From Alphaproteobacteria bacterium (GTDB taxonomy: Bacteria; Pseudomonadota; Alphaproteobacteria; CAAHEQ01; UBA3637), in NCBI GenBank assembly GCA_045632845.1, contig JAZQXL010000011.1, positions 2,158-66,157 of the forward strand: a stretch of 64,000 nucleotides of DNA, read 5' to 3'. The notes under the pieces are model-generated. The model was not told where the DNA came from, did no database searches, and saw nothing but the letters and a program-made list of their open reading frames with translations. Position 1 is the first letter of the stretch, and each line of letters begins with the position of its first letter. The position numbers were made by a program, and so were the translations under genes. Of the stretch, positions 1 through 64,000 are shown piece after piece.

Positions 1-383
1 CTCGTTTGAAAGCGCCTAATAAATACAAAGCCTTAGCACAAATGGGAGCTGAAATGCATATGAAAATGAGGGATGTTCCTTATATACGCCTTTCAAAACT
101 CTTTGATTTTGTTGCTAAAATTTCAAACAACTTTAAAAATGAACAAAAAATTCAAAATCTATTTTTGATTTGTGAAGCAGATATGAAAGGGCGTGGCGCT
201 CCGCTAGAGCAAAGTCAATTTGACAATTTCAATGAAGCTAAAAACAAAGTGATGAAAGTTTTTTGCCTGATGCAAAACATCAAAATCACAGATATGCCAA
301 AGTTTGATGAGTTGGCAAAAGATAAGCGCATTGCCGAACATTTCAGACAATACGCCCTTCATCAACTTGAACACAAAATGTAA
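1..383 (+). CDS. cca: C-terminal part of multifunctional CCA-adding enzyme / HD-domain protein (truncated at window edge)
   Basis: ORF runs in from the window edge; ICEADMKGRG resembles the C-terminal EAD.RGR motif of CCA-adding enzymes. Confidence 0.55.
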   Translation, partial: RLKAPNKYKALAQMGAEMHMKMRDVPYIRLSKLFDFVAKISNNFKNEQKIQNLFLICEADMKGRGAPLEQSQFDNFNEAKNKVMKVFCLMQNIKITDMPKFDELAKDKRIAEHFRQYALHQLEHKM

Positions 384-390
384 TGCTCAG

Positions 391-1023
391 CTAATCGGCC
401 AAATCTTCCAACAAATCATCTAACTTTTCACCTAAAATTGCACCTTTATAAACCTTTTTATTCGCAATAATCAATGGAACTGAATTTACTTTGAACTTCT
501 TGTACAATTTTATATTCTTTTTAAACACATCAGTGACCCTGTCTGTGTATGCATCCATTTTCAACAATTCAACATTCAAACCCAAATCTTTGGCAATTGA
601 TTCAATTTGATATAAAAGAACATCCCCTCTTTTTGCAACTTCAAGGAACATTTCTTTATACTTTCCTTGCTCTTTTGCTGCCAAAATGTGTCTGGCGATT
701 TGGTTAGTATCATCCCCAAAAATAGGCGCTTCAATAATAATCCAACGGATGTTTTTGAGCTTCCCATCTTCCAAAGCTTGAAACATTTGCTTGTGAAATT
801 GTTGGCAATATTTGCAGCGATAATCAAAAAAATCAATGATAATGTTTTTTGAAAATGCATTACCAAGGGATAGATAATCTGAATCCTCAATAATCTGACG
901 ATAAATCTTGTTGAACCGATGCGGTTTGTTAATGCGTTCTGCATTTGCCTCAGTGGATATAAAGGCAAAAAACAATGCACAAAAACAAATCATTCGACTA
1001 AAAAAAACAACAACTCTTTTCAT
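391..1023 (-). CDS. DsbA-family thioredoxin-fold protein
   Basis: Signal peptide, FFDYRCKYC (CxxC), cis-Pro loop SVP. Confidence 0.85.
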   Translation of the reverse strand: MKRVVVFFSRMICFCALFFAFISTEANAERINKPHRFNKIYRQIIEDSDYLSLGNAFSKNIIIDFFDYRCKYCQQFHKQMFQALEDGKLKNIRWIIIEAPIFGDDTNQIARHILAAKEQGKYKEMFLEVAKRGDVLLYQIESIAKDLGLNVELLKMDAYTDRVTDVFKKNIKLYKKFKVNSVPLIIANKKVYKGAILGEKLDDLLEDLAD

Positions 1024-1044
1024 CTATCCCCCATCAGAATGATT

Positions 1045-1563
1045 TTAATTTGCGTTTTTCCACACACCTTCTAAATCGTAAAAATCACGCATTTCACCCG
1101 TAAACAAGTGAACCATCACATCAATCAAGTCAATCACAATCCACCCACTGTCAGATGTATCCCCTGAAATTCTGGCTCTGAACCCTGCTTTTTTGATGTC
1201 TTGAATCAAATTGTTTGCCAACCCGTTCAAGTGACGAGAAGAATTACCATTTGCAATCACCAAATAATCTGTGAAACTACTTTTACCTTTCAAATCAATG
1301 GTAACAATGTTTTCAGCCTTGCCATCATCCAACTTTTGTTCAATAAAAGCGAGCAATTCTTTCACTTCTTCTTTTGAAAGTGCAACAGGAGATTGTGGCA
1401 ATTTTGCTTTCTTTTTGCGAACACATGTTTTTGTTGCTGGTCTGCATTTTGCTTTTGAAGGTTTTGTTTCTTCTTTTAAAACACGTTCTTCATTCTTTTT
1501 TGCTTGGCGTTTGGCAGCTGCTTGTGTTGAGCTAAGTGTTGTCTTTTTTTTCACCTGAGCCAT
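1045..1563 (-). CDS. rsfS: Ribosome silencing factor RsfS with basic N-terminal extension
   Basis: LDDGKAENIVTIDL...DYLVIANGNSSRH...WIVID...VHLF...RDFYDLE.W signature. Confidence 0.92.
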   Translation of the reverse strand: MAQVKKKTTLSSTQAAAKRQAKKNEERVLKEETKPSKAKCRPATKTCVRKKKAKLPQSPVALSKEEVKELLAFIEQKLDDGKAENIVTIDLKGKSSFTDYLVIANGNSSRHLNGLANNLIQDIKKAGFRARISGDTSDSGWIVIDLIDVMVHLFTGEMRDFYDLEGVWKNAN

Positions 1564-1564
1564 C

Positions 1565-2581
<1,017 letters not shown>

Positions 2582-2722
2582 TTATTATTTCACATAGGAT
2601 ACTGTTTTTTCAAAAAAAAGTCAATAAAAAAGCATTTAACATAAAAAGATATGATTTCCCTCTTGAAATTCAAAAAAAAATGTGTTACTAAAACCGCTCT
2701 TGGTTCAATTTGGGAGTTTATA

Positions 2723-3103
2723 ATGATAAAATTTCGTTCTTTTTTAAAAAAAACATTATGCATTTTGTTCCTTTTTGTTGGGATAAATGGTGTTATCTCT
2801 TGTGAAAAAAAAGAACTTTTTAAGCAAAATACCGTTTATCTTTTTTGGCAGGATGGTTGCGTTCACTGTCATGACGCCATCAGCCACATTCAAGCAAAAC
2901 ACCCAAATATGAACATTGAAATGCTCAATATTAAAGAAACAACCGCACGCGAAAAGCTCGTTCAAGCCGTCAAAGAGTTCAATTTATCCAACAAAATTGG
3001 GACCCCTCTTTTTATTATGAATAAAGAAATTCTCATGGGTTGGTCAAAAGAAACTCAAAACAAATTTGATTTAAGCGCTCAAAAATTTCTAAAAATTCAA
3101 TAA
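2723..3103 (+). CDS. Exported glutaredoxin/thioredoxin-like protein
   Basis: Signal/lipoprotein-like N-terminus, CVHC motif, GTP cis-Pro loop; ATG 2723 follows GGAG. Confidence 0.75.
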   Translation: MIKFRSFLKKTLCILFLFVGINGVISCEKKELFKQNTVYLFWQDGCVHCHDAISHIQAKHPNMNIEMLNIKETTAREKLVQAVKEFNLSNKIGTPLFIMNKEILMGWSKETQNKFDLSAQKFLKIQ

Positions 3104-3148
3104 GATAATATTTCAACAGCTATTTTTTAGTATTTTTATAAAAAAATC

Positions 3149-3180
3149 ACTTGACAGTTTTCAAGTCTTTATGTAACAAT
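3149..3180 (+). promoter_or_regulatory. Sigma70-like promoter of pilin 1 with palindrome ACTTGA-N6-TCAAGT overlapping the -35
   Basis: TTGACA 3151-3156; TAACAAT about 17 nt downstream; inverted repeat 3149-3154/3161-3166. Confidence 0.5.
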
Positions 3181-3283
3181 AGATTTTAGGAGGGGAAAAT
3201 TCTCTTCTTAGATAGACTATACTATCTTAGGGATTCCGCTCAGAGAGTGGGGTTAATTTTAATTATTATAAGGAGACTATACA

Positions 3284-3706
3284 ATGAAAAAACAAGAATC
3301 AGGTCGTTCAATGGTGGAAATGCTTGGCGTTTTGGCAATCATCGGGGTTTTGTCAATCGGTGGTATCGCTGGTTACATGCTCTCAATGAACCGTTTCCGT
3401 GCAAACAACATGATCGACAAAGCAGGTAAATTTGCTACAGTTGCCTTCTCAACAAAACAAACATCTATCGCTATGGGCAAAACAGATTTAGCAGATACAG
3501 ATATCGCATACAAAACAAAAGAATTGGGTGCTTTAGATACTGGTGAAACTCTCGCAGTTAAATCAATTAGCGCTGATGGTCTTGTTACACTCGAAGTTAA
3601 ATTTGTTAACCAAGATGTTTGCGACACAGCATTGTCAATCTTAGGTGAAACAACAAAAACTTGTGATGATACTGGTAAAGTCGATCTCGACTTCAAACAA
3701 AACTAA
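3284..3706 (+). CDS. Type IV pilin / pseudopilin-like protein
   Basis: Class III signal MKKQESG|RSMVEMLGVLAIIGVLSIGG with E5; C-terminal Cys pair; AGGAG RBS. Confidence 0.85.
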   Translation: MKKQESGRSMVEMLGVLAIIGVLSIGGIAGYMLSMNRFRANNMIDKAGKFATVAFSTKQTSIAMGKTDLADTDIAYKTKELGALDTGETLAVKSISADGLVTLEVKFVNQDVCDTALSILGETTKTCDDTGKVDLDFKQN

Positions 3707-3725
3707 TCTTTTGTTATGCAAATAC

Positions 3726-3757
3726 AAAAAAGGATGGCTTTAGTCATCCTTTTTTTT
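3726..3757 (+). terminator. Intrinsic terminator after pilin 1
   Basis: aaaaaaggatggc-ttta-gtcatcc followed by a T-run. Confidence 0.8.
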
Positions 3758-3775
3758 CATCCCATACAAAAGAGC

Positions 3776-3804
3776 TTGACGGAATAAAAACTCTTTTATA
3801 CAAT
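3776..3804 (+). promoter_or_regulatory. Sigma70 promoter of pilin 2
   Basis: TTGACG-17 nt-TACAAT. Confidence 0.55.
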
Positions 3805-3858
3805 AAAAAAGAGGTGCTGAAAACGCCACATATTTTATCAATTCAAAAGGATGGTTAC

Positions 3859-4281
3859 ATGAAAAAACTTGAATCAGGTCGTTCCATGGTTGAAATGCTT
3901 GGCGTTTTGGCTGTTGTTGGGGTTTTATCCGCTGGGGGTATTTTGGGATTTTCCGTTTCTATGACACGTTATAGAGCAAATGCATTGTTAGACAAAGCAA
4001 CAAAATATGCATCTCTTGCCTATTCAACAAGCCTTTCAGCAAAAGCGATGAAAAAGCCATTTAACCCAGCCAATTTTAAATATGAAAATCAACGCATTGG
4101 GGAATTACAAGAAGGAGAAGAACTCTCCCTTGGTGAAGGTGCTATTGCAACAAATGGAGTTGTAACCGTTATTGTTACCTTTTCATCTCAAGAAATTTGC
4201 CGTGTCGCTAAAAATATGATTGGGGAATTAGATGATTGCTCCACTGGCGGTGTTACGACTATTAAATTCAAACAAAATTAA
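3859..4281 (+). CDS. Type IV pilin / pseudopilin-like protein (paralog of 3284..3706)
   Basis: MKKLESG|RSMVEMLGVLAVVGVLSAGG, Cys pair, identical FKQN* end. Confidence 0.85.
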   Translation: MKKLESGRSMVEMLGVLAVVGVLSAGGILGFSVSMTRYRANALLDKATKYASLAYSTSLSAKAMKKPFNPANFKYENQRIGELQEGEELSLGEGAIATNGVVTVIVTFSSQEICRVAKNMIGELDDCSTGGVTTIKFKQN

Positions 4282-4301
4282 ATTGATTTGATATTTTTTA
4301 T

Positions 4302-4333
4302 AAGAGGATGCAAAAAATCATCCTCTTTTTTTT
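4302..4333 (+). terminator. Intrinsic terminator after pilin 2
   Basis: aagaggatg...catcctctt plus T-run. Confidence 0.75.
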
Positions 4334-4396
4334 ACAAAATACTTTGATTTTAAAACCATATCCTTTTATACTTAAAAAATATTGAAAGGATTAATC

Positions 4397-5245
4397 ATGA
4401 AAAAAACAACTGCTCTTTTGATCACTTTATTATTAACAACTGCAACCCCTGCTTTTGCAGATAATGTGATTTTAATGATTGGGGATGGTATGGGCAAAAA
4501 TCACATCCACTGTACACATAAAAATAACCCTCTGTTTTTAAAAACACTCACGCCAAAAGGAGAAATCAAAACCCAGTCAGCCAACAATTCAATCACCGAT
4601 TCAGCAGCTGGGGCAACAGCCTATTCCTGCGGTATCAAAACAAACAACAAATATCTTGGTATATTACCAGATAAAACCCCTTGCAAAACGTTAGCTGAAA
4701 TGAGCGCTGAAAAAGGCTATTTAACCATCATTCGTACAACTGATGGAGTATCTGGTGCAACACCTTCAGCTTTTTATGCCCACACGGATTCACGCTATAA
4801 TACAAAAAAAATTGAACAAGACTTTTCCATTGCAAGCAAAAAAATGGATATTCAATCTGTCAAACGAATTGATCAAGCGATGAAAGAAGTTTTAAACACT
4901 TTAAAAAACGCAGATAAACCTTTTTTTGTGATGATTGAAGAATCTGAAATTGACAAACAATCTCACCTCAATAATTTTCAAAATATGACCGAAGCACTTG
5001 TTCGCTTTGATAACGCAATCAAGCAAGCTATCGAATTTGCAAAAGAAGATCAAAAAACAACAGTTATTATCCTTGCAGATCATGAAACAGGCGGCCTCAC
5101 AAATGAATGTACTTATACAAAAAACAATCACTCTGGTGAAAATGTTTTTTATTTTGCAGAAGGACAACAGGCGCACCTATTCACAGAGCCAGTTTTAGAA
5201 AACACAAGTGTACACCACAAAATCAAAAAAATCTTATTTCAGTAG
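4397..5245 (+). CDS. Alkaline phosphatase (compact)
   Basis: Signal peptide; ILMIGDGMG, TDSAAGATA (catalytic Ser), ATPSAFYAH, IDKQSH, ADHETGG. Confidence 0.9.
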   Translation: MKKTTALLITLLLTTATPAFADNVILMIGDGMGKNHIHCTHKNNPLFLKTLTPKGEIKTQSANNSITDSAAGATAYSCGIKTNNKYLGILPDKTPCKTLAEMSAEKGYLTIIRTTDGVSGATPSAFYAHTDSRYNTKKIEQDFSIASKKMDIQSVKRIDQAMKEVLNTLKNADKPFFVMIEESEIDKQSHLNNFQNMTEALVRFDNAIKQAIEFAKEDQKTTVIILADHETGGLTNECTYTKNNHSGENVFYFAEGQQAHLFTEPVLENTSVHHKIKKILFQ

Positions 5246-5246
5246 C

Positions 5247-5278
5247 AAAAAAGAGAGTTTAAACACTCTCTTTTTTTT
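5247..5278. terminator. Bidirectional intrinsic terminator
   Basis: A-run gagag...ctctc T-run between convergent genes. Confidence 0.75.
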
Positions 5279-5279
5279 A

Positions 5280-6689
5280 TCACAACTCATTTCCATTATT
5301 TTTTCTTTTTCTAATAGAAGATGATCTTTTTTTCAGACGCATCTTAGCATGATTTAATAACGGGCCAATTTCTTCTGACTCTATCGTTTCCGCAAAATCT
5401 ATCAATGCGTTCATTTCGTCTGATGGAACAACAAAATTACCATTTTGATCTTTTTGAGAAATAATCTTATCAAAAATATTCATCCTTTCAAGCAATATAC
5501 CTGAAGAAATAATTTCATCATCCCCAAAATGCAAAATATTCCCAGTCAAATCTTTCAAATCTTCTGCTGAAAAACGGCCCGATTTATTCATTGAATTAAA
5601 CAACTTCAAATCATTACAGCAATCGCACCACAAATAATGTTTAAAAACCTCATCAGACACAAAATATTGCCCATTTTTATCTTTTGCGGATGCTAATTTT
5701 CCAACTTTATCAAACGCATGATTTTCAACCGCTTGAATAAATTGATTGTCTGGTGTGCGTGATTGTTTTGAAATTCTTTTATTCAGTATTTTCAAAATCT
5801 TAACTTCATCCGTTTTATCAATACCAAATGCATTTGGGATTTTTGTTAATCCCTTATCTGAAAAACAAATTGGAAACTTTTGATCATAGTCATCTTTATA
5901 ACTATTTATATATTCTTCTTTGTCTAAAAAATTATTCAAATGATTCACAATAAATGCAGGAGACGTTACCTTAATGGCCTCATCTATATTTTTGTTTTCG
6001 CCGTTCAAATCTAAAAACTGTGCAAAAAATGCATTTTCTTTTTGCAATGAATCATACACTTTTTTGACAAACTGGTATCTCGCATTTTTCCCACAAGCAT
6101 AAGCTTGTGCTTCTTTTAAAAACAAAATTTGATGTTGTTGATAATTATTAAAATTTTGAGTTTCAACAGAATCAATCCAATGTTCAGCATGTTTTAATTC
6201 ATGTGCCATCACTTCAATAAAAACAGCTTCATCAACAGATTTATTCCCAACAAGAACCGTATTTATCTTGTTAAAATACAAACCTGCTGTTGAAATTTCA
6301 GCTTCTGTTGTACAATCAATAATCAATGGCTCCGCTCTATCTGGAAACTTTTTAAAAATGAGATTTTCTTGACCATTTTGATGATACAAAAATCTAAGAC
6401 TGTTTTGAAGGCGTCTTTCAATTGGTGTTAGATTTTTAATATCCAGCTTTAAAAATTCTTGAAGTGGCACTTCTTTAAACTTTTTTTCTTGACTGATGAT
6501 TTTTTTCAAAAACCTTTTTTGCTGTTTCACAGTAATCATCCAAGCATATTCAGTTTCACTTTCAAGTCTTTTCAAAGTCTGTTTTGCTTTTTCGATTCTC
6601 ATTCGTTCTTCAAAACTGATTCGTTTACTTCCAAAACGAACAATAATTTCATCCATAGAATTTTTCAAAACACCCTCCATTAAACTCAT
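5280..6689 (-). CDS. Hypothetical protein with HExxH zinc-metallopeptidase motif
   Basis: AHELKHAEH and downstream EAQAY; no signal peptide; basic C-terminus. Confidence 0.6.
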   Translation of the reverse strand: MSLMEGVLKNSMDEIIVRFGSKRISFEERMRIEKAKQTLKRLESETEYAWMITVKQQKRFLKKIISQEKKFKEVPLQEFLKLDIKNLTPIERRLQNSLRFLYHQNGQENLIFKKFPDRAEPLIIDCTTEAEISTAGLYFNKINTVLVGNKSVDEAVFIEVMAHELKHAEHWIDSVETQNFNNYQQHQILFLKEAQAYACGKNARYQFVKKVYDSLQKENAFFAQFLDLNGENKNIDEAIKVTSPAFIVNHLNNFLDKEEYINSYKDDYDQKFPICFSDKGLTKIPNAFGIDKTDEVKILKILNKRISKQSRTPDNQFIQAVENHAFDKVGKLASAKDKNGQYFVSDEVFKHYLWCDCCNDLKLFNSMNKSGRFSAEDLKDLTGNILHFGDDEIISSGILLERMNIFDKIISQKDQNGNFVVPSDEMNALIDFAETIESEEIGPLLNHAKMRLKKRSSSIRKRKNNGNEL

Positions 6690-6760
6690 CCTCTTTTTAT
6701 TTTATCCCAAAAACAAATATTTGTCTACCATCTCATAAAAAAACAATTAAAAATCATATA

Positions 6761-8119
6761 TTAATAAAACCCATCTCGTCTTGAGCCATATTTCCTTTCC
6801 AAATACAGTTGGCAAGCATCTTTCCCAGGATTCTCCCGTGCTAAGCGCTCTTCTTCTTGCTGACGCTTACCTTTTGAGTGATTTTCATACATTTCTTCCA
6901 ACAATTCTTCCCCTGAAGAAAAACGATCCATACACATACTTTCTCTAAAATAGCTATCACCCAACTCAATACCTTGATAGTACCTAAAAATCAAATTTTC
7001 CAAAAACTTGTCCCCATTTGCATCATATAATTGTTGCGCCAACGTTTTGGTTCTTTCATCTGTTGTTCTTGCGCCTTTTTCTATTAAATAAAGCGCAATT
7101 TTAGAATCCATTTGATCTTGTTTTTGAATCAAATCGAGTGGCATATCATTATAATTATTTTTTGCATTAACAGATGCTATTTCCAAACACTTATCAATCA
7201 GTTTAAAGCTCAATTCTTTGCCTGTTAAATCTTTCAATTGACAATAAGCTTGATCAAAAGCATTTAATTTAATCATCAAATGTAATGGTGAGTTCCCCTC
7301 CTGATTATGTTCATTTTTAAACTCTTTTGAAGGAACACCCAAAAGGAAAAGAGGTCTTTTTTCCAAAGAGTCAAAAATTTGCAACTCAAAAACCTCATCT
7401 CTTGAAAAATGAGCCCCTTGCTCAACCATCATCAAAAAAGCATGTTGTAAATTTGGGTTCACCGGCCCTACTTTTTCACTTTCAGCTATACGATTAGCCA
7501 GATAATAAAGGGGTGTATGATCTTGAATGTTTTGTTTGTTCACATCAACGCCCGCTTTTTGCAATAAAAACAAGATTTCTTCTAGTTTACAGTCACATCC
7601 TTTTTGAACAAAAGAGGTCAAAACCGTTTCCCCATCTGGATAAACTTTATTTAAATTTTCAACACTGGTAGCAAAAATTAAAGCATCTGCATATCCATTT
7701 AAGCGATGGGCATTTTTTTTCAACGCTGTTTCGCCTTTTTGATTAAAAACACTAGCATTGGCTCCCTTTTTGAGTAAATATTCACCTAAAGGACACAGAT
7801 GATGCGACACAGCCAAATAATGTAACAGAGTGTTCCCCTCTTGGTCCTGTGCATTCACATCAACTTCAGTTTCTTTTGAAAAAACGCCTTTTTCAATAAG
7901 ACGCAAATCATCATTTTTGTTGATAATAGAAAAAATTTCATCCGACAAACCAGCAAACCCGTGTTTTGCAAGATAAAGAAGCTTTTCAACAGGTGTATCA
8001 AAAGATTTGTTCAAATGATTGGTCATATAATCATCAATGTATGACAAAATTTTTTTTGTCATAGGTTCGATATCCTCATTTAATATGAGTATTTCATCTT
8101 GCGGTTTGATTTTTTCCAT
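6761..8119 (-). CDS. Ankyrin-repeat protein
   Basis: DVNAQDQEGNTLLHYLA, GVDVNKQNIQDHTPLYY, GNSPLHL, VNAKNNYNDMPLDL. Confidence 0.85.
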   Translation of the reverse strand: MEKIKPQDEILILNEDIEPMTKKILSYIDDYMTNHLNKSFDTPVEKLLYLAKHGFAGLSDEIFSIINKNDDLRLIEKGVFSKETEVDVNAQDQEGNTLLHYLAVSHHLCPLGEYLLKKGANASVFNQKGETALKKNAHRLNGYADALIFATSVENLNKVYPDGETVLTSFVQKGCDCKLEEILFLLQKAGVDVNKQNIQDHTPLYYLANRIAESEKVGPVNPNLQHAFLMMVEQGAHFSRDEVFELQIFDSLEKRPLFLLGVPSKEFKNEHNQEGNSPLHLMIKLNAFDQAYCQLKDLTGKELSFKLIDKCLEIASVNAKNNYNDMPLDLIQKQDQMDSKIALYLIEKGARTTDERTKTLAQQLYDANGDKFLENLIFRYYQGIELGDSYFRESMCMDRFSSGEELLEEMYENHSKGKRQQEEERLARENPGKDACQLYLERKYGSRRDGFY

Positions 8120-8310
8120 AAAAATCCCCTCTTTTTGATCAATCAAGCTAAGTTAGGCCTATTATATCATACTTTTTGTTATTTGTCAAAGTTTTTCATA
8201 TTTAAAAACTTATTAAAAAAAATGTACACATTATTTTTCTATTTACATATAAAACGTATTTATGTATAAAAAACTAAATAGTTATCAATAAACAAGAGGA
8301 GGCAAAAAAA

Positions 8311-8652
8311 ATGAACAATGTTGATAATTTAGCAAAATTAGCAGAACTTAAAGAAAAAGGTGTTATTTCTGAAAGTGAATTTAACCAACAAAAAGAAAAT
8401 ATTTTAAAAAACTTAGATACCCAATCTTTGGGCACACCAAAGAGCCGTTTAGTCTATATTTTATTAGCATTTTTCTTAGGCGGATTTGGTATTCACAACT
8501 TTTATGCTGGGTACACAGGGAAAGGCATAACTCAACTTCTCCTATGTGTTCTTTTGTTTTGGTTGGTAATTCCTTTAATCATTGTTGGGCTTTGGGTCAT
8601 TATTGAAATCATCACAGTCACAAAAGATGCAAAAGGTATTCCTTTTAACTAA
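8311..8652 (+). CDS. SHOCT + TM2 (NINE) domain membrane protein
   Basis: LAKLAELKEKGVISESEFNQQK (SHOCT); KSRLVYILLAFFLGGFGIHNFYAG (TM2). Confidence 0.85.
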   Translation: MNNVDNLAKLAELKEKGVISESEFNQQKENILKNLDTQSLGTPKSRLVYILLAFFLGGFGIHNFYAGYTGKGITQLLLCVLLFWLVIPLIIVGLWVIIEIITVTKDAKGIPFN

Positions 8653-8692
8653 TGACAATAAACTAAAAAAAGCCCCTAGAAATAGGGGCTTT
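8606..8692 (+). repeat. 87-bp direct repeat, copy 1 (TM2 gene 3' end plus terminator)
   Basis: Matches 11131-11217 with 5 mismatches. Confidence 0.9.
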
Positions 8693-8699
8693 AAAAAAC

Positions 8700-9845
8700 T
8701 CAACATTTCACATTTTCATATAAAACAGAGGGGAAAGAAACTTTATTTCTCGTTATTTTTTTTTTGACAGCTTGAAAGCCGTTTTTCCCATTTTCTAAAT
8801 TTAAAACTTCAACAGCATCATAATCATTGACAGTTTGTCTTATTTTTGATCTTAAATCTTCATAGCGTTGCACTGCATTTGTTGAAATGGGGTGTTCATT
8901 ATGCAAAACATCAAAACATTTTTTAAGACGTATTAAACTTTTATCAGACAATGGTCTAGAAGCATCAATCACCTGACGCATACCATCTTCCGTTCCACGG
9001 CAAAAACAAACAGCATCACATCCCGCTGCTAAAGCGTATTTTGTATTTTCATACAAAGTGCCATTCAATGCCCGCATTTCAATTCCATCACTAATTAAAA
9101 AACCATCAAATCCAATTTCTCCACGAATCAAGCGGGAAATACCCTCAGCTGACTGTGTCACAGGCCACTTGTCATCAACAGATGGAATTAAAATATGTGC
9201 CGTCATCCCCATTGGACAATTATCTGCATTTTTTTGGAATGGATAAAAATCATCTGCCAACTCACTGACAGTTTCATTTAATGCTGGCAACAAAAAATGA
9301 GGATCAACAACCACACGCCCATGCCCAGGTAAATGCTTCATACAAGGAACAATACCCTGTTCTTTATAAGTTTCAATCATGACTTTGCCACATTCAGCAA
9401 CCACTTGCTTGTCTTTAGAATAGCATCTATTTTGAAGCACCGGTGCTGTTATATCATATCGAACATCCAAACAAGGAGCATAATTTAAATTAACCCCTGC
9501 TTTTTTTAAATCTTGAGCAATCAATTCAGCTTGTAATTTTGCCATTTCCTTCATTTCAAGAAAAGGCAAATCACCCATACTAAATTGAGAGGCAAAATTT
9601 CTATCCGTTAAAGGCATTTCAAATCGAGAGGTACATCCACCTTCTTGATCAACAGCAATCAACACATCTTCACGACCGATTACCTCTTTGATTGATTTTG
9701 TCAACGCTGAAACTTGATTCCACGTTGCAATATTACGCTTAAAAATAGTCACTCCGATAGGATTTGATTCTTCAAGCATATATTTTTCATTATCCGTTAA
9801 TGTATGCCCTGAAACAGAAAGCATCGCAGATAATATCGGTTTCAT
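8700..9845 (-). CDS. nagZ: Beta-N-acetylhexosaminidase (GH3)
   Basis: AVDQEGG, NYAPCLD, KHLPGHG..VDPH, GMTAH, FDGFLISD. Confidence 0.9.
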   Translation of the reverse strand: MKPILSAMLSVSGHTLTDNEKYMLEESNPIGVTIFKRNIATWNQVSALTKSIKEVIGREDVLIAVDQEGGCTSRFEMPLTDRNFASQFSMGDLPFLEMKEMAKLQAELIAQDLKKAGVNLNYAPCLDVRYDITAPVLQNRCYSKDKQVVAECGKVMIETYKEQGIVPCMKHLPGHGRVVVDPHFLLPALNETVSELADDFYPFQKNADNCPMGMTAHILIPSVDDKWPVTQSAEGISRLIRGEIGFDGFLISDGIEMRALNGTLYENTKYALAAGCDAVCFCRGTEDGMRQVIDASRPLSDKSLIRLKKCFDVLHNEHPISTNAVQRYEDLRSKIRQTVNDYDAVEVLNLENGKNGFQAVKKKITRNKVSFPSVLYENVKC

Positions 9846-9915
9846 CTCACTCTCCTAAAACAACAAATGAAGTGTTGTTATTATTCCAAATACCCAAATA
9901 TGTCAAGAAAATAAT

Positions 9916-10992
9916 TTAGCACCGAATAATTCCATGCCCTTGAAAACGTAGTTTTTTAACCTGAGAATTTCTGATTTTTACAGTTTTAACGCATTTTTCA
10001 CGAAGATGACGCCGTCTGATTTGTTCAATCATATGACGTTTAATTTTTCCAACCAAATCATTCATCATATCAACTATAACAGCATCTTTTTTTTCAGATA
10101 AAGAGTTTGATCTCTTCATCTCTGTAATCATTTGATATAATGGAAAAATCATGCGGCGTTGCTCTTTTGGAGGCATATTATAAACATGAGTTAACGACTT
10201 TGAACAAACAGGCTCAACCAGCGTTTTGATCAAAAATTTCCACTTTCTAGAATAAGGGTCGTGTTGGTATTGATCCCTCAAGTCCGTCAATAAAGTGCGA
10301 TAACTGTTCAAATGCTTTTCAGTGAATTTTTGATTTGTTGTTGATGCAGCATTCATCCGATATTTATAAAAAGGGATAGGTAAAATCGTTGACATCACAT
10401 TATCTTTTAAAACCGTTAATAAAAGTTGAGTATCTTCATAATACATCCCAGGTTTAAAACGCAAATCTTTAAAAATATCTCTATGAAACAACATCGTCGT
10501 TACAACACGAGAAACCCTTGGTTTTGCATTTTGAGCTGTATACGCCATCAAATCTGAACGAATCAAATTTGGCAAGGATTTAACATCATACATTTCAAAA
10601 TTCATCCCATCAAAAGCACCTGGATTTTCCTCCTTTTCATACAAAAAGGCTGTTAAAGTTGTTTTGTTTTTTTCAGCATAATAATGGGCTGCTTCCAATG
10701 TTTGAGGGTGAATAAAATCATCCGAATCCAAAAAGAAAATGTATTTTCCTTTTGCAACATCCAAACCTTTATTCCGTGCAGCAGATTGGCCTTGATTTTC
10801 TTGCGAATACACTTTGATACGTTTATCATAATTGGCCCAAGTATTCAAAATAGCAAGAGAATCATCCGTTGACCCATCATTCACACAAATAACTTCAAAA
10901 TTTTGATGTGTTTGTTCCAAAACACTATCTAAACATTCGGATAAAAACTCTTGGGCATTAAAAACTGGAATAATTACTGAAATTTTTGGCAC
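9916..10992 (-). CDS. Glycosyltransferase family 2
   Basis: ISVIIPVFN, VNDGSTD, SAARNKG, FLDSDD; basic C-terminal extension. Confidence 0.9.
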   Translation of the reverse strand: MPKISVIIPVFNAQEFLSECLDSVLEQTHQNFEVICVNDGSTDDSLAILNTWANYDKRIKVYSQENQGQSAARNKGLDVAKGKYIFFLDSDDFIHPQTLEAAHYYAEKNKTTLTAFLYEKEENPGAFDGMNFEMYDVKSLPNLIRSDLMAYTAQNAKPRVSRVVTTMLFHRDIFKDLRFKPGMYYEDTQLLLTVLKDNVMSTILPIPFYKYRMNAASTTNQKFTEKHLNSYRTLLTDLRDQYQHDPYSRKWKFLIKTLVEPVCSKSLTHVYNMPPKEQRRMIFPLYQMITEMKRSNSLSEKKDAVIVDMMNDLVGKIKRHMIEQIRRRHLREKCVKTVKIRNSQVKKLRFQGHGIIRC

Positions 10993-11130
10993 AACGGGAC
11001 TCCTTTATAATTTTATTATAAAATATCACAAAAAAAACAAGTTTGTCAATATTTTTTTACTCAAAACACAAAAACCATTATTAAACAAAAATATCAAAAC
11101 TTACAACTACCATCTTTTAGAGTTTAATTC

Positions 11131-11217
11131 AAATCATCACTGCCATAAAAGATGCAAAAGGTATTCCTTTTAACTCATGATAATAAACTAAAAAAAGCCC
11201 CTAGAAATAGGGGCTTT
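11131..11217 (+). repeat. 87-bp direct repeat, copy 2 (serves as terminator for 11248..12729)
   Basis: Near-identical to 8606-8692. Confidence 0.9.
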
Positions 11218-11247
11218 TTATTGATTTTTAATTTAAGAACTTAAAAG

Positions 11248-12729
11248 CTATTTGCATCCTTTTCCCAATTGTCTTTTTAAACCATCAATAATTGCTGCAT
11301 TTTTAGAATCTTTTGCTTTTGGATCTGCAACAAAAAGTCTGCTTCCATCTTTTTGCTCAACACTTAATGCAAGCAATAATCCAAATACTTTTAATTTTGA
11401 AAGCGTTTCATAAGCCTGCATTTTGGAAACACCTTTTTTCGGAACAAACCCAACCAATCCTGTTTCAGGATTTTGATAAACATCATTGGTTGCAACAACA
11501 TCACTTAAAGCTTGTTGAAAATCAATATTTTGATCTTTCACAGGACGAGGATATGTTTTTTGCTTTATCAACATATTACAAAAACCTCTATTAGAACCAG
11601 AATTTGACAATGTAATGCTTTTAATTTCACCTTGCCGTCCTTTTGCTATTTTGGGACTGACACACCCCATTTTTTGCAACAAATCAAGATCTTTTTGTCC
11701 TAACACTCCATTTTTTGCAGTCAAAACATATTCACAGTTTTCAAGTAAAACATCAAATCTTTCAAAAGCCTTATCTCTAAGCCTTTGTATTTCAGCAGTT
11801 TCCTTTGGAAAGTGTTTTTTAACAGCCTCTGTTAAAAATTCAAAAACTTTAACCGTCCCTGTACTTAACTGTAATGGTTTAACAGCAGCAGCACTTTCCT
11901 CTGTTCCTCTCAAAGAAACTTCTAATGGAGAATCCAAACTAGCAATGTGTCGTTCAATATGTTCACCCGAATAATTTGGCGCTATAAAAATACCATCTGC
12001 TAATTTTTCACCATCTAAATCATTTGTTCTTTTTGGCAAATCTTTTCTGACATAAGGTGAAACCATTCGAATAATATTTTCTTTATCTTTATCTGAAAAA
12101 GGCTTGCTCGAATAAATAATATATGTATCAACACGTTTGCTAAAATCTTTATCCCTTGGCATTTTGTAATAACAGTTATTTTTGCAACAAAAATCATCCA
12201 AAAACTTCGCAACTTCAGCAGCTCCTCTTGCATTGATGTAGATACGCTCCACAATTTCTTCTTTTTGATACCCTTTTGGAAGACGATACAACCAACCATT
12301 CGTTTTCGTATTATTATACATAACAGATTGATCATTTATATAGTTATTTAACTCATCAAGACTGCTTTCTGTTGATACGGGATATGAGGCCACACGTCTA
12401 AAATCATAAACTGCTTTCCCAATATAATCTAACTTGCCTTCTCTTAATTTTTGTATTTCTTTTGCATCAGATGGAAAACCAGGTCTGTTGGCTAATTGTT
12501 GTTTGCGGACATATTCTTTATCATAGGGATACTCAGGATCATTCATTCTAAACAAAGTTTCTTGCAACCCCTGATAAAACATTTCAGCCCCTGTTGATTT
12601 ATAACGGTTTTCAAGAACGCTACTTTTCGTGTGTAAATATATTTTTCTTAAATATTCATCATACGTCATTCCTGGTTGATACAATGCATCTAACAAATCA
12701 GATACTAACATATTATCTTGCTTAATCAT
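11248..12729 (-). CDS. Hypothetical protein with possible HopA1-like domain
   Basis: ERIYIN...YYKM...RVDTYIIYS...LADGIFIA pattern recalls the HopA1 family; the rest is unassigned. Confidence 0.45.
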   Translation of the reverse strand: MIKQDNMLVSDLLDALYQPGMTYDEYLRKIYLHTKSSVLENRYKSTGAEMFYQGLQETLFRMNDPEYPYDKEYVRKQQLANRPGFPSDAKEIQKLREGKLDYIGKAVYDFRRVASYPVSTESSLDELNNYINDQSVMYNNTKTNGWLYRLPKGYQKEEIVERIYINARGAAEVAKFLDDFCCKNNCYYKMPRDKDFSKRVDTYIIYSSKPFSDKDKENIIRMVSPYVRKDLPKRTNDLDGEKLADGIFIAPNYSGEHIERHIASLDSPLEVSLRGTEESAAAVKPLQLSTGTVKVFEFLTEAVKKHFPKETAEIQRLRDKAFERFDVLLENCEYVLTAKNGVLGQKDLDLLQKMGCVSPKIAKGRQGEIKSITLSNSGSNRGFCNMLIKQKTYPRPVKDQNIDFQQALSDVVATNDVYQNPETGLVGFVPKKGVSKMQAYETLSKLKVFGLLLALSVEQKDGSRLFVADPKAKDSKNAAIIDGLKRQLGKGCK

Positions 12730-12932
12730 AAAAACCCCCTATTCTGCATCAGAACATATTTCTTTTTATATCTTTATTATAGCATGATTTATACACCCTT
12801 AAAACAAAATCAAACAACTTATTGATTTATATAAAAAAAATAATATTCATCATCACCAACTCTTTATTGACAAAATGTTACAATCCATATTATCTTTAAA
12901 TAAAGAAAATTTAATAATTAAAAGGATTGCAT

Positions 12933-13640
12933 ATGAAAAGTATTTTAGAAAAAAAATGGATTGGCCCTCTGCTTGTGTTTTTATTGTCAATTGGAATGTC
13001 TATTTCTTTTTCAGTTCAAATAACCCCTTATCTTAAAAAAAATATCCCCATCATCAATGAAACCATTGATAGTTTTTTGCCTATCACCATACAAAATGGG
13101 GAAATTACACAACCTGTAAATACGGTTATTAGCAAAACCATCTTTTTTGAAAAAAAACCACTCAAAATTGTGTTAGACACACGATCAGATACGCTTGATA
13201 TTAACACTCTTTCTGAAGATGGATGGTATTTTAGCAAAAAGTGTTTGTATTCTGTAGCAGGAGAAAAAAGAGAAAGACAATGTCTTAACGCACCACAAAA
13301 TCAAGAAGCTTTTACCATCGATAAGGGAATTGTTCAAACCTCTTTTGATTATATAAAAGACTATATTTCTTTGCTTTTATATGGCGTATTAAGTCTTCTT
13401 ATATTCTGCGTATTTTATCTGATTATTTTGTTTTACACAGTTATTTTACACTGGATTATTGCTCTTTATTATAAAACAACTTTTGGACAAACGCTTTTTG
13501 TCAACACACTTTTTTATATCGCCTTAATGCTGTTTGAAAAAGCAACCAACATTTACACCAGCTTTTTCTTAACAGCACTCTTACTCATTGTAACCAACTT
13601 GTTCATTTGCAAAAACGCAAATGAGAAGAAAAACAATTAA
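12933..13640 (+). CDS. Membrane protein (DUF1189-like)
   Basis: N-terminal TM, LPITIQNGEI..., VLDT, several C-terminal TMs. Confidence 0.55.
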   Translation: MKSILEKKWIGPLLVFLLSIGMSISFSVQITPYLKKNIPIINETIDSFLPITIQNGEITQPVNTVISKTIFFEKKPLKIVLDTRSDTLDINTLSEDGWYFSKKCLYSVAGEKRERQCLNAPQNQEAFTIDKGIVQTSFDYIKDYISLLLYGVLSLLIFCVFYLIILFYTVILHWIIALYYKTTFGQTLFVNTLFYIALMLFEKATNIYTSFFLTALLLIVTNLFICKNANEKKNN

Positions 13641-13655
13641 TCTTTAAGATAGATT

Positions 13656-13790
13656 AAACAAACAAAAAAACCACCCGATGCGGGTGGTTTTAATTTTTGG
13701 TACAGCCGGCTTTATGCATACCGAGCTAATTATTCAGAGGATTTTAAAAAATTGGCGTTAAAGGTGAAATTCCTGCAATTTTAATTTGAG
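13656..13790 (+). repeat. Junction repeat 1 (distal, attL-like)
   Basis: aaaaccacccgatgcgggtggtttt hairpin, TGGTAC, frame WYSRLYAYRANYSEDFKKLALKVKFLQF* (13698-13784). Confidence 0.9.
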
Positions 13791-13891
13791 GATGCGGGCG
13801 TCCCGAATTAAGTTTTCCCTCGGAAAAAATTCTTGTATTCAAGATCAATCTGTGGTACAATGAGGCACAGTTGTTCATGAAAGGTCATAAG

Positions 13892-14446
13892 ATGACACTT
13901 AACACACCAGATTCTGTTAAATTGATAGAGCCCATCATAGAATACGAAGAACAAATTTGCGCATATCGCAAGGAATTTCTGGATTGCAATAGCTCGATGG
14001 ATGGAACCAACGCACTTAAAAAGTTTGAATCCCCAAAAGATTGGATAGATTATGTGCTGCGTTGCAAGGATCCATGTACTGTGCCATCAGGTTTCACTCC
14101 ATCAACTCAATATATACTAGTACGAGAAAAAGACCAAAAAATTGTTGGTATGATCCAAATCAGGCACTATTTTAACGAGTTCTTGAAACAATATGGGGGG
14201 CATATAGGTTATTCTGTTGCGCCAAGCGAACGGCGCAAAGGATATGCGACCTTAATGTTAAAAATGGTGTTACCAAAATGCAAAAAATTGGGTATTGAAA
14301 AGGTGTTAATTTCTTGCATCACAGGCAACGAAGGAAGCAAAAGAGCCATTTTAAATAACAACGGTGTTTATGAATCAACTGTACATGAGCCAGACCAAAA
14401 TGTTAACTTAGAAAGATATTGGATTGATTTATCTCGTTCACGTTAA
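13892..14446 (+). CDS. GNAT family acetyltransferase (cassette 1)
   Basis: VGMIQIRH, GGHIGYSVAPSERRKGYAT, NEGSKRAI. Confidence 0.9.
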   Translation: MTLNTPDSVKLIEPIIEYEEQICAYRKEFLDCNSSMDGTNALKKFESPKDWIDYVLRCKDPCTVPSGFTPSTQYILVREKDQKIVGMIQIRHYFNEFLKQYGGHIGYSVAPSERRKGYATLMLKMVLPKCKKLGIEKVLISCITGNEGSKRAILNNNGVYESTVHEPDQNVNLERYWIDLSRSR

Positions 14447-14542
14447 GTTTGAGTATAAAATTTCATTTAACATAAACTATTTCGGGGGCTCGTTAAACTT
14501 GAACCAATATAACCCCTTGTTTTACAATAAATCACAAAAAAG

Positions 14543-14715
14543 AGTTCGATAAATTGAACCTTACAAAATCGAACTATTATCGAACAAGCACAAGTGCTTA
14601 AAAACAAACAAAAAAAACACCAGATATGGGTGGTTTTAATTTTTGGTACAGCGTGCTTTGCGAATACCGAGCCAATCATTTAGAGGATTTTAAAAAATTA
14701 GCACAACTGATGTAG
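14543..14715 (+). repeat. Junction repeat 2
   Basis: AGTTCGAT...ATCGAACT..ATCGAAC arm, terminator, TGGTAC, frame WYSVLCEYRANHLEDFKKLAQLM* (14644-14715). Confidence 0.9.
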
Positions 14716-14822
14716 ATTCTAATTTTTTACCATTCGTATCATAAGTCTCACATGATTGACTGTTACGAATATTATTATAGAGAGTACAATCCATTTTTAT
14801 TTTTCCATCTTTATAATATTCC

Positions 14823-15365
14823 TTATAAGAACCATCTAAAAACTTCAGTATTCTTTATTTTTAAATGAAGGGCTGTTTTTTCATACTCATTCCAATCAAA
14901 AGAATGTGGATTTTGACTTAAGTATTTTGCCATACGGATAACACCGCCATGGGTCACAATCAATGTATTTTTTATGTCATCCAATTCATCAAAAAACGAT
15001 TTAACCCGAAGGTAAACATCTTCCCAAGATTCTGCATTTACTTCGTGTGGTGTTTTATTGAAAATATCCCATTCATCTTGAGTGATATCTTGAATGAGTC
15101 GACCTTGTAAATTACCAAAATTAATTTCTCTTAGCCTAGAATCAAAGCGGACAGGTAAATGCAATTTCTCATTGATAATTTGAGCGGTTTCTTTTGCTCT
15201 GACTAAATCTGATGAGATAATATTATCTATATTCAGAGATACTATCTTATCCAAACAAATAAGGGCTTCTTTTCTGCCCGTTTCGTTTAATGCCATATCC
15301 AAATGACCTTGGATTTTGCGTTCCAAGTTCCAATCCGTTTGTCCGTGTCTGAGTAAATAAATCAT
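14823..15365 (-). CDS. Histidine phosphatase (phosphoglycerate mutase family)
   Basis: RHGQT, SSDLVRA, LREINFG, VTHGG. Confidence 0.92.
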   Translation of the reverse strand: MIYLLRHGQTDWNLERKIQGHLDMALNETGRKEALICLDKIVSLNIDNIISSDLVRAKETAQIINEKLHLPVRFDSRLREINFGNLQGRLIQDITQDEWDIFNKTPHEVNAESWEDVYLRVKSFFDELDDIKNTLIVTHGGVIRMAKYLSQNPHSFDWNEYEKTALHLKIKNTEVFRWFL

Positions 15366-15387
15366 CTAAAATCCTTTTTGTTTTTAC

Positions 15388-15873
15388 TTATAACTCTTTT
15401 TCAAAACGGATGAGTGGAACATCAAGTTTCCAAAAGTTTTTACTCGGAGCGTTTGTTTTTATCATCCCTTGTTTTTGATAAAAACCAATGGAAGGTCCAT
15501 CCTTGATTGTCCACACAATTAACTTATTATAGCCGTCTTGTTTTTTTAATCGGCAAATCTCTTTCATTAAAGCGCTTCCGACACCTTGTTTTTGAAAATC
15601 AGGATGAACATAAAGCATTTGAATTTCAACAGCTCTTTCTTCCGGATATTCAAGAGTTAAAAATCCAACAACGTGATTTTCTGTTTCGGCAACATAATAT
15701 TCAACTTCTTTAATACGATTAGCTGTTCGTTCTATCACCGCTTCATCAAAAGGCATATTGTCCAGAAAATCATCAGGTAAATATCCTCGATAACAGGCTT
15801 GGTAAGCATGATAGTGGGCGGATTTGATATCTCTGGCATCATTTGGTATGGCTTTACGAATTTTTAATTGCAT
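15388..15873 (-). CDS. GNAT family acetyltransferase
   Basis: LYVHPDFQKQGVGSALM, GFYQKQG. Confidence 0.9.
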   Translation of the reverse strand: MQLKIRKAIPNDARDIKSAHYHAYQACYRGYLPDDFLDNMPFDEAVIERTANRIKEVEYYVAETENHVVGFLTLEYPEERAVEIQMLYVHPDFQKQGVGSALMKEICRLKKQDGYNKLIVWTIKDGPSIGFYQKQGMIKTNAPSKNFWKLDVPLIRFEKEL

Positions 15874-16750
15874 CTAAAATCTCATCTACTTCGTTTGGAT
15901 AAAGATTCTTTGTCTCCGGAACACTTAAATGTTTTGCCAACAAAATCGGTGTATCTAGTGTTATATCCGGATAATGAACCCGCATTTGTTTAAGGCCTGT
16001 TTCTACATCTGGCGTGTGGGTATCAAAACCATCTGTTTCCAAAGCCTGTTTTAAGGGCAGATAATAGACCCCTGTCACATAAACCACCTCTGCCCATTGT
16101 TCTTTCGGACAGTCTTTATAAACCAAAAAACCCTTATGAATAAAACCCTCGTTCAACCGTAGTGTTGAAGTCTTTTCTCCGTTCAACAGAGCCGGCCAAC
16201 GCCTTTCAACTAAATGAAGCCACTGTTGTTTTGGGGATAAAGCATGTTCTATAAATCCTTTGATAATTTCGGCGGTTTCTTCGGGTGTTTGGTTATCATT
16301 GTTGACAATAAAATCAGAATACGGACGGTTTTGATAGCCTTCCTCATACATTTGCCGAATGCGATTTCTTTCCCAATCGTCCAGTTCTCGCATACCACGA
16401 TTTTTCAAACATTCTTCCAAACTCGGTGCAAGGGTAATGTTCAAAAATCGAGTGTTTTCATCGGCTAGAGCAGACCATTTTTGATAACTTTCTTCTGAAA
16501 TCGGATAAGCGAAGATAACGGTTTCAAACTCTTCACCTTCTTTTAATGCCAATAACTTTTCATTCAGTCGTTTTTTTCGTTCTGCCCACCCTTCTTTTAA
16601 GGATAAGCCGATTTTTTCTTGTTCTTCATCGCTCATCAGTTCATCCACTTCAATAAAAGTGGCATTTGGAAGTATATTTACCAAAATCTTAGAAACAGTT
16701 GTTTTGCCTGAATTGATTGGCCCATTGATGTTCAGTATTAGCATAAACAA
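15854..16750 (-). CDS. P-loop nucleotide kinase (AAA-like) fused to an ASCH-like domain
   Basis: GPINSGKTT Walker A, LEECLKNR lid; C-terminal LLNGEKTSTLR (ASCH GxKxxxxR). Confidence 0.65.
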   Translation of the reverse strand: MFMLILNINGPINSGKTTVSKILVNILPNATFIEVDELMSDEEQEKIGLSLKEGWAERKKRLNEKLLALKEGEEFETVIFAYPISEESYQKWSALADENTRFLNITLAPSLEECLKNRGMRELDDWERNRIRQMYEEGYQNRPYSDFIVNNDNQTPEETAEIIKGFIEHALSPKQQWLHLVERRWPALLNGEKTSTLRLNEGFIHKGFLVYKDCPKEQWAEVVYVTGVYYLPLKQALETDGFDTHTPDVETGLKQMRVHYPDITLDTPILLAKHLSVPETKNLYPNEVDEILDAIKNS

Positions 16751-16881
16751 TCTTTAACTCCTTTAATACATTTTATATCTTTATCTTTCCAAAATCAATT
16801 ATTTAATCAAAAGACTCTGTGAAAGCAGAGTTTTTTTGTATTCATTCCATAAATAAATCATATATAACCAAAGGAATGAAC

Positions 16882-17378
16882 ATGAATACAGCAATAGAAA
16901 AATTAGATGAATTATTAGCAAAAGCAAGAACTCAACTTATTGAAAAGAAAGGGTTAAAAGAAGAACAAATAGAGTAACCTGAAGCCACAGAAGAACTCCC
17001 TCAACACCCTGATACAGATTATTTAATCAAGGTCTTTAATCACTTAAAGGATTTGGTATACATCAATACTTAATATGAGTTTTCTGAACAGTTTTTAAAC
17101 AAAAACAACTGCGCAAAGAAAAACAGTTTGGGGAACTGTTTTTCTGCGTAAAGCAATGAAACACTATGAGCCAAAATGGCAATTGTAGGCGAATAGATGT
17201 TGGAATTGATTATGGGATGATACTATCAGAACACAGACATCCATCCATAGATGCATTACATTCTTTAATCAAATCAATCAGCGAACTCAGCGAAGCAGAA
17301 ACCAATCATCAAAGACTTGATGCTCTTTACAAAGAATGCCACAGTTTAATTACAAAAAGGTTATTAAAGAACTATTAG
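16882..17378 (+). pseudogene. Decayed ORF with multiple in-frame stops
   Basis: AAGGA RBS + ATG 16882; MNTAIEKLDELL...EQIE*PEATEELPQH...INT* continues coding-like; downstream fragment 17166..17378. Confidence 0.45.
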
Positions 17379-17584
17379 AAGACAGAAATTTAAAAAATTC
17401 GTTAAATGTCTTAAAGTTCGAGGTTGTTCGAGAAATCCAATCGGGTAAAAATCATCAATGTCCGACAAATCCGTTCGGGAAAAATGGTACTAAAATCTTA
17501 AAATATAGGTGTGTCTAAAAGTCTTTATCGGGCAAAGTGACGTGCAACAGTGACGGGAAAGTAAAAACAGGCGAAAAATAAGCA

Positions 17585-17733
17585 TAAAAAAAAGCCCCAT
17601 TTTTAGGGGCTTATTTTATTTTTGGTACAGCATGCTGAACGAATACCGAGCCAATAATATCAAAGAAATTGATGAGTTGTATCGTTTAATTGAAAGCCTT
17701 TCCTTTCAATTACAACTTGAGCAAGTCACCTAA
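17585..17733 (+). repeat. Junction repeat 3 (divergent)
   Basis: Different terminator (aagcccc-attttt-aggggctt), TGGTAC, frame WYSMLNEYRANNIKEIDELYRLIESLSFQLQLEQVT* (17623-17733). Confidence 0.85.
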
Positions 17734-17769
17734 ACCTGCCATGAGGATGGGAGACAAAAAATAATTTGA

Positions 17770-17790
17770 CTATGTCAAAAAATGTCGTAT
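17770..17790 (+). promoter_or_regulatory. Candidate WYL/DriD operator overlapping the promoter
   Basis: CTATGTCAAAAAATGTCGTAT, spanning TTGACT (17766) and TATATT (17788); related motif at 19302. Confidence 0.5.
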
Positions 17791-17810
17791 ATTGGATATA
17801 TAAGGAGTTT

Positions 17811-18731
17811 ATGATGCCATATGAAAAAACAGAAAATTTATTAGATTTAGCAATTTGTATGCAATCAAATCGCGAAGGTGTTAGTCTTTCCGACATAATG
17901 AATCGTTTCCAAGTATCCAGACGAACAGCAGAAAGAATGCGAGACATGATAGTTTCTCGTTTTATTCAAGCAGAAGAAATCGAGGGTGATAATCGTCAAA
18001 AAAGGTGGCGAATTCCTCAAGGAACATTAAAAGATTTTATTCAATTTTCAGCTGATGATTTGGCTTGCTTAAACTTAGCAAAAGATGCTTTAGAAAAAGA
18101 AAAACTATCCGACAAAGCCATTCAATTAAATACAATTATTGAAAAAATTACAGCCTCAATAAAAACAGACACGCTCAGGAAAATAGAACCAGATGCAGAG
18201 GTTTTATTAGAAGCTCAAGGATTTGCCCGTCGTGTTGGTCCAAAAATCAAAATTAACACCAATTATTTAGATATTATAAAAGAGGCTATTTTATCCACTA
18301 AGAAAATTACAATAACTTATAAGAACGAAAAACAAACTGTTTCGCCTTATGGCTTTTTATACGGAAACAAACATTATTTGGTCGCTTATTCTGATAAAAC
18401 AAAAGAATATCGTTATTTTGCACTGCACAAGTTATCCGATGTTCAACTAACTGATAATATTTTCAGAAAAGATGAAAGTTTTTCATTAGAAGATTTTACA
18501 AAAGATTGCTTTGGTGTGTATCGTGAAGATCCTGTAGAGGTAGAATGGTTATTTAATGCGGAAACGGCAGATGATGCCTCAAAATATGAATTTCATCCCT
18601 CACAACAGATGATAAAAAATCCTGATGGCACTTTGACAGTCAAATTTTTTGCTGGAGGTCAAAAAGAAATGGATTGGCATTTATACACTTGGGGAAATAA
18701 AGTTAAAGTCATTAAACCTGAAAGGAAATAA
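17811..18731 (+). CDS. WYL-domain transcription factor, DriD-like (wHTH-WYL-WCX)
   Basis: LLDLA...VSRRTAERMRD wHTH; PYGFLYGNKHYLVA WYL; FHPSQ...DGTLTVKFFAGG..EMDWHLYTWG C-terminus, as recalled for Caulobacter DriD. Confidence 0.9.
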   Translation: MMPYEKTENLLDLAICMQSNREGVSLSDIMNRFQVSRRTAERMRDMIVSRFIQAEEIEGDNRQKRWRIPQGTLKDFIQFSADDLACLNLAKDALEKEKLSDKAIQLNTIIEKITASIKTDTLRKIEPDAEVLLEAQGFARRVGPKIKINTNYLDIIKEAILSTKKITITYKNEKQTVSPYGFLYGNKHYLVAYSDKTKEYRYFALHKLSDVQLTDNIFRKDESFSLEDFTKDCFGVYREDPVEVEWLFNAETADDASKYEFHPSQQMIKNPDGTLTVKFFAGGQKEMDWHLYTWGNKVKVIKPERK

Positions 18732-18735
18732 AAAA

Positions 18736-19317
18736 ATGGAAAGAAAATTTGTAGATTTGAAATATATCGAACCAAATGCAAAAGTTGTTATTTTAGGAAC
18801 TTTTCCATCAGAGGCATCCAGAGATACATTCTTTTATCATAAATCAACCAATCAATTTTGGAAAATAATGAGTGAAATTTTTGGGGACACCCCAATTAAA
18901 CATTTAGAAACTAAAAAAAATGATCAAAAACCCTCACCAGATGAAAACCTACAATTAATAGAAAATAGAAAAAACTTCTTAAAAAAACATAAAATTGGCT
19001 TATGGGATATGATTAAATCTTGCTATATTGATAATAGTAAAGATTCATCCATTAAAGACCCTGAATACAATGATTTAACAACTTTAAAAACAGAATGTCC
19101 ACAATTGGAATGTATTTTTTTTAGCAGCAAAAAAGCATTTAAACACTATCAAAGATATTTAAAACAAGTTGATGAAACATATAAAAATTGGTTAGAGGAA
19201 ATGTCAAATGGAGAAGAACATATTTTACCATCGCCAAGTTCTGCTAATGCTCGTATGGAATTTAATCAAAAAAAAGAAAAATGGCAAAAACTTTTAACTC
19301 AATACGTCAAAAAATGA
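18736..19317 (+). CDS. Uracil-DNA glycosylase superfamily (hypoxanthine/Mug-like)
   Basis: VILGTFPS..S, FYH..NQFW, IGLWD, LPSPSSAN. Confidence 0.85.
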   Translation: MERKFVDLKYIEPNAKVVILGTFPSEASRDTFFYHKSTNQFWKIMSEIFGDTPIKHLETKKNDQKPSPDENLQLIENRKNFLKKHKIGLWDMIKSCYIDNSKDSSIKDPEYNDLTTLKTECPQLECIFFSSKKAFKHYQRYLKQVDETYKNWLEEMSNGEEHILPSPSSANARMEFNQKKEKWQKLLTQYVKK

Positions 19318-19335
19318 CAGATAGGCATTTTATAC
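19302..19335 (+). promoter_or_regulatory. Second candidate WYL/DriD operator plus -10 box
   Basis: ATACGTCAAAAAATGACAGAT (19302-19322) followed by TATACT (19330-19335). Confidence 0.45.
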
Positions 19336-19360
19336 TCTTTTTGTCAAAGGAGTATAAAAT

Positions 19361-20305
19361 ATGCATAAAAATCACATTTCAACATCACTGAATGATTTTT
19401 TAAATGAAATAGAATTTAAAAAAAATCATCCACATACCCCTGTCGGACTTCCAAGTGGTTTAAGGATTTTTGACACATATACAAACGGCTTTCAAAAAGG
19501 AGATTTAATTTTAATTGGCGCTCGTCCTGCAATGGGGAAAACTGCCTTTGCAATTAATATCTCCTATAATATAAGCAAATATTTTTTTGATTTAGAAAAA
19601 GAAAATCAAAGTATAGATAAATGTGTTCTTTATTTTAACTTAGATGGAACAAACTTATCTCTTATCCCTCGTTTTATTAATTTAGAAACAGAATTTTCGC
19701 ATTGGGATAGGATTAATGGAATAAAAGATGCCCAAACAGAAGAAAATGTTATAAATTCGTGTTTATCCCTATCAAAATTACCAATTTATTTATCCAATAA
19801 AGGGCATAATATAAAAGAAATCAAAGAAGAAATACAAACATTAAATTCTGAACATCAAATTGGGTGTATTATCATTGATTATCTTCAATTCATTGAGAAA
19901 CACACAAATGATTATATGGCTATCTTAAATGAATTCAAAAAAATGGCTATACGAATGAATGTTCCAATTATAGTATTAACACAGTTAAAACGATCGCTTG
20001 AACAAAGAAAAAACAAAATACCAAAGTTGTTTGATATTATCGGATACAATCAAAGAAATGATTCAGCTGATAAAATTATTTTTCTATATCGTAAGATATA
20101 TTACCTTCAAAATCAATTACCTCGAAAACAAAAATACGAGCCACAGAATCATTTTAAACAACGATATAAAAAATGGGAAAATAAATGTGATAAAATAATG
20201 AATAAGTGTAATATTATTATTGCAAAGAACCACTTGGGACCCATTGGAAATATAGAGGTTTCATTTGACTGCATGCGTGGCATATTTAGAGATGCTGAAG
20301 AATAG
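19361..20305 (+). CDS. DnaB-like helicase C-terminal domain only (degenerate)
   Basis: GDLILIGARPAMGKTAFA, IIDYLQ, PIIVLTQLKR, IIAKNHLGPIG; no N-terminal domain. Confidence 0.8.
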   Translation: MHKNHISTSLNDFLNEIEFKKNHPHTPVGLPSGLRIFDTYTNGFQKGDLILIGARPAMGKTAFAINISYNISKYFFDLEKENQSIDKCVLYFNLDGTNLSLIPRFINLETEFSHWDRINGIKDAQTEENVINSCLSLSKLPIYLSNKGHNIKEIKEEIQTLNSEHQIGCIIIDYLQFIEKHTNDYMAILNEFKKMAIRMNVPIIVLTQLKRSLEQRKNKIPKLFDIIGYNQRNDSADKIIFLYRKIYYLQNQLPRKQKYEPQNHFKQRYKKWENKCDKIMNKCNIIIAKNHLGPIGNIEVSFDCMRGIFRDAEE

Positions 20306-20317
20306 ATTTTGCACGAT

Positions 20318-20517
20318 AGTTCGATAAATTGAAAAATTGAACCTTACAAAATCGAACAGTTACCGAACCAGCATAAGCGCTTAAAAACAAACAAAAAAAC
20401 CACCCGATGTGGGTGGTTTTGATTTGGTACAGCGTGCTGAACAAATACCGAGCCAATTATTCAGAGGATTTTAAAAAATTGGCGTTAAAGGTGGAACTGT
20501 TGGAATTTTCAATTTGA
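20318..20517 (+). repeat. Junction repeat 4
   Basis: Arm + terminator + TGGTAC + frame WYSVLNKYRANYSEDFKKLALKVELLEFSI* (20425-20517). Confidence 0.9.
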
Positions 20518-20527
20518 AAACTTAAAA

Positions 20528-20917
20528 TTATTTATCCATTATAGATACAATAGGAACTGTTCTATATCTAGGTGTTCCATCATCATATTTGGCAATAGTT
20601 TGATACCTATAAACCCCTATTTGCTTTGCACATTTACCAACAGGATTTTGAATAATTTCCCCATCATAATAATGATGATCATCCCAAAGCAACATCAGTT
20701 GTTTTCCACTTATTTGACACGAAATATTACCTACCTCACAAACTAGCGCCTCAGTTCCTGTTGCTTGAAATACCTCTAAATTTTTTCGTGAAAAACAAGG
20801 TTCTTTACCCATCATTTTATACAAAACTATATCACCGTCTTCAGATTTATATTTTATTTCTTGAGCATTTACTAAAAATGGAATAAAAAATAAAGCGATA
20901 AGCAAGACTTTTTTCAT
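20528..20917 (-). CDS. Secreted Cys-containing hypothetical protein (cassette 4)
   Basis: Signal peptide MKKVLLIALFFIPFLVNA; AGGAG RBS. Confidence 0.7.
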   Translation of the reverse strand: MKKVLLIALFFIPFLVNAQEIKYKSEDGDIVLYKMMGKEPCFSRKNLEVFQATGTEALVCEVGNISCQISGKQLMLLWDDHHYYDGEIIQNPVGKCAKQIGVYRYQTIAKYDDGTPRYRTVPIVSIMDK

Positions 20918-21054
20918 TTCTAAATTTCTCCTTTACCAAAAGTACAAAAAAGTATATCAAACTATTTACAACAAAGCAATACATAAAATATACCTTTGAC
21001 TTCTATATAAAGATTTAAATTATAAAAATGTAAACAGATTAATCTCATCCTAAA

Positions 21055-21169
21055 AGTTCGATAAATGATAAAATTGAGCCTTACAAAATCGAACTATTAT
21101 CGAACCACTACAAATACTTAAAAACAAACAAAAAAACCACCCGATATGGGTGGTTTTGATTTTTGGTAC
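21055..21169 (+). repeat. Junction repeat 5 (tRNA-proximal, attR-like arm plus terminator)
   Basis: Same arm and hairpin as junctions 2 and 4, abutting the tRNA CCA end. Confidence 0.9.
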
Positions 21170-21250
21170 CTCTAGCCGGACTTGAACCAGCATGATCTTG
21201 CGATCAACAGATTTTGAGTCTGTCGCGTCTACCAGTTTCGCCATAGAGGC
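21164..21250 (-). tRNA. tRNA-Leu(CAA)
   Basis: GCCTCTATGGCGAAACTGGTAGACGCG-ACAGA CTCAAAA TCTGT-long variable arm-GGTTCAAGTCC-...-ACCA. Confidence 0.96.
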
Positions 21251-21270
21251 ATTTTTCGCTAGACAAGTTG

Positions 21271-21298
21271 ATTATACTCAATTATAATCCAATGTCAA
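21271..21298 (-). promoter_or_regulatory. Consensus sigma70 promoter of tRNA-Leu(CAA)
   Basis: TTGACA-16 nt-TATAAT on the minus strand. Confidence 0.8.
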
Positions 21299-21326
21299 GA
21301 GTTTTTTTAACAAAAGGACAAAAAAA

Positions 21327-22109
21327 ATGAAAAATATTTCTTCAACCCCCTCATCAATCTTTATAACCGGCGCTTCTAGCGGTATTGGAAGAGCCATTTG
21401 CGCCGCTTATGCTAAGCCAAATGTTCACCTTTTTTTGTGTGGCAGAAACTTGGAACGCCTCAACGCTATTGCAAAAGAATGTAATGAAAAGGGAGCTCTT
21501 GTCCACACTTTTCAATTTGACACAACTGATAAAATAGCTGCAAAAAAAGCCTTATTAGACGCACACGCCATCAAACCACTTGATCTTGTTGTTGCAAATG
21601 CTGGTGTTTCTGGTGGAGTTTTAGGGTTAGAAGATACTGACGCTTCCATTCGCCAAATTTTTGATACAAATATTTATGGTGTTATCAACACGGTTCTACC
21701 CGCTATTGAAATTTTTAAAAACCAAAAATCTGGTCAAATTGCCTTAATGAGCTCAATTGCAGGATTTAGGGGGTTGATGAATTGCCCAGCTTATTCTTCT
21801 TCAAAAAACTTTGTAAAAGCATGGGGAGAAGCTTTAAGGGGCGCACTCAAAGCTGACAATATTAAAGTAAATGTTATTTGCCCAGGATTCGTCAAAACAC
21901 CTCTAACTGATAAAAACCTGTTCAAAATGCCATTTTTGATGCAACCAGACAAAGCTGCAAACATCATCATTGATGGATTAGAAAAAAACAAAGGCATCAT
22001 CGCATTTCCAAAAATTATGCATTTTTCAATTGCACTTTTGACCGCCCTGCCCCGTTGCATAACGAATCCGATTTTTGAGTATTTACCACAAAAAGAAAAA
22101 AAATCCTAA
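21327..22109 (+). CDS. SDR family oxidoreductase
   Basis: TGASSGIG, ANAG, YSSSK. Confidence 0.92.
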   Translation: MKNISSTPSSIFITGASSGIGRAICAAYAKPNVHLFLCGRNLERLNAIAKECNEKGALVHTFQFDTTDKIAAKKALLDAHAIKPLDLVVANAGVSGGVLGLEDTDASIRQIFDTNIYGVINTVLPAIEIFKNQKSGQIALMSSIAGFRGLMNCPAYSSSKNFVKAWGEALRGALKADNIKVNVICPGFVKTPLTDKNLFKMPFLMQPDKAANIIIDGLEKNKGIIAFPKIMHFSIALLTALPRCITNPIFEYLPQKEKKS

Positions 22110-22231
22110 AGTATTTACTTTTTCAAAACCATATCTTAAATACTTTTTTGAAAAATCAATAAAATGTTTGCAATTCATAATCATTTTTGATAAAATCGGG
22201 AAACAGTTTTTATGTATGGAAGGATAATTTT

Positions 22232-22909
22232 ATGAAAAAACAAACCCCTGAAGAGTTGGAAGAAATTCAACAAGCCATTTTAGCCCGTGAAGTTGAAGAA
22301 GAACTCCAACGTGAAAGATTATTGAACTTTTGGAACAAATACCGCTTTTTAATCATTGGTGGTGTTTTTGCCATTATTTTATCAACCGCAGGGACTGAAT
22401 TTTATCATTCTTGGCGCAACAAGGTTCGCCTTGATGAATCAAACAAATTTGAATCTGCTGTTTTGTTGAACGCAACTGGGGAACAAGAAAAAGCTGTTGC
22501 TGGATTAAAAACAGTTTCTCAAGAAGCTAAAACAGATTACAAATATTTAGCTGAACTTCGTTTAGCTGGCATTGCTTTGCAAAACAACAAGTTAGAAGAA
22601 GCCCTTGCAACATTAAAATCAATCTATGAAAACTCAAGTGCTCCTTCTTCATTAAGAAACATTGCCCGCTTGAGCTATGTGGGTCATCAAATTGACACTC
22701 AAGATGGAAATACATTATTACCAATTTTGAGCGATTTGTTAGCACCTCAAAGTGAATACTATGCCGCTGCTGTTGAACTTAAAACAGCCATTCTTTTAAA
22801 ACAAGATAAAAAAGAAGAAGCTCGTCAACTCTTGCAAAATGCTGTATTAAATCCAAATTTAGCTCCTGACACTGTTAATCGTTTAAAATCTTTTTTGTCT
22901 GCTATTTAA
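22232..22909 (+). CDS. YfgM-like membrane-anchored TPR protein
   Basis: REVEEELQRERL..FWNKY + TM; located upstream of bamB-der. Confidence 0.8.
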   Translation: MKKQTPEELEEIQQAILAREVEEELQRERLLNFWNKYRFLIIGGVFAIILSTAGTEFYHSWRNKVRLDESNKFESAVLLNATGEQEKAVAGLKTVSQEAKTDYKYLAELRLAGIALQNNKLEEALATLKSIYENSSAPSSLRNIARLSYVGHQIDTQDGNTLLPILSDLLAPQSEYYAAAVELKTAILLKQDKKEEARQLLQNAVLNPNLAPDTVNRLKSFLSAI

Positions 22910-22921
22910 TGTAGGAGAAAT

Positions 22922-24196
22922 GTGATGAAACATCTTATTTATGCTGTCTGCGCTGTTGCTCTGCTCACTTCGTGTGCTCAAGTTAAAAAAACAGCTCCGA
23001 AAGAAGGGCGTGAAGCCATTCAATCAACATTAAAAGAACAACAGCTTGAAAAATCAGCTGATAAGATTGTTTTATCCAAACCTCAAATTATTCACTCTTG
23101 GCTTTTTACATCAGCTAATCAGCAAAATAAAATTCCTCATGCTGCCATTTCAGGGTTTGACAAAAAAGTTTGGTCCGAAAATGTTGGCAAAGGTGTTTCA
23201 ACAAGTTACATTCACCTTCCCAAACCAATTATGCATGAGGGGATGATTTATACATTAGACAGCCAATTAAAATTAACAAAAACAACTGCTGATGGCGATG
23301 TTATTTGGGATTTGCCTATTCGTGAAAATGACGATGTTCCAGCTGTTGCAAGTGTTGGCCTTGCTTATGACAATGGACTTGTTTATGTTGTTTCTGGTGA
23401 CGGCATTGTATATGCCATTGAACCAGAGGGTGAAATTATCTGGCAACAAGATACAAAAAATATTTTACGTTCTGCCCCTGTTATAAAAGATGGTCATTTA
23501 TATGTCCTTTCAGCAAACAATGAGCTTTTTGTTTTAAACACAAAAGATGGTTCTGTTGCTTGGACATACAAAAATTTGGAAACAGACACCAACCTTCTTG
23601 GTATGGGAAATCCTGCTTTGGCTTACGGCATTGCAGTTGTTCCTTTTTCAAGTGGTGAAATCGTTGCTTTTGATGACAAAACAGGGCAAGTTCTTTGGTC
23701 AAACACATTGTTATCATATCGCACATTCAATCAAATTGCAGATTTAAGCCACGTTCTTGCTGCTCCAGTGATTGATGGTGGCGTTGTTTATTTAATCGGA
23801 AATGCCCATCAAATGGGCGCATTCAAACTCAAAACAGGGGAAGAAATTTTCACAGCACCTATCGGGGGACAAACAACACCCGTTATTGCAGGCGATGCTC
23901 TCTTTATGGTTACAAACAAAGATACTCTCATTGCTATGAACAAATATAACGGTCGTTTAATTTGGGAGAAAGAATTATATAGCAAAACTGAAAAACGCGT
24001 CTCTTGGCACATGCCTGTTCCAATTAACAATCAAATCGTTGTCACATCAGGTGAAGGGGATGTGATTGTTTTTGACATGCTCACAGGTAATGAAACAAAA
24101 AAATTAAAAATGGAAAAACTTTTTGTTGCGCCTACAGCTTATAATAATGGTTTATTATTCTATACAGATGACGCTGATTTAATTATGTATCGTTAA
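22922..24196 (+). CDS. bamB: Outer membrane assembly lipoprotein BamB-like (PQQ beta-propeller)
   Basis: Lipobox LTSC, repeated G..iW propeller blades, synteny. Confidence 0.8.
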   Translation: MMKHLIYAVCAVALLTSCAQVKKTAPKEGREAIQSTLKEQQLEKSADKIVLSKPQIIHSWLFTSANQQNKIPHAAISGFDKKVWSENVGKGVSTSYIHLPKPIMHEGMIYTLDSQLKLTKTTADGDVIWDLPIRENDDVPAVASVGLAYDNGLVYVVSGDGIVYAIEPEGEIIWQQDTKNILRSAPVIKDGHLYVLSANNELFVLNTKDGSVAWTYKNLETDTNLLGMGNPALAYGIAVVPFSSGEIVAFDDKTGQVLWSNTLLSYRTFNQIADLSHVLAAPVIDGGVVYLIGNAHQMGAFKLKTGEEIFTAPIGGQTTPVIAGDALFMVTNKDTLIAMNKYNGRLIWEKELYSKTEKRVSWHMPVPINNQIVVTSGEGDVIVFDMLTGNETKKLKMEKLFVAPTAYNNGLLFYTDDADLIMYR

Positions 24197-24205
24197 GGAA
24201 AAAAA

Positions 24206-25699
24206 ATGAAAACAGTTGCAATCGTAGGCACAACAAACGTTGGTAAATCAACACTTTTTAACAGGCTTTGCAAAAAAAAGCTCGCCATTGTTCATGATGA
24301 ACCAGGCGTTACAAGGGACAGAAAAGAAGGCACCGCCCATTTGGGAGACATTTCTTTTCGCCTCATTGATACAGCAGGGTTAGAAGATAATTCATCTCTT
24401 GCCAAAGCGATGTGGCGTCAAACACAAATTGCGATCAAAGAAGCTGATGTTATTTTGGCTGTTGTTGATGCAAGAAGCGGACTTACCCCTCTTGATAACA
24501 AAATGGCTGAAGAACTAAGACAAGTTGATAAACCAATTATCCTTCTTGCAAACAAATGCGAAGGAGCTCAACACATTGGCGATTTTTATGCTTTAGGACT
24601 TGGAACTCCTCTTAAAATTTCAGGTGAACATGGTGTTGGTATCAGTGATTTATATCAAGAATTAAAATCGCTTATCACCCCACCAAAAGATGAATCTGAA
24701 GAAGATGATGATGATTTCTTTGAAGAGGAAGAAGTTGTTGAAGAAGAGGCAAAAGTAAAACCACTCAAACTTGCCATTGTTGGTCGTCCAAACGTGGGTA
24801 AATCAACACTTGTCAACCAACTTTTAGGACAAGAACGTTTGCTCACAGGACCAGAAGCTGGCGTTACACGTGATGCAATTACCATTCCTTGGAACTGGAG
24901 AGGAAATGAAATTTTATTAACCGACACAGCAGGCCTTAGAAAAAGAGGAAAAGTCACCAATCAGGTAGAAGAAATTTCAGCTCAAGACACAAACACAAGC
25001 ATTGATTTTGCTGAAGTTGTTATTTTGGTTTTAGATGCCAATGTTCCAATGGAAAAACAAGATTTAATCATCGCATCAAAAGTTTTGAATGAAGGCCGTG
25101 TTCTTTTGATTGCTCTTAACAAATGGGACAGTGTTGAAAATCAACATCAAGTTTTGAACCAATTGAAAGAAAAACTCGTTGAATCATTGCAACAAGTTAA
25201 AGGGATTCCCGTTCACACAATTTCTGGCAAAACAGGTTATGGTTTAGACAGAATGATGAGTGATGTGTTTGAAATGTATAAACTCTGGAACAAACGTGTG
25301 CCAACGCACAAGCTCAACACATTCTTGCAAGAAATGACTCAAGCACACCCAACGCCAGTTGCAAGCAATGGGCGCCGTATTCCTATGAAATATATGACAC
25401 AGGTTTCTAAACGTCCACCAACCTTTGTGATCTTTTCAAGCAACCCAGATCAATTGCCAGAATCTTATTTAAGATATCTTTCAAACGGATTGAGAGAACG
25501 CTACGGTTTGGTTGGTGTGCCAATCAGAATTCATATGAGAAAGCGTGAAAATCCTTATGCTGAAAAAGCAAAAGAACGCGCCTCAATTAAGAAAAAAGCA
25601 AGGATTATGGAAAAGAAACAAACAAAAGGCAAACCAAAGCCAAAATCAAAAGTTAAACAAGGTCCAAAATCTTTGCATAGAGAAAAAAGACGCAAATAA
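24206..25699 (+). CDS. der: Ribosome biogenesis GTPase Der
   Basis: Two tandem G domains (GTTNVGKST, GRPNVGKST), KH-like C-terminal domain. Confidence 0.97.
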   Translation: MKTVAIVGTTNVGKSTLFNRLCKKKLAIVHDEPGVTRDRKEGTAHLGDISFRLIDTAGLEDNSSLAKAMWRQTQIAIKEADVILAVVDARSGLTPLDNKMAEELRQVDKPIILLANKCEGAQHIGDFYALGLGTPLKISGEHGVGISDLYQELKSLITPPKDESEEDDDDFFEEEEVVEEEAKVKPLKLAIVGRPNVGKSTLVNQLLGQERLLTGPEAGVTRDAITIPWNWRGNEILLTDTAGLRKRGKVTNQVEEISAQDTNTSIDFAEVVILVLDANVPMEKQDLIIASKVLNEGRVLLIALNKWDSVENQHQVLNQLKEKLVESLQQVKGIPVHTISGKTGYGLDRMMSDVFEMYKLWNKRVPTHKLNTFLQEMTQAHPTPVASNGRRIPMKYMTQVSKRPPTFVIFSSNPDQLPESYLRYLSNGLRERYGLVGVPIRIHMRKRENPYAEKAKERASIKKKARIMEKKQTKGKPKPKSKVKQGPKSLHREKRRK

Positions 25700-25703
25700 A
25701 CAT

Positions 25704-25734
25704 AAAACCCACTGTTCATTTTCAGTGGGTTTTT
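25704..25734. terminator. Bidirectional terminator
   Basis: aaaacccactg...cagtgggtttt. Confidence 0.8.
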
Positions 25735-25756
25735 ATTAACAGAAATCAGTAGCTCT

Positions 25757-28249
25757 TTATCGGCTTTTTTGTTTCTTTTGAATGGGTAAAAGATTTTGTT
25801 TTTGAGAAGCAATTTTTCTTTCTTCTACAATAAGTCCATCTTTTTCTAATAACTTTTTAAATGTTTCAAGTGCCAATGGATGTTCATGAAGAGCTAATAT
25901 TGTTTTTGCTCCACATCTTACTTTTTCAATTAAAGGATATTTAAGCCTATTAAATTTGAATGTTTTTTCTTCTTGATAGTATTTTTCTATTAGCCTTTTA
26001 ATAACAACCAAATCTTTTTTTAACAATCTCCACAAATCTCTACTTGATTTCATTCCCTCTCTTTTTATAGGAAGTCCTAGATCAATGCCTTCTTTTTTCA
26101 ATAATTTTTTAAAAGTTTCAAGAGCATTAGGATGTTCATGCAGAACCAATCCTACTGCAACTTTTTCCACCAATGGATACAAGATACCATCAACCTCAAA
26201 AGTTCTATTTTCATCATAATACTTTTGTAGTTTTTCTAGAAAAATTTTACTATTCACATTATATAACAACCCTAAATTCTTACTTGATTTCATTCCATCT
26301 CTTTTTGCAGACACACCATCTTTTTCTAAATTTTTTTTAAAAAGTTCAAGCGCTTGAGGGTGTTCATGCAGAGCCAATATGATTTTTGTTCTTGACTTTA
26401 CTTTTTCGACCAAAGGATATTGAATTCCATTAACCTCAAAAGTTTTGTTTTCATCATAATATTTTTGCAACTGTTTTGCATGAAATTGATTGTCTTTTTT
26501 TAACAATCTCCACAAATCTCTACTTGATTTCATTCCCTCTCTTTTTATAGGAAGTCCTAGATCAATGCCTTCTTTTTTCAATAATTTTTTAAAAGTTTCA
26601 AGAGCATTAGGATGTTCATGTAAAAACAAGGCGATCTTTGTACCGGATTTAGCTTTTTCTACCAACGGATATTGGACTCCATTAACCTCAAAAGTTTTGT
26701 TTTCATCATAATATTTTTGCAACTTTTTTTTGAAAAAAGAATCTTTTTTACCCAACAAACATCCTAAATCAACACTTGATTTCATCCCTTCTCTTTTTAA
26801 CGGGATATCTTGAGCTTTAAGTTCAATATCCGCCTCATTTTCAAGCGTAATCAACTCTTCAATATTGGAAAAAATATCAAAAGCTTCAAGTAATAGATTG
26901 GATGATACTCGATCTTTTCTCACTTGTGTCTTTAAAACACCCGTCCGATCCTCTAACTTTTTATCTTTTAGCATCACACTTTTATTTGTAATATCACGAT
27001 AGAGCACTTGCCCATTGACATGCGAAGACAAAATTGGGTTATCATAATCTGGATGCGCAAAAACAATATCGACAATCAGCGAAAACTTATTTTCATTTTC
27101 CAGATCAAGACGCAAGACACGACCCCCACGTTGCGCTTCAACCACTCTAGAACAAGTTGGATAGTTAATACACATATCCAATTTAGGCATATCAAAACCT
27201 TCAGAGAGTTTTCCAACCTGGCATAAAATAGGTAAATCACCATTCACAAATTTATTCAAAATTGTTTTATCTTTTGTATTAGTTGTCCAAGTGCCAGCAA
27301 CTGTTTTTCCAAACAATTTATTTAAAGCTCTGGTTTGTAATTTTGCTTCTGCTTGTGAACGGCAGTTAATCATACATTTTTTGCCTTGAACTTTGCCAAC
27401 TGTTTCATCCACATAATTTTGATAAAAGACAGCAATTTCATTGGCAATTAACTCATGAACATTTTTCCAATTTTTTGCATTTCCATTTTCTTGATAAGAT
27501 TTCAGAGCTTGAGAAAGGGCTTTTTCAAGTTCAGCTTCATTATATTCTCCAGTGTTCATTTTTGAAACAGAACTCAAATCCACTTTAATTTTGGATGAAA
27601 GCAAAACATTTTTACATGGAGTGAGCAATCCATCTTTCACGGCTTGAACTGTATTCATTTCAGCAATAACTGAACCCAACAAATTTTCCAAATTTTTATC
27701 TGGAGAATAAGCAGGCGTTGCCGTTAAACCATAACAACAAGCATTTGAAAAAGATTTAATTGCATCCATTCTGCTTTGGGACAATGAGTGATGCGCTTCA
27801 TCCAACAACAAAAGTCCAACATCTTTTGGGTTAATTTTATTAACAAAAGCATTGAGTGAAGAATAAGTTGTTACAATAACATTGCTAGTCGTATCTTTCC
27901 CATAAGCATAAAAAGAACCTATGCTTAATGGTTCAGAATGATACATTTGATGAAAATCTTGAAAGCGCTTTATCATCCCATCGCCATTTTCATCTTTAAC
28001 CAAACTTTGAGTTGGCACAACAACAACCACTTTACCCTTTGGATTATGTGATAAATAACCTTCAGCCAACACATTCATCATTCTGGTTTTACCAAAACCA
28101 GTGGCAAGGTCAAAAAAACCTTTTGTTAAATTTTCATCCACTCTTGATAAAAATTCATCAAAAATATCTTTTTGTGCCGGTCTTAAATCTGAAATTGGCA
28201 AAAAAGATTTTATACCACTAATAAGAGTATTAAAATTTTGTTGTTTCAT
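25757..28249 (-). CDS. SF2 DEAH helicase (ResIII-like) with four C-terminal ~80-aa repeats
   Basis: LRPAQ, ATGFGKT, LLDEAHH, GLTATP, LSEGFDMP, QRGGRVLR; repeats R[ED]GMKSS...YPLVEK...LHEHP.ALE.FKK. Confidence 0.85.
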   Translation of the reverse strand: MKQQNFNTLISGIKSFLPISDLRPAQKDIFDEFLSRVDENLTKGFFDLATGFGKTRMMNVLAEGYLSHNPKGKVVVVVPTQSLVKDENGDGMIKRFQDFHQMYHSEPLSIGSFYAYGKDTTSNVIVTTYSSLNAFVNKINPKDVGLLLLDEAHHSLSQSRMDAIKSFSNACCYGLTATPAYSPDKNLENLLGSVIAEMNTVQAVKDGLLTPCKNVLLSSKIKVDLSSVSKMNTGEYNEAELEKALSQALKSYQENGNAKNWKNVHELIANEIAVFYQNYVDETVGKVQGKKCMINCRSQAEAKLQTRALNKLFGKTVAGTWTTNTKDKTILNKFVNGDLPILCQVGKLSEGFDMPKLDMCINYPTCSRVVEAQRGGRVLRLDLENENKFSLIVDIVFAHPDYDNPILSSHVNGQVLYRDITNKSVMLKDKKLEDRTGVLKTQVRKDRVSSNLLLEAFDIFSNIEELITLENEADIELKAQDIPLKREGMKSSVDLGCLLGKKDSFFKKKLQKYYDENKTFEVNGVQYPLVEKAKSGTKIALFLHEHPNALETFKKLLKKEGIDLGLPIKREGMKSSRDLWRLLKKDNQFHAKQLQKYYDENKTFEVNGIQYPLVEKVKSRTKIILALHEHPQALELFKKNLEKDGVSAKRDGMKSSKNLGLLYNVNSKIFLEKLQKYYDENRTFEVDGILYPLVEKVAVGLVLHEHPNALETFKKLLKKEGIDLGLPIKREGMKSSRDLWRLLKKDLVVIKRLIEKYYQEEKTFKFNRLKYPLIEKVRCGAKTILALHEHPLALETFKKLLEKDGLIVEERKIASQKQNLLPIQKKQKSR
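26013..26620. repeat. 128-bp perfect direct repeat inside the helicase (26013-26140 = 26493-26620)
   Basis: Base-by-base identity, 480 bp apart. Confidence 0.92.
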
Positions 28250-28383
28250 ATAATTCCCCTCTAAATTTTTTGTAATTATATCATAAAATAACAAAATTGT
28301 CAATCTTTTTTGTCAACACGCAAAATGCGCATAAAAAAAAGCCCCTTATTCTTTTTAATAAGGAGGCTTCTTTTTGTTTTTAA

Positions 28384-28872
28384 CTATTTTTTCCCATTAT
28401 TATAATGAGCTAAAATCCGTTGTTTATCCCGGTTCCAATCTCGTTTTTTAATATCTTCACGCTTATCTGCCATATTTTTACCAACAGCTAACGCAATTTT
28501 GACTTTTGCAATTCCCCTTGCGTTAAAATAAAGCTCCAATGGAATAACTGTTTTTCCTTTTTGTTCAATGGCTGCAAAAATTTTATTCAATTCCTTTTCG
28601 TGTAATAAAAGTTTTCGTGGACGTGAAGACTTTTCTTGAACAAAACCGCCCTTTGTAGCAGCATATTCAGCAATATGTGCATTCACCAAAAACAGCTCTC
28701 TGTTTTCAGTATCTGCATAGCTTTCATTAATTGTTGCATGACCTGCACGCAAAGATTTAACTTCACCACCCGTCAAAACAATCCCAGCTTCAAATGTTTC
28801 CAAAATTTCATAATTAAAACGGGCTTTTCTGTTTGTTGCAACTGTTCCCGTTGAAATGAGTGATTTTGACAC
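28384..28872 (-). CDS. smpB: SsrA-binding protein
   Basis: NRKARFNY, EAGIVLTGGEVKSLR, RKLLLH, DKRE. Confidence 0.96.
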   Translation of the reverse strand: MSKSLISTGTVATNRKARFNYEILETFEAGIVLTGGEVKSLRAGHATINESYADTENRELFLVNAHIAEYAATKGGFVQEKSSRPRKLLLHEKELNKIFAAIEQKGKTVIPLELYFNARGIAKVKIALAVGKNMADKREDIKKRDWNRDKQRILAHYNNGKK

Positions 28873-28876
28873 AAAC

Positions 28877-30535
28877 TTATCCTTTCACAAACGCATCAAT
28901 AAAAGGTTTTAAAACATTTTGTTCCTGCTTCGTTAAAAGAGGAAAAACTCTTTTTTCAACCTGTTGATGATATTCTTTTAACCAAATTTTTTCATCCTCT
29001 GTCAACAAAGCAAAATCCACTACCCTGTAATCAAACGGAATGAATAATAAATCTTCAAAAACAAGATTTTCACCATCTATAACAGATAATAGCATATTTT
29101 CTAACCGAATGCCAAATTTTTCTTCATAAGAATAAAAAGCTGGCTCATTTGAAAATACCATATTGGGTAAAATACCTTTTTCATCTTTTCCATGAACAGC
29201 AGGAGGATATTCATGAACACCCAGCATCATACCGATACCATGCCCTGTTGAGTGATAAAAATCCACACCATCTTTTCTTAAATGAGAATGCGCAACTTCA
29301 TCCATTGGCGCAGAAGAAGATCCAACCTTTATTGAGCTTTTTGAAACTGCGATATGTCCTTTTAGCACTTGTGTGTACCGTTTTTTCATCAACAACGATG
29401 GTTCAGAAACAACAATTGTTCGTGTCATATCGGTTGTCCCATTCAAATAGTGACCACCCGTGTCAACCAACAATAAAGGATTATCTTTAATCTCAAACGC
29501 TGTTTCTTTTGTTGCCAAATAATGTGCCAACGCCGCGTGAACACCGCTTGCGGCAATGGTATCAAAACTATCTGCAAAATAAAGCGAGCTCTTTTTACGT
29601 AACGATTTTAATTTTTTATCACAATCGATTTCATTTATTTTTGATTTATTCTTTTCAACATATACCAAAAATTTGCAAATTACAGAACTTTCAAACAAAC
29701 AAGCTTCTTTGATATTTTTTATCTCAACTTCATTTTTTTGAGCTTTCATATCATCAATAAAATCTGGAATATTTTGAATATCTACCTTGTTTTTATGAAG
29801 CTCACTTACCAAACCAAAAGTTGCCTTTGTAAAATCAAGACCAACCTTTAAGCCTTTTAAATTTATTTTTGAATTAAACTCTTTGACCTTTCCTTCAGCT
29901 GGCACAAACAATTGTTTATAAACAACAGGATAATCACTTTTTTTGACCGCCCTTTTATTTAAAAGCCAAGAAACATTTTCTGTTGATAAAACAAGAATAC
30001 CATCTAAAGATAAATCTTTTATCTTTTTTTGAACAAGATCTAATTTTTCTTTTGCTGAAACACCTGTATAGCATAAAGGATAATCAAATAATTCTTGCTT
30101 AAAAGGTTTATTTTTAAACCAAGCAGAAAGTGTTTTTTGATCCAAGGGAACAAGTGAAACAGAACTTTCTTTTAACAGTACATTCATTGCTTCATACCAC
30201 ATAAATGAATGTGCTTTCGGATCAAAAGCTATTTTCTTATCCCCCATATTTTCTTTTATCCAAGAAGACAAACGTGTATCTCTTGGTACTTCAAACACTT
30301 CAAAAGAAGATTGTCCTTTTGCTTGCTCTGTATATCTTGAATCAACGAACAAAATGCCTCTATCTTTTAAAACAAGAGCTACTCCCTCAGACCCAGAAAA
30401 ACCCGTCACTTTTTTCAATCTATTTTTATATGGTGGATAATACCCAGATAAAAAAGGATCACTTCTTGAAATGAGAACACCATCCAAGTTTTCTTTTGTT
30501 AAATATTGTTGAATTAAAAGAACTAAATCAGACAT
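28877..30535 (-). CDS. Aminopeptidase P family (M24)
   Basis: DTGGHY..GTTDMTRT, HSTGHGIG...VHE, NEP, GIRLEN. Confidence 0.92.
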   Translation of the reverse strand: MSDLVLLIQQYLTKENLDGVLISRSDPFLSGYYPPYKNRLKKVTGFSGSEGVALVLKDRGILFVDSRYTEQAKGQSSFEVFEVPRDTRLSSWIKENMGDKKIAFDPKAHSFMWYEAMNVLLKESSVSLVPLDQKTLSAWFKNKPFKQELFDYPLCYTGVSAKEKLDLVQKKIKDLSLDGILVLSTENVSWLLNKRAVKKSDYPVVYKQLFVPAEGKVKEFNSKINLKGLKVGLDFTKATFGLVSELHKNKVDIQNIPDFIDDMKAQKNEVEIKNIKEACLFESSVICKFLVYVEKNKSKINEIDCDKKLKSLRKKSSLYFADSFDTIAASGVHAALAHYLATKETAFEIKDNPLLLVDTGGHYLNGTTDMTRTIVVSEPSLLMKKRYTQVLKGHIAVSKSSIKVGSSSAPMDEVAHSHLRKDGVDFYHSTGHGIGMMLGVHEYPPAVHGKDEKGILPNMVFSNEPAFYSYEEKFGIRLENMLLSVIDGENLVFEDLLFIPFDYRVVDFALLTEDEKIWLKEYHQQVEKRVFPLLTKQEQNVLKPFIDAFVKG

Positions 30536-30537
30536 TT

Positions 30538-31407
30538 TTATCCTTTTTTAAGAACAAGTGTACTCCAACCATTAATACGATAACGTTTTACAAATTCAAA
30601 CCCAATATCCGTGTGGGCTTTTAAAACCCAACGTTCTTGTCTGTTCAAGAACCCTGAAAGAATGGCAATTCCACCTTCATTCAAATGATCTTTCAAATCA
30701 GCGGCCATATCCATCAATGGTCGAGCTAAAATATTGCATAAAACTAAATCATACTTTTCCGACACACCTTTGTATCCGTCACTATGCCATACACGCATCA
30801 AATTAGACAATCCATTAATTTGAGCGTTTGAAGTTGCCACACGCACGGATTCAGGATCGATATCTACTGCATCAACCGGCTTGTTAAAAGTTTTGGCATA
30901 CGCCATTGACAAAATACCAGAACCGCACCCAACATCAATAACTTTATTTGGTTCAAAATCAAGTTCATTAAGAGCTGTCAAACAGCCGTGAGTTGTTTGA
31001 TGTTCACCCGTTCCAAAAGCTGTTGCCGCATCAATTTGAAGTGGGATCATCCCTTTTGGAGCTTCTTCTTCAACATGAGAACCATAGATATAATATTTAC
31101 CAATTGAGAGTGGTTTAAAACTTTGATAACATTCTAACAACCAATTTTTATTTTCCATTGCATTTATTTGAATTTTTGGCACCTCAATCCCTGCAATTGA
31201 AGAAGCTTGTTCAACCAATGTTTGAACAAGGTTTTCATCTGGCTTTCCTTCAAAAATAGCTTGCAATTCCCATTTGCCTTTATGCTCCCCTTTTTCAATC
31301 ATAACAGTCAAAACAGCAGCAGCAACCTCTGACAACATATCTTCAAAAACAGGAACATTTTCTGGATTTAACAAAATTTTAAAATCATAATTCAAAATAT
31401 CAGTCAT
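30538..31407 (-). CDS. prmA: Ribosomal protein L11 methyltransferase
   Basis: AFGTGEHQTT, DVGCGSGILS, NILA. Confidence 0.93.
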   Translation of the reverse strand: MTDILNYDFKILLNPENVPVFEDMLSEVAAAVLTVMIEKGEHKGKWELQAIFEGKPDENLVQTLVEQASSIAGIEVPKIQINAMENKNWLLECYQSFKPLSIGKYYIYGSHVEEEAPKGMIPLQIDAATAFGTGEHQTTHGCLTALNELDFEPNKVIDVGCGSGILSMAYAKTFNKPVDAVDIDPESVRVATSNAQINGLSNLMRVWHSDGYKGVSEKYDLVLCNILARPLMDMAADLKDHLNEGGIAILSGFLNRQERWVLKAHTDIGFEFVKRYRINGWSTLVLKKG

Positions 31408-31562
31408 TTATATCCTTTCAGTTAACAAAGAAAATACGCCTTTTTTCACAAAAAATCAAGGGAATAATCTATTTAAGAAATCTTATATAAAAAAAGGCAA
31501 CTTATCCTTGCTTTATATATTTTTTTATGATACTTTTTTGAATAAAATTAAGGTAAATAAAA

Positions 31563-32843
31563 ATGAAAAAAAATGAGCAACTTCATCGCTCACTAGATTA
31601 TGTTTTTCGAGGCGGTGTTGCAACATCTGCCATGGACTCTTTGGCCGTTGGAAGCACATTAATTGCCTATGCTTTGTTATTAGGTGCCGGCAATGTTGCC
31701 ATTGGTATCTTAGGAGCCATTCCATTCATTGGGAATATGATTCATCTTTTTGCTTCCTATCTTATTGAAAAGGGTGTATCAGCAAAAAAAATTGCTCTTA
31801 TTTCTTCTTTTGCGGCACGCCCATTTTATCTTATTGCAGCATTGCTTTGTTTTTTTCCTAACGCTCCTTGGGCAGTGCCCGTTTTGATTATTTCACTTTT
31901 ATTTTCGTATTTAATCGGGTCTATGTGTGGCGGGGCTTGGATGCCTTGGATGAAAGCTTTAATACCAGCCAAGTTAATGGGGAAATTTTTTTCTCATCGT
32001 TTTAAATGGATGATGATTGCTAAAATTGCTTGCTTTATTTTTGCATTTGCTTTGGTCAAAATCGCTACGCCTTATAAAAATGGGGAACTCTATTCTTACG
32101 CCTTTTTAATCTTCCTTGCTTTTTTAATCAGCCTATATGGCGCATACACCTTCATTCATGTTGAAGATAAAAAAATTGAAACAAAACCGGATATGTCTTT
32201 TATCAAAAAGGTTGCACACACATTTAAAAACAAGCCTTTTGCAAAATTATTAACAGCTTTGAGTGTATTAAATTTTTCAACAAGTTTTATCACACCATTT
32301 TTAACTGTTTTTATGCTCAAAAATTTAAATGTTCCAATGTCAACAATTATTGCTCTGACACTTTTGCAATGGTTTGTTTATACTTTTGTTGTTAAAAAAT
32401 GGGGCAAAATGTCCGACAAAAAGGGGCCTGAAAAAATATTAATTGCCTCTATTCCTATCTTTATTTTCTGTACACTTGTGTTTTTAGGATTAAACATCTT
32501 CCCTGTTCAAGGAATTCTTTTGCTTGGCATTTTAATTTTTGTGAATATTTTATTAGGCATTTCAACAGCTGCACTTGCCCTTGGCATTAACAATACAAGC
32601 CTTCTTTATATGCCAAAAGATATGTCTTCTGTTTATCTATCAGTCAATTCTGTGTTCAAATCGTTTGCTGCAGCTCTTGGTTCTATTATTGCTGGATACG
32701 CCCTTCAAGAGTTTGCCGCTTTAGCTGATATCTTATCAATAAACAATCAAGAACTATTTCAATGGAATATGTTCTATTTAACAACAATTATCCTTTGCCT
32801 TTTATCGATTTATTTGCTAAAAAAGATAAGAAAATGCGTCTAA
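31563..32843 (+). CDS. MFS transporter
   Basis: About 12 TM segments, WGKMSDKKG motif A. Confidence 0.85.
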   Translation: MKKNEQLHRSLDYVFRGGVATSAMDSLAVGSTLIAYALLLGAGNVAIGILGAIPFIGNMIHLFASYLIEKGVSAKKIALISSFAARPFYLIAALLCFFPNAPWAVPVLIISLLFSYLIGSMCGGAWMPWMKALIPAKLMGKFFSHRFKWMMIAKIACFIFAFALVKIATPYKNGELYSYAFLIFLAFLISLYGAYTFIHVEDKKIETKPDMSFIKKVAHTFKNKPFAKLLTALSVLNFSTSFITPFLTVFMLKNLNVPMSTIIALTLLQWFVYTFVVKKWGKMSDKKGPEKILIASIPIFIFCTLVFLGLNIFPVQGILLLGILIFVNILLGISTAALALGINNTSLLYMPKDMSSVYLSVNSVFKSFAAALGSIIAGYALQEFAALADILSINNQELFQWNMFYLTTIILCLLSIYLLKKIRKCV

Positions 32844-32858
32844 CACTAAGGAGTAACT

Positions 32859-33548
32859 ATGTATAATGGAAAAACTATTTTAGCGCTTATCACTGCACGT
32901 GCTGGCTCAAAAGGAATTATTGATAAAAATCTTTATCCTATTAATAAAAAACCACTCGTAAACTACACAATTGAAGCTGCCAAAAAATCCAAATATTTGG
33001 ATGCGATTTATTGCACAACTGATGGTGAAAAAATCAAAAACGCCTGTTTAGAAGCTGACATTGGCGTTATAGACAGACCTGAAGAATTAGCCAGCGACAC
33101 ATCAAAATCCATTGACTGTATCGTTCACGCAATTAAAGAACTTAAAAAACAAGGAAAAAAATTTGATTACGTTCTTCAACTTCAACCAACCTGCCCTTTA
33201 AGACAATCCTTTCACATTGATGGCATCATTCAAGAATGCATTGATAAAGGGTTAGATCAAATGCTCTCAGTTCATCAAGTGGAATACAACCCTATCTTGG
33301 TTCGCTTTGATAACAAGGGAAAGCTTACAAATATTTTAAACCAACAATCAACAGTTCGAAGACAAGACATGCCCAAAACCGTTTATGTCAACGGCATGCT
33401 TTATTTAAGCAAATCAGATTTGTTAACGCTTGAAACAAGTTTGAACGATATTCCAAATGGTTATGAAGTAGATCCACATTTTGCACTCGACATCAACGAC
33501 ATGCACGACATTGAGTTAGCTGAAATAATGCTAAACCGAATGGATTAA
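32859..33548 (+). CDS. neuA: Acylneuraminate (nonulosonate) cytidylyltransferase
   Basis: TARAGSKGIIDKN, RPEELASD, LQPTCPLR, RRQD, DIN. Confidence 0.85.
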   Translation: MYNGKTILALITARAGSKGIIDKNLYPINKKPLVNYTIEAAKKSKYLDAIYCTTDGEKIKNACLEADIGVIDRPEELASDTSKSIDCIVHAIKELKKQGKKFDYVLQLQPTCPLRQSFHIDGIIQECIDKGLDQMLSVHQVEYNPILVRFDNKGKLTNILNQQSTVRRQDMPKTVYVNGMLYLSKSDLLTLETSLNDIPNGYEVDPHFALDINDMHDIELAEIMLNRMD

Positions 33549-33609
33549 CCTCTTTACATTTTATTTTTTTTGTATTTTAATAATCCTGTTAAAACTGAAA
33601 GGACAAACA

Positions 33610-34155
33610 ATGAAAAAATGGCTACTTTCACTTATTACAGGATTATTTATTACATCAAGCGTAGGAGCTCAAACAATGGATAAAGAAAATACACTTTACT
33701 TAGACACTGAAAATGGTCGCGTAACAATTGAATTATACCCTGATGTTGCACCAAATCACGTTGCTAGAATCAAAGAGTTAACACGTGAAGGATTTTATAA
33801 TGGTGTAAAATTCCACCGTGTTATCCCTGGATTTATGGCTCAAACAGGTGATCCAACTGGTACAGGAATGGGCGGTTCAGGCAAAAAACTTAAAGCTGAA
33901 TTTAACAAAAAACACCATGGTCGTGGAACTGTTTCTATGGCAAGAGCAATGGATCCAAACAGTGCGGATAGCCAATTTTTCATCTGCTTTGATGTCGCTG
34001 GTTTCTTAGATGGTCAATACACTGTTTTTGGTCAAGTAACAAGTGGCATGGAATTTGTTGATATGATCAAAGCTGGTACTTCAGCAAACAATGGTAAGGT
34101 ATCAAACCCTGATATCATTGTTAAAATGCAAGTTGCAGCTGACGCTGATAAATAA
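33610..34155 (+). CDS. Periplasmic cyclophilin PPIase
   Basis: Signal peptide; FHRVIPGFMAQTGDP, SMARA, SQFFI. Confidence 0.93.
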   Translation: MKKWLLSLITGLFITSSVGAQTMDKENTLYLDTENGRVTIELYPDVAPNHVARIKELTREGFYNGVKFHRVIPGFMAQTGDPTGTGMGGSGKKLKAEFNKKHHGRGTVSMARAMDPNSADSQFFICFDVAGFLDGQYTVFGQVTSGMEFVDMIKAGTSANNGKVSNPDIIVKMQVAADADK

Positions 34156-34216
34156 TTTTTATCAAATCTAAAGAAAGAAGCGTTACACACATAACGCTTC
34201 TTTTATTTTATACTCA

Positions 34217-34251
34217 AAAAAAAGAGAGTGAGTTTTCACTCTCTTTTTTTT
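34217..34251. terminator. Bidirectional terminator
   Basis: A-run gagagtga..tcactctc T-run. Confidence 0.8.
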
Positions 34252-34262
34252 ATTATCCACGG

Positions 34263-37079
34263 TTATTCAACCGTATCTTCTTGAGTTGTATCCTCATCAG
34301 ATTCCTCAGATACTGTTTCTTCCGAAACTGTTGCATCCAAAGATTGTGTTTCGGTTGTTTCAGTTTCATCTGAAACCTCAGGGACATCATCATCCACATC
34401 TGTGATACAAGTTGCAGAAACAACTTTTTCTTCTTTATCAAGTCTAAAGAGAATAACACCCATTGTGCTGCGCCCTGCAATTTTGATGTCACTGACACGC
34501 ATACGGATGAGTTTACCTCCATCTGTAACCATCATCAAGTGAGCATCATCTGGAACAGGCATTGTTGCAACAACGTCTGCTTTTCTGCGTTCATCCATCT
34601 TGATATTTGTCACACCTGAAGTACCACGTGCAGTAATACGATATTCATAAGCACTGGTCCGTTTACCAAAACCTTTGTCAGTAATTGTCAAAATAAATTC
34701 TTCTTCAGAAGCCATTTTTTCAAATTCTTCAGCTGACAAAACAGTATTTGTTGTTGATGTTTCAACGTCTGTTGTTTCACCTTCTTCAACTTCACCCAAG
34801 GCTCTGCGACGTGCAGCAGCTTCTTTCAAATATGCATCACGTTTGTCAATATCAGCTTTAGCGTGTTTAACAATGGACATTGAAATCACACTTTCACCTT
34901 CTGGCAATTTCATACCACGAACACCTGTTGATGCACGAGATTCAAAAATACGAACATCTGAAACAGGGAAACGAACACATTTACCACCAGCTGCAGCCAA
35001 CAAAACGTCATCTGTATCATTACAAATTTGAACACCGATGAGCTTATCGCCTTCGTCCAACTTCATTGCAATCTTACCATTTGATTGAACATTGTAGAAA
35101 TCTGTCAAACGGTTACGACGAACACCACCCGAAGCTGTTGCAAACATGACTGTTTGTTCACCACATTCTTCTTGTTTTTCTGGCAATGTTAAAATTGTTG
35201 AAATTGTTTCACCTTGTTGTAATGGCAAGAGGTTAATCAATGCTTTACCCAATGATTGTGGTGACCCTTCTGGCAAGCGATATGTTTTGATTTTGTAAAC
35301 AATGCCTCTGCTTGAGAAGAACAACAATGGACTGTGCGTGCAAGCAACAAAAAGTTGAGAAACTTGGTCTTCATCTCTTGTTGACATGCCTGAACGGCCT
35401 TTACCGCCTCTGTTTTGAGCACGATACGTTGAAAGAGGAACACGTTTAATATACCCATTGTTTGAAACAGTAACAACCATTGTTTCTCTTGGAATCAAAT
35501 CTTCCATATCTTGTTCAAATTCAGCATTTTCAATTGTTGTTAAGCGTTCACTTGAAACTTGAGCTTTCACAATTTCTAATTCTTCTTTGATAATTGCATA
35601 GATTTTTTCACGAGAAGCAAGTGTTGATAAATACCCTTTAATAAGAGCTGCCAATTCACCAACTTCACCATGAATTTTATCTCTTTCCAAACCTGTCAAA
35701 CGGTTCAACTTCAAGTCCAAAATTGCTTTAGCTTGAGCTTCTGAAAGCATATAATGCCCATCAACAACCTTGCGATCAGGTTCATCAATCAATTGAATGA
35801 GTGTTTCAACATCAGCAGCATCCCAACGTGTTTCCATCAAACGCATTTTTGCAACTTGTGGATCTGGAGCACTCTTAATCATTTCAATAACAGCATCTAA
35901 GTTTGCAACAGCAATGGCCAAACCAACTAATACGTGAGCTCTATCACGTGCCTTATTAAGTTCATAAACAGTACGACGACGAACAACTTCTTCTCTAAAA
36001 GCAATAAATGCTTCCAAAATTTGTTTTAAGTTCATCAATTCTGGACGACCATTGTTAAGTGCCAACATATTCATGCTGAAACTGGTTTGCAATGAAGTGT
36101 ATTTGTACAATTGGTTCAAAACAACGTCAGGATGAGCATCTTTTTTAAGCTCAATCACAACACGAACACCTTGACGATCTGATTCATCTCTCAAATCAGA
36201 AATACCTTCAATAACTTTATCTTTAACAAGCTGAGCAATACGAATAATCATTTCAGCCTTGTTCACTTGATAAGGAACTTCAGTAACAACAATTGCCATA
36301 CGATCTTTTTTGATTTCTTCAATTGTTGTGCGACCACGCATGATCACAGAACCACGACCTGTTTGATAAGCCGAACGTGCACCACCACGACCTAAGATCA
36401 AAGCCCCTGTTGGGAAATCTGGCCCAGGGACATAATCCATCAACTCTTCAATTGTAATTTCCGGATTTTCAATCATTGCTATACAAGCAGAAATGACTTC
36501 ACCTGGATTATGTGGTGGAATGTTTGTTGCCATACCAACAGCAATACCTCCTGAACCATTCACCAACAAGTTTGGAAATCTTGCTGGCAAAACTTCAGGT
36601 TCTTGACAAGTTTCATCATAGTTTGGTCTAAAATCAACTGTATCTCTATCAATATCTTCCAACAAGCAATGAGCGGTTTGAGACAATCTTGCTTCTGTAT
36701 AACGCATAGCAGCTGCTTTATCACCATCCATAGATCCAAAGTTCCCTTGTGAACCAACAAGTGGGACACGCATAGAGAATGTTTGAGCCATACGAACCAT
36801 TGCTTCATAAATTGAGCTATCACCATGAGGGTGATATTTACCCATAACGTCACCGACGATACGGGCAGATTTTCTAAATGGCTTATTATAATCATATCCA
36901 TTTTCATGCATTGAAAACAAAATACGACGGTGAACAGGCTTTAACCCATCTCGAACATCTGGCAATGCACGAGAGACGATAACGCTCATTGCATAATCCA
37001 AATAGGATTTGCGCATTTCCTCTTCAATGGGTGCAGCAACCGTATCAACGGCAGTTGAACTTATTGATATATCAGTCAT
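34263..37079 (-). CDS. gyrA: DNA gyrase subunit A
   Basis: YHPHGDS, AAMRYTE, GyrA-box QNRGGKG, acidic tail. Confidence 0.98.
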
Positions 37080-37123
37080 TTTTTCTACTTTCGTACGATT
37101 AATTTTTTATCTTTTATAAACAA

Positions 37124-37585
37124 TTAAAATGGAATTTCATCATCAAATGAATCTGCGCCACCTGAAAGAGATGTTGCATCCCAACCAGAAGATGAAGCAC
37201 CTGCATCTGAAGACAATGAAGATGAGGCACCATCTACACGACCATCTAACACAACAAGTTCACCTCTAAATGCGCCCAAAACAACTTCTGTTGTGTATCT
37301 GTCTTGACCACTTTGATCTGTAAATTTACGTGTTTGCAAAGCACCTTCAACATAAACTTTTGAACCTTTTTTCAAATAACGTTCTGAAAAATCTGCTAAA
37401 TTAGCATTAAAAATAACAACTCTGTGCCACTCTGTTCTTTCTTGTCTTTCACCAGATTTATCTTTCCAAGTTTCACTTGTTGCAACTGACAAGTGTGCAA
37501 TTTTTTGCCCTGTTGCAGTGTGTCTAATTTCTGGATCACGTCCAAGATTTCCAACTAATGTGACTTTGTTAATGCTACCAGCCAT
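37124..37585 (-). CDS. ssb: Single-stranded DNA-binding protein
   Basis: [26 protein letters not shown] tail. Confidence 0.97.
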
Positions 37586-37728
37586 CTTAAATTTCCTTTC
37601 TTTCTAACATTTAAAAATCTCGTATTTTTCTTCACAAAAACGATCACATTTACTTTAACTTTTTTTTCAAAAAAAGAAAAGCATTTTTTCACTTTATTTC
37701 AAAAAAAATCGCTATTTTTTGGGCTTTT

Positions 37729-38649
37729 TTATAAATCTTTTGGCAAATAACTTAAATCAGTTGCCAAAACTTTTTTTGCAACCTTATGTCCCATCAAAAC
37801 GGCTTGTTCAATATCTTTATTTTTCAACCATTCATACAAAAAGCCAGCAGCAAATGCATCCCCTGCTCCATTTGTGTTAATAATCTTTCGAACAGGTTTA
37901 TTTTTAAAGAATAAAGTCTCATTTTTTGTTAAAATTTCAACACCATCTTTACCACATGTTTTTACACAAGTTGTATTTTCGAGCATTTGAGCATTAATAT
38001 CAAGTGCTGCGAACTCATATTCATTCCCAAATAAAACATCTATTTTGGGTAAAAGCTCTAATATGACTTTTCTTTTATTTTCAACACAGTGAACATCTGA
38101 CAAGGTAAAATAAACCTTTGTACCAAATGTGTAAGCACGATTAATCAATTCAACGACCAAATCCTCTCTGCGATTAAGCATATATCCTTCTGTCAAAATT
38201 GATTTCGTCTTTTTTAAATACTCATCTTTAATTTCAGTGGTTGTTAATAAATTAGCCGCACACGCATGAGCACATTGAGTCCTATCTTTATCCGCATGTA
38301 CCATCACAACACTACAACCTGTTCGATCTGCATCCGTTCGAATAAGATGAGATTGAACAGCATAATCAGACAGGCTTTTTTCAAAAAAATCGCCCTCATC
38401 ATCCATACCACATTTACCAACAAACCCTGTTTTAGCCCCCAAAAGAGCCATATCTCGAATAGTATTAGCAGCAGATCCACCAGCATAGTATGCTAAATAA
38501 GGCTTACTTCGCAAATAAGAATGCTCCTCAGGTGTTGCAATAAAAAAAAGACCCTTAACTGGCAAAATTTTTTGCATCACCTCATCTTGATCATCAAATG
38601 AGATAATTTTATCGACAATTGCATCCCCGACTGCAAGAATATCTAACAT
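37729..38649 (-). CDS. PfkB-family (adenosine/inosine) kinase
   Basis: GGSAANT, NEYE, NTNGAGDAFAAG. Confidence 0.88.
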   Translation of the reverse strand: MLDILAVGDAIVDKIISFDDQDEVMQKILPVKGLFFIATPEEHSYLRSKPYLAYYAGGSAANTIRDMALLGAKTGFVGKCGMDDEGDFFEKSLSDYAVQSHLIRTDADRTGCSVVMVHADKDRTQCAHACAANLLTTTEIKDEYLKKTKSILTEGYMLNRREDLVVELINRAYTFGTKVYFTLSDVHCVENKRKVILELLPKIDVLFGNEYEFAALDINAQMLENTTCVKTCGKDGVEILTKNETLFFKNKPVRKIINTNGAGDAFAAGFLYEWLKNKDIEQAVLMGHKVAKKVLATDLSYLPKDL

Positions 38650-39247
38650 TTTTTCCTCCCATTATTTTCCTTACATCATTTAACACTGTTTTTGGATTAT
38701 ATACAAGCGATTTTATTCCCAACCGCATAGACACACACACATTTTCTTTTTTATCATCAAGAAACAGCATTTGTTCAAATGGAATTTTTGTTTGTTCTTG
38801 CACTTGTTTAAAAATCAACTCATCTGGTTTTAGGGTATTTAATTTATAAGACGGAAAAACAAACTCATGGTCAAAAGGCAATTCATCAATTGAGACTTCA
38901 AGTTGAGGGAGTGCATTTGATAGCATTCCAATTTTAACGCCTTTTCCTTTTAAATAAGAAATAACATCTCTTGTTTGAGAATAAACAGCTCCAACTCCTT
39001 TTAAAAGAGAACAATTAATCTCTTTTTCTTTTTCTTCATCAAAAGAGACACCCAACAAATGACAAACATCTTTGTTAAATTCAGAAACACTCATCCGACC
39101 CAACATTAGATCCTTCCACTTAAAATGCAAAGATTTTGCTTTTGGAGAATATTTTTCCAAACACTGATAAAAAGGGTCTAATGAATAAGGATAAACAACT
39201 CCACCACAATCAAATAGGCAGAGTTTTATATCATTAAATTGTTTCAT
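38609..39247 (-). CDS. HAD-family phosphatase
   Basis: FDCGGV, LSN, KP...IF, FLDD. Confidence 0.88.
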   Translation of the reverse strand: MKQFNDIKLCLFDCGGVVYPYSLDPFYQCLEKYSPKAKSLHFKWKDLMLGRMSVSEFNKDVCHLLGVSFDEEKEKEINCSLLKGVGAVYSQTRDVISYLKGKGVKIGMLSNALPQLEVSIDELPFDHEFVFPSYKLNTLKPDELIFKQVQEQTKIPFEQMLFLDDKKENVCVSMRLGIKSLVYNPKTVLNDVRKIMGGKNVRYSCSRGCNCR

Positions 39248-39257
39248 TTTTTAACCT

Positions 39258-39677
39258 TTAACTTTTATTTTCCCAAGGGAGTAATGGTTTCAATGGCGGG
39301 TAAGTAAACCCACAAATATCTGGCAAATAAGCTGATCCTTCTGACTGGAACAATACACAAGTTATAAATTCATATTCAGGAAAAATACTTTTCACATCTT
39401 CAAAACTTTTCCCCGTTTCTGTTGCATCATCAACCAACAAAAAACGTGTATTTTTTTTAAAATGTCTCAATGAAGAACCACCATATCCATTTTTTCTTGA
39501 ATAATTAATATATTCAAGTTTTTTACCTAATTGATAAGCAATAAATCCAGCAGGAATCGCCCCACCCCTGCCTAATGACACAACAGCTTCAAAAGAAATA
39601 TTTTGTTCTTTTATTTTTTCCAAACAACTTGCTGCTGATTCTTGAACATCTAACCATGAAAAACGTATTTTTTTCAT
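39258..39677 (-). CDS. Purine phosphoribosyltransferase (Gpt/Hpt-like)
   Basis: GRGGAIPA, LLVDDATETGKS, PWE. Confidence 0.82.
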   Translation of the reverse strand: MKKIRFSWLDVQESAASCLEKIKEQNISFEAVVSLGRGGAIPAGFIAYQLGKKLEYINYSRKNGYGGSSLRHFKKNTRFLLVDDATETGKSFEDVKSIFPEYEFITCVLFQSEGSAYLPDICGFTYPPLKPLLPWENKS

Positions 39678-39799
39678 CTTTTATCTTTCCTCTTTTTAAT
39701 TAACGAGAAAGATTATAGAAATATTTTTTACAAAAAACAATCATTTTTATCCTTTATTTATTTTATATTATCAGATATAATATAAGTAAGGAGTTTTTT

Positions 39800-40060
39800 A
39801 TGAATTTTAAAATCCAATTATCAACGATAATCATTTTATTAATTTCAAATATTATTTCTTACGTGTTAACTTTCAGCAGTGATTTTGCTCTAAGAAATAA
39901 AGATGTTTATGATATTATTTCTATTTTTAATGAATTTATTTTTTTCACCAGTATAATTGCTGGTTTTAAATTGTTAAAAAAAGCAAAATTTATTGGAACA
40001 ATTGTTTCTTTTTCCATTCCACTTATTTACACCGCTATTTTATGTTTCTTATTTAGATAA
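39800..40060 (+). CDS. Small membrane protein
   Basis: AGGAG RBS, three hydrophobic segments. Confidence 0.55.
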   Translation: MNFKIQLSTIIILLISNIISYVLTFSSDFALRNKDVYDIISIFNEFIFFTSIIAGFKLLKKAKFIGTIVSFSIPLIYTAILCFLFR

Positions 40061-40069
40061 GAGGAAAAT

Positions 40070-40639
40070 ATGAAAAGAACCCTTCCAGTCAATGAAGATA
40101 TAACTCTAATTCAACAAAGTTCAAAAAAAAGACAAATTGCAGCCTTTTTAAACTTATTAAAATCAAATGAAAGCAGAATAAAACCCTATTTCCCAGGATT
40201 TTATATTGATGGCATCTCAAAAGAACTGGTTGAAGAATTGATTCAAAATAAAGAAAAAGCTTTTCAAAAAAATGAAATAACTAGTTATGCTATTTGCTCT
40301 AGGAAGAAAAAAAGAATCATCGGTGAAGTTTTAATTTATCATTCACTAAATGAAGCATCCATTTCTTATTGGGTTGATAAACAATCTGAAGGCAAAGGGA
40401 TCATCAGTTCTACTTTTGACAAAGTTCGATCCGAATTGTTTCAAGAAGGCGTTTCAGCCATTTTGGCAAGTTGCGATGCAAAAAATGAAAAATCGATTCA
40501 ATTTCTTAAAAATAAAGGATTGAAACCTGTTGCAACATATAGAAATCAAAAAGGCAAAAAATTTGTTGATTTTTATCAAAGTAAACAAGAGTTTTTATTC
40601 TTAAAAAGATTAAACCAACACCAACAAGAAAGAGCATAA
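40070..40639 (+). CDS. RimJ/RimL-type GNAT acetyltransferase
   Basis: ISYWVDKQSEGKGI, NEKS...G. Confidence 0.8.
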   Translation: MKRTLPVNEDITLIQQSSKKRQIAAFLNLLKSNESRIKPYFPGFYIDGISKELVEELIQNKEKAFQKNEITSYAICSRKKKRIIGEVLIYHSLNEASISYWVDKQSEGKGIISSTFDKVRSELFQEGVSAILASCDAKNEKSIQFLKNKGLKPVATYRNQKGKKFVDFYQSKQEFLFLKRLNQHQQERA

Positions 40640-40643
40640 AAAA

Positions 40644-40934
40644 ATGGATTTTATCACACAAAAAGAAAATGGAATTGAAATAAAAGTTCGCATTCATCCT
40701 AACGCAAAAAAGGATGGGTTTGCAGGTGTTTGGAACAACACACATTTAAAAATAAATATCAATGCTCCAGCCGTTGATGGCAAAGCAAACGCTTGTTTGA
40801 TTAACTTTTTGGCAAAATATTTTCACATCAGAAAAAGTGCCATAGAATTAATAAGCGGTGAACTTGCTCGTGAAAAACGTATTTTCATTCAAGAACTCAC
40901 CGCTCAAGATATTTTAACCAAAATATCCCTTTAA
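40644..40934 (+). CDS. DUF167 (YggU) protein
   Basis: [27 protein letters not shown]. Confidence 0.9.
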
Positions 40935-42178
40935 CAAAGTGCCAATAAAATACCCGCCGCAATTGCAGAACCAATTGCACCTGCGACATTTGCACCCATT
41001 GCTTGCATTAATAAATGGTTTTGAGGATTTGCTTCAACACCCAATTTTTCACTCACACGAGATGCCATTGGAATTGCTGAAACACCCGCTGAACCGATCA
41101 ATGGATTGATTTTATTTTTCAAAAACAAATTCATAAATTTAGCCATCAACACACCAGAAGCAGTCCCAACAACAAAAGCACATACACCCAAAAACAATAC
41201 AACCAATGTTTTTGAAACTAAAAACATTTCAGCAGAAAGCTTAGACCCAACAGAAAGACCCAACATAATTGTTACAATGTTAATAAGCTCATTTGATGCC
41301 GTTTTTGAAAGTCTTTCTGTAACACCTGATTCTTTTAACAAATTACCAAACATAAGCATCCCAATTAAAGGCAATGCCAATGGAACAAATAACCCTGTCA
41401 AAATAACAACCATTATTGGAAAAATAATGCGTTCTTTTTTAGAAACAGGTCTTAACTGAGGCATCTCAATCAATCGTTCTTTTTGTGTGGTTAATGCACG
41501 CATAACAGGCGGTTGAATAACTGGCACCAATGCCATATAGGAATATGCTGCCACCGCAACAGCACCCAACAATTCAGGTGCTAATTTACCCGCCAAGAAA
41601 ATAGATGTTGGACCATCTGCACCCCCAATAATTGCAATTGATGCAGCTTGTTTAAGAGTTAATCCCAATTCTGGAAAAATACCTGACAAACAAATGGCAC
41701 TTAAAAAAGTTCCAAAAATTGCAAACTGAGCAGCCCCACCTAAAAGTGCTGTTTTAGGATTTGCAAGTAAAGGGGAAAAATCTATCATCGCTCCCACACC
41801 CATAAAAATCAAAAGTGGGAAAATACCATTTTCAATACCCATATTATACAAAACTGAAAGTAATCCACCTTCTTGCGTTAAACCTGCACCTGGGATATTT
41901 GAAAGCAATCCACCCATTGCAATAGGAAGCAACAACAATGGTTCAAATTTTTTGCAAATACCGAGATAAAAGAGCAAACAACAAATTGCAATCATAATCA
42001 AACGAGCAACTCCAATTGGCATAAACATCCCCTCAGGTGTTACTTCTTTAAAAAGACGACTGATTGCTGTTTGATCTAAAATTGAAAAAACACTTGTTGA
42101 AAAGAGCGACAACTCTATCACCAAAAACAGTGAAAAGACAATCAAAGCGCTCCAAAAAAAGAAAGGATATTTTTTCAT
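40931..42178 (-). CDS. oadB: Na+-translocating decarboxylase beta subunit
   Basis: [40 protein letters not shown]. Confidence 0.95.
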
Positions 42179-42179
42179 C

Positions 42180-44003
42180 TTAAGCAACCTCAATTAGTTG
42201 TTTATTTGTTTCAACTTGTTCACCAACTTGAACAAAGATTTTTGAAATCTTACCAGCTTTTGGTGCTTGAACAAATGTTTCCATTTTCATCACTTCAATG
42301 ACACACAAATTTTGTCCCGCAGCAACTGTATCCCCTTCCTTAACCAAAATTTGAGTAACAGTTCCGGGCATTTTAGCTGATAGGATTTCTTTGTTCCCAG
42401 ATGATGCTATTTTTGTTTCAACTTTGTTATCTGAAGTATTTTCAAGAGCTTTTAATGAAGAAACTTGATACGTTGTCCCATTTACAACAGCCGTATCTCC
42501 CTTGATTTCGACATTGAACTCTTCACCATCAATTTTAACACTATAAGCTTGAGTTGTAAGTAAAGTAGCTGAAACTGTTGATTTTTCTTTATAACGAACA
42601 CCAACTTTTCCTTTTCCTTCAAGGAATGCAATCCCCTTCACACCACAAGCAGCAGCAATAAAGACATTCTCATCTGTTAGTGGAAGATTATGCTCTTTTA
42701 ACATTTCTTCATAATGAGCTCGTGACTTTTGTGGATTTTTATCATTTAAAGATAAAACACTTGCTTTGGTTGGTTTTAAACCTAATTGTTCAGAAGCAAT
42801 TTTGACAACTTCTTTATCTGGAGCAACAGGCGTTTTACCAAAATAGCCAAGAACCATTTTACCATAACCCTCAGCAATTTTGTTCCATTTTCCAAACATC
42901 ACATTGTTAAAGGCTTGTTGGAAGTAGAATTGTGAAACAGGGGTTACAGACGTTCCAAAACCACCTTTTAACACAACTTCTTCCATAGCTTTAATGATTT
43001 CAGCATATCTATCCATCAAATTATTGTCACGAAGCATTTGTGTATTTGCCGTTAATGCCCCACCTGGCATTGGTGACCATGGAATCATAGGTTCAGTGTG
43101 CAAGGCTTCTGGTGGAATGAAATAATCATTCAATGCTTCTTTAAAGTGATCTTCCACACGCATCAACGCATCAATATCACAATCAAGTGTATACTCTGAC
43201 CCTCTCAATGCGTGCCATAAAGTTGCAACATCTGGTTGGCATGTTCCACCAGAAACTGGCGCCATAGACAAATCAACCATATCAGCGCCACCTTCAATTG
43301 CTGCCAAATAACAAGCTAAACCTGTGCCAGCTGTTTCATGCGAGTGATATTGGATCATCACATCATTTCCGAGCAATTTTCTAGCTCTTTTGATTGTTTC
43401 ATAAACCACTTTGGGAACGGCTGTTCCTGATGCATCTTTAAAGCAAATTGAATCAAAAGGCATCTTGCTTTTCAAAAATGCTTTTAATCTGTCTTCATAA
43501 AAATCTGGTGTATGAGCCCCTGTACAATGTGGCGGCAAAGACATCATCGCAACACACAATTGATGCTTTAACCCTGCTTCAGTGATACATTTTGCACTAT
43601 AGATCAAATTTTGAGGATCATTCAATGCATCAAAATTTCGAATCGTTGTCATTCCATGCTTTTTAAACATTTGCGCATGCAATTTAATCATTTCAGAACT
43701 TTGAGAATCGAGCGCTACAACATTGACACCACGAGCCAAAGTTTGCAAGTTCACCTCATCTCCACAAATTTTTCGAAATGAATCCATCACATCGAAGGCA
43801 TTTTCATTATTATAAAAAAAGGCTGCTTGAAAAGAAGCGCCACCGCCAGCTTCAATATTTTTTACACCAGCATCAACAGCCTCTTTCACAATTGGCAAAT
43901 AATCTTTTGATAAAACACGAGCTCCAAAAACTGATTGAAACCCATCTCTAAATGCCGTACACAACCATTGAACTTTTTTTTGTTTTTTTGTTTTTGAAAC
44001 CAT
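42180..44003 (-). CDS. oadA: Oxaloacetate decarboxylase alpha subunit (carboxyltransferase + biotinyl domain)
   Basis: FRDGFQS, FKD, HSH, PGG, VTPVSQ, EVMKME. Confidence 0.9.
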
Positions 44004-44183
44004 TTATTTCCCCTTTTGAGCCTGTAAAGCCAACACAATTGCCAATGCTTTTTTATCCATATCTTGTGTTTTATTTTCTTTTAACACAATGGCTAACAAA
44101 TGCATAAAACAAACCAAAAGAAACAAGAAGAAAAAAACACTTCCCATTCCCAACAATGTAATGATTAAACTTTCTGTGATCAT
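44004..44183 (-). CDS. oadG: Decarboxylase gamma subunit (59 aa; not in the ORF track)
   Basis: MITESLIITLLGMGSVFFFLFLLV...; stop codon abuts the oadA ATG. Confidence 0.85.
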   Translation of the reverse strand: MITESLIITLLGMGSVFFFLFLLVCFMHLLAIVLKENKTQDMDKKALAIVLALQAQKGK

Positions 44184-44335
44184 ACTTATCCCCTTTTTTT
44201 TAATACAATAACATCAAAAAAAAACGTTTGCAAGCTATTTAAAAATTTTATTCCGTTAAAACCTATTGAAAATTATTAAAAAAAAATGTACTATTATTCC
44301 AATTACACATTTATTTTTAAATAACAAGGATAAAC

Positions 44336-45358
44336 ATGCTAAATTTTCAAAACAAAACTATTTTAACAGGAGTCAAACCAACTGGCACACTTCATATTGG
44401 CAACTATTTTGGGGCTATTGCTCCAATGGTTGAGTTTGGCAAAAAATTTGCTGAACAAGGCACGCACATTATGTTTGTAGCTGATTACCATGCAATCAAT
44501 GCCATTAAGGATGCTGACTTTTTAGCAAGAACAACTAAAGAAATTGCCTGTGTTTATTTAGCAGCAGGATTAGATCCCAACAAATCTATTTTTTATCGTC
44601 AATCAGATATTCCTGAAATTTTTGAATTAACAACAATTTTGATGGCATATACCCCAAAAGGATTTATGAATAAAGCACATGCTTACAAAGCTGCTGTTGA
44701 CAAAAACACCGCCAAAGGTGAACCAACAGATGCAGGGATTAATATGGGTCTTTATACTTATCCTGTTTTGATGGCTGCTGATATCCTTGCATATGACACA
44801 GACATTGTCCCTGTTGGAAAAGACCAAGTCCAACACGTTGAAATTGCAGCTGATATCGCTGGATCCATTAATGCTCTTTATAACAAAGAAGTTTTAAAAA
44901 TTCCAACAAGCTATTTGAAAGAAGAAGCTCAAGTTCTTCCTGGTACTGATGGTCAAAAAATGAGCAAAAGCTATAACAATGTGATTCCATTGTTTGGCAC
45001 AGATGCTGAAATAAAAAAAGCAGTTATGAGTATCAAAACTGACTGTCAAGACATCAACGATCCAAAAAATCCTGATGATATACTTTTATACCACATTGCA
45101 AAAGGGATTGTACCCCAAGAAACTCTTTTAGAAATTAAAGAAGGGCTTGAAAAAGGTGGTATGGGTTATGGTACAATTAAAAAAATGTTGTTACAAAATA
45201 TTTTAGACATCATTGGTGAAAAAAGAGAACAATATAATTATTACCTTTCCCACTATGATGAAGTGGAAGACATGTTAAAACAAGGGGCAGAAAAAGCAAG
45301 AAACATTTCAAGACCCGTGTTAGAACGTGTTAAAGATAGCATTTTTAACCGAAAATAG
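44336..45358 (+). CDS. trpS: Tryptophan--tRNA ligase
   Basis: HIGN, YPVLMAADIL, VPVGKDQ, KMSKS. Confidence 0.96.
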   Translation: MLNFQNKTILTGVKPTGTLHIGNYFGAIAPMVEFGKKFAEQGTHIMFVADYHAINAIKDADFLARTTKEIACVYLAAGLDPNKSIFYRQSDIPEIFELTTILMAYTPKGFMNKAHAYKAAVDKNTAKGEPTDAGINMGLYTYPVLMAADILAYDTDIVPVGKDQVQHVEIAADIAGSINALYNKEVLKIPTSYLKEEAQVLPGTDGQKMSKSYNNVIPLFGTDAEIKKAVMSIKTDCQDINDPKNPDDILLYHIAKGIVPQETLLEIKEGLEKGGMGYGTIKKMLLQNILDIIGEKREQYNYYLSHYDEVEDMLKQGAEKARNISRPVLERVKDSIFNRK

Positions 45359-45366
45359 GAGTTCAG

Positions 45367-46017
45367 ATGAAATATGGCATTTTTTTAGCGAGTTGTTGTC
45401 TTATTCCAAGCCTTTGTTTTGCATCTATTGAAAGAGTGAGTGTTATCTCGTCAAGTGAACCTGTCTTTAACAACTCATTTTTAAAAAATGCCTCTCAACT
45501 AGCAACCAGCCTTATCAGTCAAAAAAAACATGTTCTTTGTAGCAGTGAAGGAACTGGAATTTCTGGCGCTTTTTTAAAAACACTTTCAGACAGAAAGGGA
45601 ACTTTTGAGGCTGTTGGGTACAAAGAAAAAGACAAAACCAACTGTCCAAACAACCACCCTTGTCAATCCCTCAAAGAAAAAAAAGTTGCAGATATAGAAG
45701 CTCAAATCGATTTTTTTCTTTCCTATGGTGATGGAATTGTGTTCTTACCTGGCAGCTTTGATGTTTTATATGCATTTAATTATTTGCAAACTCTTTCAAA
45801 ACAAGAAGTTATGGTTTATAAACCTGTTGTCTTTTTAAACACAAATCATTATTGGGATAGATTAAAAGAAATGCTCATTGAAATGAAGAGACAAAACATT
45901 ATTTCCCAAAATGTACTTGATACAATTGCTTTTGAAAACAAACCCGATTCGGTTGTAAAAACACTTGAACGACTTGAAAAAACAATCCAAAAACTTAATA
46001 AAGATAAAAAATTATAA
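45367..46017 (+). CDS. Divergent LOG-family protein with signal peptide
   Basis: DGIVFLPGS, KPVVFLN..YWD; canonical PGGxGTxxE degenerate. Confidence 0.55.
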   Translation: MKYGIFLASCCLIPSLCFASIERVSVISSSEPVFNNSFLKNASQLATSLISQKKHVLCSSEGTGISGAFLKTLSDRKGTFEAVGYKEKDKTNCPNNHPCQSLKEKKVADIEAQIDFFLSYGDGIVFLPGSFDVLYAFNYLQTLSKQEVMVYKPVVFLNTNHYWDRLKEMLIEMKRQNIISQNVLDTIAFENKPDSVVKTLERLEKTIQKLNKDKKL

Positions 46018-46058
46018 AACCAAATAACCCGCTTGATTTATTCAAACGGGTTATTTTT

Positions 46059-49000
46059 TTATTTAAAGAATCTACCCAAAATTCCTGGTGCAATGCTTGA
46101 TAAAGGATTAAATGAAACCCTTGGGTTTCCAGGGGTCCCTGTTAGATCATATTTCACCCCAACAAGACCACCACCTTTTGAGTCTTTGAACAAATGCCCA
46201 ATAATTGGTATTCTTCCTGGCAATGAATTGATAATATAAGCAGGAATTACAGAACCTGAAATTGACAAAGCTGAAAAGGAAGCTCTTCCTGAAAATGTGA
46301 TACCCAAAGCCGTTCCATATGTTACACCATCTCGAACAAAAAGTGTAAAATTAGGCGACAAATCAAACGGAATACTCCCATTTGAAAAACTCAAATCATT
46401 CCCACTAATTGCATCCCATATACCCAAAATAGTAACGGCTTGCATCACAAACCCTGGCTTTTTAAGATTGATATCCTTCAAAGTTAGTTCACCAGAAAAA
46501 CCACCATTTGGCAAAACTTTGGCTTCTATTTTTGCACTTCCTTTTTCAAACTGATCTGAAAAACCTAATCTATTGAGCAAATCTCCAACATCATTTGTCA
46601 AAGCATCCAATTTGCCTTTTTTAGGCGTTAAATTTATTGAAACAGCCTCCCGGCCCATCGCAAACAAAAATAAATTTTGCCACAACGTACCATTGCGATA
46701 GGCTTTCAATGCGACTTGCTTTAAAGGCATATCTTTTTTCAATGTAATAGAATCTAAATTCACATCAAAATAAATTTCTGACAAATCATTTCCACCAATC
46801 GGTGTCATTTTTTGTTCAGCCCTTGGATTTGGTAATGAATTTTTGATTAAAGGAAAATCTTTCAATCCACTTAAATTCCAAGAATTCCCTTTTAAATTAA
46901 CTTTTAAAAATTCTTTTTGGTAATATTCAATTGATCCATTAAACGACGAGTCTGTTGTTTCCACATTGTCAAGAAACAAAGAAAAGCCTTCTTTTTCCAT
47001 ATGGCATTTTCCTTTTATCTTTGCCTTTTCACCCTCGTTATAATCAAATGCAACATCAGTTAATCCTTTTTCAGGTAAAATGGAAAATTTATTTTTTAAA
47101 ACTGCTTTTTTCCCTGAATTTTTAAAATATGTAAGTGGATAAATGGATACATTTGAAAGTGTTAAATCTGAAGATATATCAAAATTATATGTCCCATCAT
47201 AAAATTTTTCAATTTTCATATTGGTATAAAAATGACCATTTAAAAATGCTGTGATATCTTTATAATAAGGTTCCAAAAACGAATCACTTAACAATCCTGA
47301 AATTTCATAAATGCTTTGTTTTGGATTTGCGTTCGATACATCAAAAAATTCTTCCCATTTTAATTTAAATGGCGTTTCAAAAACTTGAGCTGTCCCTTCA
47401 ACTTTAAGACCATCATTGTTCACTTCTAAGCCTAAATGCGCAGAATCAAGTTGCAATTGATCAAACGGCAATTCAATTTTCCCATTTTGAATACTTGCTT
47501 TCACATCAGCACGAACATCAGATGGTTTTAACTCATCAGTCAAAGGAAAATTTAAAACAACCTGAGCATTGGCAATTCCACTTGTTTTTTGGGGATCAAG
47601 GCCAAATGGTTTAATCAAATCAAATGGTTCCGAATCAACAATTGAAAGCATTTCATTCACTGGACCTGTTACATTCAACTCAATTTTTGCATTTGAAATA
47701 TCATCTAACAGCTCTGTCAAATAAACATTACCCACATCCAGTTTAATATTCCCTAAAATACCTGTATTGGCAAAAATCTCAACTTTATCTGGATAAAGCA
47801 TCACCTTTCCACCAGCATTTTCAACTGGGGCTAGAGGTCTTAAATAATGAACAGTTACCCCTTCAAAATCAACATCACCAACTAAATCTGTAATTTCACT
47901 TCCCGTAAAATAAAGTGTGAATAAAGCTGTTGTTGCTTCACCACCAATTAAGTTTTCTTTCACCCAAGCATGTGCTGTTGGTCCCAAATAAGATGGCCAA
48001 ACATTTGAAACTTCCCCCATCGGTATGTGTTTTAATCTCGCATTAATTGTTGTTTGAATATCATTCACATTATTGGTATCAAAAAAACGACCAATTCCAG
48101 TAATCAAAATATCCACATCGGCTTTCAACCCTGTTGTTAGTGATGCTTCGACAGGTTGAATAACTAATTTGTCCAAGCCATCACTAAAAACACCTTGAGC
48201 TGTTATCTTTTGAATAGGATAGACAATATCTAAAGGATGAGGTAAATAAAGAGTTCCTTTATCAGCTGTTTCAATTGAAAAATCCATTTTTTTGATTATA
48301 TTTCTAAGTGTTGCATCTTTCTTAGAAAAATCAAGTTCTCCGTTTACACTCCCCTTTAATGAAACTTTAAAACCTTTGAACAACTCAAATGCACGACCAA
48401 CTTCATCTAATTTCAAATGATCAAATTGAGCTTTAAAAGATAATGTTTTTGCTGATGATTTTAATTTACCAGTCAAACTCAATTCCATTGGTTCATTGTT
48501 TTTTGTAAGAACCTTTGCTGTTGATTCAATATCATATTGAAAAAAGCGCCTTCTCTTTAATGTTAAATTTAAGTTAGGAAACACTATTTTTTTATCTTCT
48601 TTTAAATCATTTACAATCAAAGAAGAATCTTTTAAAGTAAATCTTCTTAACTTAAAAAACAAACCTAAGGGTTTAACAACGTCATTGATAATAATTGACT
48701 GGTTATTCACAACCACAGGTTGTTCAGCATTATCTAAAAAATCGATAGGCGTGCTATATGCATTTACACCATCTTGGTCTTCTAAAATAAAACGCCCATC
48801 TTTTGTTAATGTAACATACAAAAATGCCTTTTCAACATAAACTGTTTTAGGAATTGGATTTAAACTTAATAATTGCCAAATACCATACGAAAATTTCACA
48901 TTTGGCAACGCAATAATTGTCAAATCTTGTTTATCTTTCAGTTCCAAATTATCAATTTGAACATGGAACAAACCTAATCTTGTTGCTGAAGCGCTTAAAA

Positions 49001-49208
49001 CAATACTATCTGCACTTAAATGCAAATTGCTAGATGGAGAAACATATGATTCAATTTGAGGTAACAAAAAGCTCAAATCAACTGGTTCTTTTTGGAGTTT
49101 ATAGTATACTCCGCCTATTGCAATAACAACAGTTAACACAAACAACAAACAAAAATATTTTAATCCCTTTAAAAATAATCTCAGTGGTTTGTTTATCTTT
49201 TTTTTCAT
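46059..49208 (-). CDS. AsmA-like / YhdP-type bridge lipid-transport protein
   Basis: N-terminal TM, long beta-rich body, C-terminal IPIIG...NPLSSIAPG. Confidence 0.8.
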   Translation of the reverse strand: MKKKINKPLRLFLKGLKYFCLLFVLTVVIAIGGVYYKLQKEPVDLSFLLPQIESYVSPSSNLHLSADSIVLSASATRLGLFHVQIDNLELKDKQDLTIIALPNVKFSYGIWQLLSLNPIPKTVYVEKAFLYVTLTKDGRFILEDQDGVNAYSTPIDFLDNAEQPVVVNNQSIIINDVVKPLGLFFKLRRFTLKDSSLIVNDLKEDKKIVFPNLNLTLKRRRFFQYDIESTAKVLTKNNEPMELSLTGKLKSSAKTLSFKAQFDHLKLDEVGRAFELFKGFKVSLKGSVNGELDFSKKDATLRNIIKKMDFSIETADKGTLYLPHPLDIVYPIQKITAQGVFSDGLDKLVIQPVEASLTTGLKADVDILITGIGRFFDTNNVNDIQTTINARLKHIPMGEVSNVWPSYLGPTAHAWVKENLIGGEATTALFTLYFTGSEITDLVGDVDFEGVTVHYLRPLAPVENAGGKVMLYPDKVEIFANTGILGNIKLDVGNVYLTELLDDISNAKIELNVTGPVNEMLSIVDSEPFDLIKPFGLDPQKTSGIANAQVVLNFPLTDELKPSDVRADVKASIQNGKIELPFDQLQLDSAHLGLEVNNDGLKVEGTAQVFETPFKLKWEEFFDVSNANPKQSIYEISGLLSDSFLEPYYKDITAFLNGHFYTNMKIEKFYDGTYNFDISSDLTLSNVSIYPLTYFKNSGKKAVLKNKFSILPEKGLTDVAFDYNEGEKAKIKGKCHMEKEGFSLFLDNVETTDSSFNGSIEYYQKEFLKVNLKGNSWNLSGLKDFPLIKNSLPNPRAEQKMTPIGGNDLSEIYFDVNLDSITLKKDMPLKQVALKAYRNGTLWQNLFLFAMGREAVSINLTPKKGKLDALTNDVGDLLNRLGFSDQFEKGSAKIEAKVLPNGGFSGELTLKDINLKKPGFVMQAVTILGIWDAISGNDLSFSNGSIPFDLSPNFTLFVRDGVTYGTALGITFSGRASFSALSISGSVIPAYIINSLPGRIPIIGHLFKDSKGGGLVGVKYDLTGTPGNPRVSFNPLSSIAPGILGRFFK

Positions 49209-50212
49209 AAAACACTCTCAATTAATTTAGATAAGTATAAAAACATATAGCAAAAAAATCCAGCAGTTAAAGGCGCCACAACCCAAGAAACAACAACTTG
49301 CCCCACAACTTTTAATTTAAGTCCATCAATCCCTTTTGCCAAGGCTATTGCAATAATTGATCCAATCACAGCTTCAGATAATGGTACTGGAAGAAGCGGG
49401 AATGAAGGCAAAGATAATCCAGACAATACCATCTTAAGTGTAACGCTTGAAAAACAAAACAATGTTAATGCACTTGCAAATATGGTTATAAAAGCCTCAA
49501 TAGGAGATAAAGGAAACATACCACTACTCACTGTTTTAATCACACGCTTATCAGCACTATAAAAACCAATGGCAACAGATAACGCTGTTAAAGCAAACAA
49601 AAGATTTGTCATATCTTTGTTAACAGAAATATAAGGACCTGCGATACTTGCAATATTGTTTGCCCCTAATGCATAAGCTGAAAAAGACCCAACAATTAAT
49701 AACCCAAAACGAACAAACATGTCTCTATACAACAATTTGACAGGATATCTTTTTAACAAACACTTAAACACCCAAAACAAAATAAAAGCTATTGCTCCTG
49801 ATAAAAATGGCGTATAAATCCAACCCATAAAACTCTTTACGACTAATTTTGTATCAATCAACAATTGATTAAAAATATTCACCGCAATTAAAGCACCCGT
49901 ACTTGTTTGGGTAATAGAGGCTGGAATTCCTATCATACTAAGCAAATAGATAACAAAACCAGCTGAAAGGCAAACAAAAAAGGCCTCTTTATAAGAAAAA
50001 ATTTGCGCCAAATTGTTGACGTGTTTTGTTGTTGCAGAGCCACTCACAAACACCCCTAAAAACACAAATAATGAAGCAACAACAACTGCTGTTTTAAGAG
50101 ATATCATTCTGGTTCCAATTGCACTACCAAACAAATTGCTTAGATTATTTCGGCCTAATGACCAACCTAAGAAAACAGCACCTAAACAACAAAAAGCATC
50201 TAAAAAAGACAT
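49205..50212 (-). CDS. PiT-family phosphate transporter
   Basis: GRNNLSN and GANNIAS repeats, multiple TMs. Confidence 0.85.
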   Translation of the reverse strand: MSFLDAFCCLGAVFLGWSLGRNNLSNLFGSAIGTRMISLKTAVVVASLFVFLGVFVSGSATTKHVNNLAQIFSYKEAFFVCLSAGFVIYLLSMIGIPASITQTSTGALIAVNIFNQLLIDTKLVVKSFMGWIYTPFLSGAIAFILFWVFKCLLKRYPVKLLYRDMFVRFGLLIVGSFSAYALGANNIASIAGPYISVNKDMTNLLFALTALSVAIGFYSADKRVIKTVSSGMFPLSPIEAFITIFASALTLFCFSSVTLKMVLSGLSLPSFPLLPVPLSEAVIGSIIAIALAKGIDGLKLKVVGQVVVSWVVAPLTAGFFCYMFLYLSKLIESVL

Positions 50213-50228
50213 TTATTATTTCCTCTTT

Positions 50229-50894
50229 CTACAAAGAATGCTTTACGGCCATAATGTTCAAAATATCAGCAGTATCTTCAGCAATATCTGATATTTTTTC
50301 AATATTATAAACAAACTCTTTCAACTGAATTTTTCGTGCCAACTCGATATCAGATTGAAAAACCAAAGATTTCAATTGAAGTGCCTGACTGTCAACCAAA
50401 TGTTCCATTTGATATGTTTTTTTTGTAAACTCTTTAATTTCTTGCCCATCAAAAAACACACGAACACCTGAAACCAGCGATCCAACACATTCTAAATCTG
50501 TTTGAATCATTTTTAATAAATTTTCACGAAGACTATCTAACAACTCTGGTTGTTCAACAGATACAACCAACAAATTTGATTCATATTTGTTAATAACCTT
50601 GTCACACATTTCAAGCAACCTTAAAATATCTGAGCGCATATCAGGCAAAATCATATAAGCATACAAATTATTTTCAATAAGACGTCTATATGAATCATTT
50701 TGAGCTTCTAAATCTGAAACCTTTTGCATCAAAGATTTAAACTCTGCATCCACACCAGAAAAAGTATAACAGTTCATTGCCTGTCCATAAAAAATACCCG
50801 CTTGAATAATGTTAAGCAAAAATGCTGTTATCATTTTTTCAAGTTCATGCGTCTTTTTAAAAATGTTCCAACCAAATAAAGTTTGTTTCTTCAT
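50229..50894 (-). CDS. DUF47 / PhoU-like phosphate transport regulator
   Basis: LEAQND..RR.I, EH..D, ISDIAED; coupled to pit. Confidence 0.85.
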   Translation of the reverse strand: MKKQTLFGWNIFKKTHELEKMITAFLLNIIQAGIFYGQAMNCYTFSGVDAEFKSLMQKVSDLEAQNDSYRRLIENNLYAYMILPDMRSDILRLLEMCDKVINKYESNLLVVSVEQPELLDSLRENLLKMIQTDLECVGSLVSGVRVFFDGQEIKEFTKKTYQMEHLVDSQALQLKSLVFQSDIELARKIQLKEFVYNIEKISDIAEDTADILNIMAVKHSL

Positions 50895-50895
50895 T

Positions 50896-52018
50896 TTAAA
50901 CTTCCTCATTTTTATTATCTTTTAAAGATAAGCCGGATAAACTAGCACGCATAAATGCATTTAAATTTCCATCTAAAACACCAGAAGTATCCGATGTTTC
51001 ATAGCCAGTTCTTAAGTCCTTAACCATTTGATATGGTTGCAAAACATAGGATCTGATTTGATTTCCCCAACCATTATCACCTTTGGCTTCTTCAATATCT
51101 CCTTGAGCTTGTTGACGCTTTTTCAACTCCAACTCATACAATCTTGATTTCAACATATTCCATGCTTCATCTTTGTTTTGAAATTGAGACCTGCCTGTTT
51201 GACTTTGAACAACAATGCCCGTTGGAATATGAGTGATCCTAACAGCACTTTCTGTTCTATTAACATGTTGACCACCTGCTCCAGAAGCTCTAAAAACATC
51301 AATTCTACAATCTGCAGGGTTGATTTCAACCTCAATTGAATCATCCACAACAGGATATACCCAAACAGATGCAAAACTTGTGTGCCGTCTTGCATTTGAG
51401 TCAAATGGAGAAATACGAACCAAACGATGTACACCCGATTCATATTTTAACCACCCATAGGCATTTAATCCTTCAACTTTAATTGTGGCTGATTTAATCC
51501 CCGCTTCATCCCCTGGACTTTCTTCTAATAAAGTAACTTTGTATCCATTTTTTTCAGCCCAACGCATATACATACGTTCAAGCATACTTGCCCAATCTTG
51601 AGATTCTGTTCCACCAGCACCAGAGTGAATTTCTAAAAACGAATCGTTTGCATCCCCTTCTTTGCTCAACAAAGAAGATAAAAGCATTTCTTCAATTTCA
51701 GCATCTAGGGTTGTAAAAGATTTTTCAGCCTCAGCCAACAAATCTGCCTCCCCTTCTAAGTCTGCCAATTCAATCATTTCATATAAAGAGGCAACTTCAC
51801 CTTCAACATGCTGAATTTTTTCAATTTTATCAATCAAACGAGTCCGTTCACTAATTAATTTTTGAGCACGAACAGGATCTTCCCACAAAGAAGCTTCTTG
51901 TGTTAATGCATCTAACTCCTCTTTTCTAAGTAAAGCGTTACCCCAGTCAAAGACGGCCTTTCAGCAAATCAATTGCCGTTTGATATTTTTGATAAAAAGA
52001 TATTATTTCCGCTTTCAT
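50896..52018 (-). CDS. prfB: Peptide chain release factor 2 (programmed +1 frameshift)
   Basis: ATG 52018, CTT TGA C at codon 23 (51952-51946); SPF and GGQ motifs. Confidence 0.96.
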
Positions 52019-52027
52019 AATCTCTCC

Positions 52028-52468
52028 TTAAGATTTTACTTGCACATCAACTGGACGGATATTTCTTCTTGCAAAATTTACTTTTTTAAGCGAATTTTTA
52101 GGAGCGCTTCTTCCTGAAAGTTCAATACCCAAATTCTCTTCCAAACAAAAGAGGTAATGCGCCACATCGCGCATTTGACATTCTTTTGCAATCAATTTAA
52201 CCAATTGTGTGCGTACTTGATTATTTTGTTTTAAAATATAACGTAACTTTTGAATATTTTGGTCTGCATATTTATCTACTTCAGAAACCATCTGATCCAA
52301 ATGGTTTGAATTTTTATTCTTAAATATAGGCATATTTTTAAGGTAAGAATCTGCACCCATCATCATCAAAAACGCTTCATAAACCAACGGTATTTTAAGC
52401 ATCTCTTTTGATTTTTTTAAAACAGATGAATTCTCATCAATCTCTTTCATTTTCACCATATTATTCAT
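52028..52468 (-). CDS. Hypothetical protein
   Basis: ORF co-oriented and coupled between mrcA and prfB; resembles its neighbour. Confidence 0.6.
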   Translation of the reverse strand: MNNMVKMKEIDENSSVLKKSKEMLKIPLVYEAFLMMMGADSYLKNMPIFKNKNSNHLDQMVSEVDKYADQNIQKLRYILKQNNQVRTQLVKLIAKECQMRDVAHYLFCLEENLGIELSGRSAPKNSLKKVNFARRNIRPVDVQVKS

Positions 52469-52940
52469 TTTCCTTCATTTTTGAAGTGTTTTCTAAAAAC
52501 TGCCCAACTTTTCGCATAATACGTCTTGGCAAACTTGGATTTAAATTTTTAACAAGAAGATCACAACTTTTTGAAAAATGTTTTTTTAAATTAATCCCCT
52601 CTTCGTCCAAAATGTCTTTAACAATTTGCATGCGCACTTCTTTTGTTTTTAAAAGCAATCGCATTTGAACAAGTTCATGAGCCATAATTTCACGATAATT
52701 TCTCAAACGATCTGGCAAAACATATTCTTCCCTCAACACAGATGCATAATCACGTGTTTGATCAAAAGTTTCTCTTTCTTTTTTCTTTTCAATCGCAACA
52801 GGATTTAAAGGATCTTTGTTGTCACTTTTTTTTAACATCAATGATTTGACATGTTCATACACCAAAGCTGACTTTAACAACCTTTTTGCCATTTGCATTT
52901 TTGCATCTAATGTTAAATATTCAATCAATTCATCTTGCAT
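52461..52940 (-). CDS. Hypothetical protein
   Basis: AGGA RBS; resembles 52028..52468. Confidence 0.6.
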   Translation of the reverse strand: MQDELIEYLTLDAKMQMAKRLLKSALVYEHVKSLMLKKSDNKDPLNPVAIEKKKERETFDQTRDYASVLREEYVLPDRLRNYREIMAHELVQMRLLLKTKEVRMQIVKDILDEEGINLKKHFSKSCDLLVKNLNPSLPRRIMRKVGQFLENTSKMKENE

Positions 52941-52948
52941 TTTTTATC

Positions 52949-55342
52949 CTAATACAAACCACCAATTTCTGGCATTGCTTCATCTTTTTCTTCAATAATA
53001 TCTTTTCCACCAATCACAGATTTTGAAGGAACATCAGCATCCGTTGTTTTGAATGCTTCTTGAATTGTATTCCCCGTTGATTGTGGAACACCAGTTGTTG
53101 GATTAACCCGAACCAAACGAACACCTTGAGGAACACGGAAAGGAATGTCTGGTTTATCCTTTAACGCTTCACTCATAAAGTCTCTAAAAATTGGACCTGC
53201 AACAACACCGCCCGTATCATTTGCACCCAATGTTTGAGGGTTATCAAACCCAATCCAAACACCAGCCACCAAATCAGGTGAAAAGCCTATGAACCAAGCA
53301 TCAAAACTATCATTACTTGTTCCACTTTTTGCACCCAATGTTCTGCGAACAGCTTTTGCAACACGCCCTGTTCCTCTCTCAACAACCCCTGTTAAAATAT
53401 TCACCATTTGATAGGCACTGACAGGATCTTGAATTTGTTCTCTATCATCAATAATTTCAGGTTTATGTTCTGGACTTGCCAATTCGCCAACACAATTTGG
53501 GCAAGGTCGCATATCATGCTTATAAATTGTGTTTCCATCTCTATCTTGAATACGGTCAATTAAATTTGGCGTAATCTTTTTCCCACCATTTACAAAAGCA
53601 CCATATGCTGTTGTTAACTTCATCAATGTTGTTTCATGAGCTCCCAAAGCTGAAGATAAAACTTCTTGCAAATCATCAGCAATTCCAAACTTGCGAGCAT
53701 ATCTTGAAACCTTTCGCATTCCAATTGATTGAGCCAAACGAATCGTCATTAAATTCCTTGACTTTTCAAGTCCAATTCGAAGGGTTGTTGGACCATAGAA
53801 TTTTTTGCTATAGTTTTTAGGTTTCCAAACACTACCATCTGGCAAGCGCATCACAATCGGGGCATCCAAAATCAATGTTGAAGGGGTATACCCAGAATCT
53901 AAAGCAGCCAAATAGACAAATGGTTTAAAAGATGACCCAGGTTGGCGCAAGGCTTGGATTCCTCGATTAAATTGGTTGCGATAAAAAGAAAAACCACCAA
54001 CCATTGCCAAAACACGGCCTGTGTGTGGGTCGAGCGCAATCAAAGACCCTTCAGCTTTTGGCTCTTGTTGCAACAAATATGTTCCTTCTTTTTCATCCTT
54101 TGGACTAACAAAAACAACATCACCAGCTTTTAAAACATCTGAAACTTTTTCAACAGGTGTTAAAGAAATTCTTGCATTTTCCAATGATTGACGTGCCCAC
54201 TTTAAAGTAGTTAATAAAATTTTACCTTTTTTCCCATTTGAAAGGTGAATATCCGCCTCTTTTTGAGAAACAGCTGTTACAACAGCATAAAGCCAATCTT
54301 CTGGCACATAAGCTGGAACCTCTTTTTTCTCAAAATCAGCTTGCCAATTTGATTTTAAATCAACACGTTCAATTGCCCCACGCCAACCATGCCGTTTATC
54401 ATAATTTAACAACCCTTCTTGCAACGCATTCACAGCAGCAGCTTGCATTTTAGGATCCAAACTTGTTCTGATAAACAAGCCACCATTATACATTGCATCT
54501 TCACCATATTTATCAACAATAAAACGACGAACCTCTTCAGCATAGTATCCATTTACACGCAATGCATTTTTAGGTCGTTCAACAACAACCAAATCTTCAG
54601 CAACAGCTGTTTTAGCATCATCTTCTGAAATATAACCATCCGCCAACATACGGGAGACAACCCAGTTTCTTCTTGTTAAAGCTTGTTCTTTTTTACGAAT
54701 TGGATGATAATTGTTCGGTGCTTTTGGAAGCGCCGCCATATATGCAGCTTCAGCAATTGTTAAATCTTTCAAATCTTTGTTAAAATAATTAAGCGCAGCA
54801 CTTGCCACACCGTAAGAACCTTGACCCAAATAAATTTCATTTAAATAAAGTTCCAAAATATGATCTTTTGTGTAAGTTTGTTCAATTTTTCTTGCGAGCA
54901 AAGCCTCTTTGATTTTTCTTGCAATAGACTGTTCAGATGAAAGTAAAAAGTTTTTTGCAACTTGTTGCGTGATTGTTGACGCCCCCATAGGACGGCGACC
55001 TGTTCCAATGTTTTTAACATTGATAATCATGGCACGAGCAAGCCCCATAAAATCAATCCCTGAATGTTCATAAAAATTTTTATCTTCAGCAGACAAAAAA
55101 GCATTCACAACCAAAGGAGGGATACTTTCAATTGGGACAAACGATCTTTTTTCATTTGCATATTCAGCCATCAAAGAACCATCATTAGCATACAATCTTG
55201 AGGTTACAAGAGGCCTATAATCTGCCAACTGTTTATAATCTGGCAACCCTACTGAAAAATGTATAACTACAGCAAAACCGATAATAAAAACAATAAAACA
55301 GCTAAAAAATGCCAAACTCACCAAAGTTGAAAGTATTCTCAT
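52949..55342 (-). CDS. mrcA: Penicillin-binding protein 1A
   Basis: AEDKNFYEHSG, GASTITQQ, RKIKE, SSFK, SRN, KSG. Confidence 0.95.
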   Translation of the reverse strand: MRILSTLVSLAFFSCFIVFIIGFAVVIHFSVGLPDYKQLADYRPLVTSRLYANDGSLMAEYANEKRSFVPIESIPPLVVNAFLSAEDKNFYEHSGIDFMGLARAMIINVKNIGTGRRPMGASTITQQVAKNFLLSSEQSIARKIKEALLARKIEQTYTKDHILELYLNEIYLGQGSYGVASAALNYFNKDLKDLTIAEAAYMAALPKAPNNYHPIRKKEQALTRRNWVVSRMLADGYISEDDAKTAVAEDLVVVERPKNALRVNGYYAEEVRRFIVDKYGEDAMYNGGLFIRTSLDPKMQAAAVNALQEGLLNYDKRHGWRGAIERVDLKSNWQADFEKKEVPAYVPEDWLYAVVTAVSQKEADIHLSNGKKGKILLTTLKWARQSLENARISLTPVEKVSDVLKAGDVVFVSPKDEKEGTYLLQQEPKAEGSLIALDPHTGRVLAMVGGFSFYRNQFNRGIQALRQPGSSFKPFVYLAALDSGYTPSTLILDAPIVMRLPDGSVWKPKNYSKKFYGPTTLRIGLEKSRNLMTIRLAQSIGMRKVSRYARKFGIADDLQEVLSSALGAHETTLMKLTTAYGAFVNGGKKITPNLIDRIQDRDGNTIYKHDMRPCPNCVGELASPEHKPEIIDDREQIQDPVSAYQMVNILTGVVERGTGRVAKAVRRTLGAKSGTSNDSFDAWFIGFSPDLVAGVWIGFDNPQTLGANDTGGVVAGPIFRDFMSEALKDKPDIPFRVPQGVRLVRVNPTTGVPQSTGNTIQEAFKTTDADVPSKSVIGGKDIIEEKDEAMPEIGGLY

Positions 55343-55535
55343 TATCGTTTAAATCCTTTTTTATCCGTTATTTACAAAAAAAATCATTCCAAATTCACGT
55401 TAAAGGATTATATACACGTTTTCAAAAATTTTCAAGAATAAAATCAATATGTTTTAAAATAATCTCCCTTATTTTTTTTAACACATATCAAAAAGATCAG
55501 CTCAAATTAAAACACAAATAAGAGCACATTAAAGT

Positions 55536-55757
55536 ATAAAAAAACTCCCAAACGGGAGTTTTTTATGGTGCGGTTAAGAAGCGCTAAGCAAAAAGTTGCC
55601 TTAACGGCAAGTTTTTGTCTGCAAGCTCCCAAAGTGTCTTAGCGATTTTTTTAATTGAAAAATAAAAAAAAGAACTTAGACAATCGGGCAATAGTCTTCG
55701 TTACCAATGCATAAAAAAAACTCCCAAACGGGAGTTTTTTATGGTGCGGTTAAGAAG
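55536..55757. repeat. ~46-bp direct repeat of tRNA-Leu(GAG) 3' end plus terminator flanking a 129-bp insert
   Basis: ataaaaaaa(a)ctcccaaacgggagttttttatggtgcggttaagaag at 55536-55581 and 55711-55757. Confidence 0.9.
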
Positions 55758-55826
55758 ACTCGAACTTCCACGGATCTCTCCACAGCGACCTCAACGCTGC
55801 GCGTCTACCAATTCCGCCATAACCGC
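55742..55826 (-). tRNA. tRNA-Leu(GAG)
   Basis: GCGGTTATGGCGGAATTGGTAGACGCG-CAGCG TTGAGGT CGCTG-...-GTTCGAGT-...-ACCA. Confidence 0.96.
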
Positions 55827-55955
55827 AAAATGTAGATGCATTATAAAAAACTTTTTTTTAAAATGCAAGATTTTTTTTCACATCTCAAAAAAAATATTTA
55901 TCATACCCAAAAATAAAAAAAAGGCAGCATCTAAAAAGACACTGCCTTTTTTTAA

Positions 55956-56117
55956 TTATTTTCCACAAGGAGAAACAATTTCAGCCAAAGATAAAACACC
56001 AAACAAGTATTGGTTTGTACAAACTTTTTGACCACCAATACGACCGCGTTCACCCATACAACCTGACAATGTTGAAACAGCTAAAACAAGAGCTGCAACC
56101 ATTAACAATTTTTTCAT
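55956..56117 (-). CDS. Small lipoprotein (53 aa; not in the ORF track)
   Basis: MKKLLMVAALVLAVSTLSGC lipobox, AAGGA RBS, terminator hairpin downstream (about 55915-55953). Confidence 0.75.
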   Translation of the reverse strand: MKKLLMVAALVLAVSTLSGCMGERGRIGGQKVCTNQYLFGVLSLAEIVSPCGK

Positions 56118-56210
56118 CTTAATATCCTTTCTTTTTTTATTTACAACACTAACATTACACCAAAATAATGATGAATGTCAAATATTATTATATGCACTAA
56201 AAAAGAAAAC

Positions 56211-56666
56211 TTAAGAACTTAAACTTTCTAAAATAACTGTGCCTTTTTTCTGACGAGCAGCCATATATTGCTTACGAAGAGAATCTCTAACTTTGTGAGG
56301 TTCTCTAATTTTATGCATTTTCAACAAACCTGTTTTATCCGTTGAATTGATGTAAATATCCCCCACATCTGCCCAAACATCAACCATTGATTGAGAGGCG
56401 GAACTATCCACAATTCTAAACAACTCAATTTCATCAACATCTTTTGAAAAAATACCTGAAATAATCACCAAGCGTTGCGATGTTAAAACATAACTGTGAT
56501 AAATTCGATTATAATGCAATGCAATTAAAAAGATACCACATGTAATGATTGTTAAAAACAGATAAAACAAGTTAAATTTAACATCCCGAATTGAACCTGT
56601 TACCTCCCAAATAAAGGTTTCATCTTTATCAATAATACTTTGGATTATTCTATCATTTAAACTCAT
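56211..56666 (-). CDS. Bacterial PH-domain membrane protein
   Basis: YVLTSQRLVIISGIFSK..EIELFRI.D...GDIYI. Confidence 0.8.
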   Translation of the reverse strand: MSLNDRIIQSIIDKDETFIWEVTGSIRDVKFNLFYLFLTIITCGIFLIALHYNRIYHSYVLTSQRLVIISGIFSKDVDEIELFRIVDSSASQSMVDVWADVGDIYINSTDKTGLLKMHKIREPHKVRDSLRKQYMAARQKKGTVILESLSS

Positions 56667-56879
56667 TTTACGTCTCCTTTTAAATTCATTTTCTTTACAC
56701 GTACCACACTTAAACAAAAAACTCAAGGGTTTTATTCAACCATATTTAGATATAGAATGAAACAAACAACACATAACATAATATTTTTTTTATTGTTTTT
56801 TCAATTAGTTACCTAGACAACATCTATTTTCATACCTAATGTAAACTTGCTTCAGTTTATTTTAAGAAAGGAGATTAAA

Positions 56880-57467
56880 ATGAAGAAACATTTATTATCA
56901 GGCTTTGCTGCTGCTCTTATGTTATTTGCAGCAACATCTGCTTCCGCATATGACTTTAGCAAGCCTTATGTATTAGCAGAAGGTGGTTATTCAATGGGAC
57001 AAACATCAACGGGCGATGCAGGCATTTTGGGCGTTGGTGCAGGATATCACATCAACAACTATTTCCGCACAGATTTAACAGTTGGATACCGCGGATGGGG
57101 TAATGTCAATATGCGTGCTGATAAAGGCAAAAAAACAGATGTTTGGTCCATCCCTGTTTTGGCAAACTTTTACTTATCATATCCTGTTACACAAAAATTT
57201 GATGTTTATGCAATGGCAGGACTTGGTATGGCATGGAATGTAACAGATGATATGCCAGATGCAAAAGGTGCAACAAAAAGCAACTTTGCATGGACAGTTG
57301 GGGCCGGTATTGAACACATGTTCACAGATTGTATGGCTTTAGATATTGGTTACCGCTATTCCGACCTTGGACAAGCAAGAGTTAAATCTCGCGAAGGTTA
57401 TACAGGAAAAAGCAAAGAAGATATGCGCTCACATGATATCAAATTAACTGCTAGATATTATTTTTAA
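56880..57467 (+). CDS. Outer-membrane beta-barrel (opacity/OmpA-like TM domain)
   Basis: Signal peptide, GAGY, FAWTVGAG, LDIGYRY, terminal YYF. Confidence 0.88.
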   Translation: MKKHLLSGFAAALMLFAATSASAYDFSKPYVLAEGGYSMGQTSTGDAGILGVGAGYHINNYFRTDLTVGYRGWGNVNMRADKGKKTDVWSIPVLANFYLSYPVTQKFDVYAMAGLGMAWNVTDDMPDAKGATKSNFAWTVGAGIEHMFTDCMALDIGYRYSDLGQARVKSREGYTGKSKEDMRSHDIKLTARYYF

Positions 57468-57517
57468 GACTCCCACTTAAAAATAAACGTGCGTGGCATT
57501 TAAAAAGTGCCACGCAT

Positions 57518-58549
57518 TTATTTTACAACAAACTCACTTTCAAGAAGAATCTTTAAATCTTGCATATCTTGAGGCATTGGCACTTCAAAAGACAATCTTT
57601 CACCCGTTTTTGGGTGAACAAAACTCAAAAAACCTGCGTGCAACGCCTGTCTTTCAAAAAAACGTAACCGTGTATCCGCCATTTTAGGAACAACACCATA
57701 CACACTATCTCCTATTAAAGAATGACCTAGCGAAGACAAATGAACTCTAATTTGGTGTGTTCTTCCCGTTTCTAACACACATTTAACATAAGAAGCTGGA
57801 GCTTTTGGATAACTATCCAAACATTCATAATGAGTTACCGCATGTTTACCACCTTGTGTCACAACAGCCATTTTTTGCCGATTAGAAGAACTCCTTCCAA
57901 TCAGAGATGAAACAACACCATCCTTTTTTTTCATCACGCCCCAAACAAAAGTATGATACACGCGTTCAATTGTGTGTTTTGCAAATTGATCAGCTAAATG
58001 AACATGGGAAAAATCATTTTTTGCAACCACAAGAACACCGCTTGTGTCTTTATCAATCCGATGAACAATCCCAGGGCGCAATACCCCCCCTATTCCTGAC
58101 AGCGACTCCTTACAATGATAAAGCAAAGCATTAACCAATGTTCCTGTATAATTACCAGCTCCTGGATGAACCACCATTCCAGCTGGTTTATTCACAACGA
58201 TTAAATCATCATCTTCATATAAAATATCTAAAGAAATCTTTTCAGGTTCTGGAACGGCTGGAACACTTTCAGGAGGTGTAATTACAAAAGAATCGCCTTC
58301 TTTCACCTTCAAATCAGGCTTATCAGCATACTTCTCAACACCTTCATAACGAACACAATCCGTTTCAATAAATTTAATAATCCTTGCTCTTGAATAATCT
58401 GAAAAACAAGAAACCAAAAATTTATCCAACCTCATATTTTTTTCTTCAGCCGAAACTTTCCGAGAAACAAAGGGTACAGTTACACCATGGTTTGTATCTA
58501 TTTCCATCAAATTTTCAAAATCTTGTTCTTGCATCATTTCCAACTCCAA
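57518..58549 (-). CDS. rluD: RluA-family 23S rRNA pseudouridine synthase
   Basis: S4 domain, NKPAGMVVHP, HRIDKDTSG, TGRTHQIRVH, QALHA. Confidence 0.92.
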   Translation of the reverse strand: MELEMMQEQDFENLMEIDTNHGVTVPFVSRKVSAEEKNMRLDKFLVSCFSDYSRARIIKFIETDCVRYEGVEKYADKPDLKVKEGDSFVITPPESVPAVPEPEKISLDILYEDDDLIVVNKPAGMVVHPGAGNYTGTLVNALLYHCKESLSGIGGVLRPGIVHRIDKDTSGVLVVAKNDFSHVHLADQFAKHTIERVYHTFVWGVMKKKDGVVSSLIGRSSSNRQKMAVVTQGGKHAVTHYECLDSYPKAPASYVKCVLETGRTHQIRVHLSSLGHSLIGDSVYGVVPKMADTRLRFFERQALHAGFLSFVHPKTGERLSFEVPMPQDMQDLKILLESEFVVK

Positions 58550-58774
58550 TAACCGAGCTTTTTATAAACATTCTTTTATTTCTGACAAAAAAAATAACAG
58601 ATAAGAGCTCAAAAATCAACTCCAAAAACAGCCTCAACTACCTATAGTTTTTTATTAAAACAGGCTTAAGTTTTTATATTTTTTACAAAAACAGTATTTT
58701 GTTAACCATTTTTTCACTCTTTTTAGTGCAAAATTATGTATATTTATTTGTTAAGAGTGAGCAATTAGAAAAAT

Positions 58775-60133
58775 ATGGCAAAATTCTGGCAACGACTTAG
58801 CATTTTAATAACTGTTGAGAGCCTACTTTTAGGCATTCTTTGCTTTACCCCCTTTTTAATTCTTGAAACAAACAATCTAATCACAAAAAAAACAGCATTT
58901 AAAATATCCATTTATCAATACACTGCTGTTTCATTTATTTGTCTTTTTGCTTTGTTTTTATTTATTTATGCTATTCCAAATTTTACAAAACAAAAACGAG
59001 CAAAAAAAGCATATCTCAATCTTTCAACTCAAGCACTTTTGCTTAATGAAAATTCAAAAATAAGAAATGAAACCATTCTTTTAATTGAAAAACTTCAACA
59101 CACCACACACACCGCCCCAGAATTAATCTTAAAAATTTTAAGATATTATTTAATGCAATCTCACATTCCAAATGAAAAAAGTGCTTTTTCACCAGCTCAA
59201 CAAGCCGGCATTGTCGTTTCTTGTCTTGACACAAAATCTCTTAAAAAAATTTTCAAACGAATGCAAAAAAGTGAAATTAAACTTTTTCAACAATTATCTC
59301 ATACGTTGGGGTATATTACAAGTGAAGACAAATTTCAAATTCTTTCAAATTTTTTAAATACCCTAACAGAACCTATTAGAAAAATTGAAAATCCTCATTT
59401 TTCTGACACGATACTCCCCTCACAACAAGCAATTAAAATTATAAAAAAAGAGAATTGTTTTTATCCTAAAACAAATGTATGGGAAGCACTCGATTCAATT
59501 TCTTCTGAAAGAATAGCCTCTTATTTGAAAAACGAATCCTCACAATCCATTGCCATTATTCTTTACAACTTGTCTGATAAAAAAGCAGGCGAAGTTTTAA
59601 CTTTTATTCCAAAAGAAGTTTCTTGTTCGGCTTTATTAAGGTTAACAGCGCTTAAATCTTTATCTAAAAAAAGATTAACAACTCTTGAAACATCCCTTGA
59701 ATCTCACTTTTTAAATATAGCTCCTCAAGTCTTTTATTATGGATTAGAAAAAGCTTCATCTATTTTAAGTATAATGCCTACTCATCAAAAAAACGACCTT
59801 CTTGTTAAACTAACAGAAGCATCTCCTCAAACAGCAAAAAATCTTGCTCGTCAAATAATTTGTTTCGATGATTTGTCACATTTAAGCAACAATGATATCT
59901 GCACGTTAATTAAAAAAGTGCCAGAAGATATTTTAACAACAGCACTTTTAGGGGCTGACAACAGCATACAAGAAATCTTTTTAAAAAATATCTCCCCAAA
60001 ACGGTTAAGCATTTTTTTAAAACAATCAAACTTGCCACGATCTGAAAAAATAAAAGAGATTGACGAAGCTCAATATTTTGTTATAAAAAAAGCACACGTT
60101 TTAATGAGCAAAAAACGAAAACGAGGATCGTAA
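58775..60133 (+). CDS. Divergent FliG-like protein with N-terminal TM segments
   Basis: IASYLKNESSQSIAIIL (cf. EHPQ), ICFDDL..L, LTTALLGA, NISPK, IDEAQ. Confidence 0.65.
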   Translation: MAKFWQRLSILITVESLLLGILCFTPFLILETNNLITKKTAFKISIYQYTAVSFICLFALFLFIYAIPNFTKQKRAKKAYLNLSTQALLLNENSKIRNETILLIEKLQHTTHTAPELILKILRYYLMQSHIPNEKSAFSPAQQAGIVVSCLDTKSLKKIFKRMQKSEIKLFQQLSHTLGYITSEDKFQILSNFLNTLTEPIRKIENPHFSDTILPSQQAIKIIKKENCFYPKTNVWEALDSISSERIASYLKNESSQSIAIILYNLSDKKAGEVLTFIPKEVSCSALLRLTALKSLSKKRLTTLETSLESHFLNIAPQVFYYGLEKASSILSIMPTHQKNDLLVKLTEASPQTAKNLARQIICFDDLSHLSNNDICTLIKKVPEDILTTALLGADNSIQEIFLKNISPKRLSIFLKQSNLPRSEKIKEIDEAQYFVIKKAHVLMSKKRKRGS

Positions 60134-61108
60134 ATGAAAATAAAAACTATTTTTGCACCCAGCATTCCTAAAGCAATGGAAGAAATCCGTGAGTTTTATG
60201 GAGAACAAGCGGTTATTATTTCTACATCCCGTGTTTCAAACAAAGGTGTTAAACTCATTATTGCAACAGAAGAAAAAACAAATGAAACCGATTTATTTTC
60301 AAGTGTAAATGATAAAAGAATAGAACAAAGAAGAGCCTTTTTTCAAGATATATTTAAGCAGCACTCCTTTCCTGATGAATTTATTGAACGGCTTACGTTT
60401 ACATCCCTAAAAAAAACAATTAAAAACCAAGATGAAAAACTCTTAACCAATACCTTTGACGAACTTTTTCATTTCAAACCACTTTATCCTATCGAAAAAA
60501 ACACAATTTATGTTTTCGTTGGGAACACGGGATCAGGAAAAACATTAACATTAAAAAAGATGGCTTTACAAGCAAAAAAAGAGCATTTAAAACCTTGTAT
60601 CATTACATTAGATACAGAAAAAAGTGGAGCGCTTCCTGATATAAAAAATTTTTCAAAAATGCTTCAAATTCCTTGTACCGTTGTCAAAAACATCAAAGAA
60701 CTTAACGAAACAACCACATTAATGCGACTGTCTTATAATTATATTTTAATTGATACACCAAGTATCAACCCTTATAAAACAACAGATCTTGAAAAATTAA
60801 AATCAATCAAGCAACAAATCAGTGATGCCGAATTTGTTCTAACAATGCCAGCAGGGCTAGATCCACAAGAAGCAACAGCACAAGGGGCTCTATTTTCAAA
60901 AAATGGATGCAACCTATTTATCGCAACAAAGCTTGATTGCACAATCAAACATTTTAATATTTTGCAAACTCTTTTATACAATCAACTCTATATGGCTGCT
61001 TTTTGTTTCTCAGATAAAATAATCGACACACCCATTGAAGCAACAGCCCAAAATCTAACCAAACTTTTCACAACAGCGAACTTGTTAACAACCGAAGGTG
61101 CACAATGA
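60134..61108 (+). CDS. flhF: FlhF-like SRP-family GTPase
   Basis: IKTIFAPSIPKAM.EIR...G.QAVIIS, GNTGSGKT, IDTP, TKLD. Confidence 0.75.
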   Translation: MKIKTIFAPSIPKAMEEIREFYGEQAVIISTSRVSNKGVKLIIATEEKTNETDLFSSVNDKRIEQRRAFFQDIFKQHSFPDEFIERLTFTSLKKTIKNQDEKLLTNTFDELFHFKPLYPIEKNTIYVFVGNTGSGKTLTLKKMALQAKKEHLKPCIITLDTEKSGALPDIKNFSKMLQIPCTVVKNIKELNETTTLMRLSYNYILIDTPSINPYKTTDLEKLKSIKQQISDAEFVLTMPAGLDPQEATAQGALFSKNGCNLFIATKLDCTIKHFNILQTLLYNQLYMAAFCFSDKIIDTPIEATAQNLTKLFTTANLLTTEGAQ

Positions 61109-61887
61109 TAACACAAACAAACAAAACATCCAACAATCCTTTATCACGCATCGGTGGCAGAAATATTTTTGCCATCGCCTCAGGAAAAGGCGGTGTCGGA
61201 AAAACATGGGTTGCCATATCCTTAGCACACGCCTTTGCTTTAAAGGGTGAAAAAGTCTTGTTAATTGATGGCGACTTAGGCCTTTCAAACATCGATATTC
61301 AACTTGGGTTAACAAGCATTCGTGATATTGGGGTAGTTTTAACACATAATGCACCTTTAAACAGCGCCATTACGCATGATGAGAATATCAATTGCGATGT
61401 GCTTGCAGGACATTCTGGAAGCCAAACACTTGCTGGCTTGGAAGAAAGCAGGTTACAACTTTTGTGTGACGACATTAAAATTTTAGCAAATCACTATGAC
61501 AAAGTTATCATTGATCTTGGAACAGGAATTCAAAAATCTGTGACAACATTGGCACAAATTGCTCATGAAATTTTAGTTGTTACAACAGATTCTCCAACAG
61601 CTCTTGCTGATGCTTATGCGTTCATCAAAATTATAACTGCTTTAAAACCTGCTATAACTCTTAAAATTTTAATTAATATGGCTAACACAAAAAAAGAAGG
61701 AGAACACACTTACCATACCTTTTTAAAAGCATGCCAATCATTTTTAAATATTTCACCAACACTTGCTGGCATTATTCATTTAGATTCAATGGCAAGAGAA
61801 TCTGTTCGATCACAGACTCCAATTTTAAGCGTAACACCCCTTTCTCAATCTGGAAAAGACATCCTTGAAATAGCCTCACATTATTAA
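61105..61887 (+). CDS. flhG: FlhG/MinD-family ATPase
   Basis: ASGKGGVGKT, DGDLGLSN, PTALADAYAFIK. Confidence 0.85.
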   Translation: MITQTNKTSNNPLSRIGGRNIFAIASGKGGVGKTWVAISLAHAFALKGEKVLLIDGDLGLSNIDIQLGLTSIRDIGVVLTHNAPLNSAITHDENINCDVLAGHSGSQTLAGLEESRLQLLCDDIKILANHYDKVIIDLGTGIQKSVTTLAQIAHEILVVTTDSPTALADAYAFIKIITALKPAITLKILINMANTKKEGEHTYHTFLKACQSFLNISPTLAGIIHLDSMARESVRSQTPILSVTPLSQSGKDILEIASHY

Positions 61888-62002
61888 GCTTAAGAGACAT
61901 TTTTTACCAAATACAGAATACATACAATAAAATATAGAAACCCTTGACTTTAGCATAAAAATGGATTATTTAAAATTCATTCAGTGTAATGAAAGGAAAA
62001 TT

Positions 62003-64000
62003 ATGTTTTTAAAAAGTATTTTCGGATCTGCAAACGACAGATATTTAAAAAAATTCAAAAAAACCATTAATAAAATCAACGAATTAGAGCATCAATACGA
62101 GCTTTTAAGCGATTCGCAATTAAGAAACAAAACTGAAGAATATAAAACACGCATTCAAAATGGTGAAAATTTAGAAAGTATTTTACCAGAAGCATTTGCA
62201 AGTGTTAGAGAAGCTGCTAAACGTGTTTTAGGATTACGTCCTTTTGATGTTCAGTTGTTAGGTGGTATTATTTTAAATAATGGGCAGATTGCCGAAATGC
62301 GCACAGGTGAAGGGAAAACTCTTGTTGCAACAATGCCTGTTTATTTAAACGCCTTAACAGGGAAAGGTGTTCATGTTGTTACGGTTAATGACTATCTTGC
62401 TAAACGTGATAGCGAATGGATGGGACAAATTTATCGTTTCTTGGGTTTAACTGTTGGCTGTATTGTCCACGATATGTCAACAACTGACAGACGTGCTGCT
62501 TACAATGCTGATATCACCTACGCAACAAACAATGAGTTAGGATTTGATTACCTTAGAGACAATATGCGCTTTGAAATTAAAGAAATGGTTCAACGCCCAT
62601 TCTATTATGCAATTGTTGATGAAGTTGACTCTATTTTAATTGACGAAGCTAGAACTCCATTAATTATTTCTGGTCCTGCTGAAAACTCTTCTGAACGATA
62701 TATTGCAATTGATAAATTGGTTCGCACAGTTAAACCAGAACATTATGAAAAAGACGAAAAACATAAAAACGTTTCTTTAACAGAACTTGGATCAGAATAC
62801 ATCGAACAACTCCTTGCTGATGAAAACCTCATTCAAGGTTCTTTGTATGACACTCACAACATTGCATTTGTCCATCACATTGATCAAGCTTTAAAAGCAA
62901 ATACACTTTTTACAAGAGATAAAGATTATATCATCAAAGATGGTCAAGTTATCATTATTGACGAATTTACAGGGCGTATGATGCATGGTCGCCGTTACTC
63001 TGATGGTTTGCACCAAGCAATTGAAGCAAAGGAAGGGGTTGAAATTCAACCTGAAAACCAAACATTGGCTTCAATCACATTCCAAAACTATTTTAGAATG
63101 TATCCAAAATTGGCAGGTATGACCGGTACTGCAATGACTGAAGCAAGCGAATTTGATGACATTTATCGTTTGCCTGTTATTGAAATTCCAACAAACAAAG
63201 AACCTCAACGAAAAGATGAAAATGATGTCATCTATCGTACAGCTGAAGAGAAATATGAAGCCATTATTGAAGATGTCAAACAAGCCCATGCAAAAGGACA
63301 ACCTGTTTTAATTGGGACTGCTTCTATTGAAAAATCTGAAATTTTAGCAGATTTAATGAAACGAAAAACATCTATTCCATTTAATGTGTTAAACGCACGT
63401 CACCATGAACAAGAAGCTAAAATTATCGCTCAAGCGGGTGCTCCTGGTGCAGTTACCATTGCTACAAATATGGCTGGTCGTGGTACCGATATTCAATTAG
63501 GTGGTAATATTGAAATGCTCTTGCAAGAAGCATTAGAAAGTAACCCAACAGCAGACAAAGAAACTCTCCTAGCCAAAATTAAAGCTGATGTTCAGGAGAA
63601 AAAAGAACAAGTTTTAAAAGCTGGCGGTCTTTTTGTTTTAGGTTCAGAGCGTCACGAAAGTCGCCGCATTGACAACCAATTAAGAGGGCGCTCTGGCCGT
63701 CAAGGTGATCCTGGGTTATCCAGATTCTATGTTTCATTAGAAGATGATCTTATGCGGATATTTGGCGCAAACAGAATCCAAAATCTTTTACCAAAATTAG
63801 GATTAAAACGTGGTGAACCAATCACTCACAACTTCATCACAAAAGCACTTGCTGTTGCACAAAAGAAAGTTGAAACATATCACTTTGATGTTCGCAAAAA
63901 CCTTCTCAAATTTGATGATGTTATGAACGATCAACGCAAAGCTATTTATGAACAACGCAAAGAATTAATGCTTGCATCTTCTGTTTCAGATACACTTGCT
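62003..64000 (+). CDS. secA: Preprotein translocase SecA (truncated at window end)
   Basis: [62 protein letters not shown]. Confidence 0.97.

What the first reader, a model, noticed from the sequence alone, without database searches (positions are those of the whole stretch)
13656..21250. Integron-like array of integrase-less cassettes stacked at tRNA-Leu(CAA)
Seen: five junctions, each a terminator hairpin + TTTGGTAC, with TGG at 13698, 14644, 17623, 20425 and 21164; the last is the tRNA's own CCA end. They delimit four units of about 0.95, 2.98, 2.80 and 0.74 kb with unrelated cargo (GNAT; phosphatase-GNAT-kinase/ASCH; WYL-glycosylase-DnaB; secreted protein). Three units end in a ~45-bp copy of the distal chromosomal terminator region, so each insertion would rebuild the same target next to the tRNA. 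No recombinase gene is in the window. Inference: a polarised gene-capture array (newest unit tRNA-proximal) of minimal non-autonomous elements mobilised in trans. It is distinct from attC integrons and CRISPR. This is the best candidate for an undescribed system here.
Basis: partly seen in the sequence, partly recalled or inferred. Interest (0 to 1): 0.9.

Follow-up and report, generated by a model that had tools for sequence, protein, structure and literature searches.

The report
Serine-integrase cassette array at tRNA-Leu
Four small gene cassettes stacked next to a leucine tRNA gene are real, but their conserved ends are the two leftover ends of a serine-integrase gene, so this is a stripped-down, probably hitch-hiking form of a known kind of mobile island, not a new recombinase-free system.

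Summary
Five hairpin+TTTGGTAC junctions (TGG at 13698, 14644, 17623, 20425, 21164) delimit four units of 946, 2979, 2802 and 739 bp beside tRNA-Leu(CAA). No recombinase gene lies in the window.

The interpretation needs one correction. The roughly 90 bp after each TGGTAC encodes the C-terminal tail of a large serine recombinase (LSR). The roughly 109 bp before it is collinear with the last codons of the same gene. In relatives a full 537-aa LSR reads straight into the tRNA's CCA end. So attP lies inside the LSR gene, and integration splits off its tail.

The units are therefore LSR-less derivatives of LSR islands. Each brings a new terminator for the tRNA and rebuilds the target.

They behave as discrete mobile units:
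- Tail-bearing junctions occur in 36 of 80 family genomes, 1-4 per genome.
- Cassette order differs between species.
- The WYL-UDG-DnaB unit is 90-94% identical in species whose flanks are 74-80% identical.
- A cognate full-length LSR was found in only 7 of 80 genomes, and not in this one.

The closest precedents are the Dehalococcoides ssrA islands and, as I recall them, ccr-less SCC elements. I rate it a new variant of a known kind. The new feature is an attP inside the LSR's own reading frame at a tRNA CCA end.

The parts
13667..13703 (.). J1, distal junction (attL-type): bidirectional terminator hairpin 13667-13691, spacer, TTTGGTAC 13696-13703. It has no GTTCGATAA arm.
13698..13784 (+). 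Unit 1 left end: LSR C-terminal tail remnant, class B, 28 codons plus stop, starting at the TGG of TGGTAC
13871..14446 (+). Unit 1 cargo: GNAT acetyltransferase
14544..14649 (+). Unit 1 right end (J2): LSR 3'-end remnant (GTTCGATAA ... ATCGAAC ... ATCGAAC), imperfect hairpin, TGGTAC 14644-14649
14644..14715 (+). Unit 2 left end: LSR tail remnant, class B, 23 codons plus stop
14823..16750 (-). Unit 2 cargo: histidine phosphatase 14823-15365, GNAT 15388-15873, P-loop kinase/ASCH 15854-16750
16751..17628 (+). Unit 2 right end (J3): about 0.87 kb without Pfam-matching ORFs. It ends in a second arm type (GTGACG/GACGGG repeats near 17535-17560), hairpin 17592-17612 and TTTGGTAC 17621-17628.
17623..17733 (+). 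Unit 3 left end: LSR tail remnant, class A, 36 codons plus stop, 32 of 36 residues identical to the tail of the intact G085 LSR
17766..20305 (+). Unit 3 cargo: WYL/WCX regulator 17766-18731, UDG-superfamily 18649-19317, DnaB_C-type ATPase 19361-20305
20319..20430 (+). Unit 3 right end (J4): LSR 3'-end remnant, terminator hairpin 20396-20420, TGGTAC 20425-20430
20425..20517 (+). Unit 4 left end: LSR tail remnant, class B, 30 codons plus stop
20528..20917 (-).
21056..21169 (+). Unit 4 right end (J5, attR/attB-type): LSR 3'-end remnant, terminator hairpin 21133-21157, TGGTAC 21164-21169, which is also the tRNA 3' end
21164..21250 (-). tRNA-Leu(CAA), the integration target. A consensus promoter (TTGACA, 16 nt, TATAAT) lies at 21298-21271.

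Best explanation
The locus is a tandem array of four miniature integrative elements. They were built by a large serine recombinase (LSR) whose attB is the 3' CCA end of tRNA-Leu(CAA) plus the terminator just downstream, and whose attP lies inside the 3' end of its own gene.

In an autonomous island the LSR gene runs across attP. Integration at TGGTAC, whose TGG is an invariant Trp codon and the complement of CCA, leaves the LSR minus its last 30-36 residues beside the tRNA. The tail coding piece ends up at the far end of the island.

The four units here keep only those two gene ends: the tail at the left, and about 36 degenerate final codons plus a terminator hairpin at the right, around unrelated cargo. 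So each unit still carries both halves of an attP. On integration each restores the tRNA, supplies a new tRNA terminator and recreates an attB-like site. That allows the next insertion at the tRNA-proximal position.

The units encode no recombinase. They must be moved by a cognate LSR supplied by a sibling island, either in trans or by co-excision with a neighbouring LSR island (accretion). This genome has no cognate LSR, so its array is currently parked.

Shown: the anatomy, the homology of the arms to the LSR gene, full LSR islands at the same site in relatives, variable arrays, and horizontal spread of one unit. Inferred: catalysis by the LSR, mobilisation in trans or cis, the role of the hairpin as tRNA terminator, and any regulatory meaning of tail loss.
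For: 1. The right arm is coding sequence.
- Among 25 class-B and 16 class-A copies, the + frame starting at TGG is open to a conserved stop, and 2 of the 25 class-B copies have an earlier stop.
- Third-position entropy is highest in class B (24.2 against 19.4 and 15.4).
- The minus frames carry stops in most copies.

2. A 537-aa protein in G012 has the Resolvase, Recombinase and Zn_ribbon_recom domains. It reads into the tRNA-Leu(CAA) 3' end and stops inside the tRNA.
- The same arrangement is seen in G083, G034, G008, G070, G092 and the metagenome locus L138.

3. The far end of the 14,711-bp G012 island carries TGGTAC followed by a class-A tail. Joined to the LSR, it would complete the reading frame.
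- In G085 the LSR is intact with that tail, because another element follows it.
- In alignment A3, paralogous LSRs have homologous tails after an invariant Trp.

4. The left arm is collinear with the last ~130 bases of the LSR gene (A2).
- GTTCGATAA lies at -107 to -110 from TGGTAC in 33 of 79 distinct junctions.
- It lies at -131 in the 9 LSR-coding ones.
- LSR remnants of 55-86 aa flank the distal junction in four relatives.

5. Empty sites in G010 and G017 are gene, hairpin, TGGTAC, tRNA, with no arms.

6. The arrays vary.
- The tail-bearing junction pattern is found in 36 of 80 family genomes, 1-4 per genome, with 0 control matches.
- The same cassettes sit at different ranks in different species.

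7. The WYL unit is 90-93.6% identical over about 2.78 kb in five or more other species. Their tRNA-side flank is 73.5-79.8% identical.

8. In G012, attL and attR share only TGGTAC at the crossover. That fits a serine integrase.
Against: - No cognate LSR was found in this genome. The only LSR, on contig C22, is 36.5% identical and has no TGGTAC in its tail.
- Only 5 of the 36 genomes with junctions also have a full-length cognate LSR at the thresholds used.
- No circular form or empty-site read was seen. The only read-level data are assembled metagenome contigs at 90% likeness or more. Their joints fall in repeats and may come from other strains.
- A serine integrase normally needs only about 50 bp of attP, so conservation of 109 + 90 bp is more than the model requires.
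- The sharp left boundary of the left arm at GTTCGATAA across different cargos is not explained.
- Unit 2 ends in a different arm type with no visible LSR homology.
- No recombination directionality factor was identified.
Confidence: 0.72

Rival explanations
1. The units are inert relics. Each is a full-size LSR island that integrated on its own and later lost its recombinase and most of its genes by deletion. They no longer move by site-specific recombination. Sharing between species comes from homologous recombination through the conserved arms after DNA uptake, or from vertical descent.
For: LSR remnants of several lengths (55-86 aa) and one LSR pseudogene exist, so decay is going on. Most array-bearing genomes lack a cognate LSR. 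The arms, 100-190 bp at 80-90% identity, could serve as homology anchors. In L137 an LSR pseudogene switches to a cassette-type arm exactly at GTTCGATAA, which looks like arm-to-arm recombination.
Against: Independent deletions would not leave the same boundary (-107 to -110) in 33 junctions with unrelated cargo. The tail keeps a coding-type substitution pattern. The WYL unit is 90-94% identical across species whose flanks are 74-80% identical, and it moves as a whole unit bounded by TGGTAC. Cassette ranks differ between species.
Confidence: 0.17
2. One reading: a previously undescribed gene-capture platform, unlike known recombination systems, with an unknown recombinase elsewhere in the genome.
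For: No recombinase in the window. The layout is integron-like, with insertion next to a fixed site. The arrays are confined to one family of uncultured gut Alphaproteobacteria: 32 stretches in genome contigs, 31 titled Alphaproteobacteria and 1 Pseudomonadota, and none in viral contigs.
Against: Both arms are ends of an LSR gene, and full LSR islands occupy the same site with the same crossover. That leaves no need for an unknown enzyme.
Confidence: 0.04
3. A tyrosine recombinase moves the units: host XerC/XerD, or the ~198-aa recombinase seen next to the tRNA in two relatives.
For: All 41 of 41 family genomes searched carry a XerC/XerD-like pair. A classical island with a short tyrosine recombinase is inserted 18 nt inside tRNA-Leu in G005 and G032.
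Against: That island's crossover lies inside the tRNA, not at TGGTAC. I saw no dif-like core at the junctions by eye, but I did not run a formal dif search. The crossover identity of only 6 bp and the LSR-derived arms point to the serine enzyme.
Confidence: 0.04

Closest known systems
Dehalococcoides ssrA genomic islands (McMurdie et al. 2011, PMC3146451; passages read)
   Same: Tandem islands sit downstream of a t(m)RNA gene and are bounded by repeats of its 3' end. A ~540-aa serine recombinase (DsiB, CcrB-like) lies at one island edge. The authors describe 15 islands without an integration module as possible cis-mobilizable elements.
   Different: There the target is ssrA, with a 20-bp direct repeat and insertion in the T-loop. 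A six-gene integration module with a second small recombinase is present. The passages I read do not say that attP lies inside the recombinase gene. Here the crossover is at the CCA end with 6 bp of identity, the LSR gene itself spans attP, and the LSR-less units are 0.7-3 kb with arms derived from the LSR gene.
SCC / pseudo-SCC composite islands of staphylococci (recalled; CcrB role also described in PMC3146451)
   Same: Elements dependent on a large serine recombinase (Ccr) stack in tandem at the 3' end of one conserved gene. As I recall, ccr-less members can be moved by Ccr supplied by another element.
   Different: The target there is a protein gene (rlmH/orfX), not a tRNA, and the elements are much larger. 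I am not aware of the att site lying inside ccr. P0001 scores only 69.8 bits against the CcrB model, whose cut-off is 900.
Cis-mobilizable elements and tandem accretion (ICESt1/ICESt3 of Streptococcus thermophilus; cited in PMC3146451, whose passage and reference list I saw; the rest recalled)
   Same: Units are flanked by att sites, encode no recombinase, are stacked with autonomous relatives at one site, and are thought to move by co-excision.
   Different: Those elements depend on a tyrosine integrase at the 3' end of fda. Here the enzyme is a serine recombinase and the units are far smaller.
Integron cassette arrays and CALINs (recalled)
   Same: Works alike: small promoter-poor units with unrelated cargo, insertion at a fixed proximal site, order reflecting history, and arrays that can lack the integrase.
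   Different: No IntI tyrosine integrase, no attI, and no attC sites with R/L boxes. Here recombination sites are double-strand LSR-type sites made of the recombinase gene's own ends.
Genes split by their own attP: SSV-type archaeal integrases and integration-dependent immunity of mycobacteriophages (recalled; not read here)
   Same: attP lies inside a gene of the element, so integration changes that gene's C-terminus.
   Different: Those cases use tyrosine integrases. In the phages the split gene is the repressor. Here a serine integrase loses its own last 30-36 residues.
Tycheposons of Prochlorococcus (bioRxiv 10.1101/2020.12.28.424599; passages read)
   Same: Cargo-carrying integrative elements at tRNA genes. 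27 of 937 carry a large serine recombinase rather than a tyrosine one. Tandem junctions were seen.
   Different: They are 10-20 kb elements with replication modules. The passages I read describe no LSR-less mini-cassettes and no attP inside the LSR gene.

Membership tests
Large serine recombinase (for the enzyme inferred to build the array) | Domain order: N-terminal resolvase catalytic domain, then recombinase domain, then zinc beta-ribbon with a coiled-coil insert | tested here: met
   P0001 matches PF00239 at 3.6e-16, PF07508 at 1.9e-15 and PF13408 at 7.3e-9, in that order. The protein comes from relative G012, not from the window.
Large serine recombinase integrative element | Short att sites with only a few bases of identity at the crossover; attL and attR are hybrids of attP and attB | tested here: met
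   In G012, attL and attR share only TGGTAC. Empty attB sites are seen in G010 and G017, and an attP-like joint in G085.
Large serine recombinase integrative element | The element encodes its own recombinase | tested here: not met
   None of the four window units has a recombinase ORF. Only gene-end remnants remain.
Large serine recombinase integrative element | The recombinase actually catalyses attP x attB at these sites | not testable with these tools
   Needs an in vitro or in vivo recombination assay.
Cis-mobilizable / recombinase-less satellite element (CIME, pseudo-SCC type) | Bounded by functional-looking att sites of a known recombinase family, with no recombinase or transfer genes, and in tandem with autonomous relatives | tested here: met
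   All four units have both att halves. Autonomous relatives share arrays with cassettes in G008 and G085. Whether the sites function was not tested.
Cis-mobilizable / recombinase-less satellite element | Demonstrated excision or transfer | tested here: inconclusive
   Indirect only: the WYL unit is 90-94% identical across species whose flanks are 74-80% identical. Metagenome contig joints lie at the junction repeats. No circle was seen.
Integron / CALIN | IntI-type tyrosine integrase with attI next to the array | tested here: not met
   No PF00589 match in the window. The genome's tyrosine recombinases are a XerC/XerD pair and one weak 583-aa protein on other contigs or far away.
Integron / CALIN | attC sites (imperfect palindromes with R''-L''/L'-R' boxes, recombining at GTT) | tested here: not met
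   The junctions are hairpin, about 10 nt, then TGGTAC, flanked by LSR gene ends. Read by eye against the recalled consensus, GTTCGAT/ATCGAAC does not fit RYYYAAC/GTTRRRY.
tRNA gene as integration target | An intact tRNA is regenerated at the proximal junction | tested here: met
   ARAGORN and Rfam (54.4 bits, gathering score 29) call tRNA-Leu(CAA) at 21164-21250. The same tRNA sits at the array end in 11 of 21 sequences first scanned: the window stretch and 20 fetched loci.

The most novel reading that the evidence does not exclude
This could be a true integron-like gene-capture platform run by a serine integrase. All left half-sites (chromosomal terminator, cassette arm, LSR 3' end) resemble one another. 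Every internal junction would then be equivalent to attP, and the tRNA-proximal junction to attB. A single LSR could then insert, excise and reshuffle cassettes without a directionality factor. Loss and regain of the LSR's own tail, supplied by whichever cassette lies next to it, would work as an integration-dependent on/off switch for the enzyme. The conserved 109 + 90 bp arms would be selected parts of that machine rather than debris.
Probability: 0.25. Interest if true: 0.8.

Novelty: new variant of a known kind. Interest (0 to 1): 0.58.

Why it matters
[quoted passage not shown] Here a whole clade targets the CCA end of tRNA-Leu(CAA). One paralogue targets tRNA-Lys(CTT), using an invariant Trp codon as the crossover.
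- **The attP inside the integrase's own reading frame suggests a built-in switch.** Integration removes the enzyme's tail.
- **The 0.7-3 kb LSR-less cassettes are unusually small.** They move across species of an uncultured gut lineage with small (1-2 Mb) genomes. That suggests gene flux in these bacteria may run through a very compact cassette system.
- **The site has practical interest.** A short, defined attB/attP pair and its enzyme would be candidates for genome-engineering tools.

Tried and rejected
**Structured RNA or group II intron at terminators.** Rfam at gathering thresholds found only the two tRNAs in the window. Rejected.

**Right arm as a decayed tRNA 3' half, or a minus-strand ORF.** Both were considered and dropped. 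The minus frames carry stops in most copies, and the + frame behaves as coding sequence. The small minus-strand ORF family across the junctions (F0) reflects DNA conservation.

**Parent gene of the tail inside this genome.** tblastn with the four tail peptides found only the four copies themselves.

**Phage origin.** The junction pattern has 0 matches in viral contigs. I did not search the phage or plasmid collections by similarity.

**Small ORFs in 16751-17620 as an excisionase or directionality factor.** No Pfam hit at E up to 1.

**PADLOC on the cargo.** Only the WYL regulator, plus a weak mad8-like hit for the DnaB_C protein. No defence system can be named.

**Solved structures.** No PDB sequence relative of the G085 LSR at E up to 0.001.

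**Circular form.** The intact LSR-plus-tail joint in G085 proved to be two elements in tandem, not a circle.

**Metagenome contigs.** Four runs from four studies were laid. Each run holds only about a fifth of the sampled words of the queried stretch, window 13000-22000. The joints connect junction repeats; for example, in X1 17613 is joined to 21155. The contigs are short, at 90% likeness or more, and may come from other strains. I take them as weak support only. Parts without cover mean nothing.

**tRNA-like block in the window's own unit 1.** The score was not significant: 10 of 500 shuffles reach it.

**Literature.** Five searches turned up no paper describing an LSR whose attP lies in its own 3' end at a tRNA CCA end. 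For most hits I saw only listings and abstracts. I read passages of PMC3146451, bioRxiv 10.1101/2020.12.28.424599, PMC9203015 and PMC4383910. Supplements were closed and were not consulted; those of PMC3146451 and the tycheposon preprint might hold att-site details that bear on novelty.

Full report
**1. What is in the window**

The motif TTTGGTAC lies on the + strand at 13696, 14642, 17621, 20423 and 21162. The window has 6 matches against 1.96 expected, and 2 of 100 shuffles reach 6. The last copy is the 3' end of tRNA-Leu(CAA) at 21164-21250 on the minus strand. A consensus promoter for the tRNA sits at 21298-21271.

Each motif is preceded by a G+C-rich hairpin. The terminator scan calls four of the five on one or both strands.

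The four intervals are 946, 2979, 2802 and 739 bp. Their cargo:
- unit 1: a GNAT;
- unit 2: His_Phos_1 + GNAT + kinase/ASCH;
- unit 3: WYL + UDG-superfamily + DnaB_C;
- unit 4: a 129-aa protein with no Pfam hit.

- About 60-110 conserved bases follow each of the four internal TGGTAC copies.
- About 109 conserved bases precede three of the five copies (J2, J4, J5). They contain GTTCGATAA and two copies of ATCGAAC.

The repeats occur only at this locus in the 1.6-Mb, 34% G+C genome. Neither PF00589 nor PF00239 matches inside the window.

**2. The same architecture is widespread in the family**

A junction query matched 22 of 36 other genomes of the same family and 0 of 24 genomes of other families. 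Often several copies lay 1-4 kb apart on one contig.

In the fetched loci, every strong junction has the same anatomy: a hairpin whose stem sequence varies, about 10 T-rich bases, TGGTAC, then the conserved right arm. A few weak ones have degenerate cores.

The proximal junction abuts tRNA-Leu(CAA), followed by the syntenic genes for an SDR, an unknown protein, BamB and Der, in 9-10 loci.

A stricter pattern for the tail-bearing junction is present in 36 of 80 family genomes, at 1-4 copies each, with no match to the reversed control. This genome and G079 have the maximum of four.

Across one genome per species in the public collection, the pattern matched 32 stretches. Thirty-one are titled as uncultured Alphaproteobacteria MAGs and one as Pseudomonadota. 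It matched nothing in the viral collection.

**3. The right arm is the tail of a serine recombinase**

Read from the TGG, the right arm is open for 23-36 codons and falls into two main classes that resemble each other at the protein level.
- Among 25 class-B copies the third codon position varies most (entropy 24.2 against 19.4 and 15.4), and only 2 copies have an early stop.
- The minus-strand frames have stops in most copies.

The parent gene appeared at an apparently empty site in relative G012. There a 537-aa protein (P0001) with the Resolvase, Recombinase and Zn_ribbon_recom domains reads through a hairpin and TGGTAC into the tRNA, and stops there.

The same is true in G083, G034, G008, G070 and G092, and in metagenome locus L138.

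The G012 island is 14,711 bp and carries restriction-modification genes. Its far end is a chromosomal hairpin, TGGTAC, then a class-A tail. Joined to the LSR, that tail would complete the frame.

In G085 the frame is complete, because a second element follows the LSR. Window unit 3's tail matches that tail at 32 of 36 residues.

In the protein alignment (A3), the crossover TGG is an invariant Trp, and paralogous LSRs have homologous tails beyond it. These include this genome's only LSR, on contig C22.

A 37%-identical paralogue in G100 reads in the same way into the CCA end of tRNA-Lys(CTT).

**4. The left arm is the other end of the same gene**

The 109 bases before TGGTAC align collinearly with the last ~130 bases of the LSR gene (A2). 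GTTCGATAA, ATCGAAC, the A-rich run, the hairpin and the spacer all correspond.

In the cassettes this region no longer codes for protein, and the hairpin has become a canonical terminator.

GTTCGATAA lies at -107 to -110 in 33 of 79 distinct junction-upstream sequences, and at -131 in the 9 that are still LSR coding sequence.

Intermediate stages of decay exist:
- LSR remnants of 55-86 aa beside the distal junction in four relatives;
- a 60-aa remnant next to the tRNA in G009;
- a metagenomic LSR pseudogene that switches to a cassette-type arm exactly at GTTCGATAA.

Empty sites in G010 and G017 have only gene, hairpin, TGGTAC and tRNA.

**5. Mechanism**

attP lies inside the 3' end of the LSR gene, and attB is the terminator plus the CCA end of the tRNA. 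In G012 the only identity shared at the crossover is TGGTAC, as expected for a serine integrase.

Integration leaves the tail at the distal end and the tail-less LSR at the tRNA. Each element must bring a terminator, because it displaces the tRNA's own. This would explain the hairpin at every right end (inference).

The window's units retain both att halves but no enzyme. They are LSR-less derivatives of the kind called cis-mobilizable elements or pseudo-SCC elsewhere.

The left half-sites resemble one another. That covers chromosomal terminators, cassette arms and LSR 3' ends, which share G(G/T)T(G/T)T..A....TTGGTAC-like ends. After each insertion the proximal site therefore again looks like attB, which permits serial insertion. 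Whether this also removes the need for a directionality factor is speculation.

**6. Are the units mobile?**

The same cassettes occur at different ranks in different species:
- the WYL unit is third of four here, the only unit in G006, tRNA-proximal in G013 and distal in G005;
- the MFS and the 711-aa cassettes behave likewise.

The WYL unit is 90-93.6% identical over almost its whole 2.79 kb to copies in five or more other species. The adjacent SDR-to-Der flank is 73.5-79.8% identical in the genomes where both could be compared. That indicates horizontal spread of the unit as a whole.

Assembled metagenome contigs from four studies show joints between junction repeats, for example unit 2 placed next to the tRNA. 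This is weak evidence, and no circle was seen.

A full-length cognate LSR (57% identity or more) was found in 7 of 80 genomes. Five of those also carry tail-bearing junctions. This genome has none, so its array cannot move by itself at present.

**7. Comparison with known systems, and verdict**

The nearest described system is the Dehalococcoides ssrA islands. They are tandem islands at a tmRNA gene with a ~540-aa CcrB-like serine recombinase, plus 15 islands without an integration module that the authors suggest are cis-mobilizable (PMC3146451, passages read).

SCC and pseudo-SCC composites, and CIME accretion, are functional parallels that I cite largely from recall.

Integrons are a functional analogy only. 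Their defining integrase and attC sites are absent.

Three features are new as far as my five literature searches show:
- the attP inside the LSR's own frame;
- the CCA-end target with a Trp codon at the crossover;
- the very small cassettes whose arms are the recombinase gene's ends.

[quoted passage not shown] The tycheposon preprint reports a minority of LSR-bearing elements at tRNAs.

I rate this a new variant of a known kind, with moderate to good interest.

Noticed in passing
L074, L046, L053, L079, L072, L056 (about 60-100 nt upstream of GTTCGATAA); window 14473-14530 weakly: Many cassettes carry a fragment resembling the 3' part of tRNA-Leu (..CTAGCCGGACTTGAAC..) just upstream of the left arm. 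Six of 40 distinct cassettes score z>4 against shuffles. The window's own copy is not significant (10 of 500 shuffles reach it). Origin unexplained; it may be a relic of an older att site.
   Followed up: partly
L037 (G005) near oriented position 11117; L046 (G032) near 9114: In two relatives the tRNA-Leu copy next to the array is cut 18 nt from its 3' end and followed by a ~198-aa tyrosine recombinase gene. This is a classical tRNA-targeting island at the same tRNA, with a crossover different from TGGTAC.
   Followed up: partly
window 16751-17628: Unit 2 ends in a second arm type with GTGACG/GACGGG repeats and a different hairpin. This arm type recurs in several relatives (L080, L042, L058, L062, L065, L083). 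The stretch 16842-17843 has the highest summed contig depth in all four metagenome runs laid, and no ORF in it has a Pfam hit. It may belong to a different recombinase lineage or hold accessory binding sites.
   Followed up: partly
own genome, contig C22:3539-5086 (minus strand): The genome's only large serine recombinase (521 aa, 36.5% identical to P0001) sits intact, tail included, on a 12.2-kb contig with no tRNA. This is a separate element whose att site is unknown.
   Followed up: partly
L104 (G100:C36): A paralogous LSR (37% identical) reads into the CCA end of tRNA-Lys(CTT), ending ..NWW. The Trp-codon/CCA design is therefore not limited to tRNA-Leu.
   Followed up: partly
window 17685-17712 (class A) and about 20490-20510 (class B); likewise in relatives: Both tail classes end in an inverted repeat of 7-10 bp at a similar distance (about 65-90 nt) from TGGTAC, although the sequences differ (TTGAAAG..CTTTCAA versus TCCTGAA..TTCAGGA). 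In class B it spans the stop codon. Function unknown.
   Followed up: no
window 12927-13640 and J1 (13656-13703): The J1 hairpin is of the cassette-arm type (CCACCCGAT..GGGTGG), unlike the CCCTTC..GAAGGG hairpins of the empty sites in the same genus. The gene before it (237 aa, no family hit) is a singleton among the fetched loci. J1 may be the end of an older, decayed cassette rather than original chromosome.
   Followed up: no
L088/L096 (G004:C5), just downstream of tRNA-Leu(CAA): A second, diverged tRNA-Leu-like copy (TGGTATTTCTAGCCGGACTTAAAC..) lies head-to-tail directly next to the tRNA, after a different hairpin.
   Followed up: no
L048 (G007) after oriented position 1951; L102/L130 (G085) after the tail: Short C-rich, low-complexity stretches follow TGGTAC or the tail, unlike the surrounding 34% G+C DNA. 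In G085 and G012 the stretch is conserved at the island's left end. In G007 it may be an assembly artefact.
   Followed up: no

Follow-up and report, generated by a model that had tools for sequence, protein, structure and literature searches.

Tandem recombinase-less units at a tRNA-Leu gene, with junction peptides that are very probably displaced tails of self-splitting serine recombinase genes

The window (the whole 64,000-nucleotide stretch analysed, C11:2158-66157 of a 1.6-Mb alphaproteobacterial genome) contains a tandem array of four small units beside a tRNA-Leu(CAA) gene, with junctions denoted J1 to J4. LSR stands for large serine recombinase.

13650-13697, minus strand: terminator hairpin left of J1, putative B-side arm (fold -18.7 kcal/mol, z = -4.5)
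13698-13784, plus strand: J1, distal array end, attL-like; 29-nt site 13698-13726; 28-codon tail WYSRLYAYRANYSEDFKKLALKVKFLQF and stop
13785-14534, plus strand: cargo of unit 1; GNAT acetyltransferase 13871-14446 (Pfam)
14535-14643, plus strand: P arm of unit 1; what is left of the last ~40 LSR codons, decayed and with a broken frame (AGTTCGATAAAT...TTATCGAAC...), and hairpin (repeat family D1, alignment to LSR 3' ends, fold of the homologous J5 arm)
14644-14715, plus strand: J2, internal, attP-like; 29-nt site 14644-14672; shortened 23-codon tail WYSVLCEYRANHLEDFKKLAQLM and stop
14716-17622, minus strand: cargo of unit 2; histidine phosphatase 14823-15365, GNAT 15388-15873 and kinase-like/ASCH 15854-16750, all minus (Pfam)
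16805-17622: module of unit 2, 0.8 kb, non-coding in appearance, with a different terminator hairpin
17623-17733, plus strand: J3, internal; 29-nt site 17623-17651; 36-codon second-class tail WYSMLNEYRANNIKEIDELYRLIESLSFQLQLEQVT and stop
17734-20317, plus strand: cargo of unit 3; WYL/WCX regulator 17766-18731, UDG-superfamily protein 18649-19317, DnaB_C-like ATPase 19361-20305 (Pfam)
20318-20424, plus strand: P arm of unit 3; LSR 3' remnant and terminator hairpin (repeat family, alignment to LSR 3' ends)
20425-20517, plus strand: J4, internal; 29-nt site 20425-20453; 30-codon tail WYSVLNKYRANYSEDFKKLALKVELLEFSI and stop
20518-21054, minus strand: cargo of unit 4; 129-aa ORF 20528-20917 without family match
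21055-21163, plus strand: P arm of unit 4, directly beside the tRNA, attR-like; LSR 3' remnant and terminator hairpin (fold -16.9 kcal/mol, z = -4.3)
21164-21250, minus strand: tRNA-Leu(CAA), attB-derived B' side (ARAGORN; Rfam tRNA, 54.4 bits)

A terminator hairpin and the core TGGTAC are common to five sites, J1 to J4 (cores at 13698, 14644, 17623 and 20425) and tRNA-Leu, which finishes in GTACCA at its 3' end, complementary to the core. The tRNA gene is intact beside the array, and the direct repeat takes in just 6 nt of the tRNA proper. The hairpin of the unit 1 P arm is an intrinsic terminator on the tRNA strand; that of unit 4 now serves tRNA-Leu. The 29-nt pattern that follows TGG occurs four times in the genome, always in the array (reversed-pattern control, 0), and an nhmmer profile of the site matched only J1-J4 in the window. 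By eye only, the site has a loose likeness to the tRNA T-arm (GAA.ACC.AGC). Neither the ORF list nor Pfam gave a recombinase between 13698 and 21164. The 129-aa ORF, a 237-aa ORF and the small ORFs within 16.8-17.6 kb have no Pfam match, and Rfam found nothing above threshold except the tRNA.

Read from TGG, frame 0 is open for 28, 23, 36 and 30 codons at J1-J4, and the other two frames for 20/12/4/4 and 9/15/10/15 codons. Read on the plus strand, the tRNA copy gives TGG TAC CTC TAG, or WYL*. The four peptides and WYL* are exactly as the initial annotation had them. Its description of one start-less peptide shared by every junction fits only in part. J1, J2 and J4 belong to one class (..DFKKLA..), with J2 short at 23 codons, whereas J3 diverges at about codon 12 (..NNIKEIDELYRLIESLSF..). 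An in-frame upstream ATG is absent at J1 and J3, but J2 and J4 have one in the upstream hairpin, 6 codons ahead of the Trp codon, with no sign of use.

The owner of these tails was found in relatives, an uncultured gut family of Alphaproteobacteria from which we examined 15 LSR ORFs of 506-569 aa. Six of them approach tRNA-Leu(CAA) head-on and stop inside the antisense gene, ending in WYL* (G048 and G042, ...KTWYL*), WYLWPDLNQH..RF* (G025, G014 and G075) or WYLQSDSN* (G062); WYL* ends of this kind had been proposed as a check in the initial annotation. Two paralogues end inside tRNA-Lys(CTT) and tRNA-Glu(TTC), respectively, so that 8 of the 15 end in a tRNA gene and meet the criterion of a recombination site within the own ORF. 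Another six have other tails and no tRNA at the locus. The remaining one, in G027, is unsplit: its LSR of 569 aa has the J3-type tail in frame (...KGCKTWYSVLSEYRANNIKEIDELYRLIESLSFQLQLEQAI*; 4 of 36 residues differ from J3) and lies on contig 4, not adjacent to the tRNA-Leu gene on contig 1. It is the one full-length serine recombinase found with a junction tail. G048 has a complete element on one contig: tRNA-Leu and a truncated LSR are followed by restriction-modification cargo, and an intact tail of 36 codons stands at a distance of 14.7 kb, with the TGGTAC cores directly repeated in identical codon phase. Together, the unsplit G027 tail and the split genes bear out the proposal that the junctions are P' arms carrying the tail of a split LSR.

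By domain criteria the enzyme that owns the tails, which lies outside the window, is a large serine recombinase. The G027 and G048 ORFs contain Resolvase (PF00239), Recombinase (PF07508) and Zn_ribbon_recom (PF13408) domains, and the AF2 model (pLDDT 90.5) matches solved LSRs (Foldseek E = 6e-18; VIA Z = 18.0, rmsd 15.1, 458 aligned residues), SPbeta, Bxb1 and phiC31 integrases being the best matches. Solved LSRs align to residues 23-529 (ending at ~525-529) of the 569, and the truncation of the gene falls after ~535. Judged by dN/dS values of 0.13-0.25 between G048, G025 and G014, the tRNA-fused genes are kept under purifying selection; that their products are active is an inference. Across 80 aligned LSRs, conservation of the crossover Trp is 90% or higher. 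The LSR ends inside tRNA-Leu, -Lys and -Glu, taken with the in-frame tail, place the crossover at this near-invariant Trp codon, TGG being the complement of the tRNA CCA.

The window's own genome (98.7% complete) did not yield a cognate LSR, and the array may therefore be immobile here. Its only member of the LSR clade lies on contig 22, with 39% identity, a different tail of its own (...WGEICDNLRT...) and no tRNA nearby. A 111-aa junction-crossing remnant matches the genome's LSR with a BLASTP E-value of 3e-8, and J3 matches this remnant with E = 2.9e-15. The genome's own LSR of 517 aa and a tyrosine-recombinase-like ORF of 583 aa were rejected as tail owners: neither ends in a junction tail.

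We interpret 13698-21250, with high confidence, as four integrative units without a recombinase, arranged in tandem at the 3' end of tRNA-Leu(CAA) and bearing tails displaced from self-splitting LSR genes. The units would descend from elements moved by an LSR clade with the attP crossover inside its own recombinase gene, at the Trp codon about 35 codons ahead of the stop. Integration would split the gene: the body would stay proximal to the tRNA and acquire a stop in the antisense tRNA (WYL* or WYLWPDLNQ...), and the last 23-36 codons, as the P' arm, would end up at the opposite end of the element. In the junction peptides, taken as such tails, the first ~10 codons would double as the P' half-site, with the rest a coding remnant. 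That body and tail rejoin in frame on excision is inferred; the frames fit by construction, and there are no data on an excised circle. It is likewise an inference that a cognate LSR, absent from the genome, moves the units in trans or in cis.

The P arms of units 1, 3 and 4 are LSR remnants of ~110 bp that match the last part of the coding sequence in alignments, and the units, having both att arms, no recombinase and a derivation from autonomous elements, meet the CIME-type criterion. By alignment, the left arm of J3 is unrelated to LSR 3' ends, and no LSR remnant lies upstream of the hairpin left of J1. Unit 3 (17620-20430) has spread horizontally as a discrete module: by local BLAST it is 87-96% identical in at least 5 other genomes of the family and across two genera, with homology stopping at the cores (17619-17622 and 20430) and neighbouring chromosome only 66-85% identical. 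In four genomes of the same genus the site is empty, and the native terminator hairpin directly abuts TGGTACC; blastn of the window's left flank gave no synteny match with these genomes. Contigs from 4 gut metagenomes carry units in other orders (other strains, at least 90% likeness). Their joints fall in the repeated arms, so that they lend only weak support. The case for mobilisation by the recombinase of a co-resident or incoming element is indirect, since it rests on the sharing of unit 3 and on these other orders alone. In every public run, 23% at most of the words sampled from 13000-22000 were present.

It is possible, if unlikely, that the units instead mark four earlier insertions of complete LSR elements, each of which lost its recombinase by deletion, leaving immobile units and tails without a present role. 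The lack of a cognate LSR, the frame-broken P arms and the shortened J2 would all be expected from this, and the in-frame LSR stump of 60 codons that adjoins the tRNA in G035 would be an intermediate stage of decay. However, in 13 of 30 genomes the P arms start at one same point, ~110 bp ahead of the core, whatever the cargo, which fits one spreading non-autonomous lineage and not many independent deletions. Homology of unit 3 between two genera that stops at the cores, the tails still under purifying selection (below) and, weakly, the metagenomic orders also speak against simple relics.

The initial annotation had named codon-position bias as a test, with a pure DNA site as the outcome if it were absent and no recombinase had such a tail; such a bias is present in one class of tails beyond codon 10 and absent elsewhere. 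Among 56 distinct copies of the tail gathered from relatives, 51 keep frame 0 open over 23 codons or more, against 6 and 2 for the other frames; the five shorter tails indicate that decay occurs. In 24 DFKKLA-class tails, differences within codons 11-28 fall 70/39/110 by codon position, most at the third, and pN/pS is 0.31 in frame 0 versus 0.76 and 1.88 elsewhere (synonymous excess, binomial p = 9e-16). The J3-type tails (20 sequences, only 71 differences) gave no frame contrast (0.65 versus 0.64 and 0.72). The 29-nt motif (codons 2-10) hardly varies in 10 of 16 genera and shows no coding bias (pN/pS about 1; 1.09, 0.86, 1.21). The first ~10 codons act as a DNA site, which alone accounts for them. 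It is very improbable that the whole stretch after TGGTAC is merely a P' half-site with incidental open frames. The invariance of codons 2-10 without coding bias and the missing contrast in the second class would agree with this, but it leaves unexplained the low pN/pS in frame 0 alone, the open frames and the identity of the tail with the in-frame C-terminus of the 569-aa LSR. Moreover, the conserved stretch measures ~100 bp, whereas an LSR typically uses att half-sites of about 25 bp. Whole attP and attB sites are reported to measure 40-50 bp. A pure DNA site is largely refuted as the whole explanation and holds for the first ~29 nt. Independent small genes of 23-36 aa, or C-termini of cargo proteins, can practically be set aside: the ATG codons at J2 and J4 would favour them, but no such codon exists at J1 and J3, a terminator hairpin occupies the upstream sequence, the 375-codon in-frame upstream ORF of G030 is not a recombinase but half of an ABC transporter, truncated and open through the P arm only by chance, and the peptides are homologous to LSR C-termini.

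The nearest precedents for displaced LSR tails are the 'suicidal' tyrosine integrases of archaeal SSV1-, pTN3- and pT26-2-type elements, which have the recombination site in their own ORF; insertion into a tRNA gene leaves two gene parts at the element ends, and fragments accumulate in chromosomes (PMC8371274). A review regards self-splitting integrases as exclusive to archaea. The site in the own ORF and the split upon tRNA integration are alike. The archaeal enzymes belong to the tyrosine family (SSV type, Phage_integr_3), and in them the catalytic part is separated and inactivated by the split, whereas the clade described here consists of bacterial serine recombinases in Alphaproteobacteria MAGs that lose only the last ~35 residues, with the domains that align to solved LSRs remaining in one piece.

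With canonical LSRs (phiC31, Bxb1, SPbeta, LI/A118) the clade shares domain set and fold, and the att sites are likewise short, with a small core in common. To our knowledge, the att site of canonical LSRs is not in the integrase ORF. The clade differs in that it targets tRNA 3' ends and in that the reaction itself swaps the C-terminal extension, which reaches past the region that most solved structures match. Mobilisable elements with serine recombinases integrate within genes, not at tRNA ends, according to PMC5704250 (legend of Figure 1). The full-text literature gave no LSR gene that crosses its own attP and no LSR that targets tRNA 3' ends; subscription journals and supplements were outside this search, which does not prove absence.

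Recombinase-less units bounded by att sites and accreted in tandem next to a tRNA or gene end are known as cis-mobilisable elements (CIMEs), and arise when an incoming element enters an att site flanking a resident one; the cases described use tyrosine integrases (PMC5704250, PMC12084326). At 0.7-3 kb and 1-3 genes, the present units are very small, and several genomes have as many as four in one array, which gives them the look of integron cassettes. They resemble these as tandem, promoter-poor cassettes of 1-3 genes with their own recombination sites at one chromosomal anchor, and in that the same cassettes occur in differing order between strains. Unlike in integrons, the sites are LSR att sites and not of attC type (without analysis of attC folding). 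No IntI-type integrase adjoins the array, the PF00589 matches of the genome (C20, C11:118690 and C23) lying outside the window.

Canonical LSRs require a separate RDF protein for directionality, and in SPbeta integrase the RDF packs near the region after DBD2, beside the directionality-determining residue F532. In mycobacteriophage integration-dependent immunity, attP lies in the repressor gene, and integration alters the C-terminus of the repressor and hence its stability. The likeness lies in the C-terminus of a phage protein being altered by integration, but in that system it is the repressor that is affected, and a tyrosine recombinase serves as integrase. For the clade described here we infer two enzyme forms that differ in activity; the switch of directionality or stability suggested in the initial annotation is likewise only inferred. 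We speculate further, as a tentative idea that is probably not correct in full, that directionality is built into the gene structure: the full-length LSR, with a two-helix tail, would exist only while attP is intact and would drive integration, and the tail-less form from the integrated copy would be able, or alone permitted, to excise without a separate RDF. Tails and units would then form a tRNA-anchored, integron-like cassette system served in trans, because any tail of the array can rejoin the enzyme. In a predicted complex, the tail (532-569) against DBD2 and coiled coil (300-531) gave a median of 0.61, with one control at 0.46, which counts neither way.

If the derivation from self-splitting LSR genes is right, such genes are not a peculiarity of archaea or of tyrosine integrases, since a widespread bacterial serine clade splits at tRNA 3' ends. 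The clade would offer a natural experiment on LSR directionality, in which the reaction adds or removes a helical extension of ~35 residues just after DBD2. The attP could be read from the LSR gene and the attB from the tRNA, which is relevant to att-site prediction and to integrase mining for genome engineering. Small cassette arrays by tRNA-Leu in gut Alphaproteobacteria (acetyltransferases, the WYL/UDG/DnaB_C trio, restriction-modification) would be accounted for, and the database entries for LSRs of the clade would mostly carry junk C-termini translated from antisense tRNA. In a library of 1.8 billion proteins, at least 42 of 128 classed top representatives have W-x4-[DEG][SLTW][NDE], the antisense T-loop in frame, and another 21 stop within 7 aa of the W. 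Native W..RT tails are found in 11 of the 128; these, with the end of the window genome's own LSR, substantiate the W-x4-D/N-x2-R-T tail that the initial annotation had ascribed to such enzymes.

The array adjoins a tRNA-Leu(CAA) gene, and the hexanucleotide at the 3′ end of this gene recurs at four internal junctions (J1–J4) that separate four cargo units. No recombinase is encoded in the array between the junctions and the tRNA.

Features of the junction array
21164–21250, minus strand: tRNA-Leu(CAA); at its 3′ end the plus strand reads TGGTAC, then CTCTAG
13698, 14644, 17623 and 20425 (J1–J4): recurrences of TGGTAC, each after a G+C-rich hairpin and a T run
14535, 20318 and 21055: ∼ 110-bp repeat (P arm), left of three of the sites
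Unit 1: GNAT acetyltransferase
Unit 2: histidine phosphatase, GNAT and a kinase/ASCH protein
Unit 3: WYL regulator, UDG-superfamily protein and DnaB_C-like ATPase
Unit 4: 129-aa ORF without a family match

Read on the tRNA strand, the hairpin was folded for three window sites, J1, J3 and the arm next to the tRNA, and in each case gives an intrinsic-terminator-like stem followed by U's (−15 to −19 kcal/mol, z = −2.8 to −4.5). To the right of every internal TGGTAC lies a conserved stretch of 29 nt (AGCnnGCT......ATACCGAGC), followed by open frames of 28, 23, 36 and 30 codons (J1–J4). The four junction peptides read exactly as the initial annotation gave them, and the tRNA copy in the same frame does encode WYL-stop. 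The 29-nt pattern is confined to the four junctions across the 1.6-Mb genome (reversed-pattern control, 0) and a profile search of the window returned the same four copies only; the junction observation is confirmed.

With up to two mismatches, the pattern occurs in 36 of 80 family genomes and 10 of 16 genera (control 0 in all); these genomes are labelled in their records as MAGs of uncultured gut Alphaproteobacteria. Often two to four copies are found per genome, 0.5–6 kb apart, adjoining tRNA-Leu(CAA) with downstream genes that match those in the window. From the relatives we collected 56 distinct copies of the open frame (the tail). Of the 56, 51 have 23 or more open codons in frame 0, compared with 6 and 2 for the other two frames. 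The tails fall mainly into two classes, WYS.L.EYRA(N/K)HL.DFKKLA...ELLKF (which includes J1, J2 and J4) and WYS.L.EYRANNIKEIDELYRLIESLSFQLQLEQ.. (which includes J3).

Codon-position bias had been proposed as the means of telling a coding sequence from a pure DNA site, and it is present in part of the tail. Substitutions were counted between nearest neighbours on a minimum spanning tree of distinct copies. For codons 11–28 of the DFKKLA class (24 sequences) pN/pS is 0.31 in this frame and 0.76 and 1.88 in the other two, with 70/39/110 differences by codon position and a synonymous excess of p = 9e-16. Codons 2–10 (the 29-nt motif) give a pN/pS of about 1 with no contrast between frames and are near-invariant across genera; they behave as expected of the P′ half of an att site. 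The second class (codons 11–36, 20 sequences) also lacks a frame contrast (0.65 versus 0.64 and 0.72, from only 71 differences), and its frame remains undecided because the copies are too alike. The tail is therefore both coding sequence and DNA site, in separate parts.

The coding part belongs to large serine recombinases (LSRs). In one relative (G045), a 111-codon ORF spans the hairpin and TGGTAC, continues into a tail, and aligns to the C-terminus of the window genome's own 517-aa LSR (E = 3e-8). Searching the family with this ORF gave full-length frames, and 15 LSR ORFs of 506–569 aa were examined. Six end antisense within tRNA-Leu(CAA), reading ...KPFDKLLFSKGCKTWYL-stop, WYLWPDLNQH..RF-stop where the tRNA has no TAG, or WYLQSDSN-stop; such head-on genes had been predicted from the junction peptides. 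One ends within tRNA-Lys(CTT) (...NWWAIRDSNPGPTD-stop), one within tRNA-Glu(TTC) (...LWRPQRESNPRY..stop) and one, the 569-aa LSR of G027, runs in frame into a second-class tail. The other six have other tails, and no tRNA lies in the fetched locus. The LSRs carry the Resolvase, Recombinase and Zn_ribbon_recom Pfam domains, and the AF2 model of the G027 enzyme (pLDDT 90.5) matches the SPbeta, Bxb1, phiC31 and LI integrases. A single contig of G048 holds a complete element: the tRNA, a truncated LSR, cargo encoding methyltransferase and restriction-type domains and, 14.7 kb away, an intact 36-codon tail. Since its TGGTAC cores are direct repeats, both in the W-Y codon phase, we infer that recombination would rejoin body and tail in frame; no circle was observed. 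Taken together, the data support the reading of the junction frames as split recombinase C-termini, with the exception of the functional switch that had been suggested alongside it.

The LSRs ending in tRNA-Lys(CTT) and tRNA-Glu(TTC) (L125 in G071, L131 in G013) are paralogues in which the geometry is unchanged, and a more distant database protein (P0005) ends in ..LWLGMRDSNPR... The LSR-bearing elements of G048 (L069:5272–16771) and G027 (L070:5840–8198) look like small defence islands, with restriction–modification-type cargo (IceA-like, N6/N4 and Dam-type methylases, an HSDR_N protein, C5 methylases, NUDIX). Another database LSR (P0002, 560 aa; 22 member sequences, 11 contigs) carries a third tail type, WYQVLRDYRINYPEELLKWKYKIEHILDDDFYNLAYK; upstream of the Trp, its C-terminal region matches the G045 remnant and the G048-type LSRs, a hint that recombinase subclades exchange tails.

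At the crossover codon, the junction Trp (W534 of the G027 LSR) is at least 90% conserved among 80 aligned clade members, and so is the PF of the PFD motif just before it. The codon TGG complements the CCA encoded by the tRNA, and canonical tRNA geometry places the antisense T-loop at codons 6–8 past the Trp, reading D-S/L-N. A library of 1.84 billion proteins gave 17,348 matches at E ≤ 0.001. From the top 150 representatives, 22 shorter than 470 aa were left unclassed; among the 128 classed, 42 have W-x4-[DEG][SLTW][NDE], 21 terminate no more than seven residues past the Trp, 11 carry a W-x7-h-R-[TKA] tail that looks native and 10 have other tails. The sequence anchor is absent from 44, several of them visibly with ..DSN.. 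strings. The W-x7-h-R-[TKA] form is the W-x4-D/N-x2-R-T tail named in the initial annotation. Most library alignments end at query residues 534–537, which, with the tail classes, indicates that the geometry belongs to a large, widespread clade beyond this family. A tRNA origin of these outside C-termini is inferred from the peptide signature alone.

The left half-sites at 14535, 20318 and 21055 are also derived from the LSR gene: these P arms match its last ∼ 40 codons (AGTTCGATAAAT...TTATCGAAC...), but they contain indels and their frames are closed. A comparison of 30 genomes shows that the 3′ flank of tRNA-Leu(CAA) holds a full LSR in 3, a 60-codon in-frame LSR stump in 1, the P-arm motif in 13 (starting, if complete, about 110 bp before the core), a J3-type arm in 2 and neither arm nor LSR in 11. 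In four same-genus genomes among these 11, the native hairpin (AAACCCTTC...GAAGGG) directly abuts TGGTACC; this is the empty attB. The hairpin within the KPFDKLLFSKG codons of the LSR resembles this native terminator and takes its place upon integration, so that the LSR coding sequence doubles as replacement tRNA terminator and P half-site. In L118/L069 of G048 and in L028:1440–1502 (cf. L097:1440–1502) it forms an opposite-strand terminator-like stem directly after the tRNA. By eye, the window arms (14535–14600, 20318–20385, 21055–21120) have three spaced TCGA(A/T)(C/A) words compared with two in LSR genes; these may be accessory binding sites.

These results show the att anatomy, the split and unsplit forms of the enzyme and the signatures of selection; the cycle connecting them is inferred. 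A circle bearing the LSR with attP intact would produce full-length enzyme, which would integrate at the 3′ end of tRNA-Leu, and the integrated copy would then encode an LSR without its last ∼ 35 residues. Among known systems, the archaeal ‘suicidal’ tyrosine integrase comes nearest. The truncated LSR retains all that aligns to solved LSRs (model residues 23–529) and its gene is under purifying selection across three genera (dN/dS 0.13–0.25); we therefore expect it, unlike the archaeal split integrases, to be active. The tail forms two helices in the G027 model (532–544 and 546–568, pLDDT 80–90). In SPbeta integrase, the essential helix of the RDF packs between DBD2 and the coiled-coil hinge, beside F532, a residue near the C-terminus that is important for directionality (PMC11722253). 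A removable helix just past DBD2 would thus be well placed to bias the coiled-coil trajectory. We regard a genuine difference in directionality or stability between the two forms as a tentative, rather doubtful proposal. Alternatively, the tail may be required for all activity, and integration would then be a lock-in as in archaea. A dispensable tail fits poorly with the purifying selection on it.

According to a 2021 review, self-disrupting recombinases occur in archaea exclusively (PMC8371274). ICEs and IMEs with tyrosine integrases are known to undergo tandem accretion and to give rise to cis-mobilisable elements without a recombinase, and serine-recombinase IMEs are described as inserting inside genes (PMC5704250, PMC12084326). 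We found no account of an LSR gene crossing its own attP, or of LSRs targeting tRNA 3′ ends, in the full-text literature; most subscription journals and supplements were not covered, so an earlier description is not excluded.

For growth of the array, one possibility is that the attR-like site acts as a pseudo-attB, since its P arm mimics the native terminator. The −110 boundary is common to differing cargos, which suggests that the units form a non-autonomous lineage and did not arise by numerous separate deletions. Elsewhere in the family, at least five genomes from two genera (G001, G003, G034, G036, G045) carry unit 3 (17620–20430) at 87–96% identity, and so do three additional named MAG contigs; homology begins at 17619–17622 and stops at 20430, and the tRNA-side chromosome is only 66–85% identical. 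Different unit orders (20385 to 13656, 17613 to 21155, 14531 to 20321, 20483 to 13762) are seen in contigs of four gut metagenomes, which is weak support because the joints lie within repeated arms and come from other strains. The window's genome lacks a cognate LSR; the one LSR of the clade that it encodes is 39% identical, ends in a tail of its own and does not adjoin a tRNA.

In G030 (L018:406–1587, contig 31) a junction unit directly follows a truncated ABC-transporter-like gene, whose frame continues through P arm, hairpin and tail (393 aa); directly downstream there is an intact paralogue. Either the unit inserted at a site other than the tRNA, or the locus was rearranged. A second, partial tRNA-Leu copy (76% identical) adjoins the tRNA in G047 (C5:24285–24445, L106), where the end reads TGGTATTTCTAG, and could reflect tandem duplication of a tRNA-like sequence at the att site. 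The 0.8-kb module that closes unit 2 on the right (16805–17628) has small ORFs without a Pfam match and no Rfam match. It is 85–89% identical to a segment of contig 23 of the same genome (L036:2069–2752), situated between a 583-aa tyrosine-recombinase-like ORF and tRNA-Ser(TGA), and may be an arm of a second, tyrosine-type family of integrative elements. Summed contig depth in the four gut metagenomes peaks at this module by a wide margin (up to 166, bin 17214–17514).
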